Shown piece after piece: positions 1 through 64,000 of a DNA stretch of 64,000 nt. The translations under genes and the position numbers were made by a program. The stretch is from Clostridiales bacterium (GTDB taxonomy: Bacteria > Bacillota > Clostridia > TANB77 > CAG-508): the NCBI GenBank assembly GCA_003507395.1, contig DNVW01000013.1:47696-111695 (forward strand). The letters run 5' to 3'. How positions within the stretch are numbered: the first letter of the stretch is position 1; each line of letters begins with the position of its first letter. The notes beneath the pieces were generated by a model. The model had not been told where the DNA came from and searched no databases. It worked only from the letters and a program-made list of their open reading frames with translations.

Positions 1-846
1 GAAAAGATAGATAATGAAATTGAATATTTAAGAAAGATGGATGTTGTATTTCCAGCATTACATGGATTATATGGAGAAGATGGTACAATACAAGGCTTAT
101 TAGAATTACTTAAAATAAAATATGTTGGTTGTAAGGTTTTAGCTTCATCTGTTTCTATGGATAAAGTATATACAAAAGTGCTTTTCGAAAAGGCAGGAAT
201 TCCGCAAGCAAATTATATTTATATAAAAGCTTGTAACAATACATACACATTTGTAGATAAGCAGTTTAATGAACAAAAATTAGAGTTAGAAGAAATCAGC
301 GAAAAGGTAGAAAAACAATTAGGATATCCTGTATTTGTTAAGCCTTCTAACTCTGGTTCATCTGTTGGAATAAATAAGGCAAAAAATAGCGAAGAATTAA
401 AACAAGCTATTATGTATGCTGAAAAATATGATACTAAAATATTAATAGAAGAAGAGATAAAAGGACGAGAAATAGAATGTGCTGTTTTAGAGGATGAGGA
501 GGTAAAAGCTTCAACTGTTGGAGAAATACTTCCAGCAGACGAATTTTACACATTTGATGCTAAATATAAGAATCAAGCATCAAGAACAGTAATTCCAGCA
601 GAATTAGAACAAGACAAAATAGAAGAAACAAGAAATATGGCAATAAAAGCTTTTAAAGCTGTTGACGGAAGCGGATTAGCAAGAGTTGACTTTTTTATAA
701 AAAAAGCAGATAACAAAGTATATATAAACGAAATAAACACAATGCCAGGCTTTACACAAATAAGTATGTATCCAAAATTATGGGAAAAATGTGGAATACA
801 ATATTCAGATTTACTAGATAAGTTGATTGAAAGTGCAAAAAAATAA
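1..846 (+). CDS. ddl: D-alanine--D-alanine ligase, 3' portion (5' end lies outside the window)
   Basis: The frame is open from nt 1 ([22 protein letters not shown]...). It carries ATP-grasp Ddl C-terminal motifs ([26 protein letters not shown]). Confidence 0.85.
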
Positions 847-873
847 AATATATTAAATAGGAAAAGATGAAAA

Positions 874-1449
874 ATGGAATTATTAGAGGAGATAAATAAC
901 AGAATAAAAAACACATTATCAGAAAAAAGATATTTCCATTCTGTTTGTACAATGAACAGAATGGAAATATTAGCTAAAATATATAATGTTGATGTAGAAA
1001 AGGCAAAGTTAGTAGGCATAATACATGATATAGCAAAAGAAATGACTGCAAAAGAGGCATTTGAATATGTGAAAAAGTATAATTTGAAAATTGATGAAAT
1101 AGAAGAAAAGTGCCCAAGGTTATTACATGCAAAAATAGGTGCACATATTGCAAAAGTCGAATATAATTTTATAGATGAGATGTGTACTGCTATAGCAGTA
1201 CATACAACAGCAAAAGCGAACATGAGTATAATGGACAAGATATTATTTATGGCAGATTCAACAGGAGAGGACAGAAAATGGCCAGATGTGCCATATGTAC
1301 GAGAATTAGCTGAAAAAGACATAGATGCTGCAATTTTATATATGTTAGATTTAAATATTAAAGATATGATAGATGCAAAAGAATTAATACATCCTGATAG
1401 TATATTAGCAAGAAATTTCTTGATAGAAAGTAAAAATACTTCTAGATGA
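874..1449 (+). CDS. HD-domain phosphohydrolase, YqeK-like (bis(5'-nucleosyl)-tetraphosphatase family)
   Basis: 191 aa with an HD motif (GIIHDIAK). Size and sequence pattern fit YqeK-family HD hydrolases. Confidence 0.6.
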   Translation: MELLEEINNRIKNTLSEKRYFHSVCTMNRMEILAKIYNVDVEKAKLVGIIHDIAKEMTAKEAFEYVKKYNLKIDEIEEKCPRLLHAKIGAHIAKVEYNFIDEMCTAIAVHTTAKANMSIMDKILFMADSTGEDRKWPDVPYVRELAEKDIDAAILYMLDLNIKDMIDAKELIHPDSILARNFLIESKNTSR

Positions 1450-1546
1450 AGATAATAAAATGAATTTTGCAATTGTGTTAGTATGTAAGGTATTTATGCA
1501 AAGTGGTGTATCCATAGGAAAATTGCTTAAAAAACTTGAAAATGTA

Positions 1547-1575
1547 ACAAAAATGTAATATAATTGTAATATATG
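1547..1575 (+). promoter_or_regulatory. sigma-A-like promoter (TTGAAA-17-TATAAT)
   Basis: Read directly from the sequence upstream of the large surface-protein gene. Confidence 0.4.
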
Positions 1576-1656
1576 AATTCGATATATGTATTTGCTATAT
1601 CCGTAATAACTAGAATAAAGTTTAAGAAAATGATGGAAAAGTAGGCAAATACTGTT

Positions 1657-1685
1657 ATTGACTTACAATGGAAAAAAATATAAAA
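1657..1685 (+). promoter_or_regulatory. sigma-A-like promoter (TTGACT-17-TAAAAT) for the DUF11 surface protein gene
   Basis: Consensus-like -35/-10 about 40 nt upstream of the RBS AAAAGGTGG. Confidence 0.45.
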
Positions 1686-1723
1686 TAAAAATATATAAAT
1701 AGGTAAAAAAGGTGGTAAAAGGA

Positions 1724-4700
1724 ATGAAACTAAAAAGAAAAATTGTACTTATTATATTATTAACATTTATATTTATACTTGTAGCAGGAACATTTAACAC
1801 AATTAGTGCAAGAACCGAAAATAAATGGTTTGGTTTAGAGCTATATCGTGAATCTGGCAATGGGTATATAGTAAATGAAAAAAATGTATGGGAGATATGC
1901 TCGTATGGAACAGGAACAACACCATCAGCAGTAGCTGATCACAGCGAAACAATATATTGTTTGAGAGCAGGAATAGGATTCGGAAGTGAAAACTGGGGTA
2001 ACTCAGTTACAGAGAAAAAACTATATACTAGCTCTTTTGATATGAAACAAGAGAAAATACCGGAAGAATACCTGACAGTATTACCAGAAGGCGAAAATTA
2101 TAAAAAGATGCTATGGATATTAGATAATGCATATGTAGCACCAAAAACACAGCAGGAAGAACAGGCTGCAACTGAATATAAAAAGCAATTATTAGCTAAA
2201 GCAGGAATACCTGAAAGCGAAATTAAATTAACAGATGAAGATATAGATGCAGCACAACAATTAGCAATATGGTATTTTACAAATCCTAATTCTGAATATC
2301 AAGTAGGAGATACATTTATATTCTATATACAAAATGAGGATGGAAGGTTTGCTTTAAATGGAAAAATTGGTGGAGAATATATTTTTGAAAATGGTCAAGA
2401 AAGACACCAACAAGCTAATAAATTAGTTAGATACCTTATAGATAATGCGAATGCACAAGCAGCTTTGAGTCCTTCAATGAATAGTACAATAAAACCACTT
2501 GAAATAGAAAAAACAAATCCTACTGTAAATGTAGAAAATAATAAATATGTAATAGGACCATATAAAATAAAACAAAATATTAATTGTGAGTATACATATG
2601 ATGTTACTTTTACAGATGGAAATGGAAATGAAATAGAAAATTATACTATATTAGATAGTAGCAATACTACACTATCAAATATAGAAGTAAATAAAGAATT
2701 TTATATCTCTGTACCAATGTCAACAAACGTAAATGAATTTAAAATGAAAATAAACTTTTCATATTTTGGAACAGATATAAGATATTGGGTTGTAACAAAT
2801 GCTGTGGCATCAAATCAACCAATAGCTATAGTAGACAGAAAGAAAATAGAAGCAGAAGATGAGATAACAACAAGCTATACAAAACCACAATTTGACTTAG
2901 CTCTAAGAAAATTCATAACGAAAGTAAATGAAGTAGAACTAACAGGAGATGATAGCAGAATACCACAAGTGGATACAACACCATTAATAAGTGAAAGTTC
3001 TACTACAGCCATTTACAAACATGGTAAGAACCCAGTAATAGTAAAAACAGGAGACATAGTAACATATACAATAAGAATATACAATGAAGGAAAAGCAGAT
3101 GGATATGTAGCTATGGTAGAAGATGTTTTACCAGCGGGGTTAGCATTGGTGGCTAATAGCCAAATAAACACAGATAATGGCTGGGAAGTGCTAAAAACTG
3201 GCGATGGAAAAACATATGTAGGAACAAATAAATTGGCAAATCAACTAATTTCAGCATTTAATGGAGAAGAGTTAGATTATAAAGATTTAGAAATTGAATG
3301 TGAAGTAACAATGACAGCAGGAAATGAAAATATAGTATTAAAAAACATTGCAGAAATAACATCTGATTCAAATATATATCAAGAAAAAGACAGAGACTCA
3401 GAACCAGGAAATGTAGATTTATCAACATATGGAACAACAAGTCAAGAAGATGATGATGATTTTGAACAATTAGTAATTAAACCAATAGAGGTTAAACCAG
3501 AATTTGATTTAGCATTAAGAAAATTTATTATACAAATAAATGGTGTGGATTTAGAAACATTAGGGTTGGAAAATAGAGAACCACAAGTAGACGTATCACC
3601 ATTAATACATAATAGAAAAACTTTAAATACTACAGCAATATATAATCATCCTAAAACATCAGTAAAAGTTAAAAAGGGTGATATAGTAACATATACAATA
3701 AGAGTATATAACGAAGGTGAAATGGCAGGATATGCGACAAAAGTTGAAGATATATTGCCAGCAGGTTTGAAATTAGCAGAAAATAGTACAATCAACGAAA
3801 AATATGGTTGGAAAGCAGTAAAACATGAATATATAGAAGGTGCAACTGTAGTACATACTACTTATTTACAAGATACAGAAATAGAAGCATTTAATGGAGA
3901 AGAATTAGATTATAAAGATTTAATTATTGAATGTGTAGTTACTGCGACACCAGGAACAGAAGAAGAGATTGTTATAAGAAATGTGGCTGAAATAGCAGCT
4001 GATAATAATGCTCTAGATATGGAAGACAGAGATTCAGAACCAGGAAATTTAACAGTAGAAACATTTAACGAAGAAGAGCACGAAGATGATGAAGACTTTG
4101 AAAAATTAGTAATTGAACCGGTATTAAAAACGGAATTTGATTTAGCATTAAGAAAATTTGTAACATCTGTGAATGGAGTAGAATTAAAAGATGAAAATGA
4201 TAATTATTTAAGAGCACCTATTGTAGATATAACAAAATTATTAAATGGAACTGCTAAAACAGCGGTATATAACCACTCAAAAACTCCTGTAGCAGTTGAT
4301 TTGGGAGATGAAGTTATATATACAATAAGAGTATATAACGAAGGTGAAGAAGATGGATATGTTACAGAAATAACAGACCATATACCTAAACAACTAGAAT
4401 TTATAATAGATGATGAGTTGAATGCAAGTTATGGATGGCAAGTAAGCAATGATGGCAGAACAGTTAAAACAGATATTACATCATTAAATACACAATACTC
4501 AGCTAATAGGGATCTTATATATGAAGATAGAAAACCAGGAAACGATAAAGTAAAATTAGATAAACTTTCAACAAATGGAATTGATTACATAGATGTACAG
4601 ATAAAATGCAAAGTAAAAGAAAATAGTGATATATACAAAAAAATTACAAATATAGCAGAAGTTACAGGATATGTAGATCTAAATGGAAATACTTCTTCAG

Positions 4701-6058
4701 ATAGAGATTCAACAGCATATGTTGTTTTACCAACAGATGAGACATTGCCAAATTATAAAGATGATGAAATAAATAATGGAGATGAATATATTCCAGGACA
4801 AGAAGATGATGACGATTTTGAAAAATTAGTATTACAAAGATTTGATTTAGCATTAAGGAAATTTATAACTGGAGTAAATGACGAGGAAGTAACAGAAAGA
4901 ATACCAATATTTACTAAAAATGCTGATGGAACACATACATATGAGCATCCAAAAACACCTCTAGGAGTAGTAAATGGCGACTTGGTAACATATACATTAA
5001 GAATTTACAATGAGGGAAATCAAGCAGGATATGCAGAAACTGTAAAAGATGATATACCAGAAGGATTAGAGTATTTACCAGAAAATGAATTAAATATAAG
5101 CTACAGATGGAAAATGTATAAAGAAGATGGAGAATTGGCAACGAATGTAGAAGAAGCTAAATACATAGAGACAGATTACTTATCAAAAGAGCAAGAAAAG
5201 ACAGAAGGCGAAAACTTAATACAAGCATATAATCCATCTACAATGACACAACCTGATTATAAAGATGTAAAAGTTGTATTTAAGGTAAAAGAGCCAAATA
5301 CTTCAGACAGAATAATAATAAATACTGCAGAGATTTCTGATGATAGTGATGAATATGGCAACCCTGTTGATGATGTCGATTCAACACCAAATAATAATAA
5401 ACCAGAAGAAGATGACATAGATGTTGAAAAAATTAAAGTAAAATATTTTGATTTAGCTTTGAAGAAATGGGTAACTTCATCAATAACCATATATGATGGA
5501 AAAACTACAATTGTAAAAACTGGACACACAGGAGACGAAGATCCAGAACCAGTTGTTAAAGTAGATATTAAAGAAAGCAGATTAAAAGATACAATTGTAA
5601 AATTTACTTATAATATCAAAGTGACAAATGAAGGCGAAATAGCAGGTTATGTTAAAGAAATATCTGACTACATACCAGAAGGGCTAAAATTTGTTAAAGA
5701 AGATAATCCAGAGTGGGAAGAGGTAGATGGCAAAGTAGTAACAACACAACTAGAAAATACATTACTACAACCAGGAGAAAGCGCAATAGTAGAAATAACC
5801 TTAACATGGATAAATGATAAAAACAACTTAGGCTTAAAAGTAAATGTTGCAGAAATAAGCAAAGATTATAATGACAGCAATACACCAGATATAGATTCTA
5901 CTCCAAACAACAAAGTGGAAGGAGAAGATGACCAAGACGATGCACCAGTAATCTTATCATTACAAACAGGTGTAACTGGACAATATATAGTTTTAACAAT
6001 GTCAATATTAATAATAATAGCAACTGGAGTAATATTAATTAAAAAATATGTAATATAA
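1724..6058 (+). CDS. Large secreted or cell-surface protein with five tandem DUF11-like (conserved repeat domain) modules and a C-terminal sorting-signal-like tail
   Basis: Start ATG 1724 (MKLKRK...) follows SD AAAAGGTGG; the track's GTG 1712 is the alternative. N-terminal signal peptide, an N-terminal domain of about 390 aa, then five modules each beginning FDLAL(R/K)K(F/W) and containing VTYT(I/L)R(I/V)YNEG...GY. Acidic EDDDDFE(K/Q)LV linkers join them. The C-terminus reads ...ILSLQTGVTGQYIVLTMSILIIIATGVILIKKYVI (motif, TM helix, basic tail). Confidence 0.85.
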   Translation: MKLKRKIVLIILLTFIFILVAGTFNTISARTENKWFGLELYRESGNGYIVNEKNVWEICSYGTGTTPSAVADHSETIYCLRAGIGFGSENWGNSVTEKKLYTSSFDMKQEKIPEEYLTVLPEGENYKKMLWILDNAYVAPKTQQEEQAATEYKKQLLAKAGIPESEIKLTDEDIDAAQQLAIWYFTNPNSEYQVGDTFIFYIQNEDGRFALNGKIGGEYIFENGQERHQQANKLVRYLIDNANAQAALSPSMNSTIKPLEIEKTNPTVNVENNKYVIGPYKIKQNINCEYTYDVTFTDGNGNEIENYTILDSSNTTLSNIEVNKEFYISVPMSTNVNEFKMKINFSYFGTDIRYWVVTNAVASNQPIAIVDRKKIEAEDEITTSYTKPQFDLALRKFITKVNEVELTGDDSRIPQVDTTPLISESSTTAIYKHGKNPVIVKTGDIVTYTIRIYNEGKADGYVAMVEDVLPAGLALVANSQINTDNGWEVLKTGDGKTYVGTNKLANQLISAFNGEELDYKDLEIECEVTMTAGNENIVLKNIAEITSDSNIYQEKDRDSEPGNVDLSTYGTTSQEDDDDFEQLVIKPIEVKPEFDLALRKFIIQINGVDLETLGLENREPQVDVSPLIHNRKTLNTTAIYNHPKTSVKVKKGDIVTYTIRVYNEGEMAGYATKVEDILPAGLKLAENSTINEKYGWKAVKHEYIEGATVVHTTYLQDTEIEAFNGEELDYKDLIIECVVTATPGTEEEIVIRNVAEIAADNNALDMEDRDSEPGNLTVETFNEEEHEDDEDFEKLVIEPVLKTEFDLALRKFVTSVNGVELKDENDNYLRAPIVDITKLLNGTAKTAVYNHSKTPVAVDLGDEVIYTIRVYNEGEEDGYVTEITDHIPKQLEFIIDDELNASYGWQVSNDGRTVKTDITSLNTQYSANRDLIYEDRKPGNDKVKLDKLSTNGIDYIDVQIKCKVKENSDIYKKITNIAEVTGYVDLNGNTSSDRDSTAYVVLPTDETLPNYKDDEINNGDEYIPGQEDDDDFEKLVLQRFDLALRKFITGVNDEEVTERIPIFTKNADGTHTYEHPKTPLGVVNGDLVTYTLRIYNEGNQAGYAETVKDDIPEGLEYLPENELNISYRWKMYKEDGELATNVEEAKYIETDYLSKEQEKTEGENLIQAYNPSTMTQPDYKDVKVVFKVKEPNTSDRIIINTAEISDDSDEYGNPVDDVDSTPNNNKPEEDDIDVEKIKVKYFDLALKKWVTSSITIYDGKTTIVKTGHTGDEDPEPVVKVDIKESRLKDTIVKFTYNIKVTNEGEIAGYVKEISDYIPEGLKFVKEDNPEWEEVDGKVVTTQLENTLLQPGESAIVEITLTWINDKNNLGLKVNVAEISKDYNDSNTPDIDSTPNNKVEGEDDQDDAPVILSLQTGVTGQYIVLTMSILIIIATGVILIKKYVI
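2881..5840 (+). repeat. Five divergent tandem DUF11-like coding repeats (period about 600-710 bp) inside the surface-protein gene
   Basis: FDLALRKF occurs near nt 2890, 3500, 4135, 4843 and 5446. Each is followed by a D-x-DSEPGN or DSTPNN motif. Amino-acid conservation with nucleotide divergence indicates an old duplication. Confidence 0.8.
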
Positions 6059-6070
6059 CATAACCAAAAA

Positions 6071-6100
6071 AGACAGAGATAACTTCTCTGTCTTCTTTGT
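6071..6100 (+). terminator. Intrinsic terminator hairpin (AGACAGAGA-taact-TCTCTGTCT)
   Basis: Perfect 9-bp stem immediately after the stop of the surface-protein gene, followed by a U-rich tract. Confidence 0.6.
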
Positions 6101-6160
6101 GCCAAAATTCCCCGTCCCCATTGGCAGAAAAATGTGTCAAAGGGGACGGGGAATTTTGGC
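6101..6160. repeat. GC-rich palindromic element, copy C (perfect 19-bp inverted repeat GCCAAAATTCCCCGTCCCC / GGGGACGGGGAATTTTGGC with a 22-nt loop)
   Basis: Seen directly. Related in motif content (GGGAC-G-CCC core plus AATT) to the elements at 30681-30805 and 45255-45392. Followed by a T-run (acatcttttt). Confidence 0.7.
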
Positions 6161-6261
6161 ACATCTTTTTAAATTGCTTATTTTAAAAAAATACTATTTA
6201 CTTTTACTTTATTATATAATACAATATTAGCCAGTTAAAAATACGAATATGGAGTTTAGTT

Positions 6262-6756
6262 ATGTTTAAAAAATATATTTTAGTTTTTTTAGTTTCAATG
6301 ATACCACTTATAGAGTTAAGAGGAGCTGTACCGATTGGTCTTAGCAATTTGTGGGGGGACCCTATTTCTATATTGCCTCTTTATTTAATTTGTATTATAG
6401 GAAATATGTTACCAGTTCCTTTTATATTTTTCTTTGCTAGAAAAGTGTTGATTTGGGGAGCAGATAAAAAATTTATTGGAAGATTTTTTAAATTTTGCTT
6501 AGAAAAAGGAGAAAAAGGCGGAAGAAAATTGCAAGAAAAAGCAGGAAGAGGGTTATACTGGGCATTATTTATTTTTGTTGGAATTCCGCTTCCTGGTACA
6601 GGTGCATGGACAGGTACTCTTGCAGCAAGTTTGTTAGATATGGATTTTAAAAAAAGTAGTATTGCTGTAATGGCAGGGGTTATTTTAGCAGGAATAATTA
6701 TGGGGTTGGCATCAGCAGGAGTTTTCGGAGCAATTGGAGCAATTTTAGGTGCATAA
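6262..6756 (+). CDS. Small multidrug export-family (Sm_multidrug_ex-like) membrane protein
   Basis: 164 aa, polytopic, with the IELRGAVPIG motif typical of COG2426/PF06695 proteins. Confidence 0.5.
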   Translation: MFKKYILVFLVSMIPLIELRGAVPIGLSNLWGDPISILPLYLICIIGNMLPVPFIFFFARKVLIWGADKKFIGRFFKFCLEKGEKGGRKLQEKAGRGLYWALFIFVGIPLPGTGAWTGTLAASLLDMDFKKSSIAVMAGVILAGIIMGLASAGVFGAIGAILGA

Positions 6757-6782
6757 AAAAATAGAAATAAAAAAATGGAAAC

Positions 6783-6812
6783 TATTGACAAGCGGTATGA
6801 AAATAAGGTATA
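6783..6812 (+). promoter_or_regulatory. sigma-A-like promoter (TTGACA-18-TATACT) at the head of a roughly 320-nt rpoB leader
   Basis: No ribosomal-protein gene lies upstream, so rpoB needs its own promoter. This is the best -35/-10 match in the leader. Confidence 0.45.
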
Positions 6813-6914
6813 CTAATAAATAGATGTGTTAATATGGAGAGACATTAATTTCATTTAGAAACAAGGGTGATTAAAATAAAAAACATGTTTTTAAAGGAAA
6901 TCTAAAAAACAAAA

Positions 6915-6952
6915 GAGTTGACAAAAAATAAGTTTTGTCAATAGTTTTTTTG
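6915..6952 (+). promoter_or_regulatory. Palindrome in the rpoB leader (TTGACAAAA-aataag-TTTTGTCAA) followed by a T7 run; attenuator-like or operator
   Basis: 9-bp perfect inverted repeat plus T-run, seen directly. Confidence 0.35.
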
Positions 6953-7133
6953 TTGCTAAATATTGTAGTTATGTAAATTGTTTAAAAGAGGAATTGCTCT
7001 TAAAATTATTTATAATAATAGAACTTAGAGAGCAGGAAGTTCGTATTATTATAAATACTTTTTAAGAAGACAAGAAGGACTTTTAAATAATTTGATATAT
7101 ATTTTTCTGCTTAATATTTTTTAGAGGTGATTT

Positions 7134-10100
7134 TTGATGAAAGACATCAAGTATGAAAAATGTACTCGTAAGACTTTTGCAAAAATTGAAGATTCAATAG
7201 AAATGCCAAATCTTATTAAAGTACAAAAGGATTCATATGACTGGTTTGTAGAGGAAGGATTAGGAGAAATATTGAAAGATATTTCACCAATAGTTGATTA
7301 TTCTGGAAATCTAGTTCTTGAATTTTTAGATTACTACATGGAAGAAAAAACAAAATACACATTAGAGGAAGCAAAAGAAAGAGATGCGACATATGCAACA
7401 AGATTACATGTTAAAGTAAGGTTAATAAACCGTGAGACAGGTGAAATTAAAGAACAAGAAATTTATCTTGGAGATTTTCCACTTATGACAGATAGTGGAA
7501 CCTTTGTAATTAATGGAGCAGAAAGAGTAGTAGTAAGCCAATTGGTACGTTCGCCAGGATGTTACTATGCAAAAGAATTTGATCCAAAAACAGGAAAGAA
7601 AATATATACATCTACAGTAATGCCAATAAGAGGAGCTTGGCTAGAATATGAAACAGATGGAAATGACATTTTCTATGTAAGAGTAGACAGAACTAGAAAA
7701 TTACCAGTTACATCTTTATTAAGAGCTATAGGAATTGTTACAGATGAACAAATATTAGCTTTATTTGGTGATGAACCAAAAATTATAGCTACAATTCAAA
7801 AAGATACAGTTAAAACAGCTGAAGAAGCATTAATAGAAATTTATAAAAAGTTAAGACCAGGAGAACTTCCAACAGTAGATGCTGCAAGAAATTTGTTTAA
7901 TGGTTTGTTTTTCGATGACAGAAGATATGATTTGGCAAAAGTAGGTAGATATAAATTTAATAAAAAATTAAGTTTATCTTCTAGAATAGCAGGACAAGTA
8001 GCTTTTGAAGATATTATAGATGCAGAAACAGGCGAAGTTTTTGTAGAAAAAGATACAGTAATTTCAGAGGAAGTAGCAGAAAATATTAGAAATGCTGGAA
8101 TAAATATTGTAGATATAAAAGTAGATGATAAAAAAGTAAGAATTATAGGTAATGGAACAGTAAATATTCACAAAGTATTACCAAATGTGGATTTATCTGA
8201 CCTACATATTAAAGAATATGTTAATTATGAAGTATTAAAGTCAATAATAGATACAACTCCGGAAGAAAAATTACATGATACTATAAAAGAGAGAATAAAT
8301 GAATTAATTCCAAGACATATAACAAACGAAGATATGATTGCATCAATAAGTTATTTATTAAACTTAGATAATGGATTAGGCAATGTTGATGATATAGATC
8401 ACTTAGGCAATAGACGTATTAGATGTGTTGGAGAATTATTACAAAATCAATTTAGAATTGGTTTAACAAGATTAGAAAGAGTCGTAAGAGAGAGAATGAC
8501 AATTCAAGACTTAGACGTAATTACTCCACAAACTCTAATAAACACAAAACCAATAACTTCATCAATTAAAGAATTCTTTGGAAGCTCACAATTATCACAA
8601 TTTATGGATCAAACAAACCCATTATCTGAGCTAACACATAAAAGAAGAATTTCTGCATTAGGACCAGGAGGACTTTCAAGAGAAAGAGCAGGATTCGAAG
8701 TTCGTGATATTCACTATACACACTATGGAAGACTTTGCCCTGTAGAATCACCAGAAGGACCAAATATTGGACTTATATCTGCACTTTCTTCATTTGCTAT
8801 TATTAATGAATATGGATTTGTAGAAACACCATATAGAAAAGTAGTAGATGGAAAAATAACAGATGAAATTACATATATGCCTGCTGATGAAGAAGACAAA
8901 TATATAATAGCACAAGCTTCAGAACCAGTTGATAAAGAAGGAAGATTTATCAATGATAGAATTAGGGTAAGACACAGAGAAGAAATAACAGTTGTTGATA
9001 AAGATAAAGTAAATTATGTAGATGTATCACCAAAACAATTAGTTTCTGTTGCAGCTGCAATGATACCTTTCTTAGAGCATGATGATGTTAAGCGTTCTTT
9101 GATGGGATCAAACATGCAACGTCAGGCAGTTCCATTACTTACAGTAGAATCACCAATTGTAGGAACAGGTATTGAATATAGAGCTGCTAAAGATTCTGGT
9201 ATTACAGTAATTGCAAAAGAAGACGGAATAGTAGAAAAAGTAACTGGTGATGAAATAACAATAAGAAACAAAAAAGATGGAATAGATGTATATCATTTGA
9301 GAAAATTTAAAAGAACAAATGGTGGTACTTGTATTAACCAAAGACCAGTTGTAGTAAAAGGAGAAAAGGTAAAAAAAGGAGACTTAATAGCAGATGGCCC
9401 TTCTACTAAAAATGGAGAAATGTCACTTGGAAAAAATGTTTTAATAGCATTTACAACATGGGAAGGTTATAACTACGAGGATGCTATTTTAATAAATGAA
9501 AGACTAGTAAAAGAGGATGTATACACTTCTATTCATATAGAAGAATATGATTGTGAATGTCGTGATACAAAACTTGGACCAGAAGAAATTACAAGAGATA
9601 TTCCAAATGTAGGTGACGATAGTTTAAAAGACTTAGATGAAAATGGAATTATTAGAATAGGTGCAGAAGTTAGACCAGGTGATATATTAGTAGGTAAAGT
9701 TACTCCTAAAGGAGAAACAGAGCTTACAGCAGAAGAAAGACTATTACGTGCTATATTCGGAGAAAAAGCTAGAGAAGTAAGAGATACTTCACTTCGTGTA
9801 CCACATGGAGAAGCTGGAACAATAGTAGATATAAAAATATTTACAAGAGAAAATTCAGATGAATTAGGACCTGGAGTAAATCAAATAATAAGATGTTATA
9901 TAGCTACAAAAAGAAAAATATCGGTTGGAGATAAAATGGCAGGACGTCACGGAAACAAAGGTGTTATATCTCGTATACTTCCAGAAGAAGATATGCCATT
10001 TTTACCAGATGGAACACCAGTAGATATAGTACTAAACCCACTTGGTGTACCTTCTCGTATGAATTTAGGTCAAGTTCTAGAAGTACATTTAGGAATGGCA

Positions 10101-10850
10101 GCAAAAGCATTAGGTTGGAAGGTTGCAACACCAGTATTCGATGGTGCTACAGATGAAGAAATAAGAGCATTATTAAAGAAAGCAGGACTTTCAGAAGATG
10201 GAAAGACAATACTTTATGACGGAAGAACAGGTGAGGCATTTGATCATCCAATCACAGTAGGGGTTATGTATATGTTAAAATTACATCACTTAGTAGATGA
10301 TAAAATACATGCTCGTTCAACAGGACCATACTCACTAGTTACACAACAACCTTTAGGTGGTAAAGCTCAATTTGGTGGACAACGTTTTGGAGAAATGGAG
10401 GTTTGGGCATTAGAAGCATATGGTGCAGCATATACATTACAAGAAATGTTAACAACTAAATCAGATGATGTGGTAGGACGTGTTAAAACATATGAAGCAA
10501 TTGTAAAAGGAGAAAATGTACCAGAACCAGGAGTCCCAGAAGGCTTTAAGGTATTAATTAAAGAACTTCAAAGCTTAGGATTAGATATAAAATTATATTC
10601 AGAAGACAATCAAGAATTAGAATTAAAAGAGAATATAGAAGATGGAATAGACTTTAATTTCGAAACTGAGAAAAATGAAGTAATAGATGAAACTGAATTA
10701 GATGATGGATATATAGAAGAGGAAGAACTAGGCGATGATATGCTATTAGATGGAATGGATGGCATATTAGATGATGATGAAGTCTTAATAGATGACACAG
10801 ACTTAGGAGAAGATAATTTACTAAATGATCAAGACATATTAGATGAATAG
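7134..10850 (+). CDS. rpoB: DNA-directed RNA polymerase subunit beta
   Basis: 1238 aa, full-length RpoB hallmarks throughout. Ends in a highly acidic tail of about 75 aa. SD AGAGGTGA lies upstream. Confidence 0.97.
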
Positions 10851-10971
10851 TATTAATTAAATAGTTTCAAAAAGGATTTTTATGCTTACAAAATAGAATT
10901 GCTCAGCAGTGTATAGCGAAAAAATCCTTGAGAAACAAGAGTAAATAAAAAGTCAAGGGGGCTAAAAAGCA

Positions 10972-13900
10972 GTGGATGAACTAGAAATTTTCGATAAAAT
11001 TAAAATAGGGATTGCATCAGATGAACAAATAAGAGAATGGTCAAAAGGAGAAGTTAAAAAGCCAGAGACTATTAACTACAGAACATTAAAGCCAGAAAGA
11101 GATGGACTTTTTTGTGAAAGAATATTTGGGCCTACAAAAGATTGGGAATGCCATTGTGGTAAATACAAGAGAGTAAGATATAAAGGAATAGTTTGCGATA
11201 GATGTGGCGTTGAAGTAACAAAGGCTAAAGTAAGACGTGAAAGAATGGGTCATATTGAACTTGCTGCTCCTGTAGCACATATTTGGTACTTTAAAGGTAT
11301 TCCAAGCAGAATAGCGTTGTTATTAGATATCTCACCAAGAAACTTAGAGAAAGTTATATATTTTGCTTCATATATTGTTACAGATAAAGGAACATCAAGC
11401 TTAACAAAAACACAAGTACTATCTGAAAAAGAATATCATGAAGCAGAAGAAAAATATGGAAAAGGCTCTTTTAAAGCAGAAATGGGAGCAGAGGCAATAA
11501 GAAAATTATTAGCAGAAATAGATATAGAAAAATTATCTGAGAAATTAAAAAAAGAATTAGAAAAAGCAAGCGAGCAAAAGAAAGCAAAACTAATAAAAAG
11601 ATTAGATACTGTAGAAGCATTTAGATTATCAGGAAATAAACCTGAATGGATGATTATGAATGTTGTTCCAGTAATTCCACCAGAATTAAGACCGATGGTT
11701 CAATTAGATGGTGGTAGGTTTGCAACATCAGATTTAAATGATTTATATAGAAGAGTTATAAACAGAAATAATAGATTAAAAAGACTATTAGAATTAGGAG
11801 CACCAGAAATAATAGTAAGAAACGAAAAGAGAATGTTACAAGAATCAGTTGATGCTTTAATAGATAATAGTAGAAGGGGAAGACCAGTAACTGGTGCCGG
11901 AGGTAGAGCATTAAAATCTTTATCAGATATGTTAAAAGGTAAACAAGGACGCTTCCGTCAAAACCTATTAGGAAAACGTGTTGACTATTCTGGACGTTCA
12001 GTTATAGTTGTTGGACCAGAACTTAAAATCTATCAATGTGGTGTTCCAAAGGAAATGGCAGTAGAATTATTTAAGCCATTTGTTATGAGGGAATTAGTAG
12101 GACGTGGAATAGCTCATAATATTAAAAATGCTAAGAGAATGGTAGAGAGATTAAGACCAGAAGTATGGGATATATTAGAAGAAGTTATAAAAGACCATCC
12201 AGTATTACTAAACCGTGCACCAACATTGCATAGACTTGGTATTCAGGCGTTTGAGCCAGTTTTAGTAGAGGGAAGAGCAATAAAATTGCATCCATTAGTA
12301 TGTACAGCTTTTAATGCTGACTTCGATGGTGACCAAATGGCTATACACGTGCCATTATCTCCAGAGGCACAAGCAGAAGCAAGATTTTTAATGCTTTCTG
12401 TAAATAATTTATTAAAACCACAAGATGGTAAACCAGTAACAGTACCTACACAAGATATGATTCTAGGAAGTTACTATTTAACAATGATTGTTGAAGGAGA
12501 AAAAGGAGAAGGTAAATATTTTTCATCACCAGAAGAAGCTATTATTGCAAATGTAAACAATGAATTAGGCTCGCATGCAAAAATACATGTAAGAATGAGC
12601 AAAAAAGTAAATGGAGAAGAAAAACATAAAATAATAGAAACAACAGTAGGTAGAATTATATATAATCAAGGTATACCACAAGATTTAGGTTTTGTAGATA
12701 GAACAAATCCAGAAAATGAATTTGAATTAGAAATAAACTTCCCTGTAATAAAGAAAAATTTAGGAAAGATAATCGCAAAATCGATAAATAAACATGGATT
12801 AAATGCAACAGCAGAATTACTAGATTATATAAAAGCAACTGGTTTCAAATATTCTACAATAGGCGCTATTACAGTTTCTGTTGATGATGTAAAAGTACCA
12901 GAAGCCAAAAAGCAAATACTTGCAAATGCAAATGAACAAGTAAACAATGTATTAAAGCAATACAAACGTGGTTTAATTACAGATGAAGAAAGATATCAAT
13001 CAGTAATTAAAATATGGGAAAAAGCTACAGATGAAGTTACAGAAGCAATGAAAAATAACTTTGATGAATTAAACCCTGTATATATGATGTCACAATCTGG
13101 AGCCAGAGGAAATATAAACCAATTAAGACAAATAGCTGGTATGCGTGGACTTATGGCAAGTACAACAGGTAAAACAGTAGAAATACCAATAACATCATCA
13201 TTTAGAGAAGGACTTGATGCACTTGAATATTTTATTTCAGCACATGGTGCTAGAAAAGGTTTAGCAGATACAGCTCTAAGAACAGCTGACTCTGGTTATT
13301 TAACAAGAAGACTTGTTGATGTTGCACAAGACATAATAGTAAGAGAAAAGGATTGTGGAACTCATGAAGGTATTGAACTTTCAGATATTAAAGATGGAAA
13401 TCAAGTAGTAGAAAAATTAGAGGAACGTCTATTAGGAAGATATCCATTAGAAGATATAGTTAACCCAGAAACAGGAGAAACCATAGTTACAACAGAAGAG
13501 CTTATCACAGAAGCTTTGGCTGAGAAAATAGTTGCAGCAGGAATAACAAAAGTAAAGGTACGTTCAGTATTAGAATGTAAAACAAAACATGGTGTATGTT
13601 GCAAATGCTACGGTATGGGATTGGCTACAAGAGCAGAAGTAAATATAGGAGAAGCTGTTGGTATTATAGCTGCACAATCAATTGGTGAACCTGGTACACA
13701 GCTAACCATGAGAACAATTCACTCTGGTGGTGTTGCAGGTGTAGCAGATATTACACAAGGTCTTCCTAGAGTTGAAGAACTATTTGAAGCTAGAAAGCCA
13801 AAGGGCTTAGCTATAATTACAGAAATATCAGGAAAAGTAAAAATATCTGAAGACAAGAGCAAAAAAGAAGTTATTGTTACAAGCAGTGATGACAGTAAAA

Positions 13901-14496
13901 CATATACAATACCATTTGGATCGAAATTACGTGTAAGAGATGGAGATGAAATAGAAGCAGGAGCTCCTATTACAGAAGGTTCTATAAATCCAAGCGAGAT
14001 TTTAGCAATAAATGGTGTAGATGGGGTTCATAGATACTTAGTACAAGAAGTACAAAAAGTTTATAGAAATCAAGGTGTTGATATTAATGATAAACATATT
14101 GAAGTTATCGGAAGACAAATGCTTAAGAGAGTTAGAGTTGAAGATAATGGAGACACAGGCTTATTTGCAGGATCATTAGTAGATATAAATGAACTAGAAG
14201 AAGTAAATGAGCAAATGGAAACAGAAGGAAAGAAACCAGCAACATATAAACGTGTATTACTAGGAATAACAAAAGCTTCACTTGCAACAGAAAGTTTCTT
14301 ATCAGCAGCATCTTTCCAAGAAACAACAAGAGTATTAACAGAAGCTGCTGTAAAAGGCAAAATTGATGAATTAATAGGACTAAAAGAAAATGTAATAATA
14401 GGAAAATTAATTCCTGCAGGAACAGGGCTAAATAAATACAAAAATACACAAATAGATACAGAACAATATGAAGAAACTGCAAATGAAACAAAATAA
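10972..14496 (+). CDS. rpoC: DNA-directed RNA polymerase subunit beta'
   Basis: 1174 aa with a GTG start after GGGGG. Contains the zinc motif [23 protein letters not shown] and NADFDGDQM. Confidence 0.97.
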
Positions 14497-14510
14497 ATAT
14501 TATCAAAAAA

Positions 14511-14540
14511 ACTGCCAAATCTTTGGTAGTTTTTTGATTC
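14511..14540 (+). terminator. Intrinsic terminator after rpoC (ACTGCCA-aatctt-TGGTAGT + TTTTTT)
   Basis: Hairpin plus U-tract 15 nt after the rpoC stop. Confidence 0.6.
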
Positions 14541-14696
14541 GTAGGAAAAATAAGGTTTTGCAATGTAGGCACAGTGACTTTGTATATATTTTTCATAATT
14601 TAGTGGAGAAAAAATTTAAAAAATACTATATTTCTACAAAAAAGTATGATATAGTATATATGTATAAAAAGCTATATTGAAAGGAATGAAGTTTAT

Positions 14697-16211
14697 ATGG
14701 AAAAAGGAAGAAGATATAGTGGAGGAAAAAAGCTAAACATGAAAAAAGTATTTGCTGTAATAATTGCATTTGCAGTAATTATAATGTTTATTGTTGGAAT
14801 TAAAAAAATATTAAAATCAGATAAAGACATTAAAGAAAAAACTGTAGTGCAAAAATATTTTGCAGTATATACAAACAATAAATGGGGAGTTATAGATTCA
14901 AAAGGAAAAACAATAATAGAACCAACATATGATGAAACAATAATAATTCCAAATGAAACAAAAGCAATATTTATTTGTACTTATGATGTAAATTATGAAA
15001 ATGGCACATATAAAACTAAAGTATTAAATGATAAAAAAGAAGAAATATTAAGTGGATTTGAAACAGTGCAAGCATTAGAAAACTATGACGAAAATAACAA
15101 TTTGTGGTATGAAGCAGATGTACTATTAGTAAAAAAAGATGGAAAATATGGACTAATAAATTACAAAGGAAATGAACTATTAAAATGTGAATATAATTCA
15201 ATTACAACAGTAAAAGGAATAAAAAATAGTTTAATAACAGAAAAAGATGGAAAATTAGGATTAGTAGATGATATAGGTAACATAGTAATACCAAATGAAT
15301 ATAAAAGCATTAAGCCATTAGGAAATAAATATGAAGAAGGCTTTATTGTAGGAAATGAAAAATATGGAGTTATAAACTGGGATAAATCAGTTGCATTAGA
15401 AACAAAATATGAAGAGATAAAGCCAATATATGGAGATGGAAAATTTGTAGTAAAACAAGATGGAAAATGGAAAATTGTAGATACAAGTGGCAAATCATAT
15501 TTAGAAGGAAAATTTGATAACGTAAAATCAATTGATGGAGAAAATGTAGTCATACAAAAAAATGGAAAATATGGAGTAACAACAATTGCAGGAGAAACAA
15601 AATTAGAAACAAAATATGAAGATATAACATATACATATGCAGATAATTATATTGCAAAGCAAAATGGAAAATTTGGAATTCTAAACTTAAGTGGAGAGAC
15701 AAAATTAGATTTTGTATATAAAACATTAATATATAGAAAAGATGTAGACTTTTATGAAGGCTCAAAAGAAGAGATAAATTCAGATTTAATAGATAGAGAC
15801 TTTAATGTTAAACTTACAGGCATTATAACAGAAATTAATACAGAAACTGGATATATGAAGGTTAGAGTAAACGGAGAGTACAAATATTATAACTTTAAAT
15901 TTGAGGAAAAAACAAATATAGAACTATTAAAAGGAAATACCCTATTTTTATCAAAAAAGGATAACAAATATGGATTTGTAAATAAAGATGGAATTGTAAT
16001 TGTTGACTATATATATGATGATGCAACAGAGCAAAATGAGTTTGGCTATGCGAGCGTAAAAAAAGATGGTTTATGGGGTTGTATTAATTCAAAAGGAGAA
16101 GTTACAATATCTCCAGCATATGCTTTAGAAAATAGCATATTAGTAGAATTTATAGGAAAGTGGCATAGAGGACAAGACTTGAACTTAAATTATTATACAG
16201 ATGAAAAATAA
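14697..16211 (+). CDS. Membrane-anchored WG/KWG-repeat protein
   Basis: N-terminal TM segment followed by at least nine repeats of K(W/Y/F)G(V/L/I)(I/V)(N/D)xxG..(I/L)(E/P)xxY (WG_beta_rep-like). Confidence 0.7.
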   Translation: MEKGRRYSGGKKLNMKKVFAVIIAFAVIIMFIVGIKKILKSDKDIKEKTVVQKYFAVYTNNKWGVIDSKGKTIIEPTYDETIIIPNETKAIFICTYDVNYENGTYKTKVLNDKKEEILSGFETVQALENYDENNNLWYEADVLLVKKDGKYGLINYKGNELLKCEYNSITTVKGIKNSLITEKDGKLGLVDDIGNIVIPNEYKSIKPLGNKYEEGFIVGNEKYGVINWDKSVALETKYEEIKPIYGDGKFVVKQDGKWKIVDTSGKSYLEGKFDNVKSIDGENVVIQKNGKYGVTTIAGETKLETKYEDITYTYADNYIAKQNGKFGILNLSGETKLDFVYKTLIYRKDVDFYEGSKEEINSDLIDRDFNVKLTGIITEINTETGYMKVRVNGEYKYYNFKFEEKTNIELLKGNTLFLSKKDNKYGFVNKDGIVIVDYIYDDATEQNEFGYASVKKDGLWGCINSKGEVTISPAYALENSILVEFIGKWHRGQDLNLNYYTDEK

Positions 16212-16238
16212 ATCGTAGGAGGAGGAGTAAGCATACAT

Positions 16239-17450
16239 ATGGAACAAAAGATTAAATATCAATATACGTATTTTATATACCCATATATAATTGATGCAAA
16301 TAAATATAATAAATATATGCTAAAGCTTATTAAAAATCCTAAATGTAAGTTGAAAACATTTGACAAAATAAAAGATTTTGATATTTATACATATTTTCTT
16401 CCTAACATACGAGAGTATATGTTTTGGTCATTTGAATTGACAAATCAAAAAAGTAATGAGCTAGAAAGAATGGACAATAAAATGAAGAGTACAATACTTT
16501 CAAATTATCCTTGTACAATGTTTGAATATGAATTAGAAAAAAATATACAGGGAAAAATAGGAGAAGAAAACGGAATATTTTTTGACATTATAAAAATGGA
16601 AATTATATGTTTTAATACCGGAATATGTTTTATGACTTTTAAAACAGCTTTAAATGGTGAAAATAATCTAGATGATGTACTTAATTTTAATTATAAATTT
16701 AGAGATATAAATTCTAATTTATCTCAATTAAGAGAATATGAAAATATAAGAATACAGACAAGTGCATTTAAAGATATAAAAGAATTTTCGAGTTTAATAA
16801 AAGAAATAGCAGGAAGTAATACAGGAGCTAAAAAAATAAATGTAGATACAGAAAGATTTGTTACATATTCATATATATGTTTAGATCAAAATTGCTGGAA
16901 TGAGAATACAGATAATACTGTTTTAAACGAAAGATTTTTGAATTATGCAAATATAGCGAGTTCAAATTCTAAAATAAATAATAAGGTAAAAAAAATAGAA
17001 CAAAAATATTTAAAGTATGGATTTACTAGTTGGAGCAATGTAGTAATGGCATCTGATATAAATACAGAAAATTATACAAAATTGCCATTTGAATACGAAA
17101 ATAAATATTTATATCATTATATATTTAATTTATATAAAAAAATATATTTGAAAAAATTAATATATGAATTTAATATAAACAACAATTTTGAAAAAATTAA
17201 AGAACAATTTATAAATTTTACAAAATTTATTTGGATTCAAGAAATAACAAATGATGAAATAGGTATAGAAATAGAAGAAAAGGAAAAAGAAGCTTTGCTA
17301 TTGGAGGAAACCTACTTAAAGCTTAAAAATAAATATGATATATTATATAAAAATTATAATATAGAAAAAATTGCTAAAGGAAATAAAGTAATTGCAATAG
17401 TTGTAATTGGAATTTTTATTATTACTCTTATAAACTTACTAAGTAAATAA
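16239..17450 (+). CDS. Hypothetical 403-aa protein with a single C-terminal TM helix; likely co-transcribed with the WG-repeat gene
   Basis: Only a 27-nt gap from the upstream gene. K/N/Y-rich with no motif I recognise. Confidence 0.5.
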   Translation: MEQKIKYQYTYFIYPYIIDANKYNKYMLKLIKNPKCKLKTFDKIKDFDIYTYFLPNIREYMFWSFELTNQKSNELERMDNKMKSTILSNYPCTMFEYELEKNIQGKIGEENGIFFDIIKMEIICFNTGICFMTFKTALNGENNLDDVLNFNYKFRDINSNLSQLREYENIRIQTSAFKDIKEFSSLIKEIAGSNTGAKKINVDTERFVTYSYICLDQNCWNENTDNTVLNERFLNYANIASSNSKINNKVKKIEQKYLKYGFTSWSNVVMASDINTENYTKLPFEYENKYLYHYIFNLYKKIYLKKLIYEFNINNNFEKIKEQFINFTKFIWIQEITNDEIGIEIEEKEKEALLLEETYLKLKNKYDILYKNYNIEKIAKGNKVIAIVVIGIFIITLINLLSK

Positions 17451-17469
17451 TATTTATAAAGGGGTTAAA

Positions 17470-17847
17470 ATGGAAATAAGAACAGGCGTAGATATAATAG
17501 AAATAAGCAGGATAAAAGAGAGTATTGAGCAAATAGGACAAGTTTTTTTGGATAGAATATATACAGAAAAAGAACAGGAATACTGTGAGAAATCCAATAA
17601 AATGAAATATCAACATTATGCAGCAAGATTTGCAGCAAAAGAAGCAATATTTAAAGCAATTTCTAAGAATATAAACGATACTTCTGATTGGGTGTGGAAA
17701 AATATAGAAATATATAATGATGAGCAGGGAAAGCCGATTGCTGATATTAGTAAATTAGAAATTAAAAATATAATTAGCATGGATTTAAGTATTTCTCATA
17801 TAAAAGATTATGCATTAGCAAGTTTTACTTTGATTTTAGATAATTAA
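17470..17847 (+). CDS. acpS: Holo-[acyl-carrier-protein] synthase
   Basis: 125 aa; begins MEIRTGVDIIEISRIKESI, which is AcpS-like. Confidence 0.85.
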   Translation: MEIRTGVDIIEISRIKESIEQIGQVFLDRIYTEKEQEYCEKSNKMKYQHYAARFAAKEAIFKAISKNINDTSDWVWKNIEIYNDEQGKPIADISKLEIKNIISMDLSISHIKDYALASFTLILDN

Positions 17848-17865
17848 AAAAAGGAAAAAAGAAAA

Positions 17866-18627
17866 ATGGAATTTTTTGATTCGCATTCACACTACAATGA
17901 TGAAAAATTTGATGAAGATAGAGAACAGATATTAGAAGAAATATACAAAGCAGGAGTAACAAAAGTAATTGTGGCAGGATATGATATAAATTCATCTAAA
18001 AAGGCAGTGGACTTATCTAAAAAATATAAATATATATACGCAATATGTGGAATATCTCCAAATGATATTGCAGAAACAGAAAATGAAATAAAACAACAAA
18101 TTGAGCAAATAGAAAAAATAGCACAATCCACAAAAATAGTAGGAATTGGGGAAATCGGGCTTGATTATTATTGGAACAAGGAAAATAAAGAGCTACAAAA
18201 AAAGGCATTTATAAATCAAATAAAATTAGCAGATAAAATGGATTTACCAATTATAATACACTCAAGAGAAGCGGTAATGGATACAATACAAATATTAAAA
18301 GAAAATACTCCAAAAAGAAAGGGAGTTTTTCATTGTTGTCCTTTAAATATAGAACTAGTAAAAGAAGGTTTAAAATTAGGCTTTTACATATCACTAGCAG
18401 GGCCAATAACATTTAAAAATTCAAAAAATGCAGATGAAATAATACAAATGATACCATTAGAAAAAATGCTTATAGAAACAGATAGCCCCTACTTAGCACC
18501 AGAGCCAAATAGGGGAACAAGAAATGATTCGAGAAATTTAAAATATTTAGTAGAAAAAATAGCACAAGTAAAACAAAGAGAGCCAGAAGAAATAGCAAGA
18601 ATAACATATAATAATTGGAAATTATAA
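17866..18627 (+). CDS. tatD: TatD-family metal-dependent DNase/hydrolase
   Basis: FDSHSHY N-terminus, 253 aa. Confidence 0.85.
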   Translation: MEFFDSHSHYNDEKFDEDREQILEEIYKAGVTKVIVAGYDINSSKKAVDLSKKYKYIYAICGISPNDIAETENEIKQQIEQIEKIAQSTKIVGIGEIGLDYYWNKENKELQKKAFINQIKLADKMDLPIIIHSREAVMDTIQILKENTPKRKGVFHCCPLNIELVKEGLKLGFYISLAGPITFKNSKNADEIIQMIPLEKMLIETDSPYLAPEPNRGTRNDSRNLKYLVEKIAQVKQREPEEIARITYNNWKL

Positions 18628-18639
18628 GGCAAATATAGA

Positions 18640-19533
18640 CTACATAAGTTTCTTTATTGCTTCTATTCTAGCACTTATAGAAGGGTGAGTTGACAATAAA
18701 TCACTCTTCTCTTTTTGGTCTTTCTTAAATGGATTTGTGAAAAACATATGTGCAGTTGCATTATTAGCCTTACTAAATTCTGAATCGTCAGAATCCAATT
18801 TTTGTAACGCAGAAATAAAAGCATCTGGATTTCTAGTAAATTCAACAGCACTAGCATCTGCCAAGAATTCTCGACGCCTTGAAAGAGCTAACTTCATTAA
18901 TTGAGCAAAAACAGGTCCTAAAATTAAGCAAATAAATCCTAAAATCATGATAATAAAATTGCCTTTAGAATTACTATCATTATCTTTGCGATTTATCAAA
19001 TAAAATCTTCTAGACATTAAATCTGAAAGCATAACGATAAATCCAACCATAACAGTTACTACGGCAGAAAGTAAAATATCATAATTTTTAATATGACCTA
19101 ATTCATGTGCTATAACACCTTCTAACTCATAATAATCTAATTTTTCTAAAAGACCTGTAGTAACACAAACTACAGCATTTTTTGGATTTCTGCCAGTAGC
19201 AAAAGCATTTGGTTGAGAACTTTCAACAATATATAATCTAGGCCTGTATTCTAATCCAGAAGATATCATAAGCCCATCTAAAATATTTATTAATTTTTTA
19301 TTTTCTTCTGGAGTTGCTAGCCTTGCACCATTTAAACTTAGAACAATTTTATCACTAAAATAATATGAGCACCAAGAAGACAGAATTGAAAAAGTAAGTG
19401 CTATAATTATTGAAATAGTACCTAAATTAAAAGACATACAAATATAATATACTATTAATGTTATCATTAATATAAAAATAGATATGATAAATCCTGTTTT
19501 TATTTTATTTTTCTTTATATCTTCATACATATA
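18640..19533 (-). CDS. htpX: Zinc metalloprotease HtpX
   Basis: HELGHIKNYD zinc motif plus TM segments. Start chosen at MYEDIKK (SD GAGGTG 7 nt upstream). The track's longer ORF extends into AT-rich upstream sequence. Confidence 0.85.
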   Translation of the reverse strand, partial: YMYEDIKKNKIKTGFIISIFILMITLIVYYICMSFNLGTISIIIALTFSILSSWCSYYFSDKIVLSLNGARLATPEENKKLINILDGLMISSGLEYRPRLYIVESSQPNAFATGRNPKNAVVCVTTGLLEKLDYYELEGVIAHELGHIKNYDILLSAVVTVMVGFIVMLSDLMSRRFYLINRKDNDSNSKGNFIIMILGFICLILGPVFAQLMKLALSRRREFLADASAVEFTRNPDAFISALQKLDSDDSEFSKANNATAHMFFTNPFKKDQKEKSDLLSTHPSISARIEAIKKLM

Positions 19534-19633
19534 TTTACACCTCAAATAAAAATAATATAATGCCTTATTTCTCAAATAAAACATTATATCATTATTTTTA
19601 AATATTATATTTTTAGAGAAATATCTCCAAGTT

Positions 19634-20188
19634 TTAGTTATTAAAATCAACTTTTACATTTTTTCTAGCTTCTGCACTATCTACTTCAAATAAAGTTTCA
19701 GTAGTAAAATTAAACATTCCAGCAATAATGTTTGAAGGGAATAATTGTAATTTTGTGTTATATTTTGTTACTGTATCATTATAAAACTGCCTTGAGTATG
19801 AAATTTTATTTTCTGTATTTGCTAATTCTTGTTGTAATTCAGTAAAGTTTTGATTTGCCTTTAAATCTGGATAACTTTCAGAAACAGCCATAATGGTTTT
19901 TAAACTTTCAGAAAGTTGTGTATCTAATTCTGACTTTTCTGTTACAGTCTTTGCATTTGCCCAAGATGTACGAAGTTCAGCTATTTTTGTTAAAACCTCA
20001 CTTTCATGTCCCATATATCCTTTAACAGTTTCAACTAAATTAGGAATTAAATCAAATCTTCTTTGTAATTGTACTTCTATTTGACTCCAAGCATTTTTAA
20101 CTCTTTGTCTTAAAGTTACAAGACTATTATATATACTTATAACAAATATAACTAAAAGAATTACAATAATAAAAATAATCCATCCCAT
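19634..20188 (-). CDS. lemA: LemA-family membrane protein
   Basis: N-terminal TM segment, then NAWSQIEVQLQRRFDLIPNLV. Sits immediately upstream of htpX, which is a common pairing. Confidence 0.85.
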   Translation of the reverse strand: MGWIIFIIVILLVIFVISIYNSLVTLRQRVKNAWSQIEVQLQRRFDLIPNLVETVKGYMGHESEVLTKIAELRTSWANAKTVTEKSELDTQLSESLKTIMAVSESYPDLKANQNFTELQQELANTENKISYSRQFYNDTVTKYNTKLQLFPSNIIAGMFNFTTETLFEVDSAEARKNVKVDFNN

Positions 20189-20366
20189 AATTTGGACCTC
20201 CTTAAATAGTATAGATATATACTACCATATATATTTTGTAAATTCAATGAAATGCTGAAAAATTTACAAAAAAGGCACAATTAAGCGGAACTATGACATA
20301 CATAAATATAAAGTAAATGTTTAATTTTCACAAAATGGTAAAAAATATAATAAAAGGAGGGAACAG

Positions 20367-21494
20367 ATGGAAGCATATGTTGCAAGAAGGAGAAAGAAGA
20401 ACGGAAAAAATAAAATATTAGTAGCATTTGTTTTCTTATTAATCATCGCCAGTGGTATAATTCTATATAAATTTTATGAGAAAATAGAGGTAGAAGAATT
20501 AGATAAAGGGTCAGAAGCTGTGAGAACTTTAAGAACATTGGATGAGGAAAAAGAAGAACAAAAAGAAGTAGTAGATGTAATAGCACAAGCTACTTCTAGT
20601 GTTGTAGGAATTTCAAAAGTTAAAAATATAGGTAGTACAATTTTTTTGAAAGATGGTAGTTCAAAATTGGGCTTGGGGACAGGACTAATAGTAACAGATA
20701 ATGGGTATATATTAACAAATGCACATGTTTCTGGGGAAAAATATAGTACGTGCTATGTTACATTAGAAACAGGAGAAGTTTTTACAGGAAATGTTGTGTG
20801 GTCAGACATGGATGTGGATTTAGCAATTCTTAAGATATCAGCTAAAAATTTAATATATGCAAAATTAGGAGATTCAGATAATATTAAAGTCGGAGAAAAG
20901 GTGTATGCAATTGGAAATCCTATTGGATTTGAATTTGAAAGAACTGTTACATCTGGAATAATAAGTGCAATAGATAGAACAATTAAAATTGAAGAAGATG
21001 AAAATTCATATATGAGTAATTTAATTCAAACAGATGCAACAATTAATTTAGGAAATAGCGGTGGACCACTAATAAATATAGATGGAGAAGTAGTAGGAAT
21101 AAATACACTTAAAATAACTTCAGCAGAAGGAATTAGTTTTGCTGTACCTATAAATCTTGTTAAAACAATAATAGAAAAATTTGCAACTCAAGGAAAATTT
21201 GAAGAAGCAAGTATAGGAATATTTGCATATGACAAAAATGTAATACCATATATAGATAATAATTTAAAATTTAATACAGGAATATATGTGGTTCAAATTG
21301 ATAGAAATTCTTCGGCATATAATTCTGGATTAAGAGAAAAAGACGTAATAATACAAATAGACAATATTAATTTAAAAAAAATGTGTGATTTAAGAAGATA
21401 TATATATACAAAAAATATTGGGGATGAAGTTATTTTAAAGATATTAAGAAATAACACAGAAAAAGAAATAAAAATGACTTTAATAAAAAAATAG
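20367..21494 (+). CDS. Trypsin-like serine protease (S1C, HtrA/DegP-like) with a C-terminal PDZ domain
   Basis: Catalytic GNSGGPLIN motif, N-terminal TM segment, PDZ-like C-terminus. Confidence 0.75.
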   Translation: MEAYVARRRKKNGKNKILVAFVFLLIIASGIILYKFYEKIEVEELDKGSEAVRTLRTLDEEKEEQKEVVDVIAQATSSVVGISKVKNIGSTIFLKDGSSKLGLGTGLIVTDNGYILTNAHVSGEKYSTCYVTLETGEVFTGNVVWSDMDVDLAILKISAKNLIYAKLGDSDNIKVGEKVYAIGNPIGFEFERTVTSGIISAIDRTIKIEEDENSYMSNLIQTDATINLGNSGGPLINIDGEVVGINTLKITSAEGISFAVPINLVKTIIEKFATQGKFEEASIGIFAYDKNVIPYIDNNLKFNTGIYVVQIDRNSSAYNSGLREKDVIIQIDNINLKKMCDLRRYIYTKNIGDEVILKILRNNTEKEIKMTLIKK

Positions 21495-21507
21495 AAGGAG
21501 AATGTTT

Positions 21508-22992
21508 ATGATGTCGTATTGGTTAGAAAGCACAAAAGATAACAGAAAAGAATTTGACAAATTAGAAAAAGACATAAATACAGATGTATGTATAATAGGA
21601 GGGGGACTTACAGGTTTAACAACAGCATATTATTTAAAAAATAGTGGCTTAAATGTAGTACTTTTGGAAAAAGATAAGTTGTGTAATCACACAAGTGGTA
21701 ATACAACAGCTAAAATTACAAGTCAGCATCACTTATTCTACAAATATTTAGTAGATTTAAAAGGAAAAGAATTTGCAAAACAATATTTGAAGGCAAATGA
21801 AGAAGCAATAAAAAATATAGAAACAATTATAAAAGAAGAAAATATACAATGTGATTTTGAATATCAAGACTCATATGTATTTACTCAAAAGTTAGATGAA
21901 ATATCCAAAATAAAAGATGAAATAGAAGCACTTAAGTCAATAGGTTTTGATAGTGAATTTGTAGAACAAATAGAACTACCTATAAAGATATTGGGAGCTA
22001 TAAAATTTAAGAAACAAGCACAATTTCATCCTTTAAAATATGCAATAGGGTTAGTTAATGCAATGCCAAATATCAATATATATGAAAATACAAAAGTAGT
22101 AGACTTAAAAAAAGAAGAAGAAAGATATATTGTAATAACAGAAAAAAACTATAAAATAAATTGTAAACAGGTTGTTATTGCAACACATTATCCTATAATA
22201 AATGTACCAGGATATTATTTCTTAAAAATGTACCAGTCAATGTCATATTTGATTGCAATAAAAACAAATGAAAAAAGTTTTAATGGTATGTATATAAATA
22301 GCGAAGAACCAACAATCTCGTTTAGAAGACAAGATGATTTAATTCTAATTGGTGGAAATGACCATAAGACGGGGGCTAAAATTGATTTATCCAATGCATA
22401 CAAATTTTTAGAAGATATTGCAAAAAATATGTATCCAGACTGTGAAATTAAGTATAGATGGCATACAGAAGATTGCATTTCTCTGGACAAAATACCATAT
22501 ATAGGTAAATTTTCATCAATAATGCCAAATGTATATGTAGGAACTGGGTACAAAAAGTGGGGAATGACTTTTTCAAATATCGCAGGAAAAATAATATCTG
22601 ATATGATATTAGAAAAAACAAATAAATATCAAGAAATTTTTAAAGCAACACGAATAGAGCCAATAAAAAATATAAAAGAAGTAGAAAATATGCTGAAAGA
22701 AACAACACATTCACTTTTATTAAATAAGTTAGATATACCAAAAGCAACAATAGAAGACATTAAAAATGATGAGGGGAAAATAGTAGAAGCAGATGGAAAT
22801 AAAGTAGGAATATACAAAGATAAGGATGGAAATTTATTTGCCATTAAACCTGTTTGTACACACTTAGGATGTGAATTATCTTGGAATAATTTAGCTAAAA
22901 CGTGGGATTGCCCATGCCATGGTTCAAGATTTACTTATACAGGAGAATCAATTTATGAACCAAGTATAAAAAATTTAAAATTAATAAACTAA
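21508..22992 (+). CDS. FAD-dependent oxidoreductase fused to a C-terminal Rieske [2Fe-2S] domain (YhfW-like)
   Basis: GGGLTG dinucleotide-binding motif and CTHLGC...CPCHGS Rieske motif. Start moved to ATG 21508 to give proper spacing from the AAGGAG SD. Confidence 0.7.
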   Translation: MMSYWLESTKDNRKEFDKLEKDINTDVCIIGGGLTGLTTAYYLKNSGLNVVLLEKDKLCNHTSGNTTAKITSQHHLFYKYLVDLKGKEFAKQYLKANEEAIKNIETIIKEENIQCDFEYQDSYVFTQKLDEISKIKDEIEALKSIGFDSEFVEQIELPIKILGAIKFKKQAQFHPLKYAIGLVNAMPNINIYENTKVVDLKKEEERYIVITEKNYKINCKQVVIATHYPIINVPGYYFLKMYQSMSYLIAIKTNEKSFNGMYINSEEPTISFRRQDDLILIGGNDHKTGAKIDLSNAYKFLEDIAKNMYPDCEIKYRWHTEDCISLDKIPYIGKFSSIMPNVYVGTGYKKWGMTFSNIAGKIISDMILEKTNKYQEIFKATRIEPIKNIKEVENMLKETTHSLLLNKLDIPKATIEDIKNDEGKIVEADGNKVGIYKDKDGNLFAIKPVCTHLGCELSWNNLAKTWDCPCHGSRFTYTGESIYEPSIKNLKLIN

Positions 22993-23108
22993 AAAATGTC
23001 ATATTTAGTGTACAAGCCACATATAATATAGTATTGAAAAAATAATAAAAATAGACAAAATATATAAAAGGCATAGCTAAGCACTTTTGACAGAATCAGC
23101 AAAATTTG

Positions 23109-23138
23109 ACATATATTCTAAAAAATGGTATAATATAA
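23109..23138 (+). promoter_or_regulatory. sigma-A-like promoter (TTGACA-17-TATAAT)
   Basis: Perfect consensus. It lies inside the 5' extension of the track ORF, so the real start is downstream. Confidence 0.55.
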
Positions 23139-23170
23139 TTGTTGCTTTTAAAGGAGGGAACAAATTTCTT

Positions 23171-24175
23171 ATGAAAAATGATGAAAAAGCGTCAATATCG
23201 CTGAAAAGAATCATTGCCATAAGCATAATATTTTTATTTTTAACAGGTATAGCTGTAGTAGCAGGAAATGTAAAACTAAATAATGTTAAAATAATATTAT
23301 CAAGTGGTTATGAAATGAATGTATTAACTGCAAAAACTAAAGTTTCAGAAATATTAGACGAAAACCATATTATAATATTAGAAGATGAAAAAGTAATTCC
23401 AGATTTAGAAGAAGAGCTTTCATCAAATAATACTATAAAAATATTTAAAAATACAGATGAAGAAATAGAAATAGCTACGGAAATCGAAAGTTCAGCAAAT
23501 GTTAAAACAGAAGACCTACTAAAGAATTATGAACAGATAGTAGAAAAAATAGTTACAGAAGAAGTAAAAATACCATATGAAACAATTACTAAAGATGTAT
23601 CAACAGGTTCTAGTGCAAAACAAGATAAAATAATACAGTATGGTGTTGATGGATTAAAAAGAGTAACATATAAAATAAAATATCAAAACAATATAGAGAT
23701 AGAGAAAACAGAAATTTCTAGCGAGATTATTAAAGAACCTATAGACAAAATAGTTGAGATTAGAACTAAACAAATAACTTCAAGAAGTTCAACCTTTAGA
23801 GAAGCATCTACAAACCCAGCTTTAACAGCTTCTACAACATTAGCAAAAAGAGTAGAAGGGATAACGCCTAAAGTTGCAACGTTCAATACTTCTGCATATT
23901 GCCCATGTATGAGTTGTTGTGGTAAAACAAATGGTATAACAGCATCTGGAGCACCTGCATCAGAATGGTACACATTAGCAGCAGGTTCAGTATATCCAAT
24001 AGGAACAGTTATATATATACCATATTTTAAAGATAAACCAAATGGTGGTTGGTTCGTAGTTCAAGATAGAGGTGGAGCAATTTCAAGTGATAGATTAGAC
24101 ATTTTCTATGATTCACACAGTGCAGCATTACAATTTGGTAGAAGATATTTAGAATGTTACGTATATGAGTTTTAA
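23171..24175 (+). CDS. YabE-like cell-wall-associated protein (TM anchor, G5-like region, C-terminal 3D domain)
   Basis: The C-terminal region (DRGGAI...DIFYDSH...) is 3D-domain-like. Start at MKNDEKAS after SD AAAGGAGGG. Confidence 0.65.
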   Translation: MKNDEKASISLKRIIAISIIFLFLTGIAVVAGNVKLNNVKIILSSGYEMNVLTAKTKVSEILDENHIIILEDEKVIPDLEEELSSNNTIKIFKNTDEEIEIATEIESSANVKTEDLLKNYEQIVEKIVTEEVKIPYETITKDVSTGSSAKQDKIIQYGVDGLKRVTYKIKYQNNIEIEKTEISSEIIKEPIDKIVEIRTKQITSRSSTFREASTNPALTASTTLAKRVEGITPKVATFNTSAYCPCMSCCGKTNGITASGAPASEWYTLAAGSVYPIGTVIYIPYFKDKPNGGWFVVQDRGGAISSDRLDIFYDSHSAALQFGRRYLECYVYEF

Positions 24176-24179
24176 AAAA

Positions 24180-24210
24180 GGCACTTGCATATAAGTGCCT
24201 TTTTTGATAT
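24180..24210 (+). terminator. Intrinsic terminator (AAAAAAGGCACTTGCATATAAGTGCCTTTTTTG)
   Basis: Hairpin plus T-run after the yabE-like gene. Confidence 0.65.
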
Positions 24211-24247
24211 TATAATACAAGTTAAAATAGAAATGGAATGAGAAAAT

Positions 24248-25015
24248 ATGAAACTAATATCTTGGAATGTTAATGGATTAAGAGCAAATATAACAAAAGG
24301 ATTTGAAAAATTTTTTAAAGAAGTAGATGCAGATATTTTTTGCATACAAGAAACGAAAATGCAAGAAGAACAGATAGATATAACCATTCAAGAATTATTT
24401 AAAAGTTATAATCAATATTGGAATAGCGCTGTAAAAAAAGGATATTCAGGTACTGCAATCTTTAGTAAAAAAAAGCCAATAAAAGTTACATATGGAATTG
24501 GAATAGAAGAACATGACAAAGAAGGAAGAATTATAACACTTGAATTTGAGGAATTTTTTATTGTAAATTGCTATACTCCAAATTCAAAACGAGAATTAGA
24601 AAGATTAGATTATAGAATGACTTGGGAGGATGAAATACGCAAATATCTATTAAAACTAGATAAAATAAAGCCTGTAATATATTGTGGAGATTTAAATGTA
24701 GCACATAAAGAAATTGATTTAAAAAATCCAAAAACAAATAGAAGAAATGCAGGTTTTACAGATGAAGAAAGAGGTAAAATGACAGAATTGTTAGAAGCAG
24801 GATTTACAGATACTTTTAGATATTTATATCCAGATAAAGAAAATGCTTATTCTTGGTGGTCATATATGGCAAAAGCAAGGGAAAAAAATATAGGTTGGAG
24901 AATAGACTATTTTATAGTATCCAAATCTATCGAAAATAAAATAGAAGATTCGATAATATATTCGGAAGTTATGGGAAGTGATCATTGCCCAGTAGGATTA
25001 AAAATTAAAATATGA
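24248..25015 (+). CDS. xth: Exodeoxyribonuclease III
   Basis: MKLISWNVNGLRA and EEP-fold motifs; 255 aa. Confidence 0.88.
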   Translation: MKLISWNVNGLRANITKGFEKFFKEVDADIFCIQETKMQEEQIDITIQELFKSYNQYWNSAVKKGYSGTAIFSKKKPIKVTYGIGIEEHDKEGRIITLEFEEFFIVNCYTPNSKRELERLDYRMTWEDEIRKYLLKLDKIKPVIYCGDLNVAHKEIDLKNPKTNRRNAGFTDEERGKMTELLEAGFTDTFRYLYPDKENAYSWWSYMAKAREKNIGWRIDYFIVSKSIENKIEDSIIYSEVMGSDHCPVGLKIKI

Positions 25016-25028
25016 AAGGATAAAAAAT

Positions 25029-26150
25029 ATGGAAGGGAAAAAGCGTACATTAACTAAATGGCTTTATTGGTTTGTATTTGCTGTTGCAGTAATACTGGTA
25101 TACAAAACAGTAGATAATTTAGGAGAAATATCTATATGGTTTAAAAAGCTGTTTTCAATTTTAATGCCGTTTGTAATAGGGATTTTAATAGCATATTTAT
25201 TTTATATTCCGGCAAGAAATCTTGAAAAAACTTATTCAAGAATTAAAAATAAATTTATAAAAAAAAGAGCCAGGGGAATAGCTATATTTACTATATATAT
25301 AATAGCAATGATTGTAATTGTACTGATAATAAATTTTATAGTGCCTACAATAATAGAAAGCATAAAAGATTTAATAAGTAATTTTCAAACTTATTACAAT
25401 GAAACAATAACTGTATTAAACAATTTACCAGAAGACTCATTCTTAAAAAATGAAATAATATATAAATTAGCAGAACAAATAAAAAATATAGATATAGAAA
25501 AATACTTTAATTTCGAACAATTAGCACAATATGCTAAAGGTGCAATTAATATAGTTACCAGTATATTTGATATTTTTGTTTCAGTTATTGTATCTGTATA
25601 CATACTTTTGGAAAGAGATCAAATAATAAGATTTTTAAAAAGTTTAACAAAAAGACTATTTAAAGAAAGAACCTACAACAATATTGTGAATTATTTTGAC
25701 CAAACAAACAATATATTTTTTCATTTTATATCAAGCCAATTATTAGATGGAATAATTGTAGGCATAATAACTTCTATTGCAATGCAAATAATGGGAGTAA
25801 AATATGCAATATTGCTAGGATTTATGATAGGATTATTCAATTTAATACCATATTTTGGAGCAATAATAGCTGTAATAATAGCAGCAATAATTACAATATT
25901 TACAGGTGGATTTAATCAAGCTATATGGATGGTAATAGTAGTGACAATTTTACAACAAATAGATGCAAATATAATAAATCCAAAAATAACAGGAAATTCA
26001 CTAAAAATAAGTCCACTGCTAGTAATTTTTGCAGTAACTGTAGGTGGAGCATACTTTGGAGTACTAGGAATGTTTTTAGCAGTTCCAATAATAGCCGTTT
26101 TAAAGCTATTAATAGAAGACTATATAAAAAGTGGTGAAAAGCAAATATAA
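25029..26150 (+). CDS. AI-2E-family (UPF0118) transporter
   Basis: 373 aa polytopic membrane protein with an AI-2E-like pattern. Confidence 0.65.
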   Translation: MEGKKRTLTKWLYWFVFAVAVILVYKTVDNLGEISIWFKKLFSILMPFVIGILIAYLFYIPARNLEKTYSRIKNKFIKKRARGIAIFTIYIIAMIVIVLIINFIVPTIIESIKDLISNFQTYYNETITVLNNLPEDSFLKNEIIYKLAEQIKNIDIEKYFNFEQLAQYAKGAINIVTSIFDIFVSVIVSVYILLERDQIIRFLKSLTKRLFKERTYNNIVNYFDQTNNIFFHFISSQLLDGIIVGIITSIAMQIMGVKYAILLGFMIGLFNLIPYFGAIIAVIIAAIITIFTGGFNQAIWMVIVVTILQQIDANIINPKITGNSLKISPLLVIFAVTVGGAYFGVLGMFLAVPIIAVLKLLIEDYIKSGEKQI

Positions 26151-26211
26151 ATATATACATAAAAATCGGCATTAGTGTAAAAGGAAGGCTTAGTTATAAG
26201 CCTTACCGAAA

Positions 26212-26240
26212 TATTGACAAAAGCGCGAAATAAGTGTAAA
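26212..26240 (+). promoter_or_regulatory. sigma-A-like promoter (TTGACA-17-TAAAAT) for gdpP
   Basis: Seen directly; a hairpin (AAGGCTTA/TAAGCCTT) lies just upstream. Confidence 0.45.
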
Positions 26241-26265
26241 ATTAATAGGTAATTAGGAGGAATTT

Positions 26266-28263
26266 ATGCCGAGCAATAAAAAAATATTTGATAAACTAAT
26301 ATCACGCGTAAAAATATATTTGGTAATTATAGCCATACTTTTGACAATTATTTGTATAAATAATGTTAATTTTATAATGCCATCGATTTTATTTTACGCT
26401 TTAATAGTAGGATATGCTTATTGGAGTAATCAAAAAAGAAAGGAAGAACTTTCTGAGCATATAGAGCACTTAACTTTTAGTGTAGATAAAGCAGCAAAAG
26501 GAACACTAATAAATTCTCCTTTTCCATTGATAATATTAGAAACAAATGGAAATGTTATTTTAAAGAATGAAAAATTTTCTAAAGAATTCATCAATATAGA
26601 TATTAATAATTACTTAGAAAATATACTTAAAGAACTTAAACAAGAAATAGAAAATGGGGAATTAGAAGAAAATAGAAATATATGCAAAGAAGTACTAATT
26701 GGAAATAAAACATATAAATTATTAGGAGAGTATATAGAACTAAAAAATAAACAACAAATGATTACATTATATTTTGTTGATAATACAGAGTTAGTAAAAA
26801 CAGAAGAAAAATATATTAATTCACAAAATTGTATTGGTATAATGATGATAGACAATTATGAAGAATTAATACAAAGAATAGAAAATGAAGATAAGTCTAC
26901 ACTTACAGCACAAATAGAAAAAAATATATATGAATGGGCATCAAAATTTGAAGGACTAGTAATAAAATCTGAAAGAGATACATATGTATTCATATTTGAG
27001 CAAAAGTATTTAATTGAAATAGAAAATAAAAAATTTAGTATTTTAGATGAAATAAAAGAGCTAGAGTGGGCAAATAAAGTACAATTTACTTTAAGTATAG
27101 CAGTTTCAAATGAGGGTAAGTCAAATTATGAGAAATATAAATCAGCACAAGCTGGATTAGATATTGTTTTAGGACGTGGTGGAGACCAAGCTGTTGTGAG
27201 AGAAAGCGGAAAATATGTATTTTTTGGAGGAAGAGCACAGGAAGTAGAAAAAAGAACTAAAGTAAAAGCAAGAACAGTAGCACATGCACTTAAAGAATTA
27301 ATTTTGGAAGCTGAAAATGTAATGATAATGGGACATTCAAATTCAGATATGGATTGTATTGGCTCTAGTATGGGATTATATAGACTAGCAAGAACATTAG
27401 GAAAAAATACATATATAGTAAACAATTCTTATGGAATCGGATTAGAAAACTTTATTGAAAAAGCAAAAGATGATGAAGAATACAAAAATATAATTATAAA
27501 CAAAAATGAAGCATTATCTAAAATAAATCCAGAAACTTTATTAATTGTTGTAGATACAAGTAAGAAAAATTATGTAGAAGTTCCAGAACTATTAGAAGAA
27601 ACTGAAAAAATAGTAGTAATAGATCATCATAGAAGAAGTACAGAATATATAGAAGATGCAACATTAATGTTTCACGAAGTTTATGCTTCTTCAGCGGCAG
27701 AACTTGTTACAGAAATATTAGAGTATTCACAAGAAGAAATAAAATTAACAGAATTAGAAGCAGAAGCATTATATGCAGGAATTATGATGGATACAAAGAA
27801 CTTTACTTTTAAAACAGGTGTCAGAACATTTGAAGCAGCGGCATATTTAAGAAGATATGGAATAGATACAATAAAAGTAAAAAAATGGTTCCAAAGTGAT
27901 TTAGCAACTTATAATAAAATTTCTAAAATAGTTGAAAAAGCAGAAGTCATAGAAAATTCGATAGCAATTGCTATTTACGAAGAAGAGGATAAAAATGCAA
28001 ATATTATATGTGCAAAGGCGGCAGATGAACTATTAACAATAAGTAATATAGTTGCATCCTTTGTAATTGGAATGATGGGCAACAAAGTGTGCATAAGTGG
28101 ACGTTCTATAGGTGATATAAATGTACAATTAATACTAGAAAAACTTGGTGGTGGAGGGCATATAACCCTAGCGGGAGCACAAGTAGAAGGAATGACAGTA
28201 GAAGAAGTAAAAATAGAATTAATAAATAGAATAAATGAATATTTTACTGAAATATCAAGTTAG
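26266..28263 (+). CDS. gdpP: Cyclic-di-AMP phosphodiesterase GdpP (two TM segments, PAS, degenerate GGDEF, DHH/DHHA1)
   Basis: 665 aa with DHH and GGGH motifs. The gdpP-rplI-dnaB arrangement is conserved across Firmicutes. Confidence 0.85.
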   Translation: MPSNKKIFDKLISRVKIYLVIIAILLTIICINNVNFIMPSILFYALIVGYAYWSNQKRKEELSEHIEHLTFSVDKAAKGTLINSPFPLIILETNGNVILKNEKFSKEFINIDINNYLENILKELKQEIENGELEENRNICKEVLIGNKTYKLLGEYIELKNKQQMITLYFVDNTELVKTEEKYINSQNCIGIMMIDNYEELIQRIENEDKSTLTAQIEKNIYEWASKFEGLVIKSERDTYVFIFEQKYLIEIENKKFSILDEIKELEWANKVQFTLSIAVSNEGKSNYEKYKSAQAGLDIVLGRGGDQAVVRESGKYVFFGGRAQEVEKRTKVKARTVAHALKELILEAENVMIMGHSNSDMDCIGSSMGLYRLARTLGKNTYIVNNSYGIGLENFIEKAKDDEEYKNIIINKNEALSKINPETLLIVVDTSKKNYVEVPELLEETEKIVVIDHHRRSTEYIEDATLMFHEVYASSAAELVTEILEYSQEEIKLTELEAEALYAGIMMDTKNFTFKTGVRTFEAAAYLRRYGIDTIKVKKWFQSDLATYNKISKIVEKAEVIENSIAIAIYEEEDKNANIICAKAADELLTISNIVASFVIGMMGNKVCISGRSIGDINVQLILEKLGGGGHITLAGAQVEGMTVEEVKIELINRINEYFTEISS

Positions 28264-28280
28264 AAAAGTAATTTAAAATA

Positions 28281-28320
28281 AAAAAAGAGGGCAATACTAA
28301 GAGTATTTGCCCTCTTCGAT
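28281..28320. terminator. Bidirectional intrinsic terminator (GAGGGCAA-tactaagagtat-TTGCCCTC flanked by A- and T-runs)
   Basis: 8-bp GC-rich stem between convergent gdpP (+) and the small ORF (-). Confidence 0.65.
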
Positions 28321-28362
28321 TGTGTTTATCCACAATCTCACGTTATTCAACGTTAAAAGTTT

Positions 28363-28533
28363 TTAACCCCTCTTGGTTCCGTCAGACCAAAAGCACTCTC
28401 CAGTGTACCGACAGTATAGACTGCCGTCTGTCAACTCTTCAAGATCGCCGTTATCTTTAGCGTTCTCGACTTCAGTTTCATCAAGGTTGCCATCGTTATC
28501 AACGACATAATCATTGCTGAGTTTCCATGCCAT
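28363..28533 (-). CDS. Small acidic 56-aa protein (MAWKLSNDYVVDNDGNLDETEVENAKDNGDLEELTDGSLYCRYTGECFWSDGTKRG); function unknown, candidate secreted peptide or small regulator
   Basis: SD AAAGGAGGT sits 9 nt before ATG 28533. It has its own promoter and terminator. The track's longer ORF (to 28617) lacks an RBS. Confidence 0.6.
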   Translation of the reverse strand: MAWKLSNDYVVDNDGNLDETEVENAKDNGDLEELTDGSLYCRYTGECFWSDGTKRG

Positions 28534-28621
28534 AGAGAAGTACCTCCTTTCATAAAATATTGATTTTAGAAATGAAAGACTGTTGAATAACGTGTAGTTA
28601 CCAAAATATGTAACCAACTTA

Positions 28622-28650
28622 AGTATACTACATGATTAAAATAAAGTCAA
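28622..28650 (-). promoter_or_regulatory. sigma-A-like promoter on the minus strand (TTGACT-17-TATACT) driving the 56-aa ORF
   Basis: Reverse complement of 28622-28650. The implied TSS gives a 5' UTR of about 80-90 nt. Confidence 0.5.
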
Positions 28651-28802
28651 TATATTTGGTAAAGTAGATAGTATTGTTTTGTAAATTTTATTCTTCAGCA
28701 AAATTATTACAGTTCAGATTTAAAACACTTGAAAAAAAGGCAATTATGATATATTATATAATATGTAAAAATATATAAAAATTTGAAAGGAAGGATAATT
28801 AT

Positions 28803-29249
28803 ATGAAAGTAATTTTATTAGATAATATAAAAGGTGTCGGGAAAAAAGACGAAATTATAAATGCAAGTGATGGTTATGCAAGAAATTATCTATTTCCAAA
28901 GAAATTAGCAGTAGAAGCTACAAAAGAAAACTTAAGTAAATTAGATTCGAAAAATGAAGCAAATAAATTTAAAAAACAAAATGAAAAAAATGAGGCAGAA
29001 GAAATAGCTAAACAGTTAAAAGAAATTACTTTAACAATAAAGGTAAAAGCAGGAGAAAGCGGAAAAATATTTGGAGGAGTAACTTCAAAGGAAATATCAG
29101 AAAATTTGAAAAATCAATATAAAATAGAGGTAGACAAAAAGAAAATAGAAGTAAAAGAAACAATAAAAAATCTGGGTAGATTTAATATAAATATAAAATT
29201 ATATGAAGGGGTAAACGCAAAATTAAATGTAAATATAACAGCAGAATAA
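28803..29249 (+). CDS. rplI: 50S ribosomal protein L9
   Basis: [36 protein letters not shown], 148 aa. Confidence 0.95.
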
Positions 29250-29348
29250 ATGTAGAACTAGCGCCTTCCGAATAATGAAAATAAGAAAAACAATAAAAAA
29301 TAATTGAAGATAACTAGATTATCGGCAATAGAAAGGAATGGAGAAAAA

Positions 29349-30680
29349 ATGGAACTAGGTAGAATTCCACCACATGATATAGAAGCAGAACAAGCAATTA
29401 TAGGTAGTATGCTAACAGATAAAGATGCGGTAATAGCGGCAATAGAAATATTGCGTGAACAAGATTTTTATAGAGAAGATAATCGCATAATTTATTCTGC
29501 AATACTAAATTTATATAATAGGTCAGAACCAATAGATATTATTACATTAAAAGCAGAACTTAAATCAATGGGAAAATTAGAAGCAGTAGGGGGATTAGAA
29601 TACATAGTTCAATTACCAGATAGAGTTCCTACAACTTCAAATGTAGAGCAATATATTAAAATTGTAGAAGAAAAATCTATGTTAAGAGCTTTAATAAAAA
29701 CAGCAGATGAATTAATAACATTAGGATATGACCCAACACAAGAAGTTGAACAAGTAATAGATACGGCAGAAAAGAAAATATTTGAAGTAATGCAAAAAAA
29801 GAATCAAAAGGGATATTCATCAATGAAAGACATTTTAATAGATACATTTACGCAACTAGAACAATTATATAACCAAAAAGAAATGATTACAGGTGTACCA
29901 ACAGGTTTTGCAGATTTAGATTATAGGACATCAGGACTTCACAATTCAGACTTGATTTTAGTAGCAGCAAGACCAGCAATGGGAAAATCTGCTTTTGCAT
30001 TAAATATAGCAACACATGCAGCCGTAAGAGGAAAAGTACCTGTTGCAATATTTAGTTTAGAAATGTCTAAAGAGCAAATGGCTAACAGAATATTATGTAG
30101 TGAGGCAATGGTAGATAGTGCGAAAGTAAGAACAGGTAAAATAGATGATGAAGAATGGGGAAAACTAGCAGCTGCATCAGGAGAGCTTTCAGAAGCAGGA
30201 ATTTATATAGATGACACACCGGGAATTTCTGTAATGGAAATAAGAGCAAAATGCAGAAAAATGAAATTGGAAAAAAATATAGGATTAGTTGTAATAGACT
30301 ATTTGCAACTCGTTCAAGGAAGTAATAGAAAAGGAGGAAGCCGTGAACAAGAAATTGCAGAAATAAGTAGGTCACTAAAAATACTAGCAAAAGAAATCAA
30401 TGTTCCTGTAATAGCATTATCACAATTATCGCGTGCACCTGAGCAAAGAGTTGACCATAGGCCAATGCTTTCAGACCTTCGTGAATCAGGTTCAATAGAA
30501 CAAGATGCTGACATAGTAATGTTTTTATATAGAGACGATTATTATAATGAAGATACAGACAAGAAAAATATAGCAGAAGTCATAATAGCAAAACATAGAT
30601 CAGGAGCAACAGGAACAGTAGAATTATTATGGCTTGGAAACTACACAAAATTTGCAAACATAGACAGATATAGGGAATAA
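29349..30680 (+). CDS. dnaB: Replicative DNA helicase DnaB
   Basis: Walker A GKSAF, 444 aa. ATG 29349 with a GGAG SD is preferred over the TTG 29304 in the track. Confidence 0.93.
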   Translation: MELGRIPPHDIEAEQAIIGSMLTDKDAVIAAIEILREQDFYREDNRIIYSAILNLYNRSEPIDIITLKAELKSMGKLEAVGGLEYIVQLPDRVPTTSNVEQYIKIVEEKSMLRALIKTADELITLGYDPTQEVEQVIDTAEKKIFEVMQKKNQKGYSSMKDILIDTFTQLEQLYNQKEMITGVPTGFADLDYRTSGLHNSDLILVAARPAMGKSAFALNIATHAAVRGKVPVAIFSLEMSKEQMANRILCSEAMVDSAKVRTGKIDDEEWGKLAAASGELSEAGIYIDDTPGISVMEIRAKCRKMKLEKNIGLVVIDYLQLVQGSNRKGGSREQEIAEISRSLKILAKEINVPVIALSQLSRAPEQRVDHRPMLSDLRESGSIEQDADIVMFLYRDDYYNEDTDKKNIAEVIIAKHRSGATGTVELLWLGNYTKFANIDRYRE

Positions 30681-30805
30681 GTTGTCACAATGGGGACGTT
30701 CCTTTTTGTGACAAAATGACACTTTGGGGACACACCTTATTGCAAAGGACTGTCCCAAAGTGTGCAAACGGGACAATTAGGGACTGTCCCTAATTGGGTA
30801 GAAAG
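30681..30805. repeat. GC-rich palindromic element, copy A
   Basis: Composite of TTGTCACAA...TTGTGACAA, GGACTGTCCC and the perfect palindrome AATTAGGGAC-t-GTCCCTAATT. It fills the entire dnaB-tilS spacer. Confidence 0.7.
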
Positions 30806-30812
30806 GAAATAT

Positions 30813-31835
30813 ATGTTAGAGGAAAAAGTATTAGGAACTATAAAAAAGTATGAACAAATAAAATCTGGGGATACTATAGTATTAGGAGTGTCTGGTGGTC
30901 CAGATTCCATTTGTTTGTTGAATATATTAAAAAATTTACAAAATGAACTTAAAATAGACATTGTTGTTGCACATATTAATCATATGATAAGAGAAGAGGC
31001 AGATTTAGAAACAGACTATGTTCGAGATTTTTGTATTAAAAAAAATGTACCATGTTTTGTAAAAAAGGAAAATATTTTAAAAATTGCAAAGGAGCAGAAG
31101 CTAGGGACAGAGGAAGTAGGAAGAAAAATAAGATATGACTTTTTTGAAGAAGTAATGAATAAAGTAGGTGGAAATAAAATTGCTACAGCACATAATGCAA
31201 ATGATAATGCAGAAACTGTTATGATGAATTTTTTGAGGGGAAGTGGGACTTCAGGGCTTAAAGGAATAGAACCAATAAGAAATAACAAATTTATAAGACC
31301 TATAATAGAATGTACTAGAAAAGAAATTGAACAATATTGTGATGAAAACAACTTAAACCCTAAGTATGACAAAACAAATCAAGAAAATATTTATACAAGA
31401 AATAAAATTAGAAATTTACTTATTCCATATATACAGGAAAATTTTAATCCTAATATAATAGAAACAATAAATAGAATGTCAAATCTTATTGCTAATGATG
31501 AATTGTATTTTAAAAATATAGTTAAGCAAGCATATAGCGATGTTTTGATAGATAGAAATGAAAAAGAAATTATTTTAGACTTGAAGAAATTTAATAAATT
31601 AGAAAAGGTAATAAAATCTAGACTTATAATATATACTATTAATGAACTTTTGGGTACAACAAATGGCATAGAAAAAATACATATTGAGGATATTATTAAA
31701 TTATGTGAAAATAATATAGGTAATAAATATTTAACACCTAATAAAAATATAAAAATACTTGTAAAAAATAAAAAAATTTTTTTACTAGGTATTATGAACT
31801 TCCGTAAGGAAAGTATTGATATGACTAGATTGTAA
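30813..31835 (+). CDS. tilS: tRNA(Ile)-lysidine synthetase
   Basis: PP-loop GVSGGPDS. Start at MLEEKV after SD GAAAGGA. The 5' part of the track ORF overlaps the repeat. Confidence 0.85.
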   Translation: MLEEKVLGTIKKYEQIKSGDTIVLGVSGGPDSICLLNILKNLQNELKIDIVVAHINHMIREEADLETDYVRDFCIKKNVPCFVKKENILKIAKEQKLGTEEVGRKIRYDFFEEVMNKVGGNKIATAHNANDNAETVMMNFLRGSGTSGLKGIEPIRNNKFIRPIIECTRKEIEQYCDENNLNPKYDKTNQENIYTRNKIRNLLIPYIQENFNPNIIETINRMSNLIANDELYFKNIVKQAYSDVLIDRNEKEIILDLKKFNKLEKVIKSRLIIYTINELLGTTNGIEKIHIEDIIKLCENNIGNKYLTPNKNIKILVKNKKIFLLGIMNFRKESIDMTRL

Positions 31836-31913
31836 AGAAAAAACTTTAAAAAAATACTTGAAATACAAAAATCTTTATGATATATTGCATGAATAGTAAA
31901 AGGAGGCATTAAT

Positions 31914-33725
31914 TTGAAAAATGGAATAAAAACTTTAGCCATGTGGCTAATAATATTTATAATTTTTATAGTGCTAATATCTTCAATTATAGATAATAGT
32001 GAAAATAAATTGGCATACTCAGAATTGCTTACAAAAATAGAAGCAGGAGAAGTTAAAGAAATAGAGATTTCTGCTGATAATTCTAAGGCAAATGTTAAAT
32101 TGAAAAATCAAAATGTTACCAAAGAAGTAAATATACCAAGTATAGAAAATTTAATGAATGTGCTTGAAGAAAGTATGAAAGCAGGTACTATAAAAGTAAC
32201 TGAAAAATCAGAATCAATCTTTATGGCTTTCTTAACATTATTGACACCATTCGGAATATTAATTATATTCTTTATATTCTGGTTCTTATTTATGAACAGT
32301 AGTACACAAGGCGGTGTAGGGTCAAATAAAACAATGTCTTTTGGTAAGAGTAGAGCAAAGATGCTAAATCCTACAGATAAAAACAAAATTACTTTTGATG
32401 ATGTAGCAGGTGTAGATGAAGAAAAAGAAGAATTAGAAGAAATTGTAGAGTTTTTAAAGAACCCAAAAAAATTTACAGATATGGGTGCTAGAATTCCAAA
32501 AGGAGTGTTATTAGTTGGTCAACCAGGAACAGGAAAAACACTTTTAGCAAAAGCAGTTGCCGGAGAAGCAGGAGTTCCTTTCTTTATCATAAGTGGTTCG
32601 GATTTCGTGGAAATGTTTGTAGGTGTTGGTGCTTCTCGTGTAAGAGATTTATTTGATGAGGCCAAGAAAAAAGCACCATGTATAATATTTATAGATGAAA
32701 TAGATGCTGTTGGACGTCAAAGAGGTGCAGGACTTGGAGGAGGACATGATGAAAGAGAGCAAACTTTAAATCAATTATTAGTAGAAATGGATGGTTTCGC
32801 TGCTAATGAAGGTGTAATAGTATTAGCAGCAACAAACAGACCAGACGTATTAGACAAAGCATTATTAAGACCAGGAAGATTTGACAGACAGATAGTAGTG
32901 TCAGCACCAGATGTTAAAGCAAGAGAAGAAATATTAGAGGTGCATAGTAGAAAGAAAAAATTGGCACCAGATGTTGAACTAAAAACAATTGCTAAAAATA
33001 CTTCAGGATTTTCAGGCGCAGATCTGGAAAATGTATTAAATGAAGCAGCACTTTTAGCTGCTAGAAGAAATAAAAAAGAAATTGGAATGCTCGAAGTGGA
33101 AGATGCAATGGTTAAAGTCACAATGGGACCAGAAAAGAGAACTAGAGTTAGAAGTGAAAAAGAACAGAAATTAGTGGCATATCACGAAGCAGGGCATGCT
33201 GTAGTAAGTAGATTTTTACCAACTCAAGATCCTGTTCACCAAATATCAATAGTACCAAGAGGTATGGCAGGTGGTTATACTATGTATAGACCAACAGAAG
33301 ATAAATCATTTATGTCTAGAACAGAAATGATTGAAAATATAATATCACTACTAGGTGGTAGAGTATCAGAAAAACTAGTGTTAGATGATATATCAACAGG
33401 TGCAAGTAATGATATAGAAAGAGCAACCAAAATTGCTAGAAACATGGTTACGAAATATGGAATGAGTGAAAGAGTAGGAACAATAACATTAGGTCAAAAT
33501 CAAGAAGAAGTATTCTTAGGAAGAGATTTCGCACAAAGCAAAGAATATTCAGAAGAAACAGCAGCTATTATAGATGAAGAAGTAAAAAGTATAATAGACT
33601 TTGCATATAAAAAAGCTGCAGAAATATTAAATGCTAACATGGAAAAATTACATGTAGTAGCAGGAATACTTTTAGAAAAAGAAAAGATAGATGGAGAAGA
33701 GTTTGACGCAATATTTAATGATTAA
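31914..33725 (+). CDS. ftsH: ATP-dependent zinc metalloprotease FtsH
   Basis: TTG start after AGGAGG. Walker [11 protein letters not shown] motif and HEAGHA zinc site. hpt is absent between tilS and ftsH. Confidence 0.95.
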
Positions 33726-33730
33726 AAAAG

Positions 33731-33772
33731 AAAAAATCCAAGGATATTTAGATAATTCCTTGGATTTTTTTG
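33731..33772. terminator. Bidirectional terminator (AAAAAATCCAAGGA...TCCTTGGATTTTTTT)
   Basis: Hairpin with A/T runs on both sides, between convergent ftsH and the PBP gene. Confidence 0.65.
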
Positions 33773-33786
33773 TGATATAATGAATT

Positions 33787-36034
33787 TTAATGTGCATCTT
33801 GTATTTCTGGTTTCATAGAAACACTTACTAATGTTCCTTCCTCAACAGAGGTTCCTGCTATAGGATCTTGGCTTATTACAATTCCAGAACCACTGATTTG
33901 TATATTTAAATTTCGTTCTTTTAGCGTAGCTTTTGCTTGTGATAATGTCATACCTTTTAAATCTGGTACAGATTGAGACACTCTTGCCTCATTTCCTGCT
34001 GAATATATTTTTACAATAGAATCTTTTATTAATTGAGTTCCAGCTTTAGGCATTTGCTCTGTTACAAGTTCTTCTGAAGAACCTGAAATAATGCAATCAA
34101 ATCCAGCATTTTCTATAATTTTCTTAGCTTCTGCTATAGTCTTATTAACTACATTTGGAAGAGTAGTAGTTGAACTAGAAGAGCTACTTCCAGTAGTTGA
34201 AGCACTACTGTCAGAAGGAATTTGTAAATAAGGTAATACTTCTGTTAAAATTTGAGATACCACAGGACCAGCTATTTGACCACCTTGATGACTTTCACCT
34301 TCTGGAGCATATAATGTTACAAGAATAACTACTTCTGGACTTTCAACAGGAGATACAGCAACATACGAAGCCACATATCCTTCATCTTCTGCACCAGGAG
34401 AAGGTTCTGAGGTTCCGGTTTTTCCAGCGACAGAATATCCTGCTACTTTTCCATAACTTCCTGTTCCAACAGTTACAACAGATTCCATCATATTTAAAAG
34501 TTTTTCAGACGTTTCTTTAGAAATTACTTGTCTTATTTCTGTAGTACTTATATTAGTAGTTGCACCAGTATCAGTATTAATTATATTTTTTATTATTTTA
34601 GGTTGAACTAGTACTCCATCATTTGCAATACATGCAACAGCAGTTATCATTTGTAAAGGAGTTATACCAAATCTTTGACCAAAAGATAATGTAGCTAATT
34701 CTACAGGACCAACATCATCTAAATCCCAAAAGTTTCCGGAAACATCTCCAGATGTAAGATTAGTAGAACTGAACAAACCAAAAGCTTCAAAATATTTATA
34801 TAATGTTTTAGCACCTATTTTTTCGCCTAATTGCATAAAAGCAGGATTACAAGAGTTGCACAAGGCTTCTCTTAAACTTTGCGAGCCATGCCCAGGACGA
34901 CCTTTCCAGCAATTAATAGTTTGTCCCGCAACTGTATGATATCCAGGGCAGTTAAAAACATCTTTAGTATCAGGAGATACTATGTTTTCTTCTAAACCAA
35001 CAGCAGCAGTAATAATCTTAAATACAGAACCAGGTTCATATCTATCTGTAAGAGCTCTATTTCTCCACATTCCATACAAAGCATTAGCTTTTTGTTCAGA
35101 AGTCATTTTTTTCCAATCAGAATCGGAAATGCTTGATACTTTAGAAGGATTATTTAAGTTATAATTAGGATATGTCGCCATTGCTAAAATATCTCCATTA
35201 TTAGGATTCATAATTATAACATTTCCACCACGAGCACAATTATTTTCTTTACAAGCTTGCTCTAAGTATTTTTCAGCTATAGCTTGTATATTTATATCTA
35301 AAGTAAGAGTTATATCATTACCATTTTCAGCAACGAAATATGTTTCATTTTGATCTGGTATAAATTCTTGAATTGCATCTTGAGATGTTATTATTCTTCC
35401 GAGGAGTACCTGTTAATAAATCATCAAACTCGTTTTCTAAGCCCTCTAGCCCAATATTTTCATCACCACAAAAGCCTATTAAATTTGAAGCTAGATTTCC
35501 ATATGGGTAATACCTTTTAGAATCTTCATCTATATTAATACCGGAATAAACTTTTTCCTCTTCCATCCAAGATTTTAACTTATCAATTTTATCTTTTTGA
35601 ACCTTCTTGGCAATTGTTTCTATATAATTTGTACTAGAAACTTTTTCTAAAGTTTGTTGATAATCTAATTCAAAGATTTCAGAAAGAGCTTTGGCAACTT
35701 TTTCCTTTAAAGCTTTGGTCTTAATTTCAGAAAGTTCTTTATTTTCATCTGAAACCATAATTAAGTTAGGGTTAATTGTAACAGTATCTACTGCAGCACT
35801 TATGGCTAATTCTTTACCATTGGCGTCATATATAGTACCTCTTTTAGGGCTTATTATACGACTGGTTATTAATTGGCTATACATTTGCTCTTTTAGCCAA
35901 GAACCTTTAACAAATTGTAGCCAACCCAAACGAACAATTAATAAAATCATAATTAAAAATATTACAATCATTCCATTCCTTAGTCTTGTAGAAATAGAAG
36001 ATTTTTTTACTTTGCTTTTGTTTTTTGTATTCAT
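33787..36034 (-). pseudogene. Class B penicillin-binding protein (SpoVD/PBP2B-like, transpeptidase plus two PASTA domains) interrupted by a 1-nt frameshift near 35399-35404
   Basis: N-terminal ORF (36034..35345, TM plus dimerisation domain) ends ...LTGTPRKNNNISR*. Deleting one base in CCTCGG restores ...LTGTPGRIITSQDAIQEFIPDQNETYFVAENGNDITLTLDINIQ...MNPNNGDILAMATYP..., which runs into the second ORF (35211..33787). Confidence 0.7.
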
Positions 36035-36197
36035 GTTACACCTACTTCTAAAATTATGATAATATTTTATTATATAATAAGACAAAAATCAATGTTTTTT
36101 ATACATATTACTCTGAGAGACAAATACATTACATTGCAATATTACTATAAACGTGGTAAAATAAAAGAGATGTAGATTATAATGTTGGAGAGAAGTA

Positions 36198-37052
36198 ATG
36201 AATAATATATATGAAGAAACAAAATTTTTAATGAAAAAGTACAATATCACAGCAAATAAGAACTTAGGACAGAATTTTTTGATTGATGATGAAACTGTAG
36301 AAAAAATAGTAGAAGTATCTGAAATAACATTAGAAGATTTAGTTATAGAAATAGGACCAGGACTTGGAACTTTAACACAAAAACTATTAGAAAAGGCTGG
36401 GAAAGTTATTGCAGTAGAAATTGATAACAAAATGATAAGAATATTAAAAGAACGATTTTTGTTATATAAAAATTTAGAAATATTAAATGAAGATATATTA
36501 AAAGTGAATTTAAGAGAACTGATAGAGAAAAATAATTTCAAAACAGTTAAGGTGGTAGCAAATTTACCATATTATATTACTACACCTATAATTATGCGAT
36601 TATTAGAACAAAAATTACCAATTGATACAATAACAGTAATGGTTCAAAAAGAAGTTGCAGAAAGACTAACAGCATTACCAGGTACTAAAAATTCTGGTGC
36701 AATTACTTATTCTGTATATTACTATTCAGAGCCAGAAGTAGTGTTAGATGTAGAAAGCTCAAAATTTATTCCAGCTCCAGAGGTAGATTCACAAGTTATT
36801 AAATTAAATTTAAGAAAAAAGCCAGTAGTAGATCCAATAGATGAAAAATTATTTTTTAAACTTATAAAAATAAGTTTTATGCAAAGAAGAAAAACGCTAA
36901 TCAATAGTATGGTAAATGGTGGAATGTTAAAGAATAAAGAACAAGCAATAGAAATATTAAATAAATTAGGGATAGATATAAATATCAGAGGAGAAACTCT
37001 TTCTATAGAGCAGTTTTGTGAGATTTCAAATTTACTTGCAAAATCTCTTTAA
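36198..37052 (+). CDS. rsmA: 16S rRNA (adenine1518/1519-N6)-dimethyltransferase RsmA/KsgA
   Basis: LGQNFLID motif, 284 aa. Confidence 0.9.
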   Translation: MNNIYEETKFLMKKYNITANKNLGQNFLIDDETVEKIVEVSEITLEDLVIEIGPGLGTLTQKLLEKAGKVIAVEIDNKMIRILKERFLLYKNLEILNEDILKVNLRELIEKNNFKTVKVVANLPYYITTPIIMRLLEQKLPIDTITVMVQKEVAERLTALPGTKNSGAITYSVYYYSEPEVVLDVESSKFIPAPEVDSQVIKLNLRKKPVVDPIDEKLFFKLIKISFMQRRKTLINSMVNGGMLKNKEQAIEILNKLGIDINIRGETLSIEQFCEISNLLAKSL

Positions 37053-37097
37053 AAAAGCTAAAATGTATGTTATAATTAAATAAAATAGGAGAATAGC

Positions 37098-37829
37098 ATG
37101 AATCAAATTTTAGTTACAGAGAAATTGTATATTACACCAGAATTCAAGAGAAAAAGAAGATTATATAAAATAGAATTCTTTTTATCTGTTTTTTTGGTGT
37201 GCATTTTATTTTCTTATTATGTTTATGCAGAATATGATAGAAATAAAAATGAAAAAGTGTCACAAGAAATATTAGAACAAATAGCTACAACTTCTTCAAT
37301 AGATACAACAATAAAAAAACCAGAAGATGATATTATTAGAATAATTATAGATGACCAAGAGGAAATAACACCAGAACAAGAGGAAAGAATACAGGAGGTA
37401 CAAGAAAATTCAATAGTATATACTGCTGCAAATGGTATAGAATATGAAACAGATGCAATATTAAATATACCAGCTTTAAACATCCAGTATCCAGTATTAT
37501 CAGATACATCAGAAGAATTATTAGAAATTTCACTTAATAAATATTGGGGACCAGAGCCAAACGAAGAGGGGAATTATTGCATAGTAGGACATAATTATAG
37601 AAATGGAAAAATGTTTGGTACATTAAGCTCAATAAAAAATGGAGACATTGTAGAGCTAACAGATGGTTATGGGAAAATGGTAAAATATAAAGTGTATAAT
37701 AAATATGTTGTAAAACCAACAGATACAAGTTGTACAACTCAACACACGAATGGATATAGAGAACTAACATTAATAACCTGTACTAATTATGGAACAGAAA
37801 GGTTAGTTGTTAAGTGCAGAGAGATATAA
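37098..37829 (+). CDS. Sortase-family transpeptidase with an N-terminal membrane anchor
   Basis: Catalytic triad context: IVGHNYRNG (His), LTLITCT (TLxTC Cys), ERLVVKC (Arg). Confidence 0.8.
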   Translation: MNQILVTEKLYITPEFKRKRRLYKIEFFLSVFLVCILFSYYVYAEYDRNKNEKVSQEILEQIATTSSIDTTIKKPEDDIIRIIIDDQEEITPEQEERIQEVQENSIVYTAANGIEYETDAILNIPALNIQYPVLSDTSEELLEISLNKYWGPEPNEEGNYCIVGHNYRNGKMFGTLSSIKNGDIVELTDGYGKMVKYKVYNKYVVKPTDTSCTTQHTNGYRELTLITCTNYGTERLVVKCREI

Positions 37830-38531
37830 TTATTTAATTATTTTCATAGCTTCAGTAGTATCTTTGTCCTTTTTATTTATAAAAAAGATGATAACAGCAG
37901 TAGCTATAAAAGTTATAGCATAAGAAATTATTAGTATAGATAATTTACCATTTGATAATCCACTACCAGCAATTGTAGAGGAAATTATAGATGGAAATCT
38001 AAAAAATGTAGCAATTAATATAAATTTCATAGGTGGTATTGGAAGTAAGAAACCAATATATGTTAATAAATCTTTAGGAGTGCCAGGTATAAAAAACAAT
38101 ATACACATTAGCACTTCTGCTTTTTTAGGGTCTTTAAATAATTTACTATTTTCTATTTTTTCAATTTTTTCTTGTGAAAATGCATTATATAAATATTTTT
38201 TTCCCAATTTTCCAATTAGAAAATATATTAAACTTGTAGTAATAAAAACAGATATAAGTGTAAATAATGTGCCCCAAATAGGACCATAGCAAATACCTGC
38301 AAGTAATTCTAAAGGTTCACCAGGTAGAACTATTAATAGTATTTGAAGAAGTTGCAACAAAAATAAAACACCAATTCCAAAAATTCCAAGATGGTCTATT
38401 TCGTTTTTAAAAGCAACTTGTCCTTCATAAGTTGATAAATTAATTAAAAAAGGAAAAAGATATATAACAATTCCAAGGATTAAAATCATTGCTATAATAA
38501 ATAATAATGTTTTTATTACTTTATTTTTCAT
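37830..38531 (-). CDS. TVP38/TMEM64 (DedA-related) family membrane protein
   Basis: Polytopic, with LLAGICYGPIWGTLFTL. Start at MKNKVIK after SD GGAGGG. Its stop codon abuts the sortase stop (TAATTA). Confidence 0.65.
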   Translation of the reverse strand: MKNKVIKTLLFIIAMILILGIVIYLFPFLINLSTYEGQVAFKNEIDHLGIFGIGVLFLLQLLQILLIVLPGEPLELLAGICYGPIWGTLFTLISVFITTSLIYFLIGKLGKKYLYNAFSQEKIEKIENSKLFKDPKKAEVLMCILFFIPGTPKDLLTYIGFLLPIPPMKFILIATFFRFPSIISSTIAGSGLSNGKLSILIISYAITFIATAVIIFFINKKDKDTTEAMKIIK

Positions 38532-38741
38532 ATTTCGACAAAACCCTCCATAAAAATAAAATAAACATATATAATAATAACATAAAAATAAAGAAAAAGC
38601 TATTAATAATTTATTAATCCTAAGAAATGAAAGAAACACATATAAAAATTATTTATAGCAAGTAATTTTTTAAAATTTATAGTGCATTTAATTTATTAAT
38701 GTTATAATATAAGTAACCCAATAATAGAAAGGATGGAAAAT

Positions 38742-40733
38742 ATGAAAAGAAAAATTGCAATAATAGTACTAACCGTAATTATATTAACTGTTTTTATTAC
38801 ATTAATATGTTGTATAAATGTAAATACAGAATTAAAAACAATAAAATCTGAAAAACAGTTGGAAAAAATGTATAGCGGAAGAGACGATGACAGTATATTA
38901 AAAAAAGCTATACTAGGACCATTGGTACTTCCATATGAAATATCAAGAAATATATATGTAGAGGAAGACTATATCATAACAGAAGACATTACTTCAGCTA
39001 CTGATAGTGAGTCAATTTTTAAAAATATACAAACCAATGAGCAAAGTTCTAATAGTATAACAAATAAAGATTATTCTAAAACTAATATTCAAGTAGAGAA
39101 TGTAGATGAGGCAGATATAATAAAAACAGATGGAAACTATATATACTCTTTATCAAAAGAATCTATAGTTATTACAGATGTAACAGACCCAAACAAAATT
39201 AAAGTAGCATCAAAAATAACACCAACAGATAATGGGATTCCAGAAGATTTAATACTTTTTGAAAACAAATTAGTAGCTATTTGTTCAGAGATTAATAGCC
39301 CATATATCTATTATAGTTCAAATAAAAATAACACAATAGTAAGAATATATGATATAACAAATAGAGAAGAACCTAGAATGGTAAAAAACTATAAATTATA
39401 TGAGCCATATTACACAACAAGATGCATAGGAAGTAAGTTATATGTAATATCAACTGGAAACTTGAGAAAAGAGAACAATAAAATAGTAAGATACTATGAT
39501 GAAGAATATAGTCAAAAAGAAATTGAACTAAAAAATATTAAATATTTAAAAAATGTAGAAACAAACAAGCAAACCATAATATCTATGATGGATTTAAATA
39601 ATATTGAGCAAAATGTTAATGTAAGTTCTTATTTAATAGATATAGAAAATGCATATATATCAGAAAAAAATATATACTTATTAGACACAAATTATAAGGG
39701 AAATTATTATCCAAAAATATCTTCTATATATGGAATAAAAGGAATCTGGGGGTTAAACGATTATATATATGATTATACTGAAAATTATGAAACAGAAATA
39801 TATAAGTTTAATATTTTAGATAACGGAGAAGTGGAATATAGTTGTAAGACTAGAGTTAAAGGGCAAACTATAAATCAATATTCATTAGATGAGTATAATG
39901 GAAATTTAAGAGTAGCATTAAAAGATAGTAAAGAAGGTTCAAGAATAGTAATATTTAATGAAAAGATGCAACAAATTGGTGAAACTCCATATTTAGCAAA
40001 AGGAGAGCAAATGTATTCTTCAAGATTCATGGGAGATAAGGCATATCTTGTAACTTACAAAACTATTGACCCGCTATTTGTTATAGATTTAAGTAACCCA
40101 ACAGAGCCAAAAGTATTAGGAGAGTTAAAAATACCAGGTTATAGTACATATTTACATCCATATGATGAAAATCATTTAATTGGAATAGGAATGCAAACAG
40201 AAGAAAAAATAAATAGAGATATTCAAGGAAAGGTTACTTCTGCTACAGCCACAATAACAGGAATGAAGATGGCACTGTTTGATGTAACAGATCCAACTAA
40301 CCCAGTTGAAATATCAAGTACAGTAATAGGAGACAGGAGAACAACATCGGCAATATTAACAAATCCAAAAGCATTATTATTTTCAAAAGAAAAAGAACTT
40401 ATAGCGATACCAGTAAATAATTATGCAGAAGACATTTCAATAGCATCATCAAATACTTATGAAGATACAATAAATGCATACAAAAAAAATACTACTAAAT
40501 ATATATCAGAAGGATATTCAGTATATTCAATAAATATAGAAAAAGGAATTAACTTAAAAGGCATAATAACACAAGAAAATATAGATAATAAATCACAGGA
40601 TACTTACTATTATACAAATTCAAAATTATTAAGAGGAGTATATATAGAAAATAATTTATATACTGTATCAGAAAAGTGCATAAAAGTAAGTGATTTAGAA
40701 ACATTAAAAGAAATTAGTAAAATAGATTTATAG
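38742..40733 (+). CDS. Membrane-anchored secreted beta-propeller-domain protein (PF09826-like)
   Basis: N-terminal TM segment, then FDVTDPTNP and KIPGYSTYLHPYDENHLIGIG motifs typical of clostridial/archaeal Beta_propel proteins. Confidence 0.5.
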   Translation: MKRKIAIIVLTVIILTVFITLICCINVNTELKTIKSEKQLEKMYSGRDDDSILKKAILGPLVLPYEISRNIYVEEDYIITEDITSATDSESIFKNIQTNEQSSNSITNKDYSKTNIQVENVDEADIIKTDGNYIYSLSKESIVITDVTDPNKIKVASKITPTDNGIPEDLILFENKLVAICSEINSPYIYYSSNKNNTIVRIYDITNREEPRMVKNYKLYEPYYTTRCIGSKLYVISTGNLRKENNKIVRYYDEEYSQKEIELKNIKYLKNVETNKQTIISMMDLNNIEQNVNVSSYLIDIENAYISEKNIYLLDTNYKGNYYPKISSIYGIKGIWGLNDYIYDYTENYETEIYKFNILDNGEVEYSCKTRVKGQTINQYSLDEYNGNLRVALKDSKEGSRIVIFNEKMQQIGETPYLAKGEQMYSSRFMGDKAYLVTYKTIDPLFVIDLSNPTEPKVLGELKIPGYSTYLHPYDENHLIGIGMQTEEKINRDIQGKVTSATATITGMKMALFDVTDPTNPVEISSTVIGDRRTTSAILTNPKALLFSKEKELIAIPVNNYAEDISIASSNTYEDTINAYKKNTTKYISEGYSVYSINIEKGINLKGIITQENIDNKSQDTYYYTNSKLLRGVYIENNLYTVSEKCIKVSDLETLKEISKIDL

Positions 40734-40745
40734 GGGGAAAATAAA

Positions 40746-41003
40746 ATGGAAGAAAAGGTAATAGATAAAAATAAATCAGGGATGCCAGTAGCTTCACTTA
40801 CATTAGGGATAGTATCAATAGTACTTTCTACTTTTTGGTATATTTCATTACCAGCAGGAATATTGGCTATAGTATTTGGAGCAAAATCTATAAAAAAAAT
40901 GGGAAGTAAATTAGGAAAGGCTGGCATGATATTAGGAATAATAGGATTATCAATATTATTATTAATATATGTTAGTATAACAGCAATAATATTAACAATA
41001 TAG
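40746..41003 (+). CDS. Small two-TM membrane protein (DUF4190-like)
   Basis: 85 aa with two hydrophobic segments and SD GGGGGAAAA upstream. Confidence 0.45.
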   Translation: MEEKVIDKNKSGMPVASLTLGIVSIVLSTFWYISLPAGILAIVFGAKSIKKMGSKLGKAGMILGIIGLSILLLIYVSITAIILTI

Positions 41004-41038
41004 TTATAGAAATATAATAGAGAAAAGAGATTGGCAAA

Positions 41039-41539
41039 ATGAAAATAAATATTGTAATGGTAGAGCCAGAAATACCACAAAATACTGGAAATATAGCAAG
41101 AACATGTGCAGCGATAGGGGCAAAATTACATTTAGTATATCCACTAGGATTTGAAATAACAGATAAATACCTAAAAAGGGCAGGGCTTGATTATTGGGAT
41201 AAATTAGAAATAGAAGAGCATAAATCTTTAAAAGAGTTTTTAGAAAAATACAAACCACAGGAAAATGCAATGTTCTTTGCAACCACAAAAGGACAACATT
41301 GTTACTCAGATGTAAAATATGCAGAATATGACGAAGTATTTATACTATTTGGAAAGGAAACAAAAGGATTACCAGAAGAATTATTACAAAAATACATAGA
41401 AAATACAATAAGAATACCTATGAAAGAACATCTGCGTTCATTAAATTTATCAAATTCTGTTGCAATAGTAGCATATGAAGTGTTAAGACAACACAATTTT
41501 GAAAATCTACAAGAAATAAGCACATATTTTGAAAAGTAG
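41039..41539 (+). CDS. trmL: tRNA (cytidine/uridine-2'-O)-methyltransferase TrmL (SpoU family)
   Basis: MKINIVMVEPEIPQNTGNIARTCAA, 166 aa. Confidence 0.85.
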   Translation: MKINIVMVEPEIPQNTGNIARTCAAIGAKLHLVYPLGFEITDKYLKRAGLDYWDKLEIEEHKSLKEFLEKYKPQENAMFFATTKGQHCYSDVKYAEYDEVFILFGKETKGLPEELLQKYIENTIRIPMKEHLRSLNLSNSVAIVAYEVLRQHNFENLQEISTYFEK

Positions 41540-41555
41540 AAAATTAATAGAGTAA

Positions 41556-41602
41556 TATTACAAAATTGTATCAAAGCTTTGTAGCTTTTGATACAATTTT
41601 GT
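41556..41602 (+). terminator. Long AT-rich hairpin terminator (CAAAATTGTATCAAAGC-tttgta-GCTTTTGATACAATTTTG)
   Basis: 17-bp inverted repeat after trmL. Confidence 0.55.
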
Positions 41603-41639
41603 GATATTTTATGCGATTACCATATGGACAAAAAAAGAA

Positions 41640-41668
41640 TGTTGATTTTTGCCAAAAGTTAATATATA
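41640..41668 (+). promoter_or_regulatory. sigma-A-like promoter (TTGATT-17-TATAAT) for smc
   Basis: Seen directly. Confidence 0.4.
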
Positions 41669-41713
41669 ATTTTCAAGTACAAATATAAGTAAAAGAGAAA
41701 AAAGGTGTATTAA

Positions 41714-44700
41714 ATGTATTTAAAAAGATTAGAACTACAAGGATTTAAATCATTCGCAGATAAAACAATATTAGAATTTAAGCCAGGAATTACATCAGTA
41801 ATAGGACCAAATGGTTCAGGAAAAAGTAACATTTCTGATGCTATTAGATGGGTTCTTGGAGAGCAAAGTATGAAATCTTTAAGAGGAGCAAAATCTGAAG
41901 ATATTATATTTGCAGGAACACAGTCTAGAAAATCCTTAGGGTTTGCAGAAGTTTCTATAGTTATAGATAATTCAGATGCAAAATTACCTATAGAATATTC
42001 AGAGGTTACTGTAACAAGAAAATTATATAGAAATGGAGAAACTGGTTATTTTATAAATAAAACTCCATGTAGACTAAAAGATATTTTAGAGCTATTTATG
42101 GACACAGGTATCGGAAAAGATGGATATAGCATAATAGGGCAAGGAAAAATAGATGAAATATTATCAAATAAATCAGAAGACAGGAGACACATATTTGAAG
42201 AAGCAGCAGGTATTGTAAAATATAGGACAAGAAAACAAGAATCAGAGAAAAAAATGGAGCAAACAAAGCTTAACTTATTAAGAATAAATGACATTTTAAC
42301 AGAAATAGAAGGAAACATAGAACCTCTAAAAGCTCAATCTGAGAAAGCAAAACAATACTTAAATTTAAGAGAAGAGCTTAAAAATATAGAGGTAGGACTA
42401 TTTGTTTACAATATAAATACATATAAAGAAAAATTAGAGCAAATTATAAAAGATGAAGAAATAATGACTTCACAAAGAAATACAGAAAATGAAAAATTAA
42501 CATCTATACAAAGCTTAAAAGATTCTTTGAAACAAGAATTAGATGAGATAACAACACAAATAGAACAAATGCAAAATATAGGTTTTGAAAGTACAAACAA
42601 AATAGAAAAAATAAACTCAGAAATAGGCATATCTAAAGAAAGAATACAAAACAACATCACTAATAAAGAAAGACTAGAAAGTGAAATAAAAGAATTAAGA
42701 ATAAGAATACAAGAATTACAAGAAGAAGAAAAACAAAGACAAGAAAAAAAGGCTAATTTATTCCAAAATAAAGAAAAATTTGAAGAAGAATTAAAACAAA
42801 AAGAAAAAGAACTGGCGAAACTAACAAAAACATTGTCTGATAAAGAATTAGAAATAGAAGCTAAAAAACAAAAAATAGAAACAAATACAGACAAGAAGTA
42901 TGAAGTTTTGGCAGATATAAATACACAAGAAGCTAATTATGAAAATTTAGAAAAAAGGAAAAAGACATTAAAAATAGAGTTGGAAAATGTAATATCTGAA
43001 TTAGATAGTACTAGAGACAATAAACAAGAGTTATCAAAAAAGTTTTACGAAATACAAAGCAAGCGAAACATAGTTAGTAATAATTTGCAACAAGAAACGA
43101 CTGAAAAAGAAAGCTGTATGAATAAAATTAAAGATTTCGAAGAAGAAATAAACAAACTAAACTATCAAATGAATATGAAAGATGCACGACATAAATTCTT
43201 ACTGGAAACAGAAAAAGAAAAAGAAGGGTATATAAAAAGTGTTAAAGAATTATTGTTAGATTGTGACAAAAATTCACAATTAAAAAAAGGCATGCATGGA
43301 GTTTTAGCCAATTTGATTTCTGTTAATAAAGAGTATGAATTAGCAATAGAAATGTGCTTAGGACAAGCTCTTCAAAATGTTGTTACAGAAACAGAGGAAG
43401 ATGCTAAAAAATTAGTTGAACATTTAAGAAATAATAATCTAGGAAGAGCGTCATTTTTACCAATATCTTCAATAAGAGGAAAGAGGATAGAAAACGTAAT
43501 AAGTAATGGCATGAAAGGAGTAATAGGGATTGCTTCCGATTTAGTTAAATGTGATAAAAAATATACTCAAATTGTTTTAAACTTATTAGGAAGAACAGTT
43601 GTAGTAGAAGATATGAATATAGGAATTTCACTTGCTAAAATGAATAATTATTCGTTTAGAATTGTTACACTAAAGGGGGATGTTATTAGTTCATCAGGAA
43701 GCATTACAGGTGGAAGTGTTGCAACTAAAACAGTAAATATTTTAGGAAGAAGTAGAGAAATAGAAGAATTAGAAAAGGAAATAAAAAAGCTTTCTAAAAA
43801 AATAGAAGAAATAACATTACAAAAACGAAAATATTTAGAGTCAATAACAGAAGTAATAGAAAAAGTAGCGGGATTAGAAAAAGAACTTCAAGATATAGAA
43901 ATAGTGTATGCTGCAGAAAATCAAAAAATGGTATCAATAGAAGAAAACATTTATAAATTAGAGCAAAGAAGGGATAAACTAAAAGAAGAAGAACTTTCTA
44001 TAAATAAGCAAAAAGAAGAAAGTATAAAACAAAAAGAGGAAAAAGAACAAGAAGTAGAAAAATTAAACAGTGAAATAAAAAGTTTATCAGAAGAAGTAGA
44101 ACAATTTGCAACAGTAAATAAAGACAATCAAAAATACATAGATGATTTGAACTTTGATATAACAAATTTAAAAATTTCAGTTTCATCATTTATAGAAAGT
44201 GAAGCATCTATAGAGGAATTTGTAGAAAGAATAAGGCAAGAAATTTTAAACAACAACAATAATATAGAAAATAAAAATAATACATTAAATCAGGCTATAA
44301 AAGAAAATACAGAATTACAAACAAAAATAGATAATTTAAATAGCGAAATAGAGCAGATTAAAGCAGAAGTTAATAATAGTTCAGAAAATATAGAAAAGCT
44401 AAAACAATTAAGAACAGAAAAAAATGAATTATTAGATAAAAAAGAAGAAGAAATAACAAACCAATTTAGTATATTAGAAGGATTAAAAGAACAAATTGTA
44501 AAAATGGACTTCAAAAAAACAAAGTTGGAGCAAGATATAGAACAATTGATAAACACTTTGTGGGACGAATATGAAATAACACCAAATAATGCTGGAGAAT
44601 ATAAAAAGCCAAATAATATAGCCCAAGCACAAAAAGAAGTTAGCTCAATAAGAGAAAAAATAAAAGACTTAGGCAGTATAAACATAGATTCAATAGAAGA

Positions 44701-45280
44701 ATACAAAAAAATAAGCGAAAGATATGACTTTATGTGTGAACAAAGATTAGATTTAGAAAATACGGTAGCAAAGTTAAGAAAAGTGATTTCAGAAATGACG
44801 CAAACAATGGAACAACAATTTAAAGAGAAATTTGAAATAATAAATAAAAACTTTAATGAAGTATTTATAGAATTATTTGGAGGAGGAAAAGCAGAATTAA
44901 TATTAACAGACGAAGATAATGTACTAGAATGTGGAATAGATATAAGAGTTCAGCCAACAGGAAAGAAATTACAAAATATGATGTTACTATCAGGAGGAGA
45001 AAAAGCATTTACAGCAATAGCACTTTTATTTGCAATACTAAAAATAAACCCAGCACCATTCTGTATACTAGACGAAATAGAAGCAGCACTAGATGATGTA
45101 AATGTCTACAGATTTGCAGAATATCTAAAAAAATTTAGTCAAGCATCACAATTCTTAGTAATAACACACAGAAAAGGAACAATGGAAGTAGCAGACACAG
45201 TATATGGAGTAACAATGGAGGAAAATGGCATAAGCAAGCTACTATCAATGAAACTCAGCTCAATTGGGGACAGTCCCTAA
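41714..45280 (+). CDS. smc: Chromosome partition protein SMC
   Basis: 1188 aa. N-terminal Walker A GPNGSGKSN, long coiled coils, hinge, and C-terminal LSGGEKA...ILDEIEAALD. The last 7 codons and the stop (SSIGDSP*) lie inside repeat copy B. Confidence 0.95.
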   Translation: MYLKRLELQGFKSFADKTILEFKPGITSVIGPNGSGKSNISDAIRWVLGEQSMKSLRGAKSEDIIFAGTQSRKSLGFAEVSIVIDNSDAKLPIEYSEVTVTRKLYRNGETGYFINKTPCRLKDILELFMDTGIGKDGYSIIGQGKIDEILSNKSEDRRHIFEEAAGIVKYRTRKQESEKKMEQTKLNLLRINDILTEIEGNIEPLKAQSEKAKQYLNLREELKNIEVGLFVYNINTYKEKLEQIIKDEEIMTSQRNTENEKLTSIQSLKDSLKQELDEITTQIEQMQNIGFESTNKIEKINSEIGISKERIQNNITNKERLESEIKELRIRIQELQEEEKQRQEKKANLFQNKEKFEEELKQKEKELAKLTKTLSDKELEIEAKKQKIETNTDKKYEVLADINTQEANYENLEKRKKTLKIELENVISELDSTRDNKQELSKKFYEIQSKRNIVSNNLQQETTEKESCMNKIKDFEEEINKLNYQMNMKDARHKFLLETEKEKEGYIKSVKELLLDCDKNSQLKKGMHGVLANLISVNKEYELAIEMCLGQALQNVVTETEEDAKKLVEHLRNNNLGRASFLPISSIRGKRIENVISNGMKGVIGIASDLVKCDKKYTQIVLNLLGRTVVVEDMNIGISLAKMNNYSFRIVTLKGDVISSSGSITGGSVATKTVNILGRSREIEELEKEIKKLSKKIEEITLQKRKYLESITEVIEKVAGLEKELQDIEIVYAAENQKMVSIEENIYKLEQRRDKLKEEELSINKQKEESIKQKEEKEQEVEKLNSEIKSLSEEVEQFATVNKDNQKYIDDLNFDITNLKISVSSFIESEASIEEFVERIRQEILNNNNNIENKNNTLNQAIKENTELQTKIDNLNSEIEQIKAEVNNSSENIEKLKQLRTEKNELLDKKEEEITNQFSILEGLKEQIVKMDFKKTKLEQDIEQLINTLWDEYEITPNNAGEYKKPNNIAQAQKEVSSIREKIKDLGSINIDSIEEYKKISERYDFMCEQRLDLENTVAKLRKVISEMTQTMEQQFKEKFEIINKNFNEVFIELFGGGKAELILTDEDNVLECGIDIRVQPTGKKLQNMMLLSGGEKAFTAIALLFAILKINPAPFCILDEIEAALDDVNVYRFAEYLKKFSQASQFLVITHRKGTMEVADTVYGVTMEENGISKLLSMKLSSIGDSP

Positions 45281-45392
45281 ATGTCCAAATGGGACAATTT
45301 GGGACAGCCCTTAACCTAAAAATAGAATTGATAAAAATATCAATTCTATTTTTTTACATTAATGCATATTATTATTAAGGGCTGTCCCTATT
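45255..45392. repeat. GC-rich palindromic element, copy B
   Basis: Contains CAATTGGGGACAGTCCC, TGGGACAATTTGGGACAGCCC and the inverted partner AAGGGCTGTCCC. The GGGACAGCCCTTA (45298-45310) / TAAGGGCTGTCCC (45376-45388) pair brackets an AT-rich hairpin (AATAGAATTGATA-aaaa-TATCAATTCTATT + T7). Confidence 0.7.
45316..45352 (+). terminator. Terminator-like hairpin nested inside repeat copy B (AATAGAATTGATA / TATCAATTCTATT + TTTTTTT)
   Basis: 13-bp perfect stem with a U-run, 36 nt after the smc stop. Confidence 0.55.
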
Positions 45393-45419
45393 AATTGAAA
45401 TACAAAGGAGTGTGTTGTT

Positions 45420-48095
45420 ATGTGGCATAATTTATCTACAAAAGATGTAGAAATTAAATTAGAAACTAACCTAAAAGATGGTTTAACAGATGAAGAAGTG
45501 GCAGAAAGATTAAAAAAATATGGAGAAAATAAACTCCAAGAACAAAAGAAGGAGAGCATTTTTATAAAATTTTTGAAACAATTTAATGATTTTATGATTA
45601 TTATTTTAATTATAGCTGCTGTTGTTTCAGCAATTGTTACAAAAATACAAGGAACAGGTGAGTATATAGATTCTATTATAATAATAGCAATAGTTGTTTT
45701 AAATGCTATTATGGGACTAGTTCAAGAAGCAAAAGCAGAAAAATCTTTAGAGGCACTTAAAAAAATGTCAGCGCCAGTAGCAAAGGTAAAGAGAAAAGGA
45801 GAAATTGTGACAGTAAAGGGAACAGAAATAGTACCTGGAGATATTATAGTTTTAGAAGCGGGTAATTATATACCAGCAGATTGTAGACTAGTTACTTCAT
45901 ATAATCTAAAAGTTGAGGAGTCAAGCTTAACAGGAGAAACTGTACCGGTACTAAAAGAAGCAAATGTAATTTTAAAAGATAATACATCTTTAGGAGATAC
46001 AATAAATATGGGATTTGCAACAACAATTGTAGTAAATGGCCATGCAGAAGCTATTGCAACAGAAACGGGAATGAATACAAAAGTTGGTAAAATAGCAAAA
46101 ATGATTATTACAGATGAGTCACCAGAAACACCAATACAGAAAAAACTAGCAGAGGTTGGAAAAAGTTTAGGAATAGGGTGTTTAATAATTTGTTTACTTA
46201 TATTTGTAATAGGGTTGGTTAAAAAGATAGAGCCAATAGAAATGTTTATGACTTCAGTTGGATTAGCAGTAGCAGCAATACCAGAAGGACTACCAGCAAT
46301 CGTAACAATAATGCTTTCGATAGGTGTAACAAGAATGGCAAAAAAGAATACAATAATAAGAAAATTACCAGCGGTAGAAACATTAGGGAGTAGTAGTGTA
46401 ATATGTTCTGACAAAACAGGTACATTAACTCAAAACAAAATGCAAGTAGTTGATATTCAAGATGTTAAAGGAAGTAATATAAATAAAGATTTTATATTAG
46501 AATTAGGTTGCATGTGCACAGATTCACAAATAATTGTAAAAGAAGGAAAAATGGAAGCAGAAGGAGAGGCTACGGAAAATGCAATAGTGAATGCAGGACT
46601 AAGTAATGGAAAGAACAAAGAAAACTTATATAAAATAATGCAGAGAATAAATGAAATTCCATTTGATTCTGAAAGAAAAATGATGACTACAATACATAAA
46701 ATAGGTAATAAATATAGAATAATTACAAAAGGAGCTCCAGATGTATTAATAAAAAGGTGTAATAAATATTATGAAAATGGAATAGGTAGAACAATAAGTA
46801 GTGAAGTAATAAGAAAAGTAGAAGAAAACAATAATAAAATGGCAAATAATGCACTAAGAGTTTTGGCAGTAGCATACAAAGACGTAGAAAGATTGCCAAA
46901 TAGAATAGATAGTGCAAGTGTAGAAATAGATTTAACCTTTGTGGGACTGATAGGAATGATAGATCCACCAAGAGAAGGCGTAAAAGAAGCTGTAGCTACT
47001 TGCAGAAAAGCAGGGATAAAAACTGTTATGATAACAGGGGACCATATTATTACAGCAAAAGCAATTGCAAGAGAAATTGGAATTTTGAAACCAAATGATT
47101 TAGCTATAACAGGGAATGAATTAGATAATATAAGTCAAAAGGAACTAGAAAAAAATATAATGCAATATAGTGTTTTTGCAAGAGTATCACCAGAACATAA
47201 GGTAAGAATTGTAAAGGCATTTAGAAGTACAGGTGCTGTAGTAGCAATGACGGGTGATGGAGTAAATGATGCACCAGCTTTAAAAAACGCAGATATAGGT
47301 ATTTCTATGGGATTGAATGGCACAGATGTAGCTAAAAATGCATCAGATATGATACTTACAGATGACAATTTTGTTACAATAGTAGAAGCAGTTAAACAAG
47401 GAAGAAATATTTTTGATAATATAAAAAAGGCGGTACATTTTTTAATTGCTACAAATATAGGAGAAATAGTAACAATATTTTTAGGATTAATATTAGGACT
47501 AGAATCGCCACTTTTAGCAATTCAATTGTTATGGGTAAATTTAGTAACAGATTCTTTCCCAGCAATAGCATTAGGATTAGAGCCACCAGAAAAAGATATA
47601 ATGGACAAAAAGCCAAGAAATCCAAGAAAAGGAATATTTGCAGACGGATTGTGGAATAAAATTGTTGTAGAAGGAATAATGATTGGAATGTTAACACTTT
47701 TAGCATTTAGTATAGGTAACAAATTTTATGGAATAGAAGTGGGAAGAACAATGGCATTTGTTTCTTTAGGTATATTAGAATTAGTACACAGTTTTAATAT
47801 AAGAAGTGAAGGATCTATATTTAATATGAACATATGTGAAAATAAATATTTAATAGGCGCGTTTCTATTAGGTACTTTATTACAAGTTTCAGTTGTAATA
47901 ATACCATCAGTCGCTAAAGTATTTGAATTAATTCCATTAACAACTACTCAATGGTTATATACAACGGTTATATCGCTATTGCCAATAATAATAATGGAAA
48001 TTCAGAAAAAAAGTATCAAAGAACAAACTGTAAAAGTAATTATGCCTAATTCAGGAAAAAATTTAAATAAAATAAAAATTGCACAGACAAAATGA
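45420..48095 (+). CDS. Calcium-type P-type ATPase (PMCA/SERCA-like, YloB family)
   Basis: 891 aa with DKTGTLT phosphorylation motif, TGDGVNDAPAL hinge and about 10 TM segments. SD AAAGGAGTG upstream. Confidence 0.88.
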   Translation: MWHNLSTKDVEIKLETNLKDGLTDEEVAERLKKYGENKLQEQKKESIFIKFLKQFNDFMIIILIIAAVVSAIVTKIQGTGEYIDSIIIIAIVVLNAIMGLVQEAKAEKSLEALKKMSAPVAKVKRKGEIVTVKGTEIVPGDIIVLEAGNYIPADCRLVTSYNLKVEESSLTGETVPVLKEANVILKDNTSLGDTINMGFATTIVVNGHAEAIATETGMNTKVGKIAKMIITDESPETPIQKKLAEVGKSLGIGCLIICLLIFVIGLVKKIEPIEMFMTSVGLAVAAIPEGLPAIVTIMLSIGVTRMAKKNTIIRKLPAVETLGSSSVICSDKTGTLTQNKMQVVDIQDVKGSNINKDFILELGCMCTDSQIIVKEGKMEAEGEATENAIVNAGLSNGKNKENLYKIMQRINEIPFDSERKMMTTIHKIGNKYRIITKGAPDVLIKRCNKYYENGIGRTISSEVIRKVEENNNKMANNALRVLAVAYKDVERLPNRIDSASVEIDLTFVGLIGMIDPPREGVKEAVATCRKAGIKTVMITGDHIITAKAIAREIGILKPNDLAITGNELDNISQKELEKNIMQYSVFARVSPEHKVRIVKAFRSTGAVVAMTGDGVNDAPALKNADIGISMGLNGTDVAKNASDMILTDDNFVTIVEAVKQGRNIFDNIKKAVHFLIATNIGEIVTIFLGLILGLESPLLAIQLLWVNLVTDSFPAIALGLEPPEKDIMDKKPRNPRKGIFADGLWNKIVVEGIMIGMLTLLAFSIGNKFYGIEVGRTMAFVSLGILELVHSFNIRSEGSIFNMNICENKYLIGAFLLGTLLQVSVVIIPSVAKVFELIPLTTTQWLYTTVISLLPIIIMEIQKKSIKEQTVKVIMPNSGKNLNKIKIAQTK

Positions 48096-48232
48096 TAAAT
48101 GTCAATGTTTGGAAAAACGAGAAAAAATGAGCATATGGGAGAAAATAAGAGGAAAATACACACTATTTTGATAAATGTTACCAACAGACTTGCTAAAAAA
48201 TGTTTATAATGGGCAAATAATGAATATCAAAT

Positions 48233-48262
48233 TTGAAATTGTTTAAAATATGTAGTATAATT
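48233..48262 (+). promoter_or_regulatory. sigma-A-like promoter (TTGAAA-17-TATAAT) for the M23 peptidase gene
   Basis: Seen directly, about 25 nt upstream of SD AAAGGAGAG. Confidence 0.45.
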
Positions 48263-48299
48263 AATTTTGTCGTGTAGACGAAAAGGAGAGTGAATATAT

Positions 48300-49247
48300 A
48301 TTTTAAGCAAGTATATAAAATATTATACTAAAAAGACATTTAAACTTATTAATATAATAGCAGTAGCAATTATAATAGTAGCCATAATAATATTATCTAA
48401 ATACAAATTAGTATGTGCAGTAACAATAGATGGAGAAAGAGTAGGCTATGTAGACAGTAAAGAAAAATTTGAACAAGAAATAGAAGAATATATAAATGAT
48501 CTAAAAGGAGTAAATGTTGCATTTGTTGATATAGATAATTTACCAGAATATGGATTAAGGCTGATAAGTAAAAGTGAGGAAACAAACGAAAATATAATTT
48601 TATCAAAAATGGAAGAGCAAATGAAATTTACGTACAAATTATATGCAATAACTTTAAATGGAGAAGAAAAGTCAAAAGTAAATACATTAGAAGAAGCTGA
48701 AACATTAGTAGCAGAATTAAAATCAGAATATAGTAGTATACAAGATTTAAATATAGGAATAAAAGAATTATATACAGAAGACATGAAAGAATGCGAAACA
48801 GTCACTATAAAAACAGCAAGAAATAGTATGATAGAGGAATTAGATGTAATAAAATGTAATTCTATCAATGGAGTATATCTTGCATGTGTGCCAGTTTCTG
48901 GTGTTATAACATCCAGATTTGGAGCTATAGAAGATATAAGAGACCATACACATATGGGAATAGATATAGGAGCTAGTTATGGTACACAAATTAAGGCAGT
49001 TGCAGATGGAACAATAAAACTTGCAGAATATTATGGTGGATATGGAAACTTAGTTATTATATCCCATGGTAATGGAGTAGAAACATATTACGGACATTGT
49101 AGTAGTCTATATGTAACAGAAGGACAAAAAGTAAAAGCAGGAGATGTAATTGCAGCAGTTGGCTCAACAGGTAACTCAACAGGAAACCACTTACACTTTG
49201 AAATAAGGCAAGATGGCTCACAAGTAAACCCAGAAAATTATATATAG
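48300..49247 (+). CDS. Membrane-anchored M23-family peptidoglycan endopeptidase; apparent non-canonical start (ATT 48300 or ATA 48294)
   Basis: M23 motifs HTHMGIDI and GNHLHFE. The frame is open from 48294 and encodes a signal-anchor (KLINIIAVAIIIVAIIILSKYKL). No ATG, GTG or TTG occurs in frame before 48609, yet a strong SD sits at 48283-48290. Confidence 0.6.
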   Translation: MLSKYIKYYTKKTFKLINIIAVAIIIVAIIILSKYKLVCAVTIDGERVGYVDSKEKFEQEIEEYINDLKGVNVAFVDIDNLPEYGLRLISKSEETNENIILSKMEEQMKFTYKLYAITLNGEEKSKVNTLEEAETLVAELKSEYSSIQDLNIGIKELYTEDMKECETVTIKTARNSMIEELDVIKCNSINGVYLACVPVSGVITSRFGAIEDIRDHTHMGIDIGASYGTQIKAVADGTIKLAEYYGGYGNLVIISHGNGVETYYGHCSSLYVTEGQKVKAGDVIAAVGSTGNSTGNHLHFEIRQDGSQVNPENYI

Positions 49248-49261
49248 AGAGGACAATAAAA

Positions 49262-49300
49262 AAAGGCACATATTATATTAATAATATGTGTCTTTAAAAA
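49262..49300. terminator. Bidirectional terminator (AGGCACATATTA...TAATATGTGTCT flanked by A/T runs)
   Basis: Hairpin between convergent M23 (+) and htrA-like (-) genes. A second hairpin GTGGAGGT...ACCTCCAC at 49418-49448 lies immediately after the minus-strand gene. Confidence 0.55.
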
Positions 49301-49461
49301 AACAAAAGGGGATGTTTTTATATATGTTGATAACGGAGTAATATTTATCAACTGAATATAATATACCAAAGATTTTTGAACATTGTGTGAACTAATTGTA
49401 ATTTATTAGTTTATAATTATAAATTGTGGAGGTATGTTTTAGCAACAAACCTCCACTAAAA

Positions 49462-50718
49462 TTATGGTTGTTCTTGTAATGTTACTGTTATATCTTTCTC
49501 TTTACCATCTCTATAAACCTTTAACTTTAAAGTATCTCCAATTTGTTTTTTATTTTTTATAGCATTTAATTCATCCATTTTAGTTACTTTGGTTCCTTCT
49601 ACTTCTATTATTACATCACCAATTCTCAATCCAGCCTTTTCAGCAGCAGAAAAATCATCTATAGTTTTAATATAAATACCAATAACTAAATTATTATATT
49701 CAGCAGTTTGTTCGTCTAGGTCATATCCACCAATACCAATATATGGTCTTTTTACTTTGTTATACTGAATTAGTTGTTCATAAATTTCTTTTGTAGAATT
49801 AATAGGAATTGCAAATCCAACTCCTTCAACACCATTGCCAGAAAGTTTTAGTGTATTAACCCCTATTACTTGCCCTTTACTATTTACTAATGCACCTCCA
49901 CTATTTCCAGAATTTATAGATGCATCTGTCTGAATTGCAACATAAGTATTACCATCCTGATCAGAAACTTCTCTATTGACAGCACTTATAATACCTGCTG
50001 TAACGCTATCTGTTAAACCTAAAGGATTTCCTATAGCCATAGCAAATTCTCCAACTTGTACAGCATCAGAATCTCCAAGTTCAGCAGCGGTTAGTCCACT
50101 TTTTTCTATTTTAATAACAGCTAAATCTGTTTGAGAATCTGTTCCTACAATAGTAGCATCATATTTTGTTTTGTCGTTATATAAAGTAACAGTAACTTTA
50201 TTGGCTTTTCCAAGTTCGTAATAATAAGATGAAGAAGAAGAATTAACTATATGGTTATTTGTTAAAATGTATCCATCTTCACTAATTATTATTCCAGAGC
50301 CAGCGGCTGTTGCAGTAGATGTATTCCTATAAAATATTGAATTTACAGAATATTCTACTTCTATTCCAACAATTGAAGGACGTACTTTTGCAGCCACGCC
50401 AACACCTGTTTCAGAATATCCTGCTAAAGAAACCATTTGTGTATTAATATTTTCATTATTTATACTTTCTCCATAAGCATTAGGTGTTTCTATAGTAACA
50501 AGTTTTTTTACTAAATTTTCCTTTATGCTAGGGACATTAAGAGAGACTGCTAGTACAGTGATGCTTCCAATAACTCCAAATAAAAATGGTGCTAATACAT
50601 TTCTTGTAAATCCAAAATTAAATTTTTTTTCGCTATTTTTAAATTCTCTATAAGAAGAATTAAAATTAGTGGAATCAATACTCTTAAAAGTGTTATTATT
50701 ATTATTATTTTCGTCCAT
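49462..50718 (-). CDS. HtrA/DegP-like serine protease (S1C) with PDZ domain, membrane anchored
   Basis: GNSGGALVN catalytic motif, N-terminal TM segment, and a Gln/Asn-rich N-terminus. Confidence 0.8.
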   Translation of the reverse strand: MDENNNNNNTFKSIDSTNFNSSYREFKNSEKKFNFGFTRNVLAPFLFGVIGSITVLAVSLNVPSIKENLVKKLVTIETPNAYGESINNENINTQMVSLAGYSETGVGVAAKVRPSIVGIEVEYSVNSIFYRNTSTATAAGSGIIISEDGYILTNNHIVNSSSSSYYYELGKANKVTVTLYNDKTKYDATIVGTDSQTDLAVIKIEKSGLTAAELGDSDAVQVGEFAMAIGNPLGLTDSVTAGIISAVNREVSDQDGNTYVAIQTDASINSGNSGGALVNSKGQVIGVNTLKLSGNGVEGVGFAIPINSTKEIYEQLIQYNKVKRPYIGIGGYDLDEQTAEYNNLVIGIYIKTIDDFSAAEKAGLRIGDVIIEVEGTKVTKMDELNAIKNKKQIGDTLKLKVYRDGKEKDITVTLQEQP

Positions 50719-50901
50719 TTTAATACCTCCTAAAATTAATTATTTGATTATATGATAACCTAAATTATTATTATAATACAAGAGAATTATGAAAAAAATG
50801 TGAAAAAAATATGAAAAATTTAGATATTGGAAGAAATAAAAAACTGCTCTTGTATTTAAAATAAATATTATATATAATAAAGCAATAGATGGAGGTAAAA
50901 T

Positions 50902-51402
50902 ATGAAAAAAGAAAATGGACTTACACATATGACAACAATATTTTTAGTAATAATAATACTGGTTTTAATATTGGTGGCAGTACGCTTTGTAGAATTGCAA
51001 TACAAAAATGAAGAAAGTGAAACAATAAAAACAAATATGTTGGCAATACAAGGAAAAGCAAAAATAATAGCAGAAGAAGAAAAGGCATTAAAAAAGGAAT
51101 TAGCAGGTATAAAAATTTCAGATAAAAAAGAAGAGGAAAATATAAAAAAATTATTAGAACAACAAAATATAACAATAGATGAAAATAGCAAATATTATGT
51201 ATTAGATAAAGAAAATTTAAAAGAAATTGGACTAGGTAATATAGAATTAGAATCAGATCAATATTATATTGTAAATTATGATAATTTAGAAATTTTATAC
51301 ACAAAAGGAGTTCAAATTGGGGATAACATATTATATAAATTATCAGATTTCAACAAATTAAACGAAGAAAAAGACTTTGTAGAAGAAAATATAAAAGAAT
51401 AA
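50902..51402 (+). CDS. Hypothetical N-terminally anchored 166-aa protein
   Basis: SD GATGGAGGT. One TM helix followed by a K/E-rich soluble domain. Confidence 0.45.
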   Translation: MKKENGLTHMTTIFLVIIILVLILVAVRFVELQYKNEESETIKTNMLAIQGKAKIIAEEEKALKKELAGIKISDKKEEENIKKLLEQQNITIDENSKYYVLDKENLKEIGLGNIELESDQYYIVNYDNLEILYTKGVQIGDNILYKLSDFNKLNEEKDFVEENIKE

Positions 51403-51422
51403 ACAGCAAACGAGGAAAAATA

Positions 51423-52073
51423 ATGAAGGAAAAAGAATTAGAGAGATTACTAAATTTAAAAAAAGAAGAAAAAGCATTATATGAAAAAGGAATAGTATCA
51501 ATATGTGGAATAGATGAAGCAGGGCGTGGACCTTTAGCAGGTCCAGTAGTTGTTGCATGTTCATTAATGCCAAAAGACTCTATGATAGAAGGGGTAAATG
51601 ATTCAAAAAAAATTGCAGAAAAAAAGAGAGAAAGAATATATGAAGAAATAATAAAAGAAGCTATAGCCTATGGAGTAGGAATAATAAACCAAGAGGAAAT
51701 TGACAGAATAAATATATTAAATGCTACTAAAAAAGGATTAACTATTGCAATAAAAGAACTTGAAGAAAAATTAGAAAAACAAAATTTGAAAAGACCAGAA
51801 GTTATTTTAGTAGATGCTTTAACAGGTATAGATACTTTAGGAATACCATATAAATCTATAATACATGGAGATGCAATAAGCTATTCAATTGCCTGTGCTT
51901 CAATAATTGCAAAAGTAACAAGAGATAGAATAATGAAACAAATGGATGAGATTTATCCACAATATGGTTTTGCTAAACATAAAGGATATGGTACAGCTGC
52001 ACATATGCAAGCAATAAGAGAAAACGGACTATGTCCAATACATAGAAGGAGTTTTGTAAAAAATATTATCTAA
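51423..52073 (+). CDS. rnhB: Ribonuclease HII
   Basis: GIDEAGRGPLAGPVVVA, 216 aa. Confidence 0.92.
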   Translation: MKEKELERLLNLKKEEKALYEKGIVSICGIDEAGRGPLAGPVVVACSLMPKDSMIEGVNDSKKIAEKKRERIYEEIIKEAIAYGVGIINQEEIDRINILNATKKGLTIAIKELEEKLEKQNLKRPEVILVDALTGIDTLGIPYKSIIHGDAISYSIACASIIAKVTRDRIMKQMDEIYPQYGFAKHKGYGTAAHMQAIRENGLCPIHRRSFVKNII

Positions 52074-52086
52074 AGGAGAAATAATC

Positions 52087-53385
52087 ATGAATATATTAGA
52101 TATAATTGCTAAGAAAAGGGACGGTAAAAAATTGTCTAAAGAAGAAATAGACTTCTTTGTTCAAGGATATACAAATAATTCTATTTCAGATTATCAAGCA
52201 GCAGCACTAATAATGGCAATATATATAAATAAACTAGATGAGGAAGAAACAACAAATTTAACAGTAGCAATGGCATATTCAGGCGATGTATTAGATTTAT
52301 CAGAAATAGGAATTGTTGTAGATAAACATAGTACGGGTGGAGTTGGAGACAAAGTAACTCTTATATTAGCACCAATAATTGCATCATTAGGTGTACCTGT
52401 TGCAAAAATGTCAGGAAGAGGTTTAGGCTTTACAGGAGGAACAATAGATAAATTAGAAGCAATACCAGGCTATGATACAAGCATAGATATAGATACATTT
52501 AAACAAAATGTAAAAAGTATAGGAATTAGTTTAATTGGTCAAACATTGAATTTGGCACCGGCAGATAAAAAAATATATGCTTTAAGAGATACCATAAGTT
52601 GTGTAGAAAATATGTCACTAATAGCATCTAGCATAATGAGTAAAAAAATTGCAGCAGGTGCAAATAAAATAGTGCTAGATGTAACTTGTGGTAGTGGAGC
52701 ATTTATGAAAAATGAACAAGATGCAATTAAATTATCTGAAACAATGAAAAAAATAGGTGAATTAGCAAAAAAAGAAACAGTATGTGTAATAACAAATATG
52801 GATGAACCACTTGGAAAAAATGTTGGAAATACTTTAGAAATTTTAGAAGCGATAAAAGCACTTAAAGGTAATATGGAAAAAGATGTACAAGAAGTTGTAT
52901 TAGAACTTGGAGCACAAATGATAAGACTAGCAGGAAAGGGAGACAGCATAGAAGAAAATAAAAGAAAAATGCTAGAAAACATACAAAATGGTAAAGCACT
53001 AGAGAAATTTAAACAATTAATACAAAAACAAAATGGAGATATTTCATACATAGATAATCCAGAAAAATTTGAAAAAGCAAAATATATAATTCCTGTAATA
53101 TCAGAAAAAAATGGATTTGTAACAAATATGAATGCAGAGCAAATAGGTAGATTATCTGTATTTTTAGGAGCAGGGCGTATAAAAAAAGAAGACAAAATAG
53201 ATAAAACAGTAGGCATAGTATTAGAAAAGAAGGTCGGAAATGAAGTAAAAAAGGGAGACGTTTTGGCATATATACATGCTAATGGCAAAGAAAGGGCAGA
53301 AGAAGCAGTAGAACAATTAAAGGAAATATATGCAATAGGAGAAAAAGAAATAGGCGCTAAAAAAGCAATAATAAAGATAATTTAA
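52087..53385 (+). CDS. pdp: Pyrimidine-nucleoside (thymidine) phosphorylase
   Basis: STGGVGDKVT and MSGRGLGFTGGTIDKLE motifs, 432 aa. Confidence 0.9.
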   Translation: MNILDIIAKKRDGKKLSKEEIDFFVQGYTNNSISDYQAAALIMAIYINKLDEEETTNLTVAMAYSGDVLDLSEIGIVVDKHSTGGVGDKVTLILAPIIASLGVPVAKMSGRGLGFTGGTIDKLEAIPGYDTSIDIDTFKQNVKSIGISLIGQTLNLAPADKKIYALRDTISCVENMSLIASSIMSKKIAAGANKIVLDVTCGSGAFMKNEQDAIKLSETMKKIGELAKKETVCVITNMDEPLGKNVGNTLEILEAIKALKGNMEKDVQEVVLELGAQMIRLAGKGDSIEENKRKMLENIQNGKALEKFKQLIQKQNGDISYIDNPEKFEKAKYIIPVISEKNGFVTNMNAEQIGRLSVFLGAGRIKKEDKIDKTVGIVLEKKVGNEVKKGDVLAYIHANGKERAEEAVEQLKEIYAIGEKEIGAKKAIIKII

Positions 53386-53393
53386 AAAACTCA

Positions 53394-53428
53394 GCTATTG
53401 CTGAGTTTCTTGTTTTATACAACAAGGT
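53394..53428 (+). terminator. Intrinsic terminator (AACTCAGCTATTGCTGAGTTTCTTGTTTT)
   Basis: Hairpin plus T-run after pdp. Confidence 0.6.
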
Positions 53429-53511
53429 TAGGCTACCTAAATTTGCCCGAGCAGAGCGAGTGGCATGTATTTTGCACTTACTTCGAAGACTTACTTAGCA
53501 AAATGCCTTTC

Positions 53512-53775
53512 TTATAAATTAATTCCTATATTACTAGAATTATTAAATTTATTAGACAATTTAGAAAATTCATCTTGAGCTAAAAATCTATTTAAATTTT
53601 TAAAAGAAATTCCTGTATTTGCAGATATACACTCAATAGAATCTGGTGTAGAATTAATTTCTAAATAACTTTTTAATTTGGTAATTTCATTAAAATCTTT
53701 TGGTTTACAATTAGGGCAGACATCTCCTTCTGTAGCATAAAAGCAACCACAACGACAACATTTATTTAAATTCAT
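53512..53775 (-). CDS. Small zinc-ribbon protein (YvyF/TIGR03826-like)
   Basis: N-terminal CCRCG...CPNC four-Cys ribbon, 87 aa, SD AAGGAG. Confidence 0.45.
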   Translation of the reverse strand: MNLNKCCRCGCFYATEGDVCPNCKPKDFNEITKLKSYLEINSTPDSIECISANTGISFKNLNRFLAQDEFSKLSNKFNNSSNIGINL

Positions 53776-53870
53776 AATAGTTTTACTCCTTCTAAAATAA
53801 TATAAATTATTTTATCATAAAATGTCAAAAATATAAATAGAAAATAAAAAATAGTGTAATTATTTTAAAA

Positions 53871-53899
53871 TTGACAAATTATGTAAAACGATGTATAAT
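53871..53899 (+). promoter_or_regulatory. Perfect-consensus sigma-A promoter (TTGACA-17-TATAAT) ahead of a roughly 100-nt structured leader for trmFO
   Basis: Seen directly. The leader contains small hairpins CCCTGAGGGG and AGACAGGTTGTCT. Confidence 0.5.
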
Positions 53900-54006
53900 A
53901 ATAAATGTCAAATACAATGTGTGTAAGACATATTACAATTCCCTGAGGGGTGACATTGAGACAGGTTGTCTTAATGTATAAATAAGTATAAAAAAGAGGA
54001 AAAACT

Positions 54007-55380
54007 ATGGAGAAAAATATAACAATAATTGGAGGAGGGTTAGCAGGCTCAGAGGCTGCATACCAAATTGCCAAAAGAGGAATAAAAGTAAAATTATATG
54101 AAATGAAACCTAGTAAATTTTCACCTGCACACAGTAACTGCAATTTAGCAGAAATTGTGTGTAGCAATTCTTTTAAATCTAATTTAATTACAAATGCATC
54201 TGGATTACTAAAAGAGGAATTAAGGCAATTAGACTCTCTACTTATAAAAATTGCAGATGAGGTACAAGTTCCTGCAGGTCAAGCATTAGCAGTAGACAGA
54301 GAAAAGTTTGCTGAAGAAGTAACTAAAAGATTAGAACAGTTTGCAAACATAGAAGTAATAAGGCAGGAAGTTGGAAAAGAAATATCTGTTAAGCAATTAG
54401 CTGAAAATGGAATTGTAATTATTGCAACAGGTCCACTTACTTCAGAAAGTTTATCCAAAGAAATACAAGAACTTACAGGAGAAGATAAATTGTATTTTTA
54501 TGATGCAGCAGCACCGATAGTAGAAAAAATTTCCATAAATATGAATATAGGTTTTTATGGAGATAGATATAAGCAAGAACGAGGAAAAGAAGAGTCTATT
54601 GACGAATGGAGAACAAGATTAGAAAAAGAGAATGAGAACAGTTATATTAATTTGCCAATGAATAAAGAGGAATACGAAAAATTTTATGGTGAGCTTATTA
54701 ATGCAGAAGTAGTAGAACTTCATAATTTTGAAAAAAAAGAAATATTTGAAGGGTGTATGCCTGTAGAAGTAATGGCGAAAAGAGGAATAGACACATTAAG
54801 ATTTGGACCATTAAAGCCAGTAGGATTCACAGATTTAAGAACAGGAAAAAGGCCATATGCAATAGTACAGTTAAGACAAGACAATACAGAAGGAAATTTA
54901 TTTAATATAGTAGGTTTCCAAACAAATTTGAAATTTGGGGAACAAAAAAGAGTATTTAGTTTAATACCAGGATTAGAAAATGCAGAGTTTATTAAATATG
55001 GCGTTATGCATAGAAATACATTTATAAATTCACCAGAACTTTTAGATAATACATATAATTTAAAGAAAAATTCTAATATATATTTTGCAGGGCAAATAAC
55101 AGGTGTAGAGGGGTATGTAGAATCAATAGCTTCAGGACTTGTAGCTGGGATAAATGCATGCCTAAATTTAAAAGGCAATAAAATAAAATGCAAGGCAGTA
55201 TTTCCAAATGAAACAGTAATTGGGGCACTAGCAAATTATATATCTACACCAAATAAAAACTTTCAACCAATGAATGCAAACTTTGGAATTTTGCCAGAAT
55301 TGGACGAAAAAATAAAAGATAAAAAATTAAGATACGAAAAAATGGCAGAAAGAGCCTTAAAATCTTTAAAAACCACTTGA
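54007..55380 (+). CDS. trmFO: Methylenetetrahydrofolate--tRNA-(uracil54-C5)-methyltransferase TrmFO
   Basis: N-terminal FAD-binding [12 protein letters not shown], 457 aa. Confidence 0.88.
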
Positions 55381-55522
55381 AATCTGTAATAAAGTCTGAT
55401 ATAATATTGCCTGTTAAAACACACATATAGTTAGTTTAAGAAAAGTGCTTGTTTTATAAAAACAAGTCTTCTTAAATGTTAGAAGCTATGTGGAGGTAAA
55501 AAACTAAAAGGAGGAATTTAAA

Positions 55523-56296
55523 ATGGCAGTAGTTGCAATGAAACAATTACTAGAAGCAGGTGTTCATTTCGGACATCAAACAAGAAGATGGGATCCAAAA
55601 ATGGCTGAATATATTTTTCAAGCTAGAAATGGAATTCACATTATCGATTTACAAAAAACATCTAAAAAATTAGATGAAGCTTACAGCTTTTTAAAAGAAC
55701 AAGCTGAAGCAGGAAAAACGGTTCTATTTGTAGGAACTAAAAAACAAGCACAAGATTGTATGAAGGAAGCAGCAGAAAAATGTGGTATGTACTATGTTAA
55801 CCAAAGATGGTTAGGTGGAACATTAACAAACTTCGCAACAATTAGAAAAAGAATTGACAGATTAGAACAATTAGAAACAATGCAAGAAGATGGAACATTT
55901 GATGTATTACCTAAAAAAGAAGTTATACTTCTAAAAAAAGAAATGGAAAAACTAGAAAAAAACCTTGGAGGAATTAAAGAAATGAAAGAACTTCCAGGAG
56001 TTATGTTTATAGTAGATCCTAAAAAAGAAAGAATTGGAATATTAGAAGCAAAAAAACTAGGCATTCCAGTTATTGGATTAATAGATACAAACTGTAATCC
56101 AGAAGAAGTAGATTATGCTATTCCAGGAAATGATGATGCAATAAGAGCAGTTAAATTAATAGCAGATTGTATGGCAAATGCAGTTATAGAAGGAAGACAA
56201 GGCGAATCTATGGTTACTGATGTACAAGAAGAACAAGTAGCAGAAGAAGAACCACAAAGCATGGAAGAAGTTGTAGAAGCAGTTGAAGAAAACTAA
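55523..56296 (+). CDS. rpsB: 30S ribosomal protein S2
   Basis: [27 protein letters not shown]. An 8-bp palindrome CTTGTTTT-ata-AAAACAAG (55448-55466) lies in the leader. Confidence 0.95.
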
Positions 56297-56333
56297 TTAA
56301 ATAAATCTAAAAAACGAAGGGAGATAGACGACT

Positions 56334-57215
56334 ATGATAACAGCAAACCAAGTTAAAGAATTAAGAGAAAAAACTGGTGCAGGAATGATGGACTGTAAAA
56401 AAGTTTTAGCAGAGACTAATGGAGACGAAGAAAAGGCAATAGAACTTTTAAGAGAAAGAGGAATTGCTAAAGCTGCTAAAAAATCAGACAGAATTGCAGC
56501 AGAAGGCTTAGTTACTACTTATGTTTCAGAAGATAAAAAAATAGGAGCAGTAGTAGAAGTAAATGCAGAAACAGACTTCGTGGCAAAAAACGAAGAATTC
56601 AGAAGTTTTGTAGCAGATGTAGCAAAACAAATAGTTGAAAAAAATCCAGCAACTGTAGAAGAATTATTAGAACAACCTTCTATAGCAGAAGCAGGAAAAA
56701 CAGTTGGCGAAGTATTAACTGGAAAGATTGCAACAATTGGTGAAAATATGTTTATTAGAAGATTTGAAAGATTTGAAACTAATGGATTAATAGAAAGCTA
56801 CATTCATGGAGATGGAAAAATAGGAGTTTTAGTAGAAGTAGAAGGTGGAAATAGCCAATTTGCAAAAGATATATGTATGCAAATTGCAGCTGCAAGACCA
56901 GAATACTTAGATAGAAATTCAGTTCCAGCAGATAGATTACAAAAAGAAATGGAAATACTAAAAGCACAAGCTATGAATGAAGGAAAACCAGCAGAAATAG
57001 CAGAAAAAATGGTTCAAGGTAGAATTGGAAAATTCTATGGAGAGATATGCTTAGTAGAGCAAGTTTTTGTAAAAAATCCAGATATAAAAATATCTAAATT
57101 AGCAGAAGAAAATAATGCTAAAATCTTAAGATTTGCAAGATTTGAAAAAGGCGAAGGATTACAAAAAAGAGAAGAAAACTTTGCAGAAGAAGTAGCAAAA
57201 CAAATTAAAAATTAG
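56334..57215 (+). CDS. tsf: Elongation factor Ts
   Basis: ITANQVKELREKTGAGMMDCKKVL, 293 aa. Confidence 0.95.
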   Translation: MITANQVKELREKTGAGMMDCKKVLAETNGDEEKAIELLRERGIAKAAKKSDRIAAEGLVTTYVSEDKKIGAVVEVNAETDFVAKNEEFRSFVADVAKQIVEKNPATVEELLEQPSIAEAGKTVGEVLTGKIATIGENMFIRRFERFETNGLIESYIHGDGKIGVLVEVEGGNSQFAKDICMQIAAARPEYLDRNSVPADRLQKEMEILKAQAMNEGKPAEIAEKMVQGRIGKFYGEICLVEQVFVKNPDIKISKLAEENNAKILRFARFEKGEGLQKREENFAEEVAKQIKN

Positions 57216-57221
57216 TTAAAA

Positions 57222-57252
57222 TAAAAATGCCTCTTTAGAGGCATTTTTTGTG
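57222..57252 (+). terminator. Intrinsic terminator (AAAAATGCCTCTTTAGAGGCATTTTTTG)
   Basis: Hairpin plus T-run immediately after tsf. Confidence 0.7.
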
Positions 57253-57335
57253 TTATTTTAATCTTTTCCTTGTAATTCTATCAATACCTTTGATATAATT
57301 GAACTGTAAAAATATGAATAAAAGGGAGTGGTTAT

Positions 57336-58073
57336 ATGCTAGTAAAAATTATTACATTTAATGTTGCCCATGGCAGAGGAATGGACAATATAATAGACAT
57401 AGAGAGACAGGCAAATTTAATAAAAGAATACAAACCAGATATAATATTTTTGCAAGAAGTTGATATGTACACCAAAAGGGTAGGAGAGGTAAATCAAATT
57501 AGAGAATTTGCAAAAAAAGTAGGAATGTATTATTGCTCTATGGAAAGCAATATAACCTTAGAAGATGGATATTACGGAGATGGAATAATAAGCAGATTTT
57601 TAATATCATTTTCAGCTAATTATTTAATGCCATTAACAGATACAAAACATGAGCAAAGAGGAATATTATATAACAGAATATCACTAGGGACTACTAAACT
57701 AAACCTATTTTCTGTACACTTATCAACATATGAGGATGAAAGAATATTAGCAGCTAAAGAATTGTGTAGAATAATTAGCAAAATAGATTCAAATGAAGTA
57801 ATTATAGTAGGTGGAGACTTTAATGTTGGGGTAACAAGACTAGGAAAAGGAAGATATATATTTGAAGAAAAAGAAAGGTATGAAGAGTATGAAATATTGC
57901 AGAAAAAGTTAAAAAAGATAGATAACAAAGAAGATACATGGTTTTCAGAACTTGGAAAAGGTTGTATAGATACAATTTTTTATTCTGAAAATATAGAACT
58001 AATAAAATATGAAACAATAGATGCAAATGGTACATCAGACCATAATGCAATATATACAGAGTTTAATATATAA
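57336..58073 (+). CDS. Endonuclease/exonuclease/phosphatase (EEP) family protein
   Basis: IITFNVAHG...IIFLQEV N-terminus and ...SDHNAIY C-terminus. Preceded by an extended -10 (TGATATAAT). Confidence 0.6.
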   Translation: MLVKIITFNVAHGRGMDNIIDIERQANLIKEYKPDIIFLQEVDMYTKRVGEVNQIREFAKKVGMYYCSMESNITLEDGYYGDGIISRFLISFSANYLMPLTDTKHEQRGILYNRISLGTTKLNLFSVHLSTYEDERILAAKELCRIISKIDSNEVIIVGGDFNVGVTRLGKGRYIFEEKERYEEYEILQKKLKKIDNKEDTWFSELGKGCIDTIFYSENIELIKYETIDANGTSDHNAIYTEFNI

Positions 58074-58087
58074 TTTGGAGGACATTT

Positions 58088-59761
58088 ATGAATAAAAAAA
58101 GAGTATTTAATATTATTGCAATTGTATCAATAGTTATTTTTGCATTTTCGATTACACCAATAACATTACAAAATGACACATATTATACTGTAGCGATAGG
58201 AAAACATATACTAGAAAATGGAATTGATATGAAAGACCCATTTTCTTGGCATGAAAATTTGCCATATACGTATCCTCATTGGGCTTATGATACAGCCACT
58301 TATTTAGTATATAATCTGGGAGAAAATGTTGGAATAGGTGGATTTACAGCTATATATATAGCTACAGTCATGCTAAGTATGGTACTAGGCCTTGTGGTCT
58401 ACTTAGTAAATTCAAAACTATCTAAAAATAATGTTATATCTTTTATTGTTACATTAGGCGTATTATATTTATTAAAAGATTATATTGCTGCTAGAGCACA
58501 ATTAGTTACATTTATTTTATTTGCATTAACAATATTATTTATTGAAGATTATATAGAAACGAACAAAAAAATTTATTTATTTGGGTTATTAGCAATTTCT
58601 ATTTTAATGGTAAATATACATGTTGCAGTTTGGCCATTTTATTTCGTACTATTTTTACCATATATTGCAGAAGCCATTATTTGCTGGATAAGTGATAATG
58701 ATATATATAATAGAATTCAAGTGTGGACATACAAAAATAAAATAAAAAGATTAAATAGAAAAGGAAAAAAAGAACAGGCAGAAAAAGTTGCAGAGGAATT
58801 AAAACATATACAAGAAAATCATTTAGTGGTATTGGAAGGGCAGAAAAAAAGAAGGAACAATCCATACAAAGTAAAAATAACAAAAGAAATACCTATAAAA
58901 GGTTTAATAATTATAATGATTATATCTATTTTTACAGGACTTTTAACACCACTTGGAACAACACCATATACCTATTTAATAAAGACTATGAAAGGAAATA
59001 CTACACATAATATTAGTGAGCATTTACCATTAACATTAGTAAATAATATACCAATTATGACTTTATTAATAATGTTTATAATAATATTAATGTTTACAGA
59101 TACAAAAATAAAATTAAGAGATTTATTTATGCTTTCAGGATTAACTTTACTAGCATTTATGACTAGAAGGCAAACTTCTTTATTGGCACTTATAGGTTCT
59201 TTTATATTTTCAAAATTAGTAGCAAGTTTATTTGAAAAATATGCACCAGAGGCAAAAGAAAAGTTTATAAATATTATATGCACATTGCTAGGAAAAGTAA
59301 TTATTTTATTATCAATAATTATAATGAGTTTACATATGTATAGTGGCAAAATAGGAGACAAAATTGTAAGTAGGACTAAATATCCAGTAGAAGCAGCAGA
59401 CTGGATGTTACAAAATCTTGATGTAAAAAATATAAAACTTTTTAACGAATATAATTATGGAAGTTATTTGCTATATAAAGGAATTCCTGTATTTATAGAT
59501 TCAAGAGCTGATTTATATGCACCAGAGTTTAATGGAAGTATGCAAGAAGATGGAAAATTTGAAGGAAGAGATATATTTACAGATTTTATAGAAACATCAG
59601 GATTAAATAAACATTATGAAGATACCTTTGAAAAATACGGAGTAACACATGTTATTTTGAAAAAAACATCAAAGCTTTATAAATATATTTCTAGAGATGA
59701 TAGTTATTTAGAAATATATTCAGATAAAAGTTTTGTAATATATGAAAGATGTAAAATTTAA
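58088..59761 (+). CDS. Polytopic membrane protein, possibly a GT-C-type glycosyltransferase (about 12 TM segments plus a C-terminal soluble domain)
   Basis: Topology only: hydrophobic segments throughout the first ~400 residues, then a soluble ~150-aa tail. Family not confidently recognised. Confidence 0.35.
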   Translation: MNKKRVFNIIAIVSIVIFAFSITPITLQNDTYYTVAIGKHILENGIDMKDPFSWHENLPYTYPHWAYDTATYLVYNLGENVGIGGFTAIYIATVMLSMVLGLVVYLVNSKLSKNNVISFIVTLGVLYLLKDYIAARAQLVTFILFALTILFIEDYIETNKKIYLFGLLAISILMVNIHVAVWPFYFVLFLPYIAEAIICWISDNDIYNRIQVWTYKNKIKRLNRKGKKEQAEKVAEELKHIQENHLVVLEGQKKRRNNPYKVKITKEIPIKGLIIIMIISIFTGLLTPLGTTPYTYLIKTMKGNTTHNISEHLPLTLVNNIPIMTLLIMFIIILMFTDTKIKLRDLFMLSGLTLLAFMTRRQTSLLALIGSFIFSKLVASLFEKYAPEAKEKFINIICTLLGKVIILLSIIIMSLHMYSGKIGDKIVSRTKYPVEAADWMLQNLDVKNIKLFNEYNYGSYLLYKGIPVFIDSRADLYAPEFNGSMQEDGKFEGRDIFTDFIETSGLNKHYEDTFEKYGVTHVILKKTSKLYKYISRDDSYLEIYSDKSFVIYERCKI

Positions 59762-59782
59762 ATGAAGGAATGATTAAAATAA

Positions 59783-60286
59783 ATGAAAAAGAAAAATATT
59801 TTACTAATATTACTTATAGTATTTTTAATAATATTAGATCAAGCAACAAAAATAATAGTTATAAATACTATTAAAGGGGAATCAGTAAATATAATAAATA
59901 ATTTTCTAAACTTCACATATGTGGAGAACAGTGGTGTTGCATTTGGAATTAATTCTAATGGTAGAGTTACAAATATTATAATAAATATAATTGTAATGGC
60001 TGTTGTCATAAGATTTATGCTAAATCAAAAAGAAATGATGAACAAATTTACAAGCATATCATTATCATTAATTTTAGCAGGTGGATTTGGAAATTTAATA
60101 GACAGAATTTTTAGAGGAACAGTAATAGATTTTATAGATATATCACCAATATTTAATTTTCCAACATTTAATATAGCAGACATATTAGTCGTAGTAGGTT
60201 GGATAAGCTTTGCTTTAAGTATGGCAATATACACTACAAAAGAATTTAAGAATTTAAAAGGACATAAAGGAATGAAAAATAGATGA
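59783..60286 (+). CDS. lspA: Lipoprotein signal peptidase II
   Basis: FNIAD motif and ATKIIV; 167 aa with four TM segments. Confidence 0.85.
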   Translation: MKKKNILLILLIVFLIILDQATKIIVINTIKGESVNIINNFLNFTYVENSGVAFGINSNGRVTNIIINIIVMAVVIRFMLNQKEMMNKFTSISLSLILAGGFGNLIDRIFRGTVIDFIDISPIFNFPTFNIADILVVVGWISFALSMAIYTTKEFKNLKGHKGMKNR

Positions 60287-61191
60287 AAAAAATTATTGTA
60301 GAGGAAAAAGATGTAGGAAAAAGATTAGATAGTTATATAGCAGAAAATTATAGTGAACTATCTAGAACAATGATAAAAAAGATAATTGAAACTAACAATA
60401 TTTTGGTTAATGAAAAGAAGCAAAAGGTTTCTTATAAAGTTCAGGCAAATGATGAGATTTGTATAAATGTGCCAAAAGCAAAAGAAACTAAGTTAGAAGC
60501 GGAAAATATACCAATAGAAATAATATATGAAGATAATGATATAATAGTAGTAAATAAGCCAAAAGGATTAGTAGTTCACCCAGCTAATGGAAATCCAGAT
60601 GGAACATTAGTAAATGCTATATTGGCAATATGTAAAAACAGCTTATCTGGTATAGGAGGCGAAATTAGACCAGGAATAGTTCATAGACTAGATAAAGACA
60701 CATCTGGAATAATTATAGTTGCTAAAAATGACATAGCTCATATAAATATTAGTAATCAAATAAAAGAAAGAAAAGTTAAAAAAACATATATAGCATTGGT
60801 AAGAGGAAATGTGCCAGAAGAAGAGGCAACAATTAATATGCCAATAGGTAGAAGTACAAGAGATAGAAAAAAGATGGCAGTTAATAAAGATGGAAAACCA
60901 GCTATAACACATTTTAAAGTATTAAAAAGATATGGTAAATATACTTTGTTAGAAGTTAAAATAGAAACAGGAAGAACACATCAAATAAGAGTACATATGG
61001 CAGAAATAGGGTATCCAATTGTTGGAGATGCTGTTTATTCAAATGGGAAAAATGAATTTGGAGTAGAAGGTCAAATGCTACATGCATATAAATTAGAATT
61101 TGAACATCCAACAACTAAAAAACATATGGAACTAATAGCTCCACTGCCACAGTATTTTAAGGAAATATTAGAAAAATTATATATAATATAA
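60283..61191 (+). CDS. rluD: 23S rRNA pseudouridine synthase, RluA/RluD family
   Basis: S4-like N-terminus and HRLDKDTSGIIIVAKN. Overlaps the lspA stop by 4 nt. Confidence 0.85.
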   Translation: MKKIIVEEKDVGKRLDSYIAENYSELSRTMIKKIIETNNILVNEKKQKVSYKVQANDEICINVPKAKETKLEAENIPIEIIYEDNDIIVVNKPKGLVVHPANGNPDGTLVNAILAICKNSLSGIGGEIRPGIVHRLDKDTSGIIIVAKNDIAHINISNQIKERKVKKTYIALVRGNVPEEEATINMPIGRSTRDRKKMAVNKDGKPAITHFKVLKRYGKYTLLEVKIETGRTHQIRVHMAEIGYPIVGDAVYSNGKNEFGVEGQMLHAYKLEFEHPTTKKHMELIAPLPQYFKEILEKLYII

Positions 61192-61212
61192 AAAATAATG
61201 AAAGGAAAAATA

Positions 61213-61929
61213 ATGGAACAAATAAGATTACAAAAATTTTTAGCTAATAGTGGAATATGCTCAAGACGAAAAGCAGAAGAATATATATTAGCAGGAAAAG
61301 TAAAAGTAAATGGAAAAATAATAACAGAATTGGGAACAAAAGTAAATCCTGCTAAAGATGAAGTTACTTTTGAAGGAAAAGTAGTAAAAAATGTTGAAGA
61401 TAAAATATATATACTACTAAATAAACCAATAGGATATGTTACAACAGCAAAAGACCAATTTAATAGAGAAACGGTTTTAGATCTAATAAATATAAAAGAA
61501 AAGGTGGTACCAGTTGGAAGATTAGACATGTATACCTCAGGAGCATTAATCTTAAGTAATGATGGAGAATTTATATATAAAGTTACACATCCAAAATATG
61601 AAATAGAAAAGGCTTATAATGTTACTTTGAAAGGAAAAGTAACAGAAGAAGAAATAAAAGCATTAGAAAAAGGAGTTAAAATAGAAGATTATGTTTCTGG
61701 AAAGGCCAAAGTTAAAATATTAAAGATTGATGAGGAAAAAGATGTATCAAGAATAGAAATTATTATACATGAAGGAAAGAATAGAGAGGTCAGAAAAATG
61801 TGTAATGCAATAGGAAAAAAGGTATTAGCATTGCATAGAAGTAGAATAGGAAATTTAAATGTAAAAGACTTGAAAATAGGAGAATGGAAATATTTAAATA
61901 ACAAACAGATTGAAAGCCTAATAAAGTAG
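61213..61929 (+). CDS. rluB: Pseudouridine synthase, RsuA/RluB family
   Basis: S4 domain (RLQKFLANSGICSRRKAEEYI) and GRLDMYTSGALILSNDG. ATG 61213 sits 6 nt after AAAGGA. Confidence 0.8.
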   Translation: MEQIRLQKFLANSGICSRRKAEEYILAGKVKVNGKIITELGTKVNPAKDEVTFEGKVVKNVEDKIYILLNKPIGYVTTAKDQFNRETVLDLINIKEKVVPVGRLDMYTSGALILSNDGEFIYKVTHPKYEIEKAYNVTLKGKVTEEEIKALEKGVKIEDYVSGKAKVKILKIDEEKDVSRIEIIIHEGKNREVRKMCNAIGKKVLALHRSRIGNLNVKDLKIGEWKYLNNKQIESLIK

Positions 61930-61986
61930 ACAAATAAATAAATTTGTGATAGAATTATGCTATCTTAATAAGAGAGGATGGTTAAT

Positions 61987-62925
61987 ATGGTTAGAGATAA
62001 TGAAATAAAAGCCACAGTATCTCCCTTTGCAATAAGACCAGGAGAAATAAAGGTTTTTGATGGCAAAGATGGATATGTTTCCATGAACCAAATTATACAT
62101 AAGATAAATTTAGGACATATAAATGATTTACATTTTAAAATACTAGAATTAGTGAATGAGTTTGAATTTATTACTTCGAGACAAATATACCAAATGTTAG
62201 AGAGAAAAGGAATAGAGCCTGGGTCACAAGATAAACTAAATAACAAATTAGAACAATTAGTAAAATCTAAAATATTAACTAGATATTATTTTGACTCAAA
62301 AGATGGAAAAGGAATATATAGAGTATATTGCTTAGAAAAAATGGGGAAATATTTACTAGATTCAAGAGGAATAGAATGTAAATGGCAACCAACTGATAAT
62401 ACAAAACCAGTAGCCATGATAAAAAAGAGATTGGCAGGTAACCAAGTTATAATAGCATATTTAAATAAAGTAAAAGCTTATGATTCATATACTCCAAAGC
62501 CAGCCTTAAAAGCAAAAGTTTTAGGAAAAGTATTTAAAGCTTCAGGTGGAGGAATAAAATTAACTAAAAATGAAAAATCAATACAATTTTTATTTGAGGT
62601 GATAAGAAGAGAAGAAGACTGGGAAAAGAAATTAATAGAAAAGATGAAATTATATAAAGATTTCTATGAAAATTTCGTCCCAGGGGATTCTGGTTTTGCG
62701 TCTATACCACAATTAATAATAGTATGTGAGGATGAAAAACATATAGCGGAAGTATTTAAACAAATAGTTATGAACCAATTAGAAATAGAAAAAATAAATC
62801 TATATTTTACAACAGACTTAAAACAAAATTCAGATACTTTAGAAAATACATTAGTAACAATTAAATTGGATGAAAATACTAATAAATATCAAATGAATAC
62901 AGCAGAAATTAAACTATTAAGTTAA
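61987..62925 (+). CDS. Replication-relaxation (Replic_Relax-like) family protein
   Basis: Length of about 313 aa and the ...GIYRVYCLEKMGKYLL... wHTH-like block resemble plasmid/ICE replication-relaxation proteins. The assignment is tentative. Confidence 0.35.
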   Translation: MVRDNEIKATVSPFAIRPGEIKVFDGKDGYVSMNQIIHKINLGHINDLHFKILELVNEFEFITSRQIYQMLERKGIEPGSQDKLNNKLEQLVKSKILTRYYFDSKDGKGIYRVYCLEKMGKYLLDSRGIECKWQPTDNTKPVAMIKKRLAGNQVIIAYLNKVKAYDSYTPKPALKAKVLGKVFKASGGGIKLTKNEKSIQFLFEVIRREEDWEKKLIEKMKLYKDFYENFVPGDSGFASIPQLIIVCEDEKHIAEVFKQIVMNQLEIEKINLYFTTDLKQNSDTLENTLVTIKLDENTNKYQMNTAEIKLLS

Positions 62926-62981
62926 TAATTGAAAATAAATTTTTCAATTTATATATTTTTTAGAAAGGAACGTGAAAACAT

Positions 62982-64000
62982 ATGAAAATACCATTTTCAA
63001 AAGCTGACATACTATTGCCAGAAAAAGCAGATATGAGTAAATGGGCGGTTATAGCTTGTGATCAATATACATCAGAGCCAGAGTATTGGGAGGATGTAAC
63101 TAAAATTGTAGGAAATAACCCATCAACATTAAGAGTAACATTACCAGAAATATATTTGGAAGAAAGTAATGTAACAGAAAGAATAGAAGAAGTAAACAGA
63201 GAAATGAAAAAATTGCTTGATAATGACTTTTTCAAAACATTAAAGGATAGTTTAATATATGTAGAAAGAACACAAGCAGACGGAAGAATAAGAAAAGGAT
63301 TAATAGGAAAGGTAGATTTAGAGGATTATTCATTTGCAAAAGATTCACAAACACTAATTAGAGCTACAGAGGGAACGGTTTTAGAAAGAATACCACCTAG
63401 AGTAAGAGTAAGAGAAAATGCACCATTAGAATTACCACATATAATGTTATTAATAGATGATGATAAAAAACAAATAATAGAGGAATTAGCAAATAAAGTA
63501 AGTGAAAGTGACAAAGTATATGATACAGACTTAATGAAAAATGGTGGTCATATAAAAGGATATAAACTTAATGATGAGCTTATAGAAAAAGTTTTTGATG
63601 GTATGTCAGAATTAGCAGACAAAGAAGAATTTGAACGAAAATACAATGTTAAAGACAAAGGAGTTTTGCTATTCTCAGTAGGAGATGGAAACCACTCATT
63701 AGCTACAGCAAAAACATGTTACGAAAACTTAAAGAAAACATTACCAAAAGAAGAGTACGAAAATCATCCTGCAAGATATGCATTAGTAGAAGTAGTTAAT
63801 TTACATAGTGAAGCCTTAGATTTTGAACCTATTCACAGAGTTGTATTTGGAGTTAATCCAGAGCACATGATAGAAGAATTTAAAAAATTCTATGAAACAT
63901 CAGAAGAAGGAGAAGGTCAAATAATAGAATATGTATATAAAGGCAAAAAAGGTAAAATTTGTATAAAAAATCCTAAGTCAAATTTAGCAGTAGGAAGCTT
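62982..64000 (+). CDS. DUF1015-family protein (3' end outside the window)
   Basis: MKIPFSKADILLPEKADMSKWAVIACDQYTSEPEYW is a characteristic DUF1015 N-terminus. The frame stays open to the window end. Confidence 0.55.
   Translation, partial: MKIPFSKADILLPEKADMSKWAVIACDQYTSEPEYWEDVTKIVGNNPSTLRVTLPEIYLEESNVTERIEEVNREMKKLLDNDFFKTLKDSLIYVERTQADGRIRKGLIGKVDLEDYSFAKDSQTLIRATEGTVLERIPPRVRVRENAPLELPHIMLLIDDDKKQIIEELANKVSESDKVYDTDLMKNGGHIKGYKLNDELIEKVFDGMSELADKEEFERKYNVKDKGVLLFSVGDGNHSLATAKTCYENLKKTLPKEEYENHPARYALVEVVNLHSEALDFEPIHRVVFGVNPEHMIEEFKKFYETSEEGEGQIIEYVYKGKKGKICIKNPKSNLAVGS

Follow-up and report, generated by a model that had tools for sequence, protein, structure and literature searches.

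Three GC-rich palindromic sites in the AT-rich DNA of the window (the whole 64,000-nt stretch analyzed here) are very probably REP-type elements, occurring as singlets, REPIN-like inverted doublets, and short arrays and acting as the noncoding partners of HUH Y1 transposases of the RAYT/TIRYT class. They fall into two families of dispersed, extragenic, hairpin-forming repeats, each of which brackets a RAYT-class gene. Type 2 is cognate to the 226-aa RAYT CDD16783.1, which is bracketed by inverted units, and type 1 is cognate to a second RAYT lineage (P0336). The repeats show presence or absence and rearrangement both among strains and among species, and the RAYT transposases presumably mobilize them. 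Such a REP/RAYT (TIRtron-like) system is a known kind of domesticated mobile DNA and not a new kind of system.

All three sites lie at the positions given in the original prediction. Clusters of GGGAC/GTCCC occur in the window at 6114-6143, 30693-30786, and 45267-45301 and nowhere else. The sequence GGGACNGTCCC, with at most one mismatch, was found three times against 0.06 expected, and none of 100 shuffles reached three. The profiles scored on the window contained no window sequence, solely copies from other organisms, and their matches were confined to the three named sites (E 1e-11 to 1e-17). Some particulars of the prediction needed adjustment. The GC content of the window is 28.4% rather than about 27%. 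Copy C is a perfect inverted repeat, as claimed, but its perfect arms measure 22 bp (6098-6119 and 6142-6163) instead of 19 bp. Site 3 is not wholly intergenic, as the smc stop codon (45278-45280) sits inside its first palindrome. The single repeat family that had been proposed holds insofar as the GGGGAC core relates the sites to each other, but it divides into two related subfamilies, one represented by copy C and the other by sites 2 and 3. Sites 2 and 3 share a stretch that matches at 83% (repeat I1), positioned on the right of site 2 (30745-30796) and on the left of site 3 (45261-45312). No Rfam family matched the window at the gathering threshold or at E values up to 0.1, and five related loci gave just chance miRNA-type matches far below threshold. 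A full-text literature search with six core sequences returned eukaryotic primers and similar items and no paper with these repeats. The individual units are listed in Table 1.

Table 1. Repeat units of the two families in the window and the terminator-like hairpins next to them
Feature	Positions	Strand	Description
Terminator-like hairpin (context only)	6065..6097	+	Belongs to the upstream gene for a 1448-aa surface protein; abuts copy C
Copy C, left arm	6098..6126	-	Inverted type-2 REP unit, TGTGCCAAAATTCCCCGTCCCCATTGGCA; type-2 HMM without this locus, 6096-6130(-), E 3.9e-13; arm of inverted repeat I15
Copy C, spacer	6127..6134	.	8 nt, GAAAAATG; center of the 22-nt stretch that separates the perfect arms
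Copy C, right arm	6135..6163	+	Type-2 REP unit, TGTCAAAGGGGACGGGGAATTTTGGCACA; HMM 6132-6166(+), E 2.4e-11
Site 2, left hairpin unit	30681..30713	+	Type-2 architecture, TTGTCACAA-TGGGGACGTTCCTTT-TTGTGACAA; 1 nt past the dnaB stop codon
Site 2, partial type-1 element	30714..30739	+	CCTTA end, AAATGACACTTTGGGGACACACCTTA; weak type-1 HMM match, 30691-30739, E 0.06
Site 2, full type-1 REP element	30745..30797	+	AAGGACTGTCCC...GGGACAATTAGGGACTGTCCCTAATTGG; type-1 HMM (other organisms only), E 3.8e-17
Site 3 left, full type-1 REP element	45260..45314	-	Type-1 HMM, E 1.6e-14; invariant in 10 strains
Intrinsic-terminator hairpin with T-run (context only)	45319..45356	+	Enclosed by two inverted type-1 ends
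Site 3 right, solo type-1 end	45375..45392	+	TTAAGGGCTGTCCCTATT; inverted relative to 45301-45314; weak HMM match, 45375-45390, E 0.14

Copy C is an inverted doublet of the type-2 unit, with 29-nt arms that are complementary at 93%. Folded as single-stranded DNA, the doublet reached -32.7 kcal/mol (z = -11.5). The hairpin that abuts it on the left was flagged on the minus strand by a simple scan; on the plus strand its stem is followed by TTCTTTG. As an exact 20-mer of the right arm, the copy C sequence (GGGGACGGGGAATTTTGGCA) was found at more than 106 metagenome loci among the matches listed, nearly all of them on human-gut contigs of 24 to 33% GC. In low-GC loci the arm occurred 121 times, in at least 66 two-flank contexts among the matches listed. 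Conservation was complete from the first T of TGCCAA through to GGCACA and gone outside, and these sharp limits define a type-2 unit of 29 nt, TGCCAAWGGGGACGGGGAATTTTGGCACA. It has a stem of 7 to 10 bp and a loop that carries GGGGACGGGG; in the predicted fold (-5.1 kcal/mol, z = -3.75), a stem of 10 bp closes a loop of 13 nt. Among the matches listed, 83 of 89 distinct type-2 sites (93%) lay outside open reading frames of at least 120 aa, compared with the 26% expected from the 74% of bases that such frames occupy.

Strains with an identical downstream protein carry copy C in five forms. The doublet of the window is accompanied by a doublet with loop substitutions, a doublet in which the 22-nt loop is inverted and a 9-nt duplication is present, a doublet with a symmetrized loop, and a single unit. 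The 22-nt stretch is inverted in strain L075 and symmetrized in strain L080, and the right arm is the sole unit in strain L083. The change between doublet and singlet comes without any change in the flanks. Alternation of singlet and doublet was seen at a second locus as well, and several loci combine flanks of different contexts. Singlet and doublet changes of this type could also arise by replication slippage between the direct repeats of 6 to 8 nt at the unit ends, with no transposase involved. Filled-versus-empty comparisons at copy C and at the dnaB-tilS site showed no target-site duplication flanking the elements, and no conserved target was seen.

Type 1 is built on GGGACAATTnGGGACnGTCCCnAATTG. 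At site 2, the left hairpin (30681..30713) has a different stem and matches the type-2 HMM weakly, and it is therefore regarded as a variant type-2 form; type 1 makes up the rest of this site and the smc site. The full type-1 element at 30745..30797 ends 3 nt (GTA) before the ribosome-binding site of tilS. It is nearly invariant in 10 strains and absent from a sister species whose DnaB is 94% identical (loci L218-L224). There the dnaB-tilS spacer measures 45 nt and, in L218-L223, holds the first hairpin as its only element, plus the ribosome-binding site. The species of the window has 87 extra nucleotides of type-1 sequence (30714-30800), the first part of which is the partial element 30714..30739. 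This difference represents an insertion or a deletion against L218-L224. In a third relative, the dnaB-tilS spacer is free of any palindrome.

At site 3, the left type-1 element overlaps the last seven codons and the TAA stop of smc, and in the predicted fold GGGACAGCCCTTAA and TTAAGGGCTGTCCC pair around the terminator hairpin. The terminal sequence of the solo end at 45375..45392 is identical to that of elements L068 and L069. Placement at gene 3' ends, raised as a question in the original prediction, was observed, and in two genes the copies reach into the last codons: smc and a Mur ligase gene both end at a TAA inside the GTCCCTAATTG of the element. Both site 2 and site 3 are fixed in the species (10 strains), so these type-1 copies may be old and inactive. 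A fourth site lies outside the window. It is a type-1 doublet 222 to 284 nt before position 1, where it overlaps the end of the Mur ligase gene and precedes the ribosome-binding site of ddl.

Beyond the window, type 1 was followed by scanning one genome per species for GGGACAATTNGGGACNGYCC. The scan returned 63 stretches, and the genomes returned did not include the window's own species. Most stretches belonged to uncultured Clostridia MAGs of 27 to 32% GC from the gut of rabbit, mouse, or human, and one MAG could contain up to about 10 loci. As isolated copies, palindromes of type-1 build were found in Oceanobacillus, Peptoniphilus, an Oscillospiraceae MAG, Anaerospora, Pelotomaculum, and an Acidimicrobiales MAG. 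Merging the profile matches in the low-GC loci of this genome-collection scan gave 57 type-1 (GGGACAATT-type) islands of 24 to 159 nt. Together with the 66 or more flank contexts of the copy C unit, they supply the additional copies on which the original prediction had made its repeat family depend. The islands have a period of about 35 nt, with (T)AAGGGnTGTCCC at one end and GGGACnGTCCCnAATTG at the other. A type-1 doublet folds into a hairpin of 24 bp. Many type-1 elements stop directly 5' of ribosome-binding sites; the elements occur in both orientations relative to the neighboring genes and form arrays of up to 4.5 units. Other copies of the repeats adjoin tRNA genes or are arrayed in tandem or in inverted order. 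Copy number appears moderate, at about one site per 15 to 20 kb for both types together in the 73 kb examined.

The stems differ between lineages and still pair, as the original prediction had suggested should be checked by covariance. In a set of eight hand-picked sequences, which makes the result supportive rather than decisive, eight of nine base pairs changed on both sides, while GGAC remained invariant. Pairing was seen in 84.6% of cells, compared with 59% in shuffles and 33 to 43% when the alignment was slid. A GTAG or GTGG tag is missing from both the type-2 and the type-1 consensus, in which GGGGAC is the conserved motif.

Both families are physically associated with transposase genes. 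A 226-aa Y1 gene abuts a type-2 unit in metagenome loci. The cluster to which its product belongs contains P0241, which is CDD16783.1 of Clostridium sp. CAG:798, a Y1 (HUH) protein that bears the JGI name "REP element-mobilizing transposase RayT". P0241 occurs on 614 contigs, the longest of 1,334,627 nt, and the longest contig of P0244, a member of the same cluster, measures 1,458,522 nt; both lengths are those of contigs that carry proteins of the window. A rayT locus (L194) and the DnaB locus of the window (L005, 99.6 to 99.7% identical to the window) share one contig, ERZ28565402 scaffold_53, which proves that the type-2 rayT resides in the genome of the window. The gene starts 60.2 kb upstream of dnaB, corresponding to about 31 kb before position 1. 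It is flanked by a forward type-2 unit about 115 nt upstream and by an inverted unit 3 nt past the stop codon, with two further units nearby. Its left neighborhood is constant in 10 of 10 places (AspRS, peptidase S51, orf544, rayT); on the right, in the places inspected, a tRNA gene is followed by DUF2207 or, in some, by an integrase-bearing insertion. In L098, an 850-nt cassette of unit, rayT, and inverted unit is present twice, at 95.5% identity and in different surroundings.

The second RAYT, P0336 (HBJ11895.1), is 42% identical to P0241. Inverted type-1 elements flank its gene, whose neighbors are an FAD-protein gene on one side and dnaE on the other. The longest contig of P0336 (626,156 nt) equals that of a DnaB identical to the window's, and the two proteins occur together in one JGI sample; for these reasons P0336 probably resides in the genome of the window. 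A tblastn search with the RAYTs gave no match within the 64-kb window, and neither gene lies within 9 kb upstream of it; the tail of L182 does not overlap the P0336 locus. Ten large RAYT clusters had no member on the signature long contigs that would qualify as the type-1 RAYT of the window's organism. The association recurs in other genomes. Two MAG loci (L022 and L051) have type-1 clusters on both sides of a gene of about 260 aa that immediately precedes radA; next to the homologous gene of L065, the only type-1 cluster is a downstream one. A 46%-identical homologue at the same place in L044 is bracketed by hairpins GGTACCTTTGGGGACGTTTCCTAAAGGTAC, and in Anaerospora (L013) a homologue is bracketed by inverted GGGGACGGTCCTTTTTTG. 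All of these repeat-linked genes encode Pfam Y1_Tnp proteins. The REP/MITE-like reading offered in the original prediction thus gains support from the many extra copies and from the repeats that flank RAYT-type Y1 transposase genes.

The class of these proteins was assessed with family models. They scored 67 to 76 bits (best, 76.2) on the NCBIfam model for REP-associated tyrosine transposases, NF047646, just under its equivalog cutoff of 80, and at most 22 bits on the IS200 model NF033573, for which the cutoff is 55. A profile of 15 homologues, run against the PDB, gave E 2e-8 for TnpA-REP (4ER8) and no better than E 0.04 for IS200-type structures; the family profile was needed, as a single-sequence PDB search with P0241 gave no match. 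The HUH histidines, a tyrosine, and an N-P pair are invariant in the alignment of these homologues. A C-terminal segment that may be helix-turn-helix-like, IS..QISR..GINR, is conserved in 15 of 15. Pfam HTH matches of the C terminus were weak (HTH_23, E 0.25; HTH_68, E 0.032; HTH_3, E 0.09), and P0241 had none.

By analogy with E. coli TnpA-REP and the TnpA of IS200/IS605, the transposase would recognize the hairpin together with GGGGAC on single-stranded DNA at the replication fork and would then cut the strand at the hairpin foot and rejoin it. Cutting and rejoining of this kind could disperse, duplicate, or delete units. As a putative secondary effect, hairpins inserted in 3' untranslated regions and intercistronic spacers may influence mRNA ends.

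Alternatively, the hairpins might be primarily cis elements of the RNA, namely, 3'-end stabilizers, intercistronic processing sites, or terminator helpers maintained by selection, for which the link to a transposase is a matter of history. Several observations fit this explanation. Copy C abuts a terminator hairpin and the arms of site 3 enclose one, the spacer at site 2 has no obvious promoter or terminator, type-1 ends often stand just before ribosome-binding sites, sites 2 and 3 do not vary among strains of the species, and E. coli REPs stabilize upstream mRNA (cited in PMC6006769). We nevertheless consider it improbable as the primary explanation. The elements match no Rfam family even at E 0.1 and lie in both orientations relative to neighboring genes; copy C changes between doublet and singlet with its flanks unchanged, and the sister species does without 87 nt of site 2. 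It also leaves the bracketing of RAYT genes by the same units unexplained. A role in RNA is, however, compatible with the REP/RAYT explanation as a secondary, exapted one.

It is highly improbable that a dimeric transcription factor uses each GGGAC-N-GTCCC palindrome as its operator and controls a regulon that includes the three downstream genes, an alternative that the original prediction had left standing. The cores are dyad symmetric, with GGGAC half-sites about 10 to 11 bp apart, and several type-1 copies in MAGs lie upstream of radA or clpC-like genes; the element before radA, however, is merely the downstream flank of the RAYT gene. Other copies follow stop codons, lie inside gene 3' ends, adjoin tRNA genes, or form arrays of up to 4.5 units, 93% of copies are extragenic among the matches listed, and the distance to a promoter is not fixed. 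In addition, copy number varies between strains, and the sister species has no type-1 part upstream of tilS. We give equally little credence to the units being the terminal inverted repeats of a DDE-moved MITE or insertion sequence, or the LE/RE hairpins of an ordinary IS200/IS605 element. The 850-nt cassette that occurs twice in one contig is indeed IS-like, doublets resemble internally deleted elements, and one strain (L009) has an ISL3/UPF0236 transposase. No target-site duplications were seen in the filled-versus-empty comparisons, however, and no DDE transposase adjoined any copy examined. The protein scored 22 bits on the IS200 model (cutoff, 55) against 76 on the RAYT model, the rayT locus was fixed in 10 of 10 places, and its flanking units are inverted, unlike LE/RE ends. 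Two further groups of candidates were rejected. Ends of IS21, Tn7, or Mu-type transposons were discarded, as the neighbors in Oceanobacillus, Oscillospiraceae, and Anaerospora are ordinary housekeeping genes, with the exception of the Y1 gene of L013. Readings of the motif as CtsR-like, Rex-like, sigma-54, or an ECF promoter were dropped, since neither consensus nor spacing agrees and the genomic distribution is wrong.

Within the REP/RAYT explanation, a broader reading is possible and is put forward tentatively: the hairpins with GGGGAC in the loop may be the missing REP/REPIN partners of HTH-bearing TIRYTs (subclass 2.1) and form a superfamily that spans phyla, with two orthogonal RAYT-REP pairs coexisting and active in a 1.4-Mb gut Clostridium, where they would remodel gene 3' ends and spacers. 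The palindrome core is shared by Clostridia, Bacilli (Oceanobacillus), Negativicutes (Anaerospora), Pelotomaculum, and an Acidimicrobiales MAG. If this reading is true, the repeats have donated stop codons to smc and to the mur ligase gene, and metagenomes capture the events themselves, including the change from doublet to singlet, loop inversion, and cassette duplication.

To our knowledge, nearly all work on REP/RAYT systems has dealt with Proteobacteria, and what is known of their biochemistry comes from a single E. coli enzyme. The present analysis adds a sharply defined pair of REP families, with their transposases, in a very prevalent human-gut Clostridium (CAG:798-like) with a small genome. 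The repeats account for the otherwise puzzling GC-rich islands of this AT-rich genome and add REP-encoded tails to two proteins. Breaks in short-read assemblies are probably due in part to them. Their natural polymorphisms can be followed in existing metagenomes and make useful strain markers.

Insertion sequences of the IS200/IS605 family end in distinct LE and RE sequences that are not inverted copies of one another. The system described here resembles IS608 and ISDra2 of this family in its Y1 HUH transposase, which by analogy would recognize hairpins of single-stranded DNA, and in the duplication of the cassette in one contig. It differs from them in that the flanking hairpins are inverted copies of one sequence, the gene is confined to a single locus in the window's species, and the hairpins greatly outnumber the gene; the low score on the IS200 model (just 22 bits versus a cutoff of 55) points the same way.

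REP and REPIN elements with RAYT (TnpA-REP) transposases have reportedly been described by Bertels and Rainey and by Ton-Hoang (2012), with 4ER8 as the structure. The arrangement of gene and repeats is known as the REPtron (Nunvar 2010, PMC2817692). As in REPtrons, the repeats here are short imperfect palindromes, strongly extragenic and present in many copies, which stand alone as singlets, pair as inverted doublets, or cluster; a Y1 HUH gene at a fixed chromosomal locus has these repeats on either side in inverted orientation, and the protein is nearest to TnpA-REP in the PDB and in NCBIfam. In contrast to REPtrons, they have no GT[AG]G tag, and the conserved GGGGAC is found, in type 2, within the loop instead of at the 5' foot. 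Their host, a gut Clostridium of about 1.4 Mb, is low in GC (28%) and not a proteobacterium, copy number appears moderate, and the protein has a C-terminal extension of about 90 to 130 aa. Group 1 RAYTs occur in Clostridia, where their flanking 16-mers are of low abundance, at about 12 per replicon (Bertels, Gallie, and Rainey 2017, PMC5581495). The moderate copy number here is similar, the likeness to this group being drawn by description; that paper describes no specific clostridial REP sequence.

The closest parallel in motif is the TIRtron, in which TIRYT genes are flanked by inverted repeats that share GGGGWSAS (Di Nocera et al. 2013, PMC3733652). TIRtron repeat families are moderately abundant and occur as dimers or clusters (PMC3733652), as do the families described here. 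A RAYT-like gene with inverted GGGGWSAS-type flanks is found in both, and the conserved GGGGAC(A/T/G)G fits the motif: GGGGACAG of type 1 is an exact fit, GGGGACTG, also held by type-1 flanks, is off at one position, and GGGGACGG of the type-2 flanks fits at 7 of 8 positions. Quentin et al. (2018) equate TIRYTs with the HTH-bearing TnpA-Y1 subclass 2.1 and found no REP-like sequences near genes of this subclass (PMC6006769). The possibly HTH-like C-terminal segment of the present proteins would liken them to this subclass by description; their Pfam HTH matches are weak (E 0.03 to 0.25). Unlike in TIRtrons, the flanking repeats here are hairpins themselves and belong to large, sharply bounded, dispersed families. 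Hairpin repeats that are genuine and dispersed are thereby linked to the little-studied "TIRtron" class with its GGGGWSAS motif, and the new point, a modest one, is that transposases of the GGGGWSAS type have REP/REPIN-like families in a common gut Clostridium, where they are apparently active.

Strains that encode an identical 164-aa protein downstream differ from one another at copy C, the inverted doublet of the 29-nt type-2 REP unit. When the corresponding loci L074 to L083 were compared, the 22-nt loop was found to be inverted in L075, which also carries a 9-nt duplication (TTTGACACC). The loop has been symmetrised in L080, and only one unit is present in L083. In metagenome loci L087, L116, L123, L136, L145, L156, and L188, full type-2 units are preceded by short tandem partial duplications of the unit 5' end, either (TGCCAAAGGG)n or TGCCAATGGG. 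This pattern suggests repeated slippage, or aborted cleavage followed by rejoining, at one position. The exact type-2 20-mer was present in a single viral contig, L235 (IMGVR_UViG_3300045988_170670), which could represent either a prophage resident in this host or a fragment of host DNA.

Type-1 elements, which form the related REP sub-family, supply the ends of two genes. The smc reading frame enters such an element and terminates at the TAA within its GTCCCTAATTG, and the Mur ligase gene preceding ddl runs into another and stops at the same position of the repeat. The last codons and the stop codon of both genes are therefore repeat encoded. In rabbit-gut MAGs, as many as 4.5 type-1 units follow one another head to tail with a 35-nt period. 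Type-1 units in these MAGs also stand on both sides of a small HTH_19 gene whose neighbors are dnaE and an FAD-protein gene, the neighborhood that is occupied in the human-gut species by P0336, the second RAYT.

Other features of the window were also recorded. The gdpP-rplI interval holds a strain-variable cassette, which in the window, L003, L006, L007, and L009 measures approximately 455 nt and contains a minus-strand ORF for a small, acidic 56-aa product (MAWKLSNDYVVDNDGNLDETEVENAKDNGDLEELTDGSLYCRYTGECFWSDGTKRG); in other strains, the interval is taken up by 118 nt of unrelated sequence that includes a terminator-like hairpin. The gene for the 1,448-aa surface protein, which has TED/CLIPPER-type domains, contains four diverged internal repeats of approximately 630 nt each, and the C terminus of its product, judged by sequence, is a possible cell wall sorting signal. 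An Rfam search of the entire 64 kb (window 1-64000) at E values of up to 0.1 returned no family matches, even though this DNA contains rpoB/rpoC, rplI, and further conserved operons.

Coordinates of the repeat elements and other features (L numbers, related genome or metagenome loci)
Feature	Location	Remark
Copy C	window 6098-6163	
smc end in type-1 element	window 45260-45280	
Type-1 element at Mur ligase gene end	L236 8844-8906	222-284 nt before the start of the window
Type-1 arrays/bracketed HTH_19 gene	L061 4505-4599; L034 6803-6961; L066	rabbit-gut MAGs
Exact type-2 20-mer	L235 5467-5486	viral contig
Two rayT cassette copies	L098 120-969 and 3615-4465	
gdpP-rplI cassette	window 28267-28722	vs L005 9256-9374
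Surface protein gene repeats	window 2882-5691	
UPF0236/ISL3-like transposase	L009 2257-3666	GCA_046989245.1

Some strains carry phage-type integrase islands downstream of rayT, beside the tRNA gene adjoining it (L195 and L198), and in one strain the interval that separates the Rieske/FAD gene from the G5 gene contains an inserted UPF0236/ISL3-like transposase. On one gut contig (L098), the entire cassette of unit, rayT, and inverted unit (approximately 850 nt) occurs twice within 5.7 kb, with 95.5% identity between the copies. The RAYT of this organism acts in the manner of an insertion sequence.

Follow-up and report, generated by a model that had tools for sequence, protein, structure and literature searches.

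The short interval between gdpP and rplI holds a 56-codon open reading frame (ORF) on the minus strand, preceded by a promoter-like site, followed by a terminator-like hairpin and bracketed by a perfect 13-bp inverted repeat. This arrangement raises the question of whether the ORF is a gene, what kind of product it would encode, and whether the repeat acts in DNA or in RNA. The original prediction, made from the letters of the sequence, listed three candidates: the precursor of a secreted or modified peptide, a small Ca-binding regulator, or the cargo of a tiny mobile cassette delimited by the repeat. We analysed the locus within the surrounding 64-kb stretch of DNA (the window) and compared it with its relatives in other contigs and genomes. 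The features of the locus are as follows.

28622-28650, minus strand: sigma-A-type promoter (TTGACT at 28650-28645, 17-nt spacer, TATACT at 28627-28622)
28596-28615, minus strand: P1, a 6-bp hairpin (GGUUAC / GUAACU), predicted by folding
28582-28594, minus strand: 5′ arm of the UTR clamp (CACGUUAUUCAAC), ending 48 nt upstream of the ATG
28542-28550, minus strand: Shine-Dalgarno (SD) site AAAGGAGGU, outside the UTR clamp
28363-28533, minus strand: coding sequence (CDS) of the 56-aa protein with its stop codon (MAWKLSNDYVVDNDGNLDETEVENAKDNGDLEELTDGSLYCRYTGECFWSDGTKRG), from the ORF and its family homologues
28471-28506, minus strand: EF-hand-like loop VVDNDGNLDETE, codons 10-21, from family column statistics
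28339-28351, minus strand: 3′ arm of the UTR clamp (GUUGAAUAACGUG), beginning 11 nt past the stop codon
28318-28337, minus strand: P3, a 7-bp 3′-UTR hairpin (GAUUGUG / CACAAUC), from folding and covariation
28279-28316, minus strand: intrinsic terminator, a 10+3-bp stem with one bulged A and then a U-run, from folding and covariation analysis
28250-28726, unstranded: allelic block, from the comparison of contigs within one species

A predicted transcription unit between gdpP and rplI

The flanking genes are gdpP (665 aa) and rplI (148 aa), as originally proposed; on a 98.7%-identical contig (L018), Pfam assigns the GdpP/DHH/DHHA1 domains to the corresponding 665-aa gene and the ribosomal L9 domain to the corresponding 148-aa gene. 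Genes for DnaB, an AI-2E transporter and ExoIII also lie nearby in the window. The near-consensus minus-strand promoter is borne out at 28650-28622, where 10 of 12 consensus positions are matched, and a second allele of the locus (allele B, in L018) has TTGATT-17-TATAAT in an equal placement relative to the first hairpin. This hairpin, P1, begins about 7 nt past the -10 box and therefore probably forms the very 5′ end of the mRNA, from which we infer the start site. The P1 stem is retained in all six aligned sequences, with varying loops.

The SD site (AAAGGAGGT, 28550-28542) leaves a gap of 9 nt between GGAGG and the ATG at 28533, in agreement with the strong site and 9-nt spacer first described, and a strong SD site is found in nearly all family members. 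The 56-aa ORF likewise runs from 28533 to 28363 with the translation as first given. Downstream, a single nucleotide separates P3 from the clamp on one side and from the terminator on the other; the terminator hairpin (28316-28285, predicted by folding) is followed by T7 and lies 22 nt past the stop codon of gdpP, a gene on the opposite strand. A simple terminator scan did not pick up this hairpin, probably because the bulged A interrupts the stem. The terminator had been described as bidirectional. Folding supports the hairpin, but the T-run is on the minus-strand side only; on the gdpP strand, CGATTGTG comes after the hairpin. Read-through from gdpP could be a source of antisense RNA.

A family of small proteins from uncultured Clostridia

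The original prediction suggested a search for homologues of the 56-aa sequence. A HMMER search of the whole library and two profile searches gave a family of at least 51 clusters, comprising stand-alone proteins of 50-75 aa (with the exception of one 32-aa entry) that were found only in metagenomes and in metagenome-assembled genomes (MAGs) of uncultured Clostridia. The exact protein corresponds to CDD16710.1, 'unknown [Clostridium sp. CAG:798]', and is present on 379 contigs. HMMER matches to three giant proteins (P0005, P0008 and P0012) were rejected as summed weak repeats or FG-GAP-like DxDxDG loops rather than homologues. A degenerate family pattern, made by hand and matching all 27 loci collected to that point, identified four true members in the GTDB representative genomes, all in MAGs of uncultured Clostridia, alongside four chance matches; this count is a lower bound because the pattern misses one group of the family (the P0020 group).

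Pfam, NCBIfam, PHROGs and PADLOC returned nothing for the window protein. Its relatives gave sub-threshold EF-hand and XopAW matches, weak AbiEi noise and one unnamed PHROG (phrog_25574, 4 members, best E = 7e-4). A sequence profile search of the PDB produced chance matches only, and Rfam, searched with the window at gathering thresholds and with the region at E <= 1, produced only a chance mir-46 match on the terminator. Our literature searches found no description of this small-protein family.

Residues A25, D51 and G52 are invariant in the family and Y9, E21, G37 and W49 are nearly so. The C-terminal part is the most conserved region and contains the motif NG-x-[YFL]-[YW]-D-x-x-T-G-E-E-Y-W-x-D-G-T-K-K. 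AlphaFold2 predicts a small α+β fold (pLDDT 75-76), for which Foldseek found no significant structural neighbour. Comparison of the window protein with allele B gave a dN of 0.27 with saturated dS, and allele B and the sister species show a dN/dS of 0.17. Judged by such sequence comparisons, the ORF is a real gene of an unannotated small-protein family from uncultured gut Clostridia.

The inverted repeat joins the two ends of the mRNA

The inverted repeat (28339-28351 / 28582-28594) is 13 bp long and perfect, as claimed, and is unique within the 64 kb, where the arm sequence has just two occurrences with one mismatch permitted, against a chance expectation of 0.06. It is the longest complement between 5′ and 3′ flanks among the 45 genes of the window; the other genes have flank complements of 6-9 nt, plus two 12-nt cases of pure A/T. 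The arms pair with each other in the minimum-free-energy fold of the whole transcript, which has a folding energy of z = -9.3 relative to shuffles. Pairing between the 5′ UTR and the 3′ UTR had already been proposed, and both this fold and compensatory changes agree with it.

We examined covariation in six sequences, which represent only three independent lineages, against a structure that was itself derived from the window sequence; here, 98.3% of cells pair over the whole structure, compared with 33-46% when the partner columns are slid. Nine pairs are altered on both sides, including 4 of the 13 pairs of the clamp (98.7% of cells paired) and 4 of the 7 pairs of P3 (100% of cells paired). 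L018, L012 and L022 contain G-U wobbles that are valid on the sense strand only.

Comparison across the family reveals the same arrangement built from different sequences. The 5′ and 3′ UTRs share a complement of at least 10 nt at 8 of 14 family loci, whereas such complements occur in 1.7% of 172 non-cognate UTR pairs (Mann-Whitney p = 1e-6), and the clamp is present in the minimum-free-energy fold of all ten loci tested. The arm sequences are unrelated between subfamilies. Four to six of the 14 loci are without a convincing clamp (L007, L013, L031 and L035, with weak clamps in L022 and L025), and the clamp is therefore frequent rather than universal in the family. Selection on UTR pairing is supported by the compensatory changes and by the non-homologous clamps at these 8 of 14 loci. 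The comparisons indicate that the inverted repeat is a conserved RNA helix, joining both untranslated ends of the mRNA and kept by compensatory changes.

A candidate stabilising role for the clamp

We compared the clamp to other bacterial mRNAs that pair their own 5′ and 3′ UTRs, of which only a handful are known, namely hbs, icaR and RNAIII/hld; the 3′ UTRs of these self-pairing mRNAs are not conserved between related species (PMC7821165). [quoted passage not shown] Each of the two mRNAs is short, monocistronic and codes for a small protein, and the helix of 14 bp in hbs is matched by 13 perfect base pairs here. The clamp differs from that of hbs in adjoining a 5′-terminal hairpin and a 3′ hairpin within a multi-helix junction. 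It also recurs family-wide, with unrelated arms and covariation, whereas conservation of the hbs 3′ UTR does not extend to close relatives (review PMC7821165).

We propose that the repeat acts in RNA and not in DNA, and that pairing of the 5′ UTR with the 3′ UTR closes the ORF into a loop. The clamp, P1, P3 and the terminator would form a compact junction in which both mRNA ends are buried. The predicted minus-strand RNA would be roughly 335 nt long, from about 28615 to about 28280. By analogy with hbs, we infer that the most likely role of the clamp is stabilisation. It would shield the message from ribonucleases, presumably the Firmicute set carried by the host (RNase Y and J1), and so couple the lifetime of the message to translation from the strong SD site. 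The G+C-enriched CDS may help to shield the message likewise. The product would be a small soluble cytoplasmic protein, with an EF-hand-like helix-loop-helix followed by the conserved β-hairpin motif. We favour this account as a whole, that of a monocistronic small-protein gene with an end-pairing, mRNA-stabilising clamp at an old, strain-exchanged locus, with moderate confidence.

The clamp might instead be a negative element. The UTR duplex, stacked on P1 and P3, would then be an RNase III substrate or a brake on the ribosome, and the full-length mRNA would be poorly translated or short-lived until processed or melted, in the manner of icaR, or would act as a thermosensor. In S. aureus icaR, the 3′ UTR also pairs with the 5′ UTR of its own mRNA, and an RNase III site can result (PMC7821165). 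A link to temperature or stress would be in line with the position of two family members, which immediately precede the hrcA-grpE-dnaK and groES-groEL operons. In several relatives the 5′ arm ends only 20-26 nt before the ATG, adjoining the SD site, and in the window transcript the SD site and ATG fall in a weak local hairpin of the minimum-free-energy fold. However, icaR has a 3′ UTR of about 390 nt and uses an anti-SD UCCCC motif to block the ribosome-binding site (PMC7821165), whereas in the present mRNA the 3′ arm follows the stop codon closely and the SD site lies outside the helix. The clamp contains no SD/anti-SD pairing and stops well short of the ATG, at the 48 nt given above. A helix of 13-16 bp is also short for RNase III, and a 5′-terminal hairpin together with a strong SD site are classic stabilisers in Firmicutes. 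We consider a negative role unlikely, and retain the stabilising clamp as our preferred reading.

A hypervariable block at an old locus

The gene varies far more between strains than the surrounding DNA. Identity between same-species contigs is 49-84% per 50-nt bin within the allelic block of roughly 475 bp, whereas the flanking 50-nt bins from 27050 to 29999 are each 96-100% identical. The two alleles within this one species share 63% protein identity, again with saturated dS, and among close alleles the UTRs are more conserved than the CDS. Allele A, that of the window, comprises at least 24 variants. We propose that the block of about 475 bp may be exchanged between strains and that the CDS also diversifies internally. 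We considered a diversity-generating retroelement and discarded the idea, since the substitutions are not restricted to adenines (by eye) and none of the ORFs near the locus was noticed to encode a reverse transcriptase.

The gene occupies the gdpP-rplI slot at four loci (L018-L021) and lies beside gdpP at three (L036-L038). It adjoins gdpP in a second, sister species, in which the DNA is 76-79% identical. A 26-mer taken from the conserved flank on the rplI side retrieved only two contigs from the metagenomes. The original prediction described an insertion into conserved synteny, and the unit is indeed self-contained, foreign-looking and on the opposite strand; the insertion is not recent, because the gene is beside gdpP in the second species as well. 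Most likely, this lineage has had the locus in its gdpP-rplI gap for a long time.

The composition of the gene differs from that of its surroundings. The ORF has a G+C content of 46% and a GC3 of 0.47, compared to 0.13-0.16 in neighbouring genes, and GC3 is raised in all ten family loci examined. Structure within the CDS, measured against synonymous-codon permutation, is clear in some members only (z = -2.7 here, about 0 in others). Since this excess is patchy, RNA structure alone may not explain the raised GC3.

These properties bear on a mobile or moron-like cassette as an explanation, one that would move between genomes by recombination at the inverted repeats or at a flanking AT-rich palindrome. 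Such a cassette would account for its own promoter and terminator, for a GC3 three times that of the host, and for family members elsewhere, which lie in unrelated genomic contexts with housekeeping neighbours. In contigs L001/L039 and L040, the cassette passes into other DNA at 28760-28766, the midpoint of this palindrome (28743-28772); however, L001 may be chimeric because it combines 2.3x coverage with a fusion of truncated essential genes. The position of the arms argues against the tiny cassette bounded by inverted repeats that was first suggested. Both arms (28339-28351 and 28582-28594) are inside the transcript and inside the variable block (~28250-28726), which overshoots them, rather than at its ends. 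They co-vary as RNA pairs, the arms of relatives are of unrelated sequence, and the arm sequence is confined to its two arms in the 64-kb window. There is no transposase or integrase, and there are no direct repeats flanking the arms (by eye). The block edges fall in conserved flanks, as homologous replacement predicts, and a G5 / ExoIII / AI-2E / TatD neighbourhood is partly kept in distant members, which suggests vertical descent.

Phage morons are self-contained promoter-gene-terminator units of deviant composition. The present gene is similar in being an autonomous opposite-strand transcription unit with a G+C content unlike its neighbours, but it is chromosomal and sits beside gdpP in two species, and DNA, protein and pattern searches of IMG/VR, GenBank phages and PLSDB plasmids found no match. 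A mobile cassette is thus, in our estimate, very improbable.

A type I toxin-antitoxin-like or selfish module, in which the 5′-3′ interaction keeps the mRNA of a toxic peptide inert, would make use of the same features. Long-distance 5′-3′ interactions are a property of the hok and aapA1 type I toxin mRNAs, and the locus resembles these in that the ends of a small-ORF mRNA pair and in that a self-contained, strain-variable unit of foreign composition lies between conserved genes. A weak antisense promoter-like site is present on the plus strand (28487-28514, 9/12 match) and has a counterpart in allele B. The -35 element of this site, however, is a by-product of GGC-AAC codons, and the site is missing from the sister-species sequence (by eye). 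The protein is hydrophilic and acidic (14 D+E, 5 K+R), without a hydrophobic segment, the long-range helix does not sequester the SD site, there is no evident sign of an antitoxin RNA, and PADLOC gave no meaningful result. We regard a toxin module as highly unlikely.

An EF-hand-like loop in the encoded protein

The N-terminal part of the protein contains a loop that is similar to those of EF-hands (PF13405, PF00036, PF13202 and PF13499), with the pattern x-x-D-x-D-G-x-[FYIL]-[STDN]-x-x-E and a helix from about loop position 10. The DxDxDG-like spacing noted originally holds for its D-x-D-G part and fails at position 1, where this allele has Val10 and thus xxDxDG. Across the family, loop positions 3, 5, 6, 8, 9 and 12 fit an EF-hand: among 52 members, D12 is found in 40, D14 in 35, G15 in 46 and E21 in 48, and position 17 is F, Y, I, L or V in all 52. 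Position 1 misfits, the most frequent residues being K (17 members), R (11), V (5) and D (5), and Asp is found there only in allele B and in the P0020 group.

The protein of allele B (P0016), the other allele at the gdpP-rplI locus, has a complete DxDxDGxIxxxE loop. It matches four Pfam EF-hand models, all below threshold (EF-hand_6 is best, with E = 6e-4 and 19.7 bits against a cut-off of 25; EF-hand_1 scores 17.1 against 25.4), while the window protein has no match at E <= 10. Several properties separate the family from canonical EF-hands in addition to scores below gathering thresholds. The motif is single and not paired, with one per chain in the AlphaFold2 prediction; the exiting helix spans residues 19-28 and the entering helix is rudimentary, with three residues (6-8); and the C-terminal β-hairpin module has no EF-hand counterpart. 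The proposal of a small Ca-binding regulator therefore agrees with the loop pattern and is at odds with the Pfam thresholds and the lack of Asp at position 1. Putative metal binding of this kind is the best remaining lead among the original candidates.

The C-terminal segment had been read as the Cys-containing core (CRYTGEC) of a ribosomally made peptide, Cys-modified or secreted, behind an acidic leader. This appearance comes from an aromatic segment with two Cys residues, five residues apart, that follows an acidic N-terminal part in this allele. The Cys pair is limited to this allele group, with Asp and Glu elsewhere: of 52 members, 40 have D, 8 have C and 4 have N in the Cys41 column, and 37 have E and 4 have C in the Cys47 column. 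Conservation is highest in the 'core' and lower in the 'leader', the reverse of what is found in such precursors, and the predicted fold is compact. Neither a signal peptide nor a GG-type leader is visible (by eye). In the contexts examined, the radical-SAM, peptidase or exporter genes that might process such a peptide are not found beside any member. With the Cys pair so restricted and no maturase nearby, a modified-peptide precursor is unlikely in the extreme. A double-glycine leader was rejected separately, as position -2 is Asp or Asn and not Gly.

It is scarcely credible that the transcript is mainly a structured non-coding RNA with an incidental ORF: the very strong predicted structure, the location of covariation in the UTR helices and the greater conservation of the UTRs among close alleles would suit an RNA gene, but conservation of the protein survives synonymous divergence that has reached saturation and extends over at least 51 clusters whose UTRs are unrelated, nearly all members have a strong SD site at the proper distance, and there is no Rfam family match.

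Implications for the family and its hosts

The family may combine an inherited 'closed-loop mRNA' design with a protein under frequency-dependent or arms-race selection, an idea that we put forward tentatively and consider doubtful as it stands. [quoted passage not shown] The arms would be rebuilt in each lineage, and RNA architecture, not sequence, would be the selected trait. Frequency-dependent or arms-race selection is suggested by the ancient alleles within one species, by mosaic variants and by the concentration of substitutions in the CDS. Such a pattern would suit a small protein whose partner varies, for instance a factor of a phage or a competitor, and the encounter might depend on Ca2+. 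Diversity within the species is concentrated at this locus, with sharp boundaries, next to the gene of a c-di-AMP phosphodiesterase, and a signature of this kind is sought in conflict or recognition genes.

The organism is uncultured and the immediate impact is moderate. With this gene, a further family of small proteins that lacks annotation is added from uncultured gut Clostridia, which are abundant. The clamp, with covariation and family-wide recurrence, would allow end-to-end mRNA pairing in Firmicutes to be tested by comparison.

Cassette elements between gdpP and rplI

All of the sequence elements in the original prediction were found in the window at the positions given there, as listed here with the evidence for each.

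28650-28622, minus strand: promoter-like TTGACT-17-TATACT (sequence)
28550-28542, minus strand: SD AAAGGAGGT (sequence)
28533 (ATG) to 28365-28363 (TAA stop), minus strand: small-gene ORF (sequence and ORF call)
28339-28351 and 28582-28594: perfect 13-bp inverted repeat, CACGTTATTCAAC and GTTGAATAACGTG respectively (sequence)
28316-28279, minus strand: G+C-rich hairpin, then seven T's (sequence and folding)

Two details needed correction. The terminator had been described as bidirectional, and a U-run is seen on the minus strand only; the reported DxDxDG-like spacing reads VVDNDG in the window allele. The inverted repeat is no chance feature. Allowing for one mismatch, the 64 kb still contain its sequence at two sites only (0.06 expected), and when 122 nt upstream of each gene were compared with 75 nt downstream, the longest complement at the 44 other window genes was 6–9 nt, save two 12-nt pure A/T stretches.

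A U-run terminator is lacking for gdpP itself: the sole hairpin past its stop is the small-gene terminator read backwards, followed by CGATTGTG (28264-28320, plus strand). Thus, gdpP transcription may run antisense through the small gene towards rplI, as in a non-contiguous operon.

The ORF encodes a member of an unnamed protein family

Pfam, NCBIfam and Rfam gave nothing for the window sequence. The homologue search proposed originally was productive: small relatives at 43–51% identity came out of a full HMMER scan of 1.84 billion representative proteins, and two profile iterations yielded at least 51 clusters of 50–75 residues, bar one 32-residue entry, among which there was no Pfam domain, name or fusion to a larger protein. 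The family consensus is M-S-W-x-x-D-x-Y-x-x-D-x-D-G-N-x(5)-E-x-E-R-A-x-x-N-G-D-L-x-x-L-S-N-G-x-x-Y-D-x-x-T-G-E-E-Y-W-x-D-G-T-K-K, with A25, D51 and G52 invariant. The window version (allele A) and a diverged version from the same slot in the same species (allele B, protein P0016, contig L018) differ with a dN of 0.27 and saturated dS, while allele B and the sister-species gene give a dN/dS of 0.17. Since, in addition, a strong, properly spaced SD precedes the gene in nearly all members, the 56-codon ORF is a real protein-coding gene, of a family without a name.

The window protein has an exact GenBank counterpart, CDD16710.1 ('unknown [Clostridium sp. CAG:798]'), and is present on 379 contigs. 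A degenerate pattern identified four true members in GTDB representative genomes, all uncultured Clostridia MAGs from animal guts, and the family was not found in phage, IMG/VR or plasmid collections.

Predicted structure and possible function

AlphaFold2 models of both alleles agree in their elements (pLDDT 75–76), with a short N-terminal turn, a loop, a helix (19–28) and short strands (31–33, 39–41 and 46–48). Foldseek found no significant neighbour in the PDB or BFVD. Residues 10–21 match an EF-hand loop at positions 3, 5, 6, 8, 9 and 12 family-wide; position 1 is Val in the window protein and mostly Lys/Arg in other members. Allele B has a complete DVDDDGNISEDE loop and matches four Pfam EF-hand models, all below threshold. 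Of the functions first suggested, a small Ca-binding regulator is therefore kept on the strength of the loop matches, with position 1 and the sub-threshold scores against it, and metal binding is a reasonable hypothesis rather than an established property.

The other suggestion, an acidic leader with a Cys-containing core to be modified, fails because the family does not share the Cys pair (40 of 52 members carry Asp at C41; at C47, 37 of 52 carry Glu, with Cys confined to the window allele group), conservation across the family is highest in the C-terminal segment, and the small gene has no genes for processing in its vicinity.

The untranslated regions form a predicted RNA clamp

The predicted transcript (28615-28275) has a folding z of -9.3 and folds into a compact four-helix junction with single nucleotides between helices. 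These include a 5'-terminal hairpin (P1), a 3'-UTR hairpin (P3), the terminator and a clamp, in which the repeat arms pair the 5' UTR with the 3' UTR. We aligned three allele-A sequences, allele B and two sister-species sequences. Standard pairs occupy 98.3% of alignment cells, versus 33–46% with slid partners, and nine pairs are altered on both sides. Within the clamp, A-U became G-C at two positions, G-C became A-U at one and C-G became U-A at one; four of the seven P3 pairs are compensated. As just three independent lineages are represented, this covariation is good, not overwhelming, evidence for pairing.

Recurrence across loci is the stronger argument. The longest perfect 5'-UTR/3'-UTR complement is 10–16 nt in 8 of 14 distinct family loci, and a length of 10 nt or more is seen in only 1.7% of 172 non-cognate UTR pairings. 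When whole transcripts are folded, the clamp belongs to the minimum-free-energy structure at ten of ten loci, and a separate terminator always follows. Several helices hold G-U pairs, which are A-C mismatches on the other strand. Between subfamilies the arms are unrelated in sequence. Taken together, this is the pattern that selection on RNA architecture would leave and is unlike that of transposon terminal repeats. A mobile cassette bounded by the repeats fails accordingly, as the arms behave as an RNA helix.

Among characterised mRNAs, B. subtilis hbs comes nearest: pairing of its 5' and 3' UTRs over 14 bp restricts cleavage of the leader by RNase Y, and RNase J1 is blocked by a strong SD (PMC5737220). 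In icaR, the second known example, pairing blocks the SD and creates an RNase III site (PMC7821165). Unlike icaR, the small gene has its SD outside the clamp helix. Because of this, and because the mRNA starts with a hairpin and carries a near-perfect SD, we favour a clamp that would protect or stabilise the small-gene mRNA over the main rival, an icaR-like negative element.

Codon usage

The small gene has a GC3 of 0.47, compared to 0.13–0.16 in gdpP, rplI, dnaB and other neighbours, and an excess was seen in all ten loci from other hosts examined. Values are 0.19–0.61 against 0.10–0.20 in long neighbour ORFs (L007, L014, L018, L022, L025, L030, L031, L032 and L035; L013 has no long-ORF baseline). 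The family uses rare codons, CGG, CTC, GTC and GGC among them, in a genome of 28% G+C. As the excess persists between alleles with saturated synonymous sites, either selection maintains it or it has been imported repeatedly. Permutation of synonymous codons indicated extra CDS structure in the window gene (z = -2.7) and in L005 (z = -3.0), although not in all members.

Alleles and locus history

Contigs L018-L021 are 98.0–98.7% identical to the window over 8–16 kb, with the same gene order. Every 50-nt bin of 27050-29999 outside the block 28250-28726 is 96–100% identical, whereas identity within the block is 49–84% and the proteins are 63% identical. The whole unit, promoter included, has been replaced between alleles, and allele B retains a strong promoter in the corresponding place. 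Although the proposal of a mobile cassette bounded by inverted repeats fails, the locus is a discrete, exchangeable unit. A third version lies beside gdpP in the sister species (76–79% DNA identity), so the gene is a long resident of this slot, with deeply diverged alleles coexisting in one species.

Close allele-A variants differ mainly in the CDS. Compared with the window, L002 carries 12 substitutions within the CDS (168 nt), 3 within the non-coding cassette (295 nt) and none in the flanks (1452 nt; p = 1e-12), and L040 and L004 are similar. The 90% identity cluster holds 24 distinct 56-residue sequences, including mosaics such as P0065, and dN/dS among close allele-A variants is 0.2–1.0, on few sites. 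Recombination among alleles, diversifying selection and mutagenesis of a strongly transcribed head-on gene are each possible sources of this hypervariability; for the last, the whole window has the plus strand as its leading strand.

Some junctions are irregular. One contig (L001/L039, NODE_7914, 5757 nt, coverage 2.3x) carries a 580-bp cassette copy (P0003 allele, 95.9% identical to 28181-28760) with unrelated DNA on both sides. On one of them, truncated mnmE continues in frame from the last ~20 codons of gdpP, with jag and truncated yidC behind it. Either this low-coverage assembly is chimeric or it holds a second copy of the cassette, in rearranged form. The 60.7-kb contig L040 (OJMO01000117.1) aligns with the window from 28766 downwards into gdpP, its first 34 nt differing from the rplI upstream region. 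Both break points (28760 in L001) coincide with the middle of an AT-rich palindrome (28743-28772), between ATTATGATATATTAT and ATAATATGTAAAAAT, within the promoter region of rplI. Several further contigs end in or beside the cassette, which would be expected from a repeat or from differences between strains. P0004 (62 residues, 594-nt contig) shares its first 30 residues with allele A and continues in an unrelated 32-residue tail, no simple frameshift of known DNA, which may be another junction or an assembly break inside the ORF.

Genomic neighbourhoods of the family

Two 'NGHLE' subfamily members from different MAGs lie directly upstream of heat-shock operons, co-directional and with their own terminators (gene-forward coordinates): L030 (641-808) before hrcA-grpE-dnaK (hrcA starts at 1251) and L032 (317-484) before groES-groEL (groES 863-1171). 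At L014 and L025, distant members have a G5-domain protein, an ExoIII-family nuclease, an AI-2E transporter and TatD/ACPS in their vicinity. In the window (24248-28263), gdpP is immediately preceded by the same G5/3D, ExoIII and AI-2E genes, a match which hints that the family kept one chromosomal neighbourhood through local rearrangements. The only hint of a link to a mobile element is at L022-L024, where a 63-residue member (P0023) ends a conjugation-type gene run (VirB4/TraG-like ATPase, NlpC/P60).

The small gene resembles known kinds, an EF-hand-like small protein and hbs-type UTR pairing. The novelty lies in four features combined: an unannotated small-protein family, a 5'/3'-UTR clamp that is family-wide and supported by covariation, a persistent GC3 excess and a sharp allelic dimorphism within one species.
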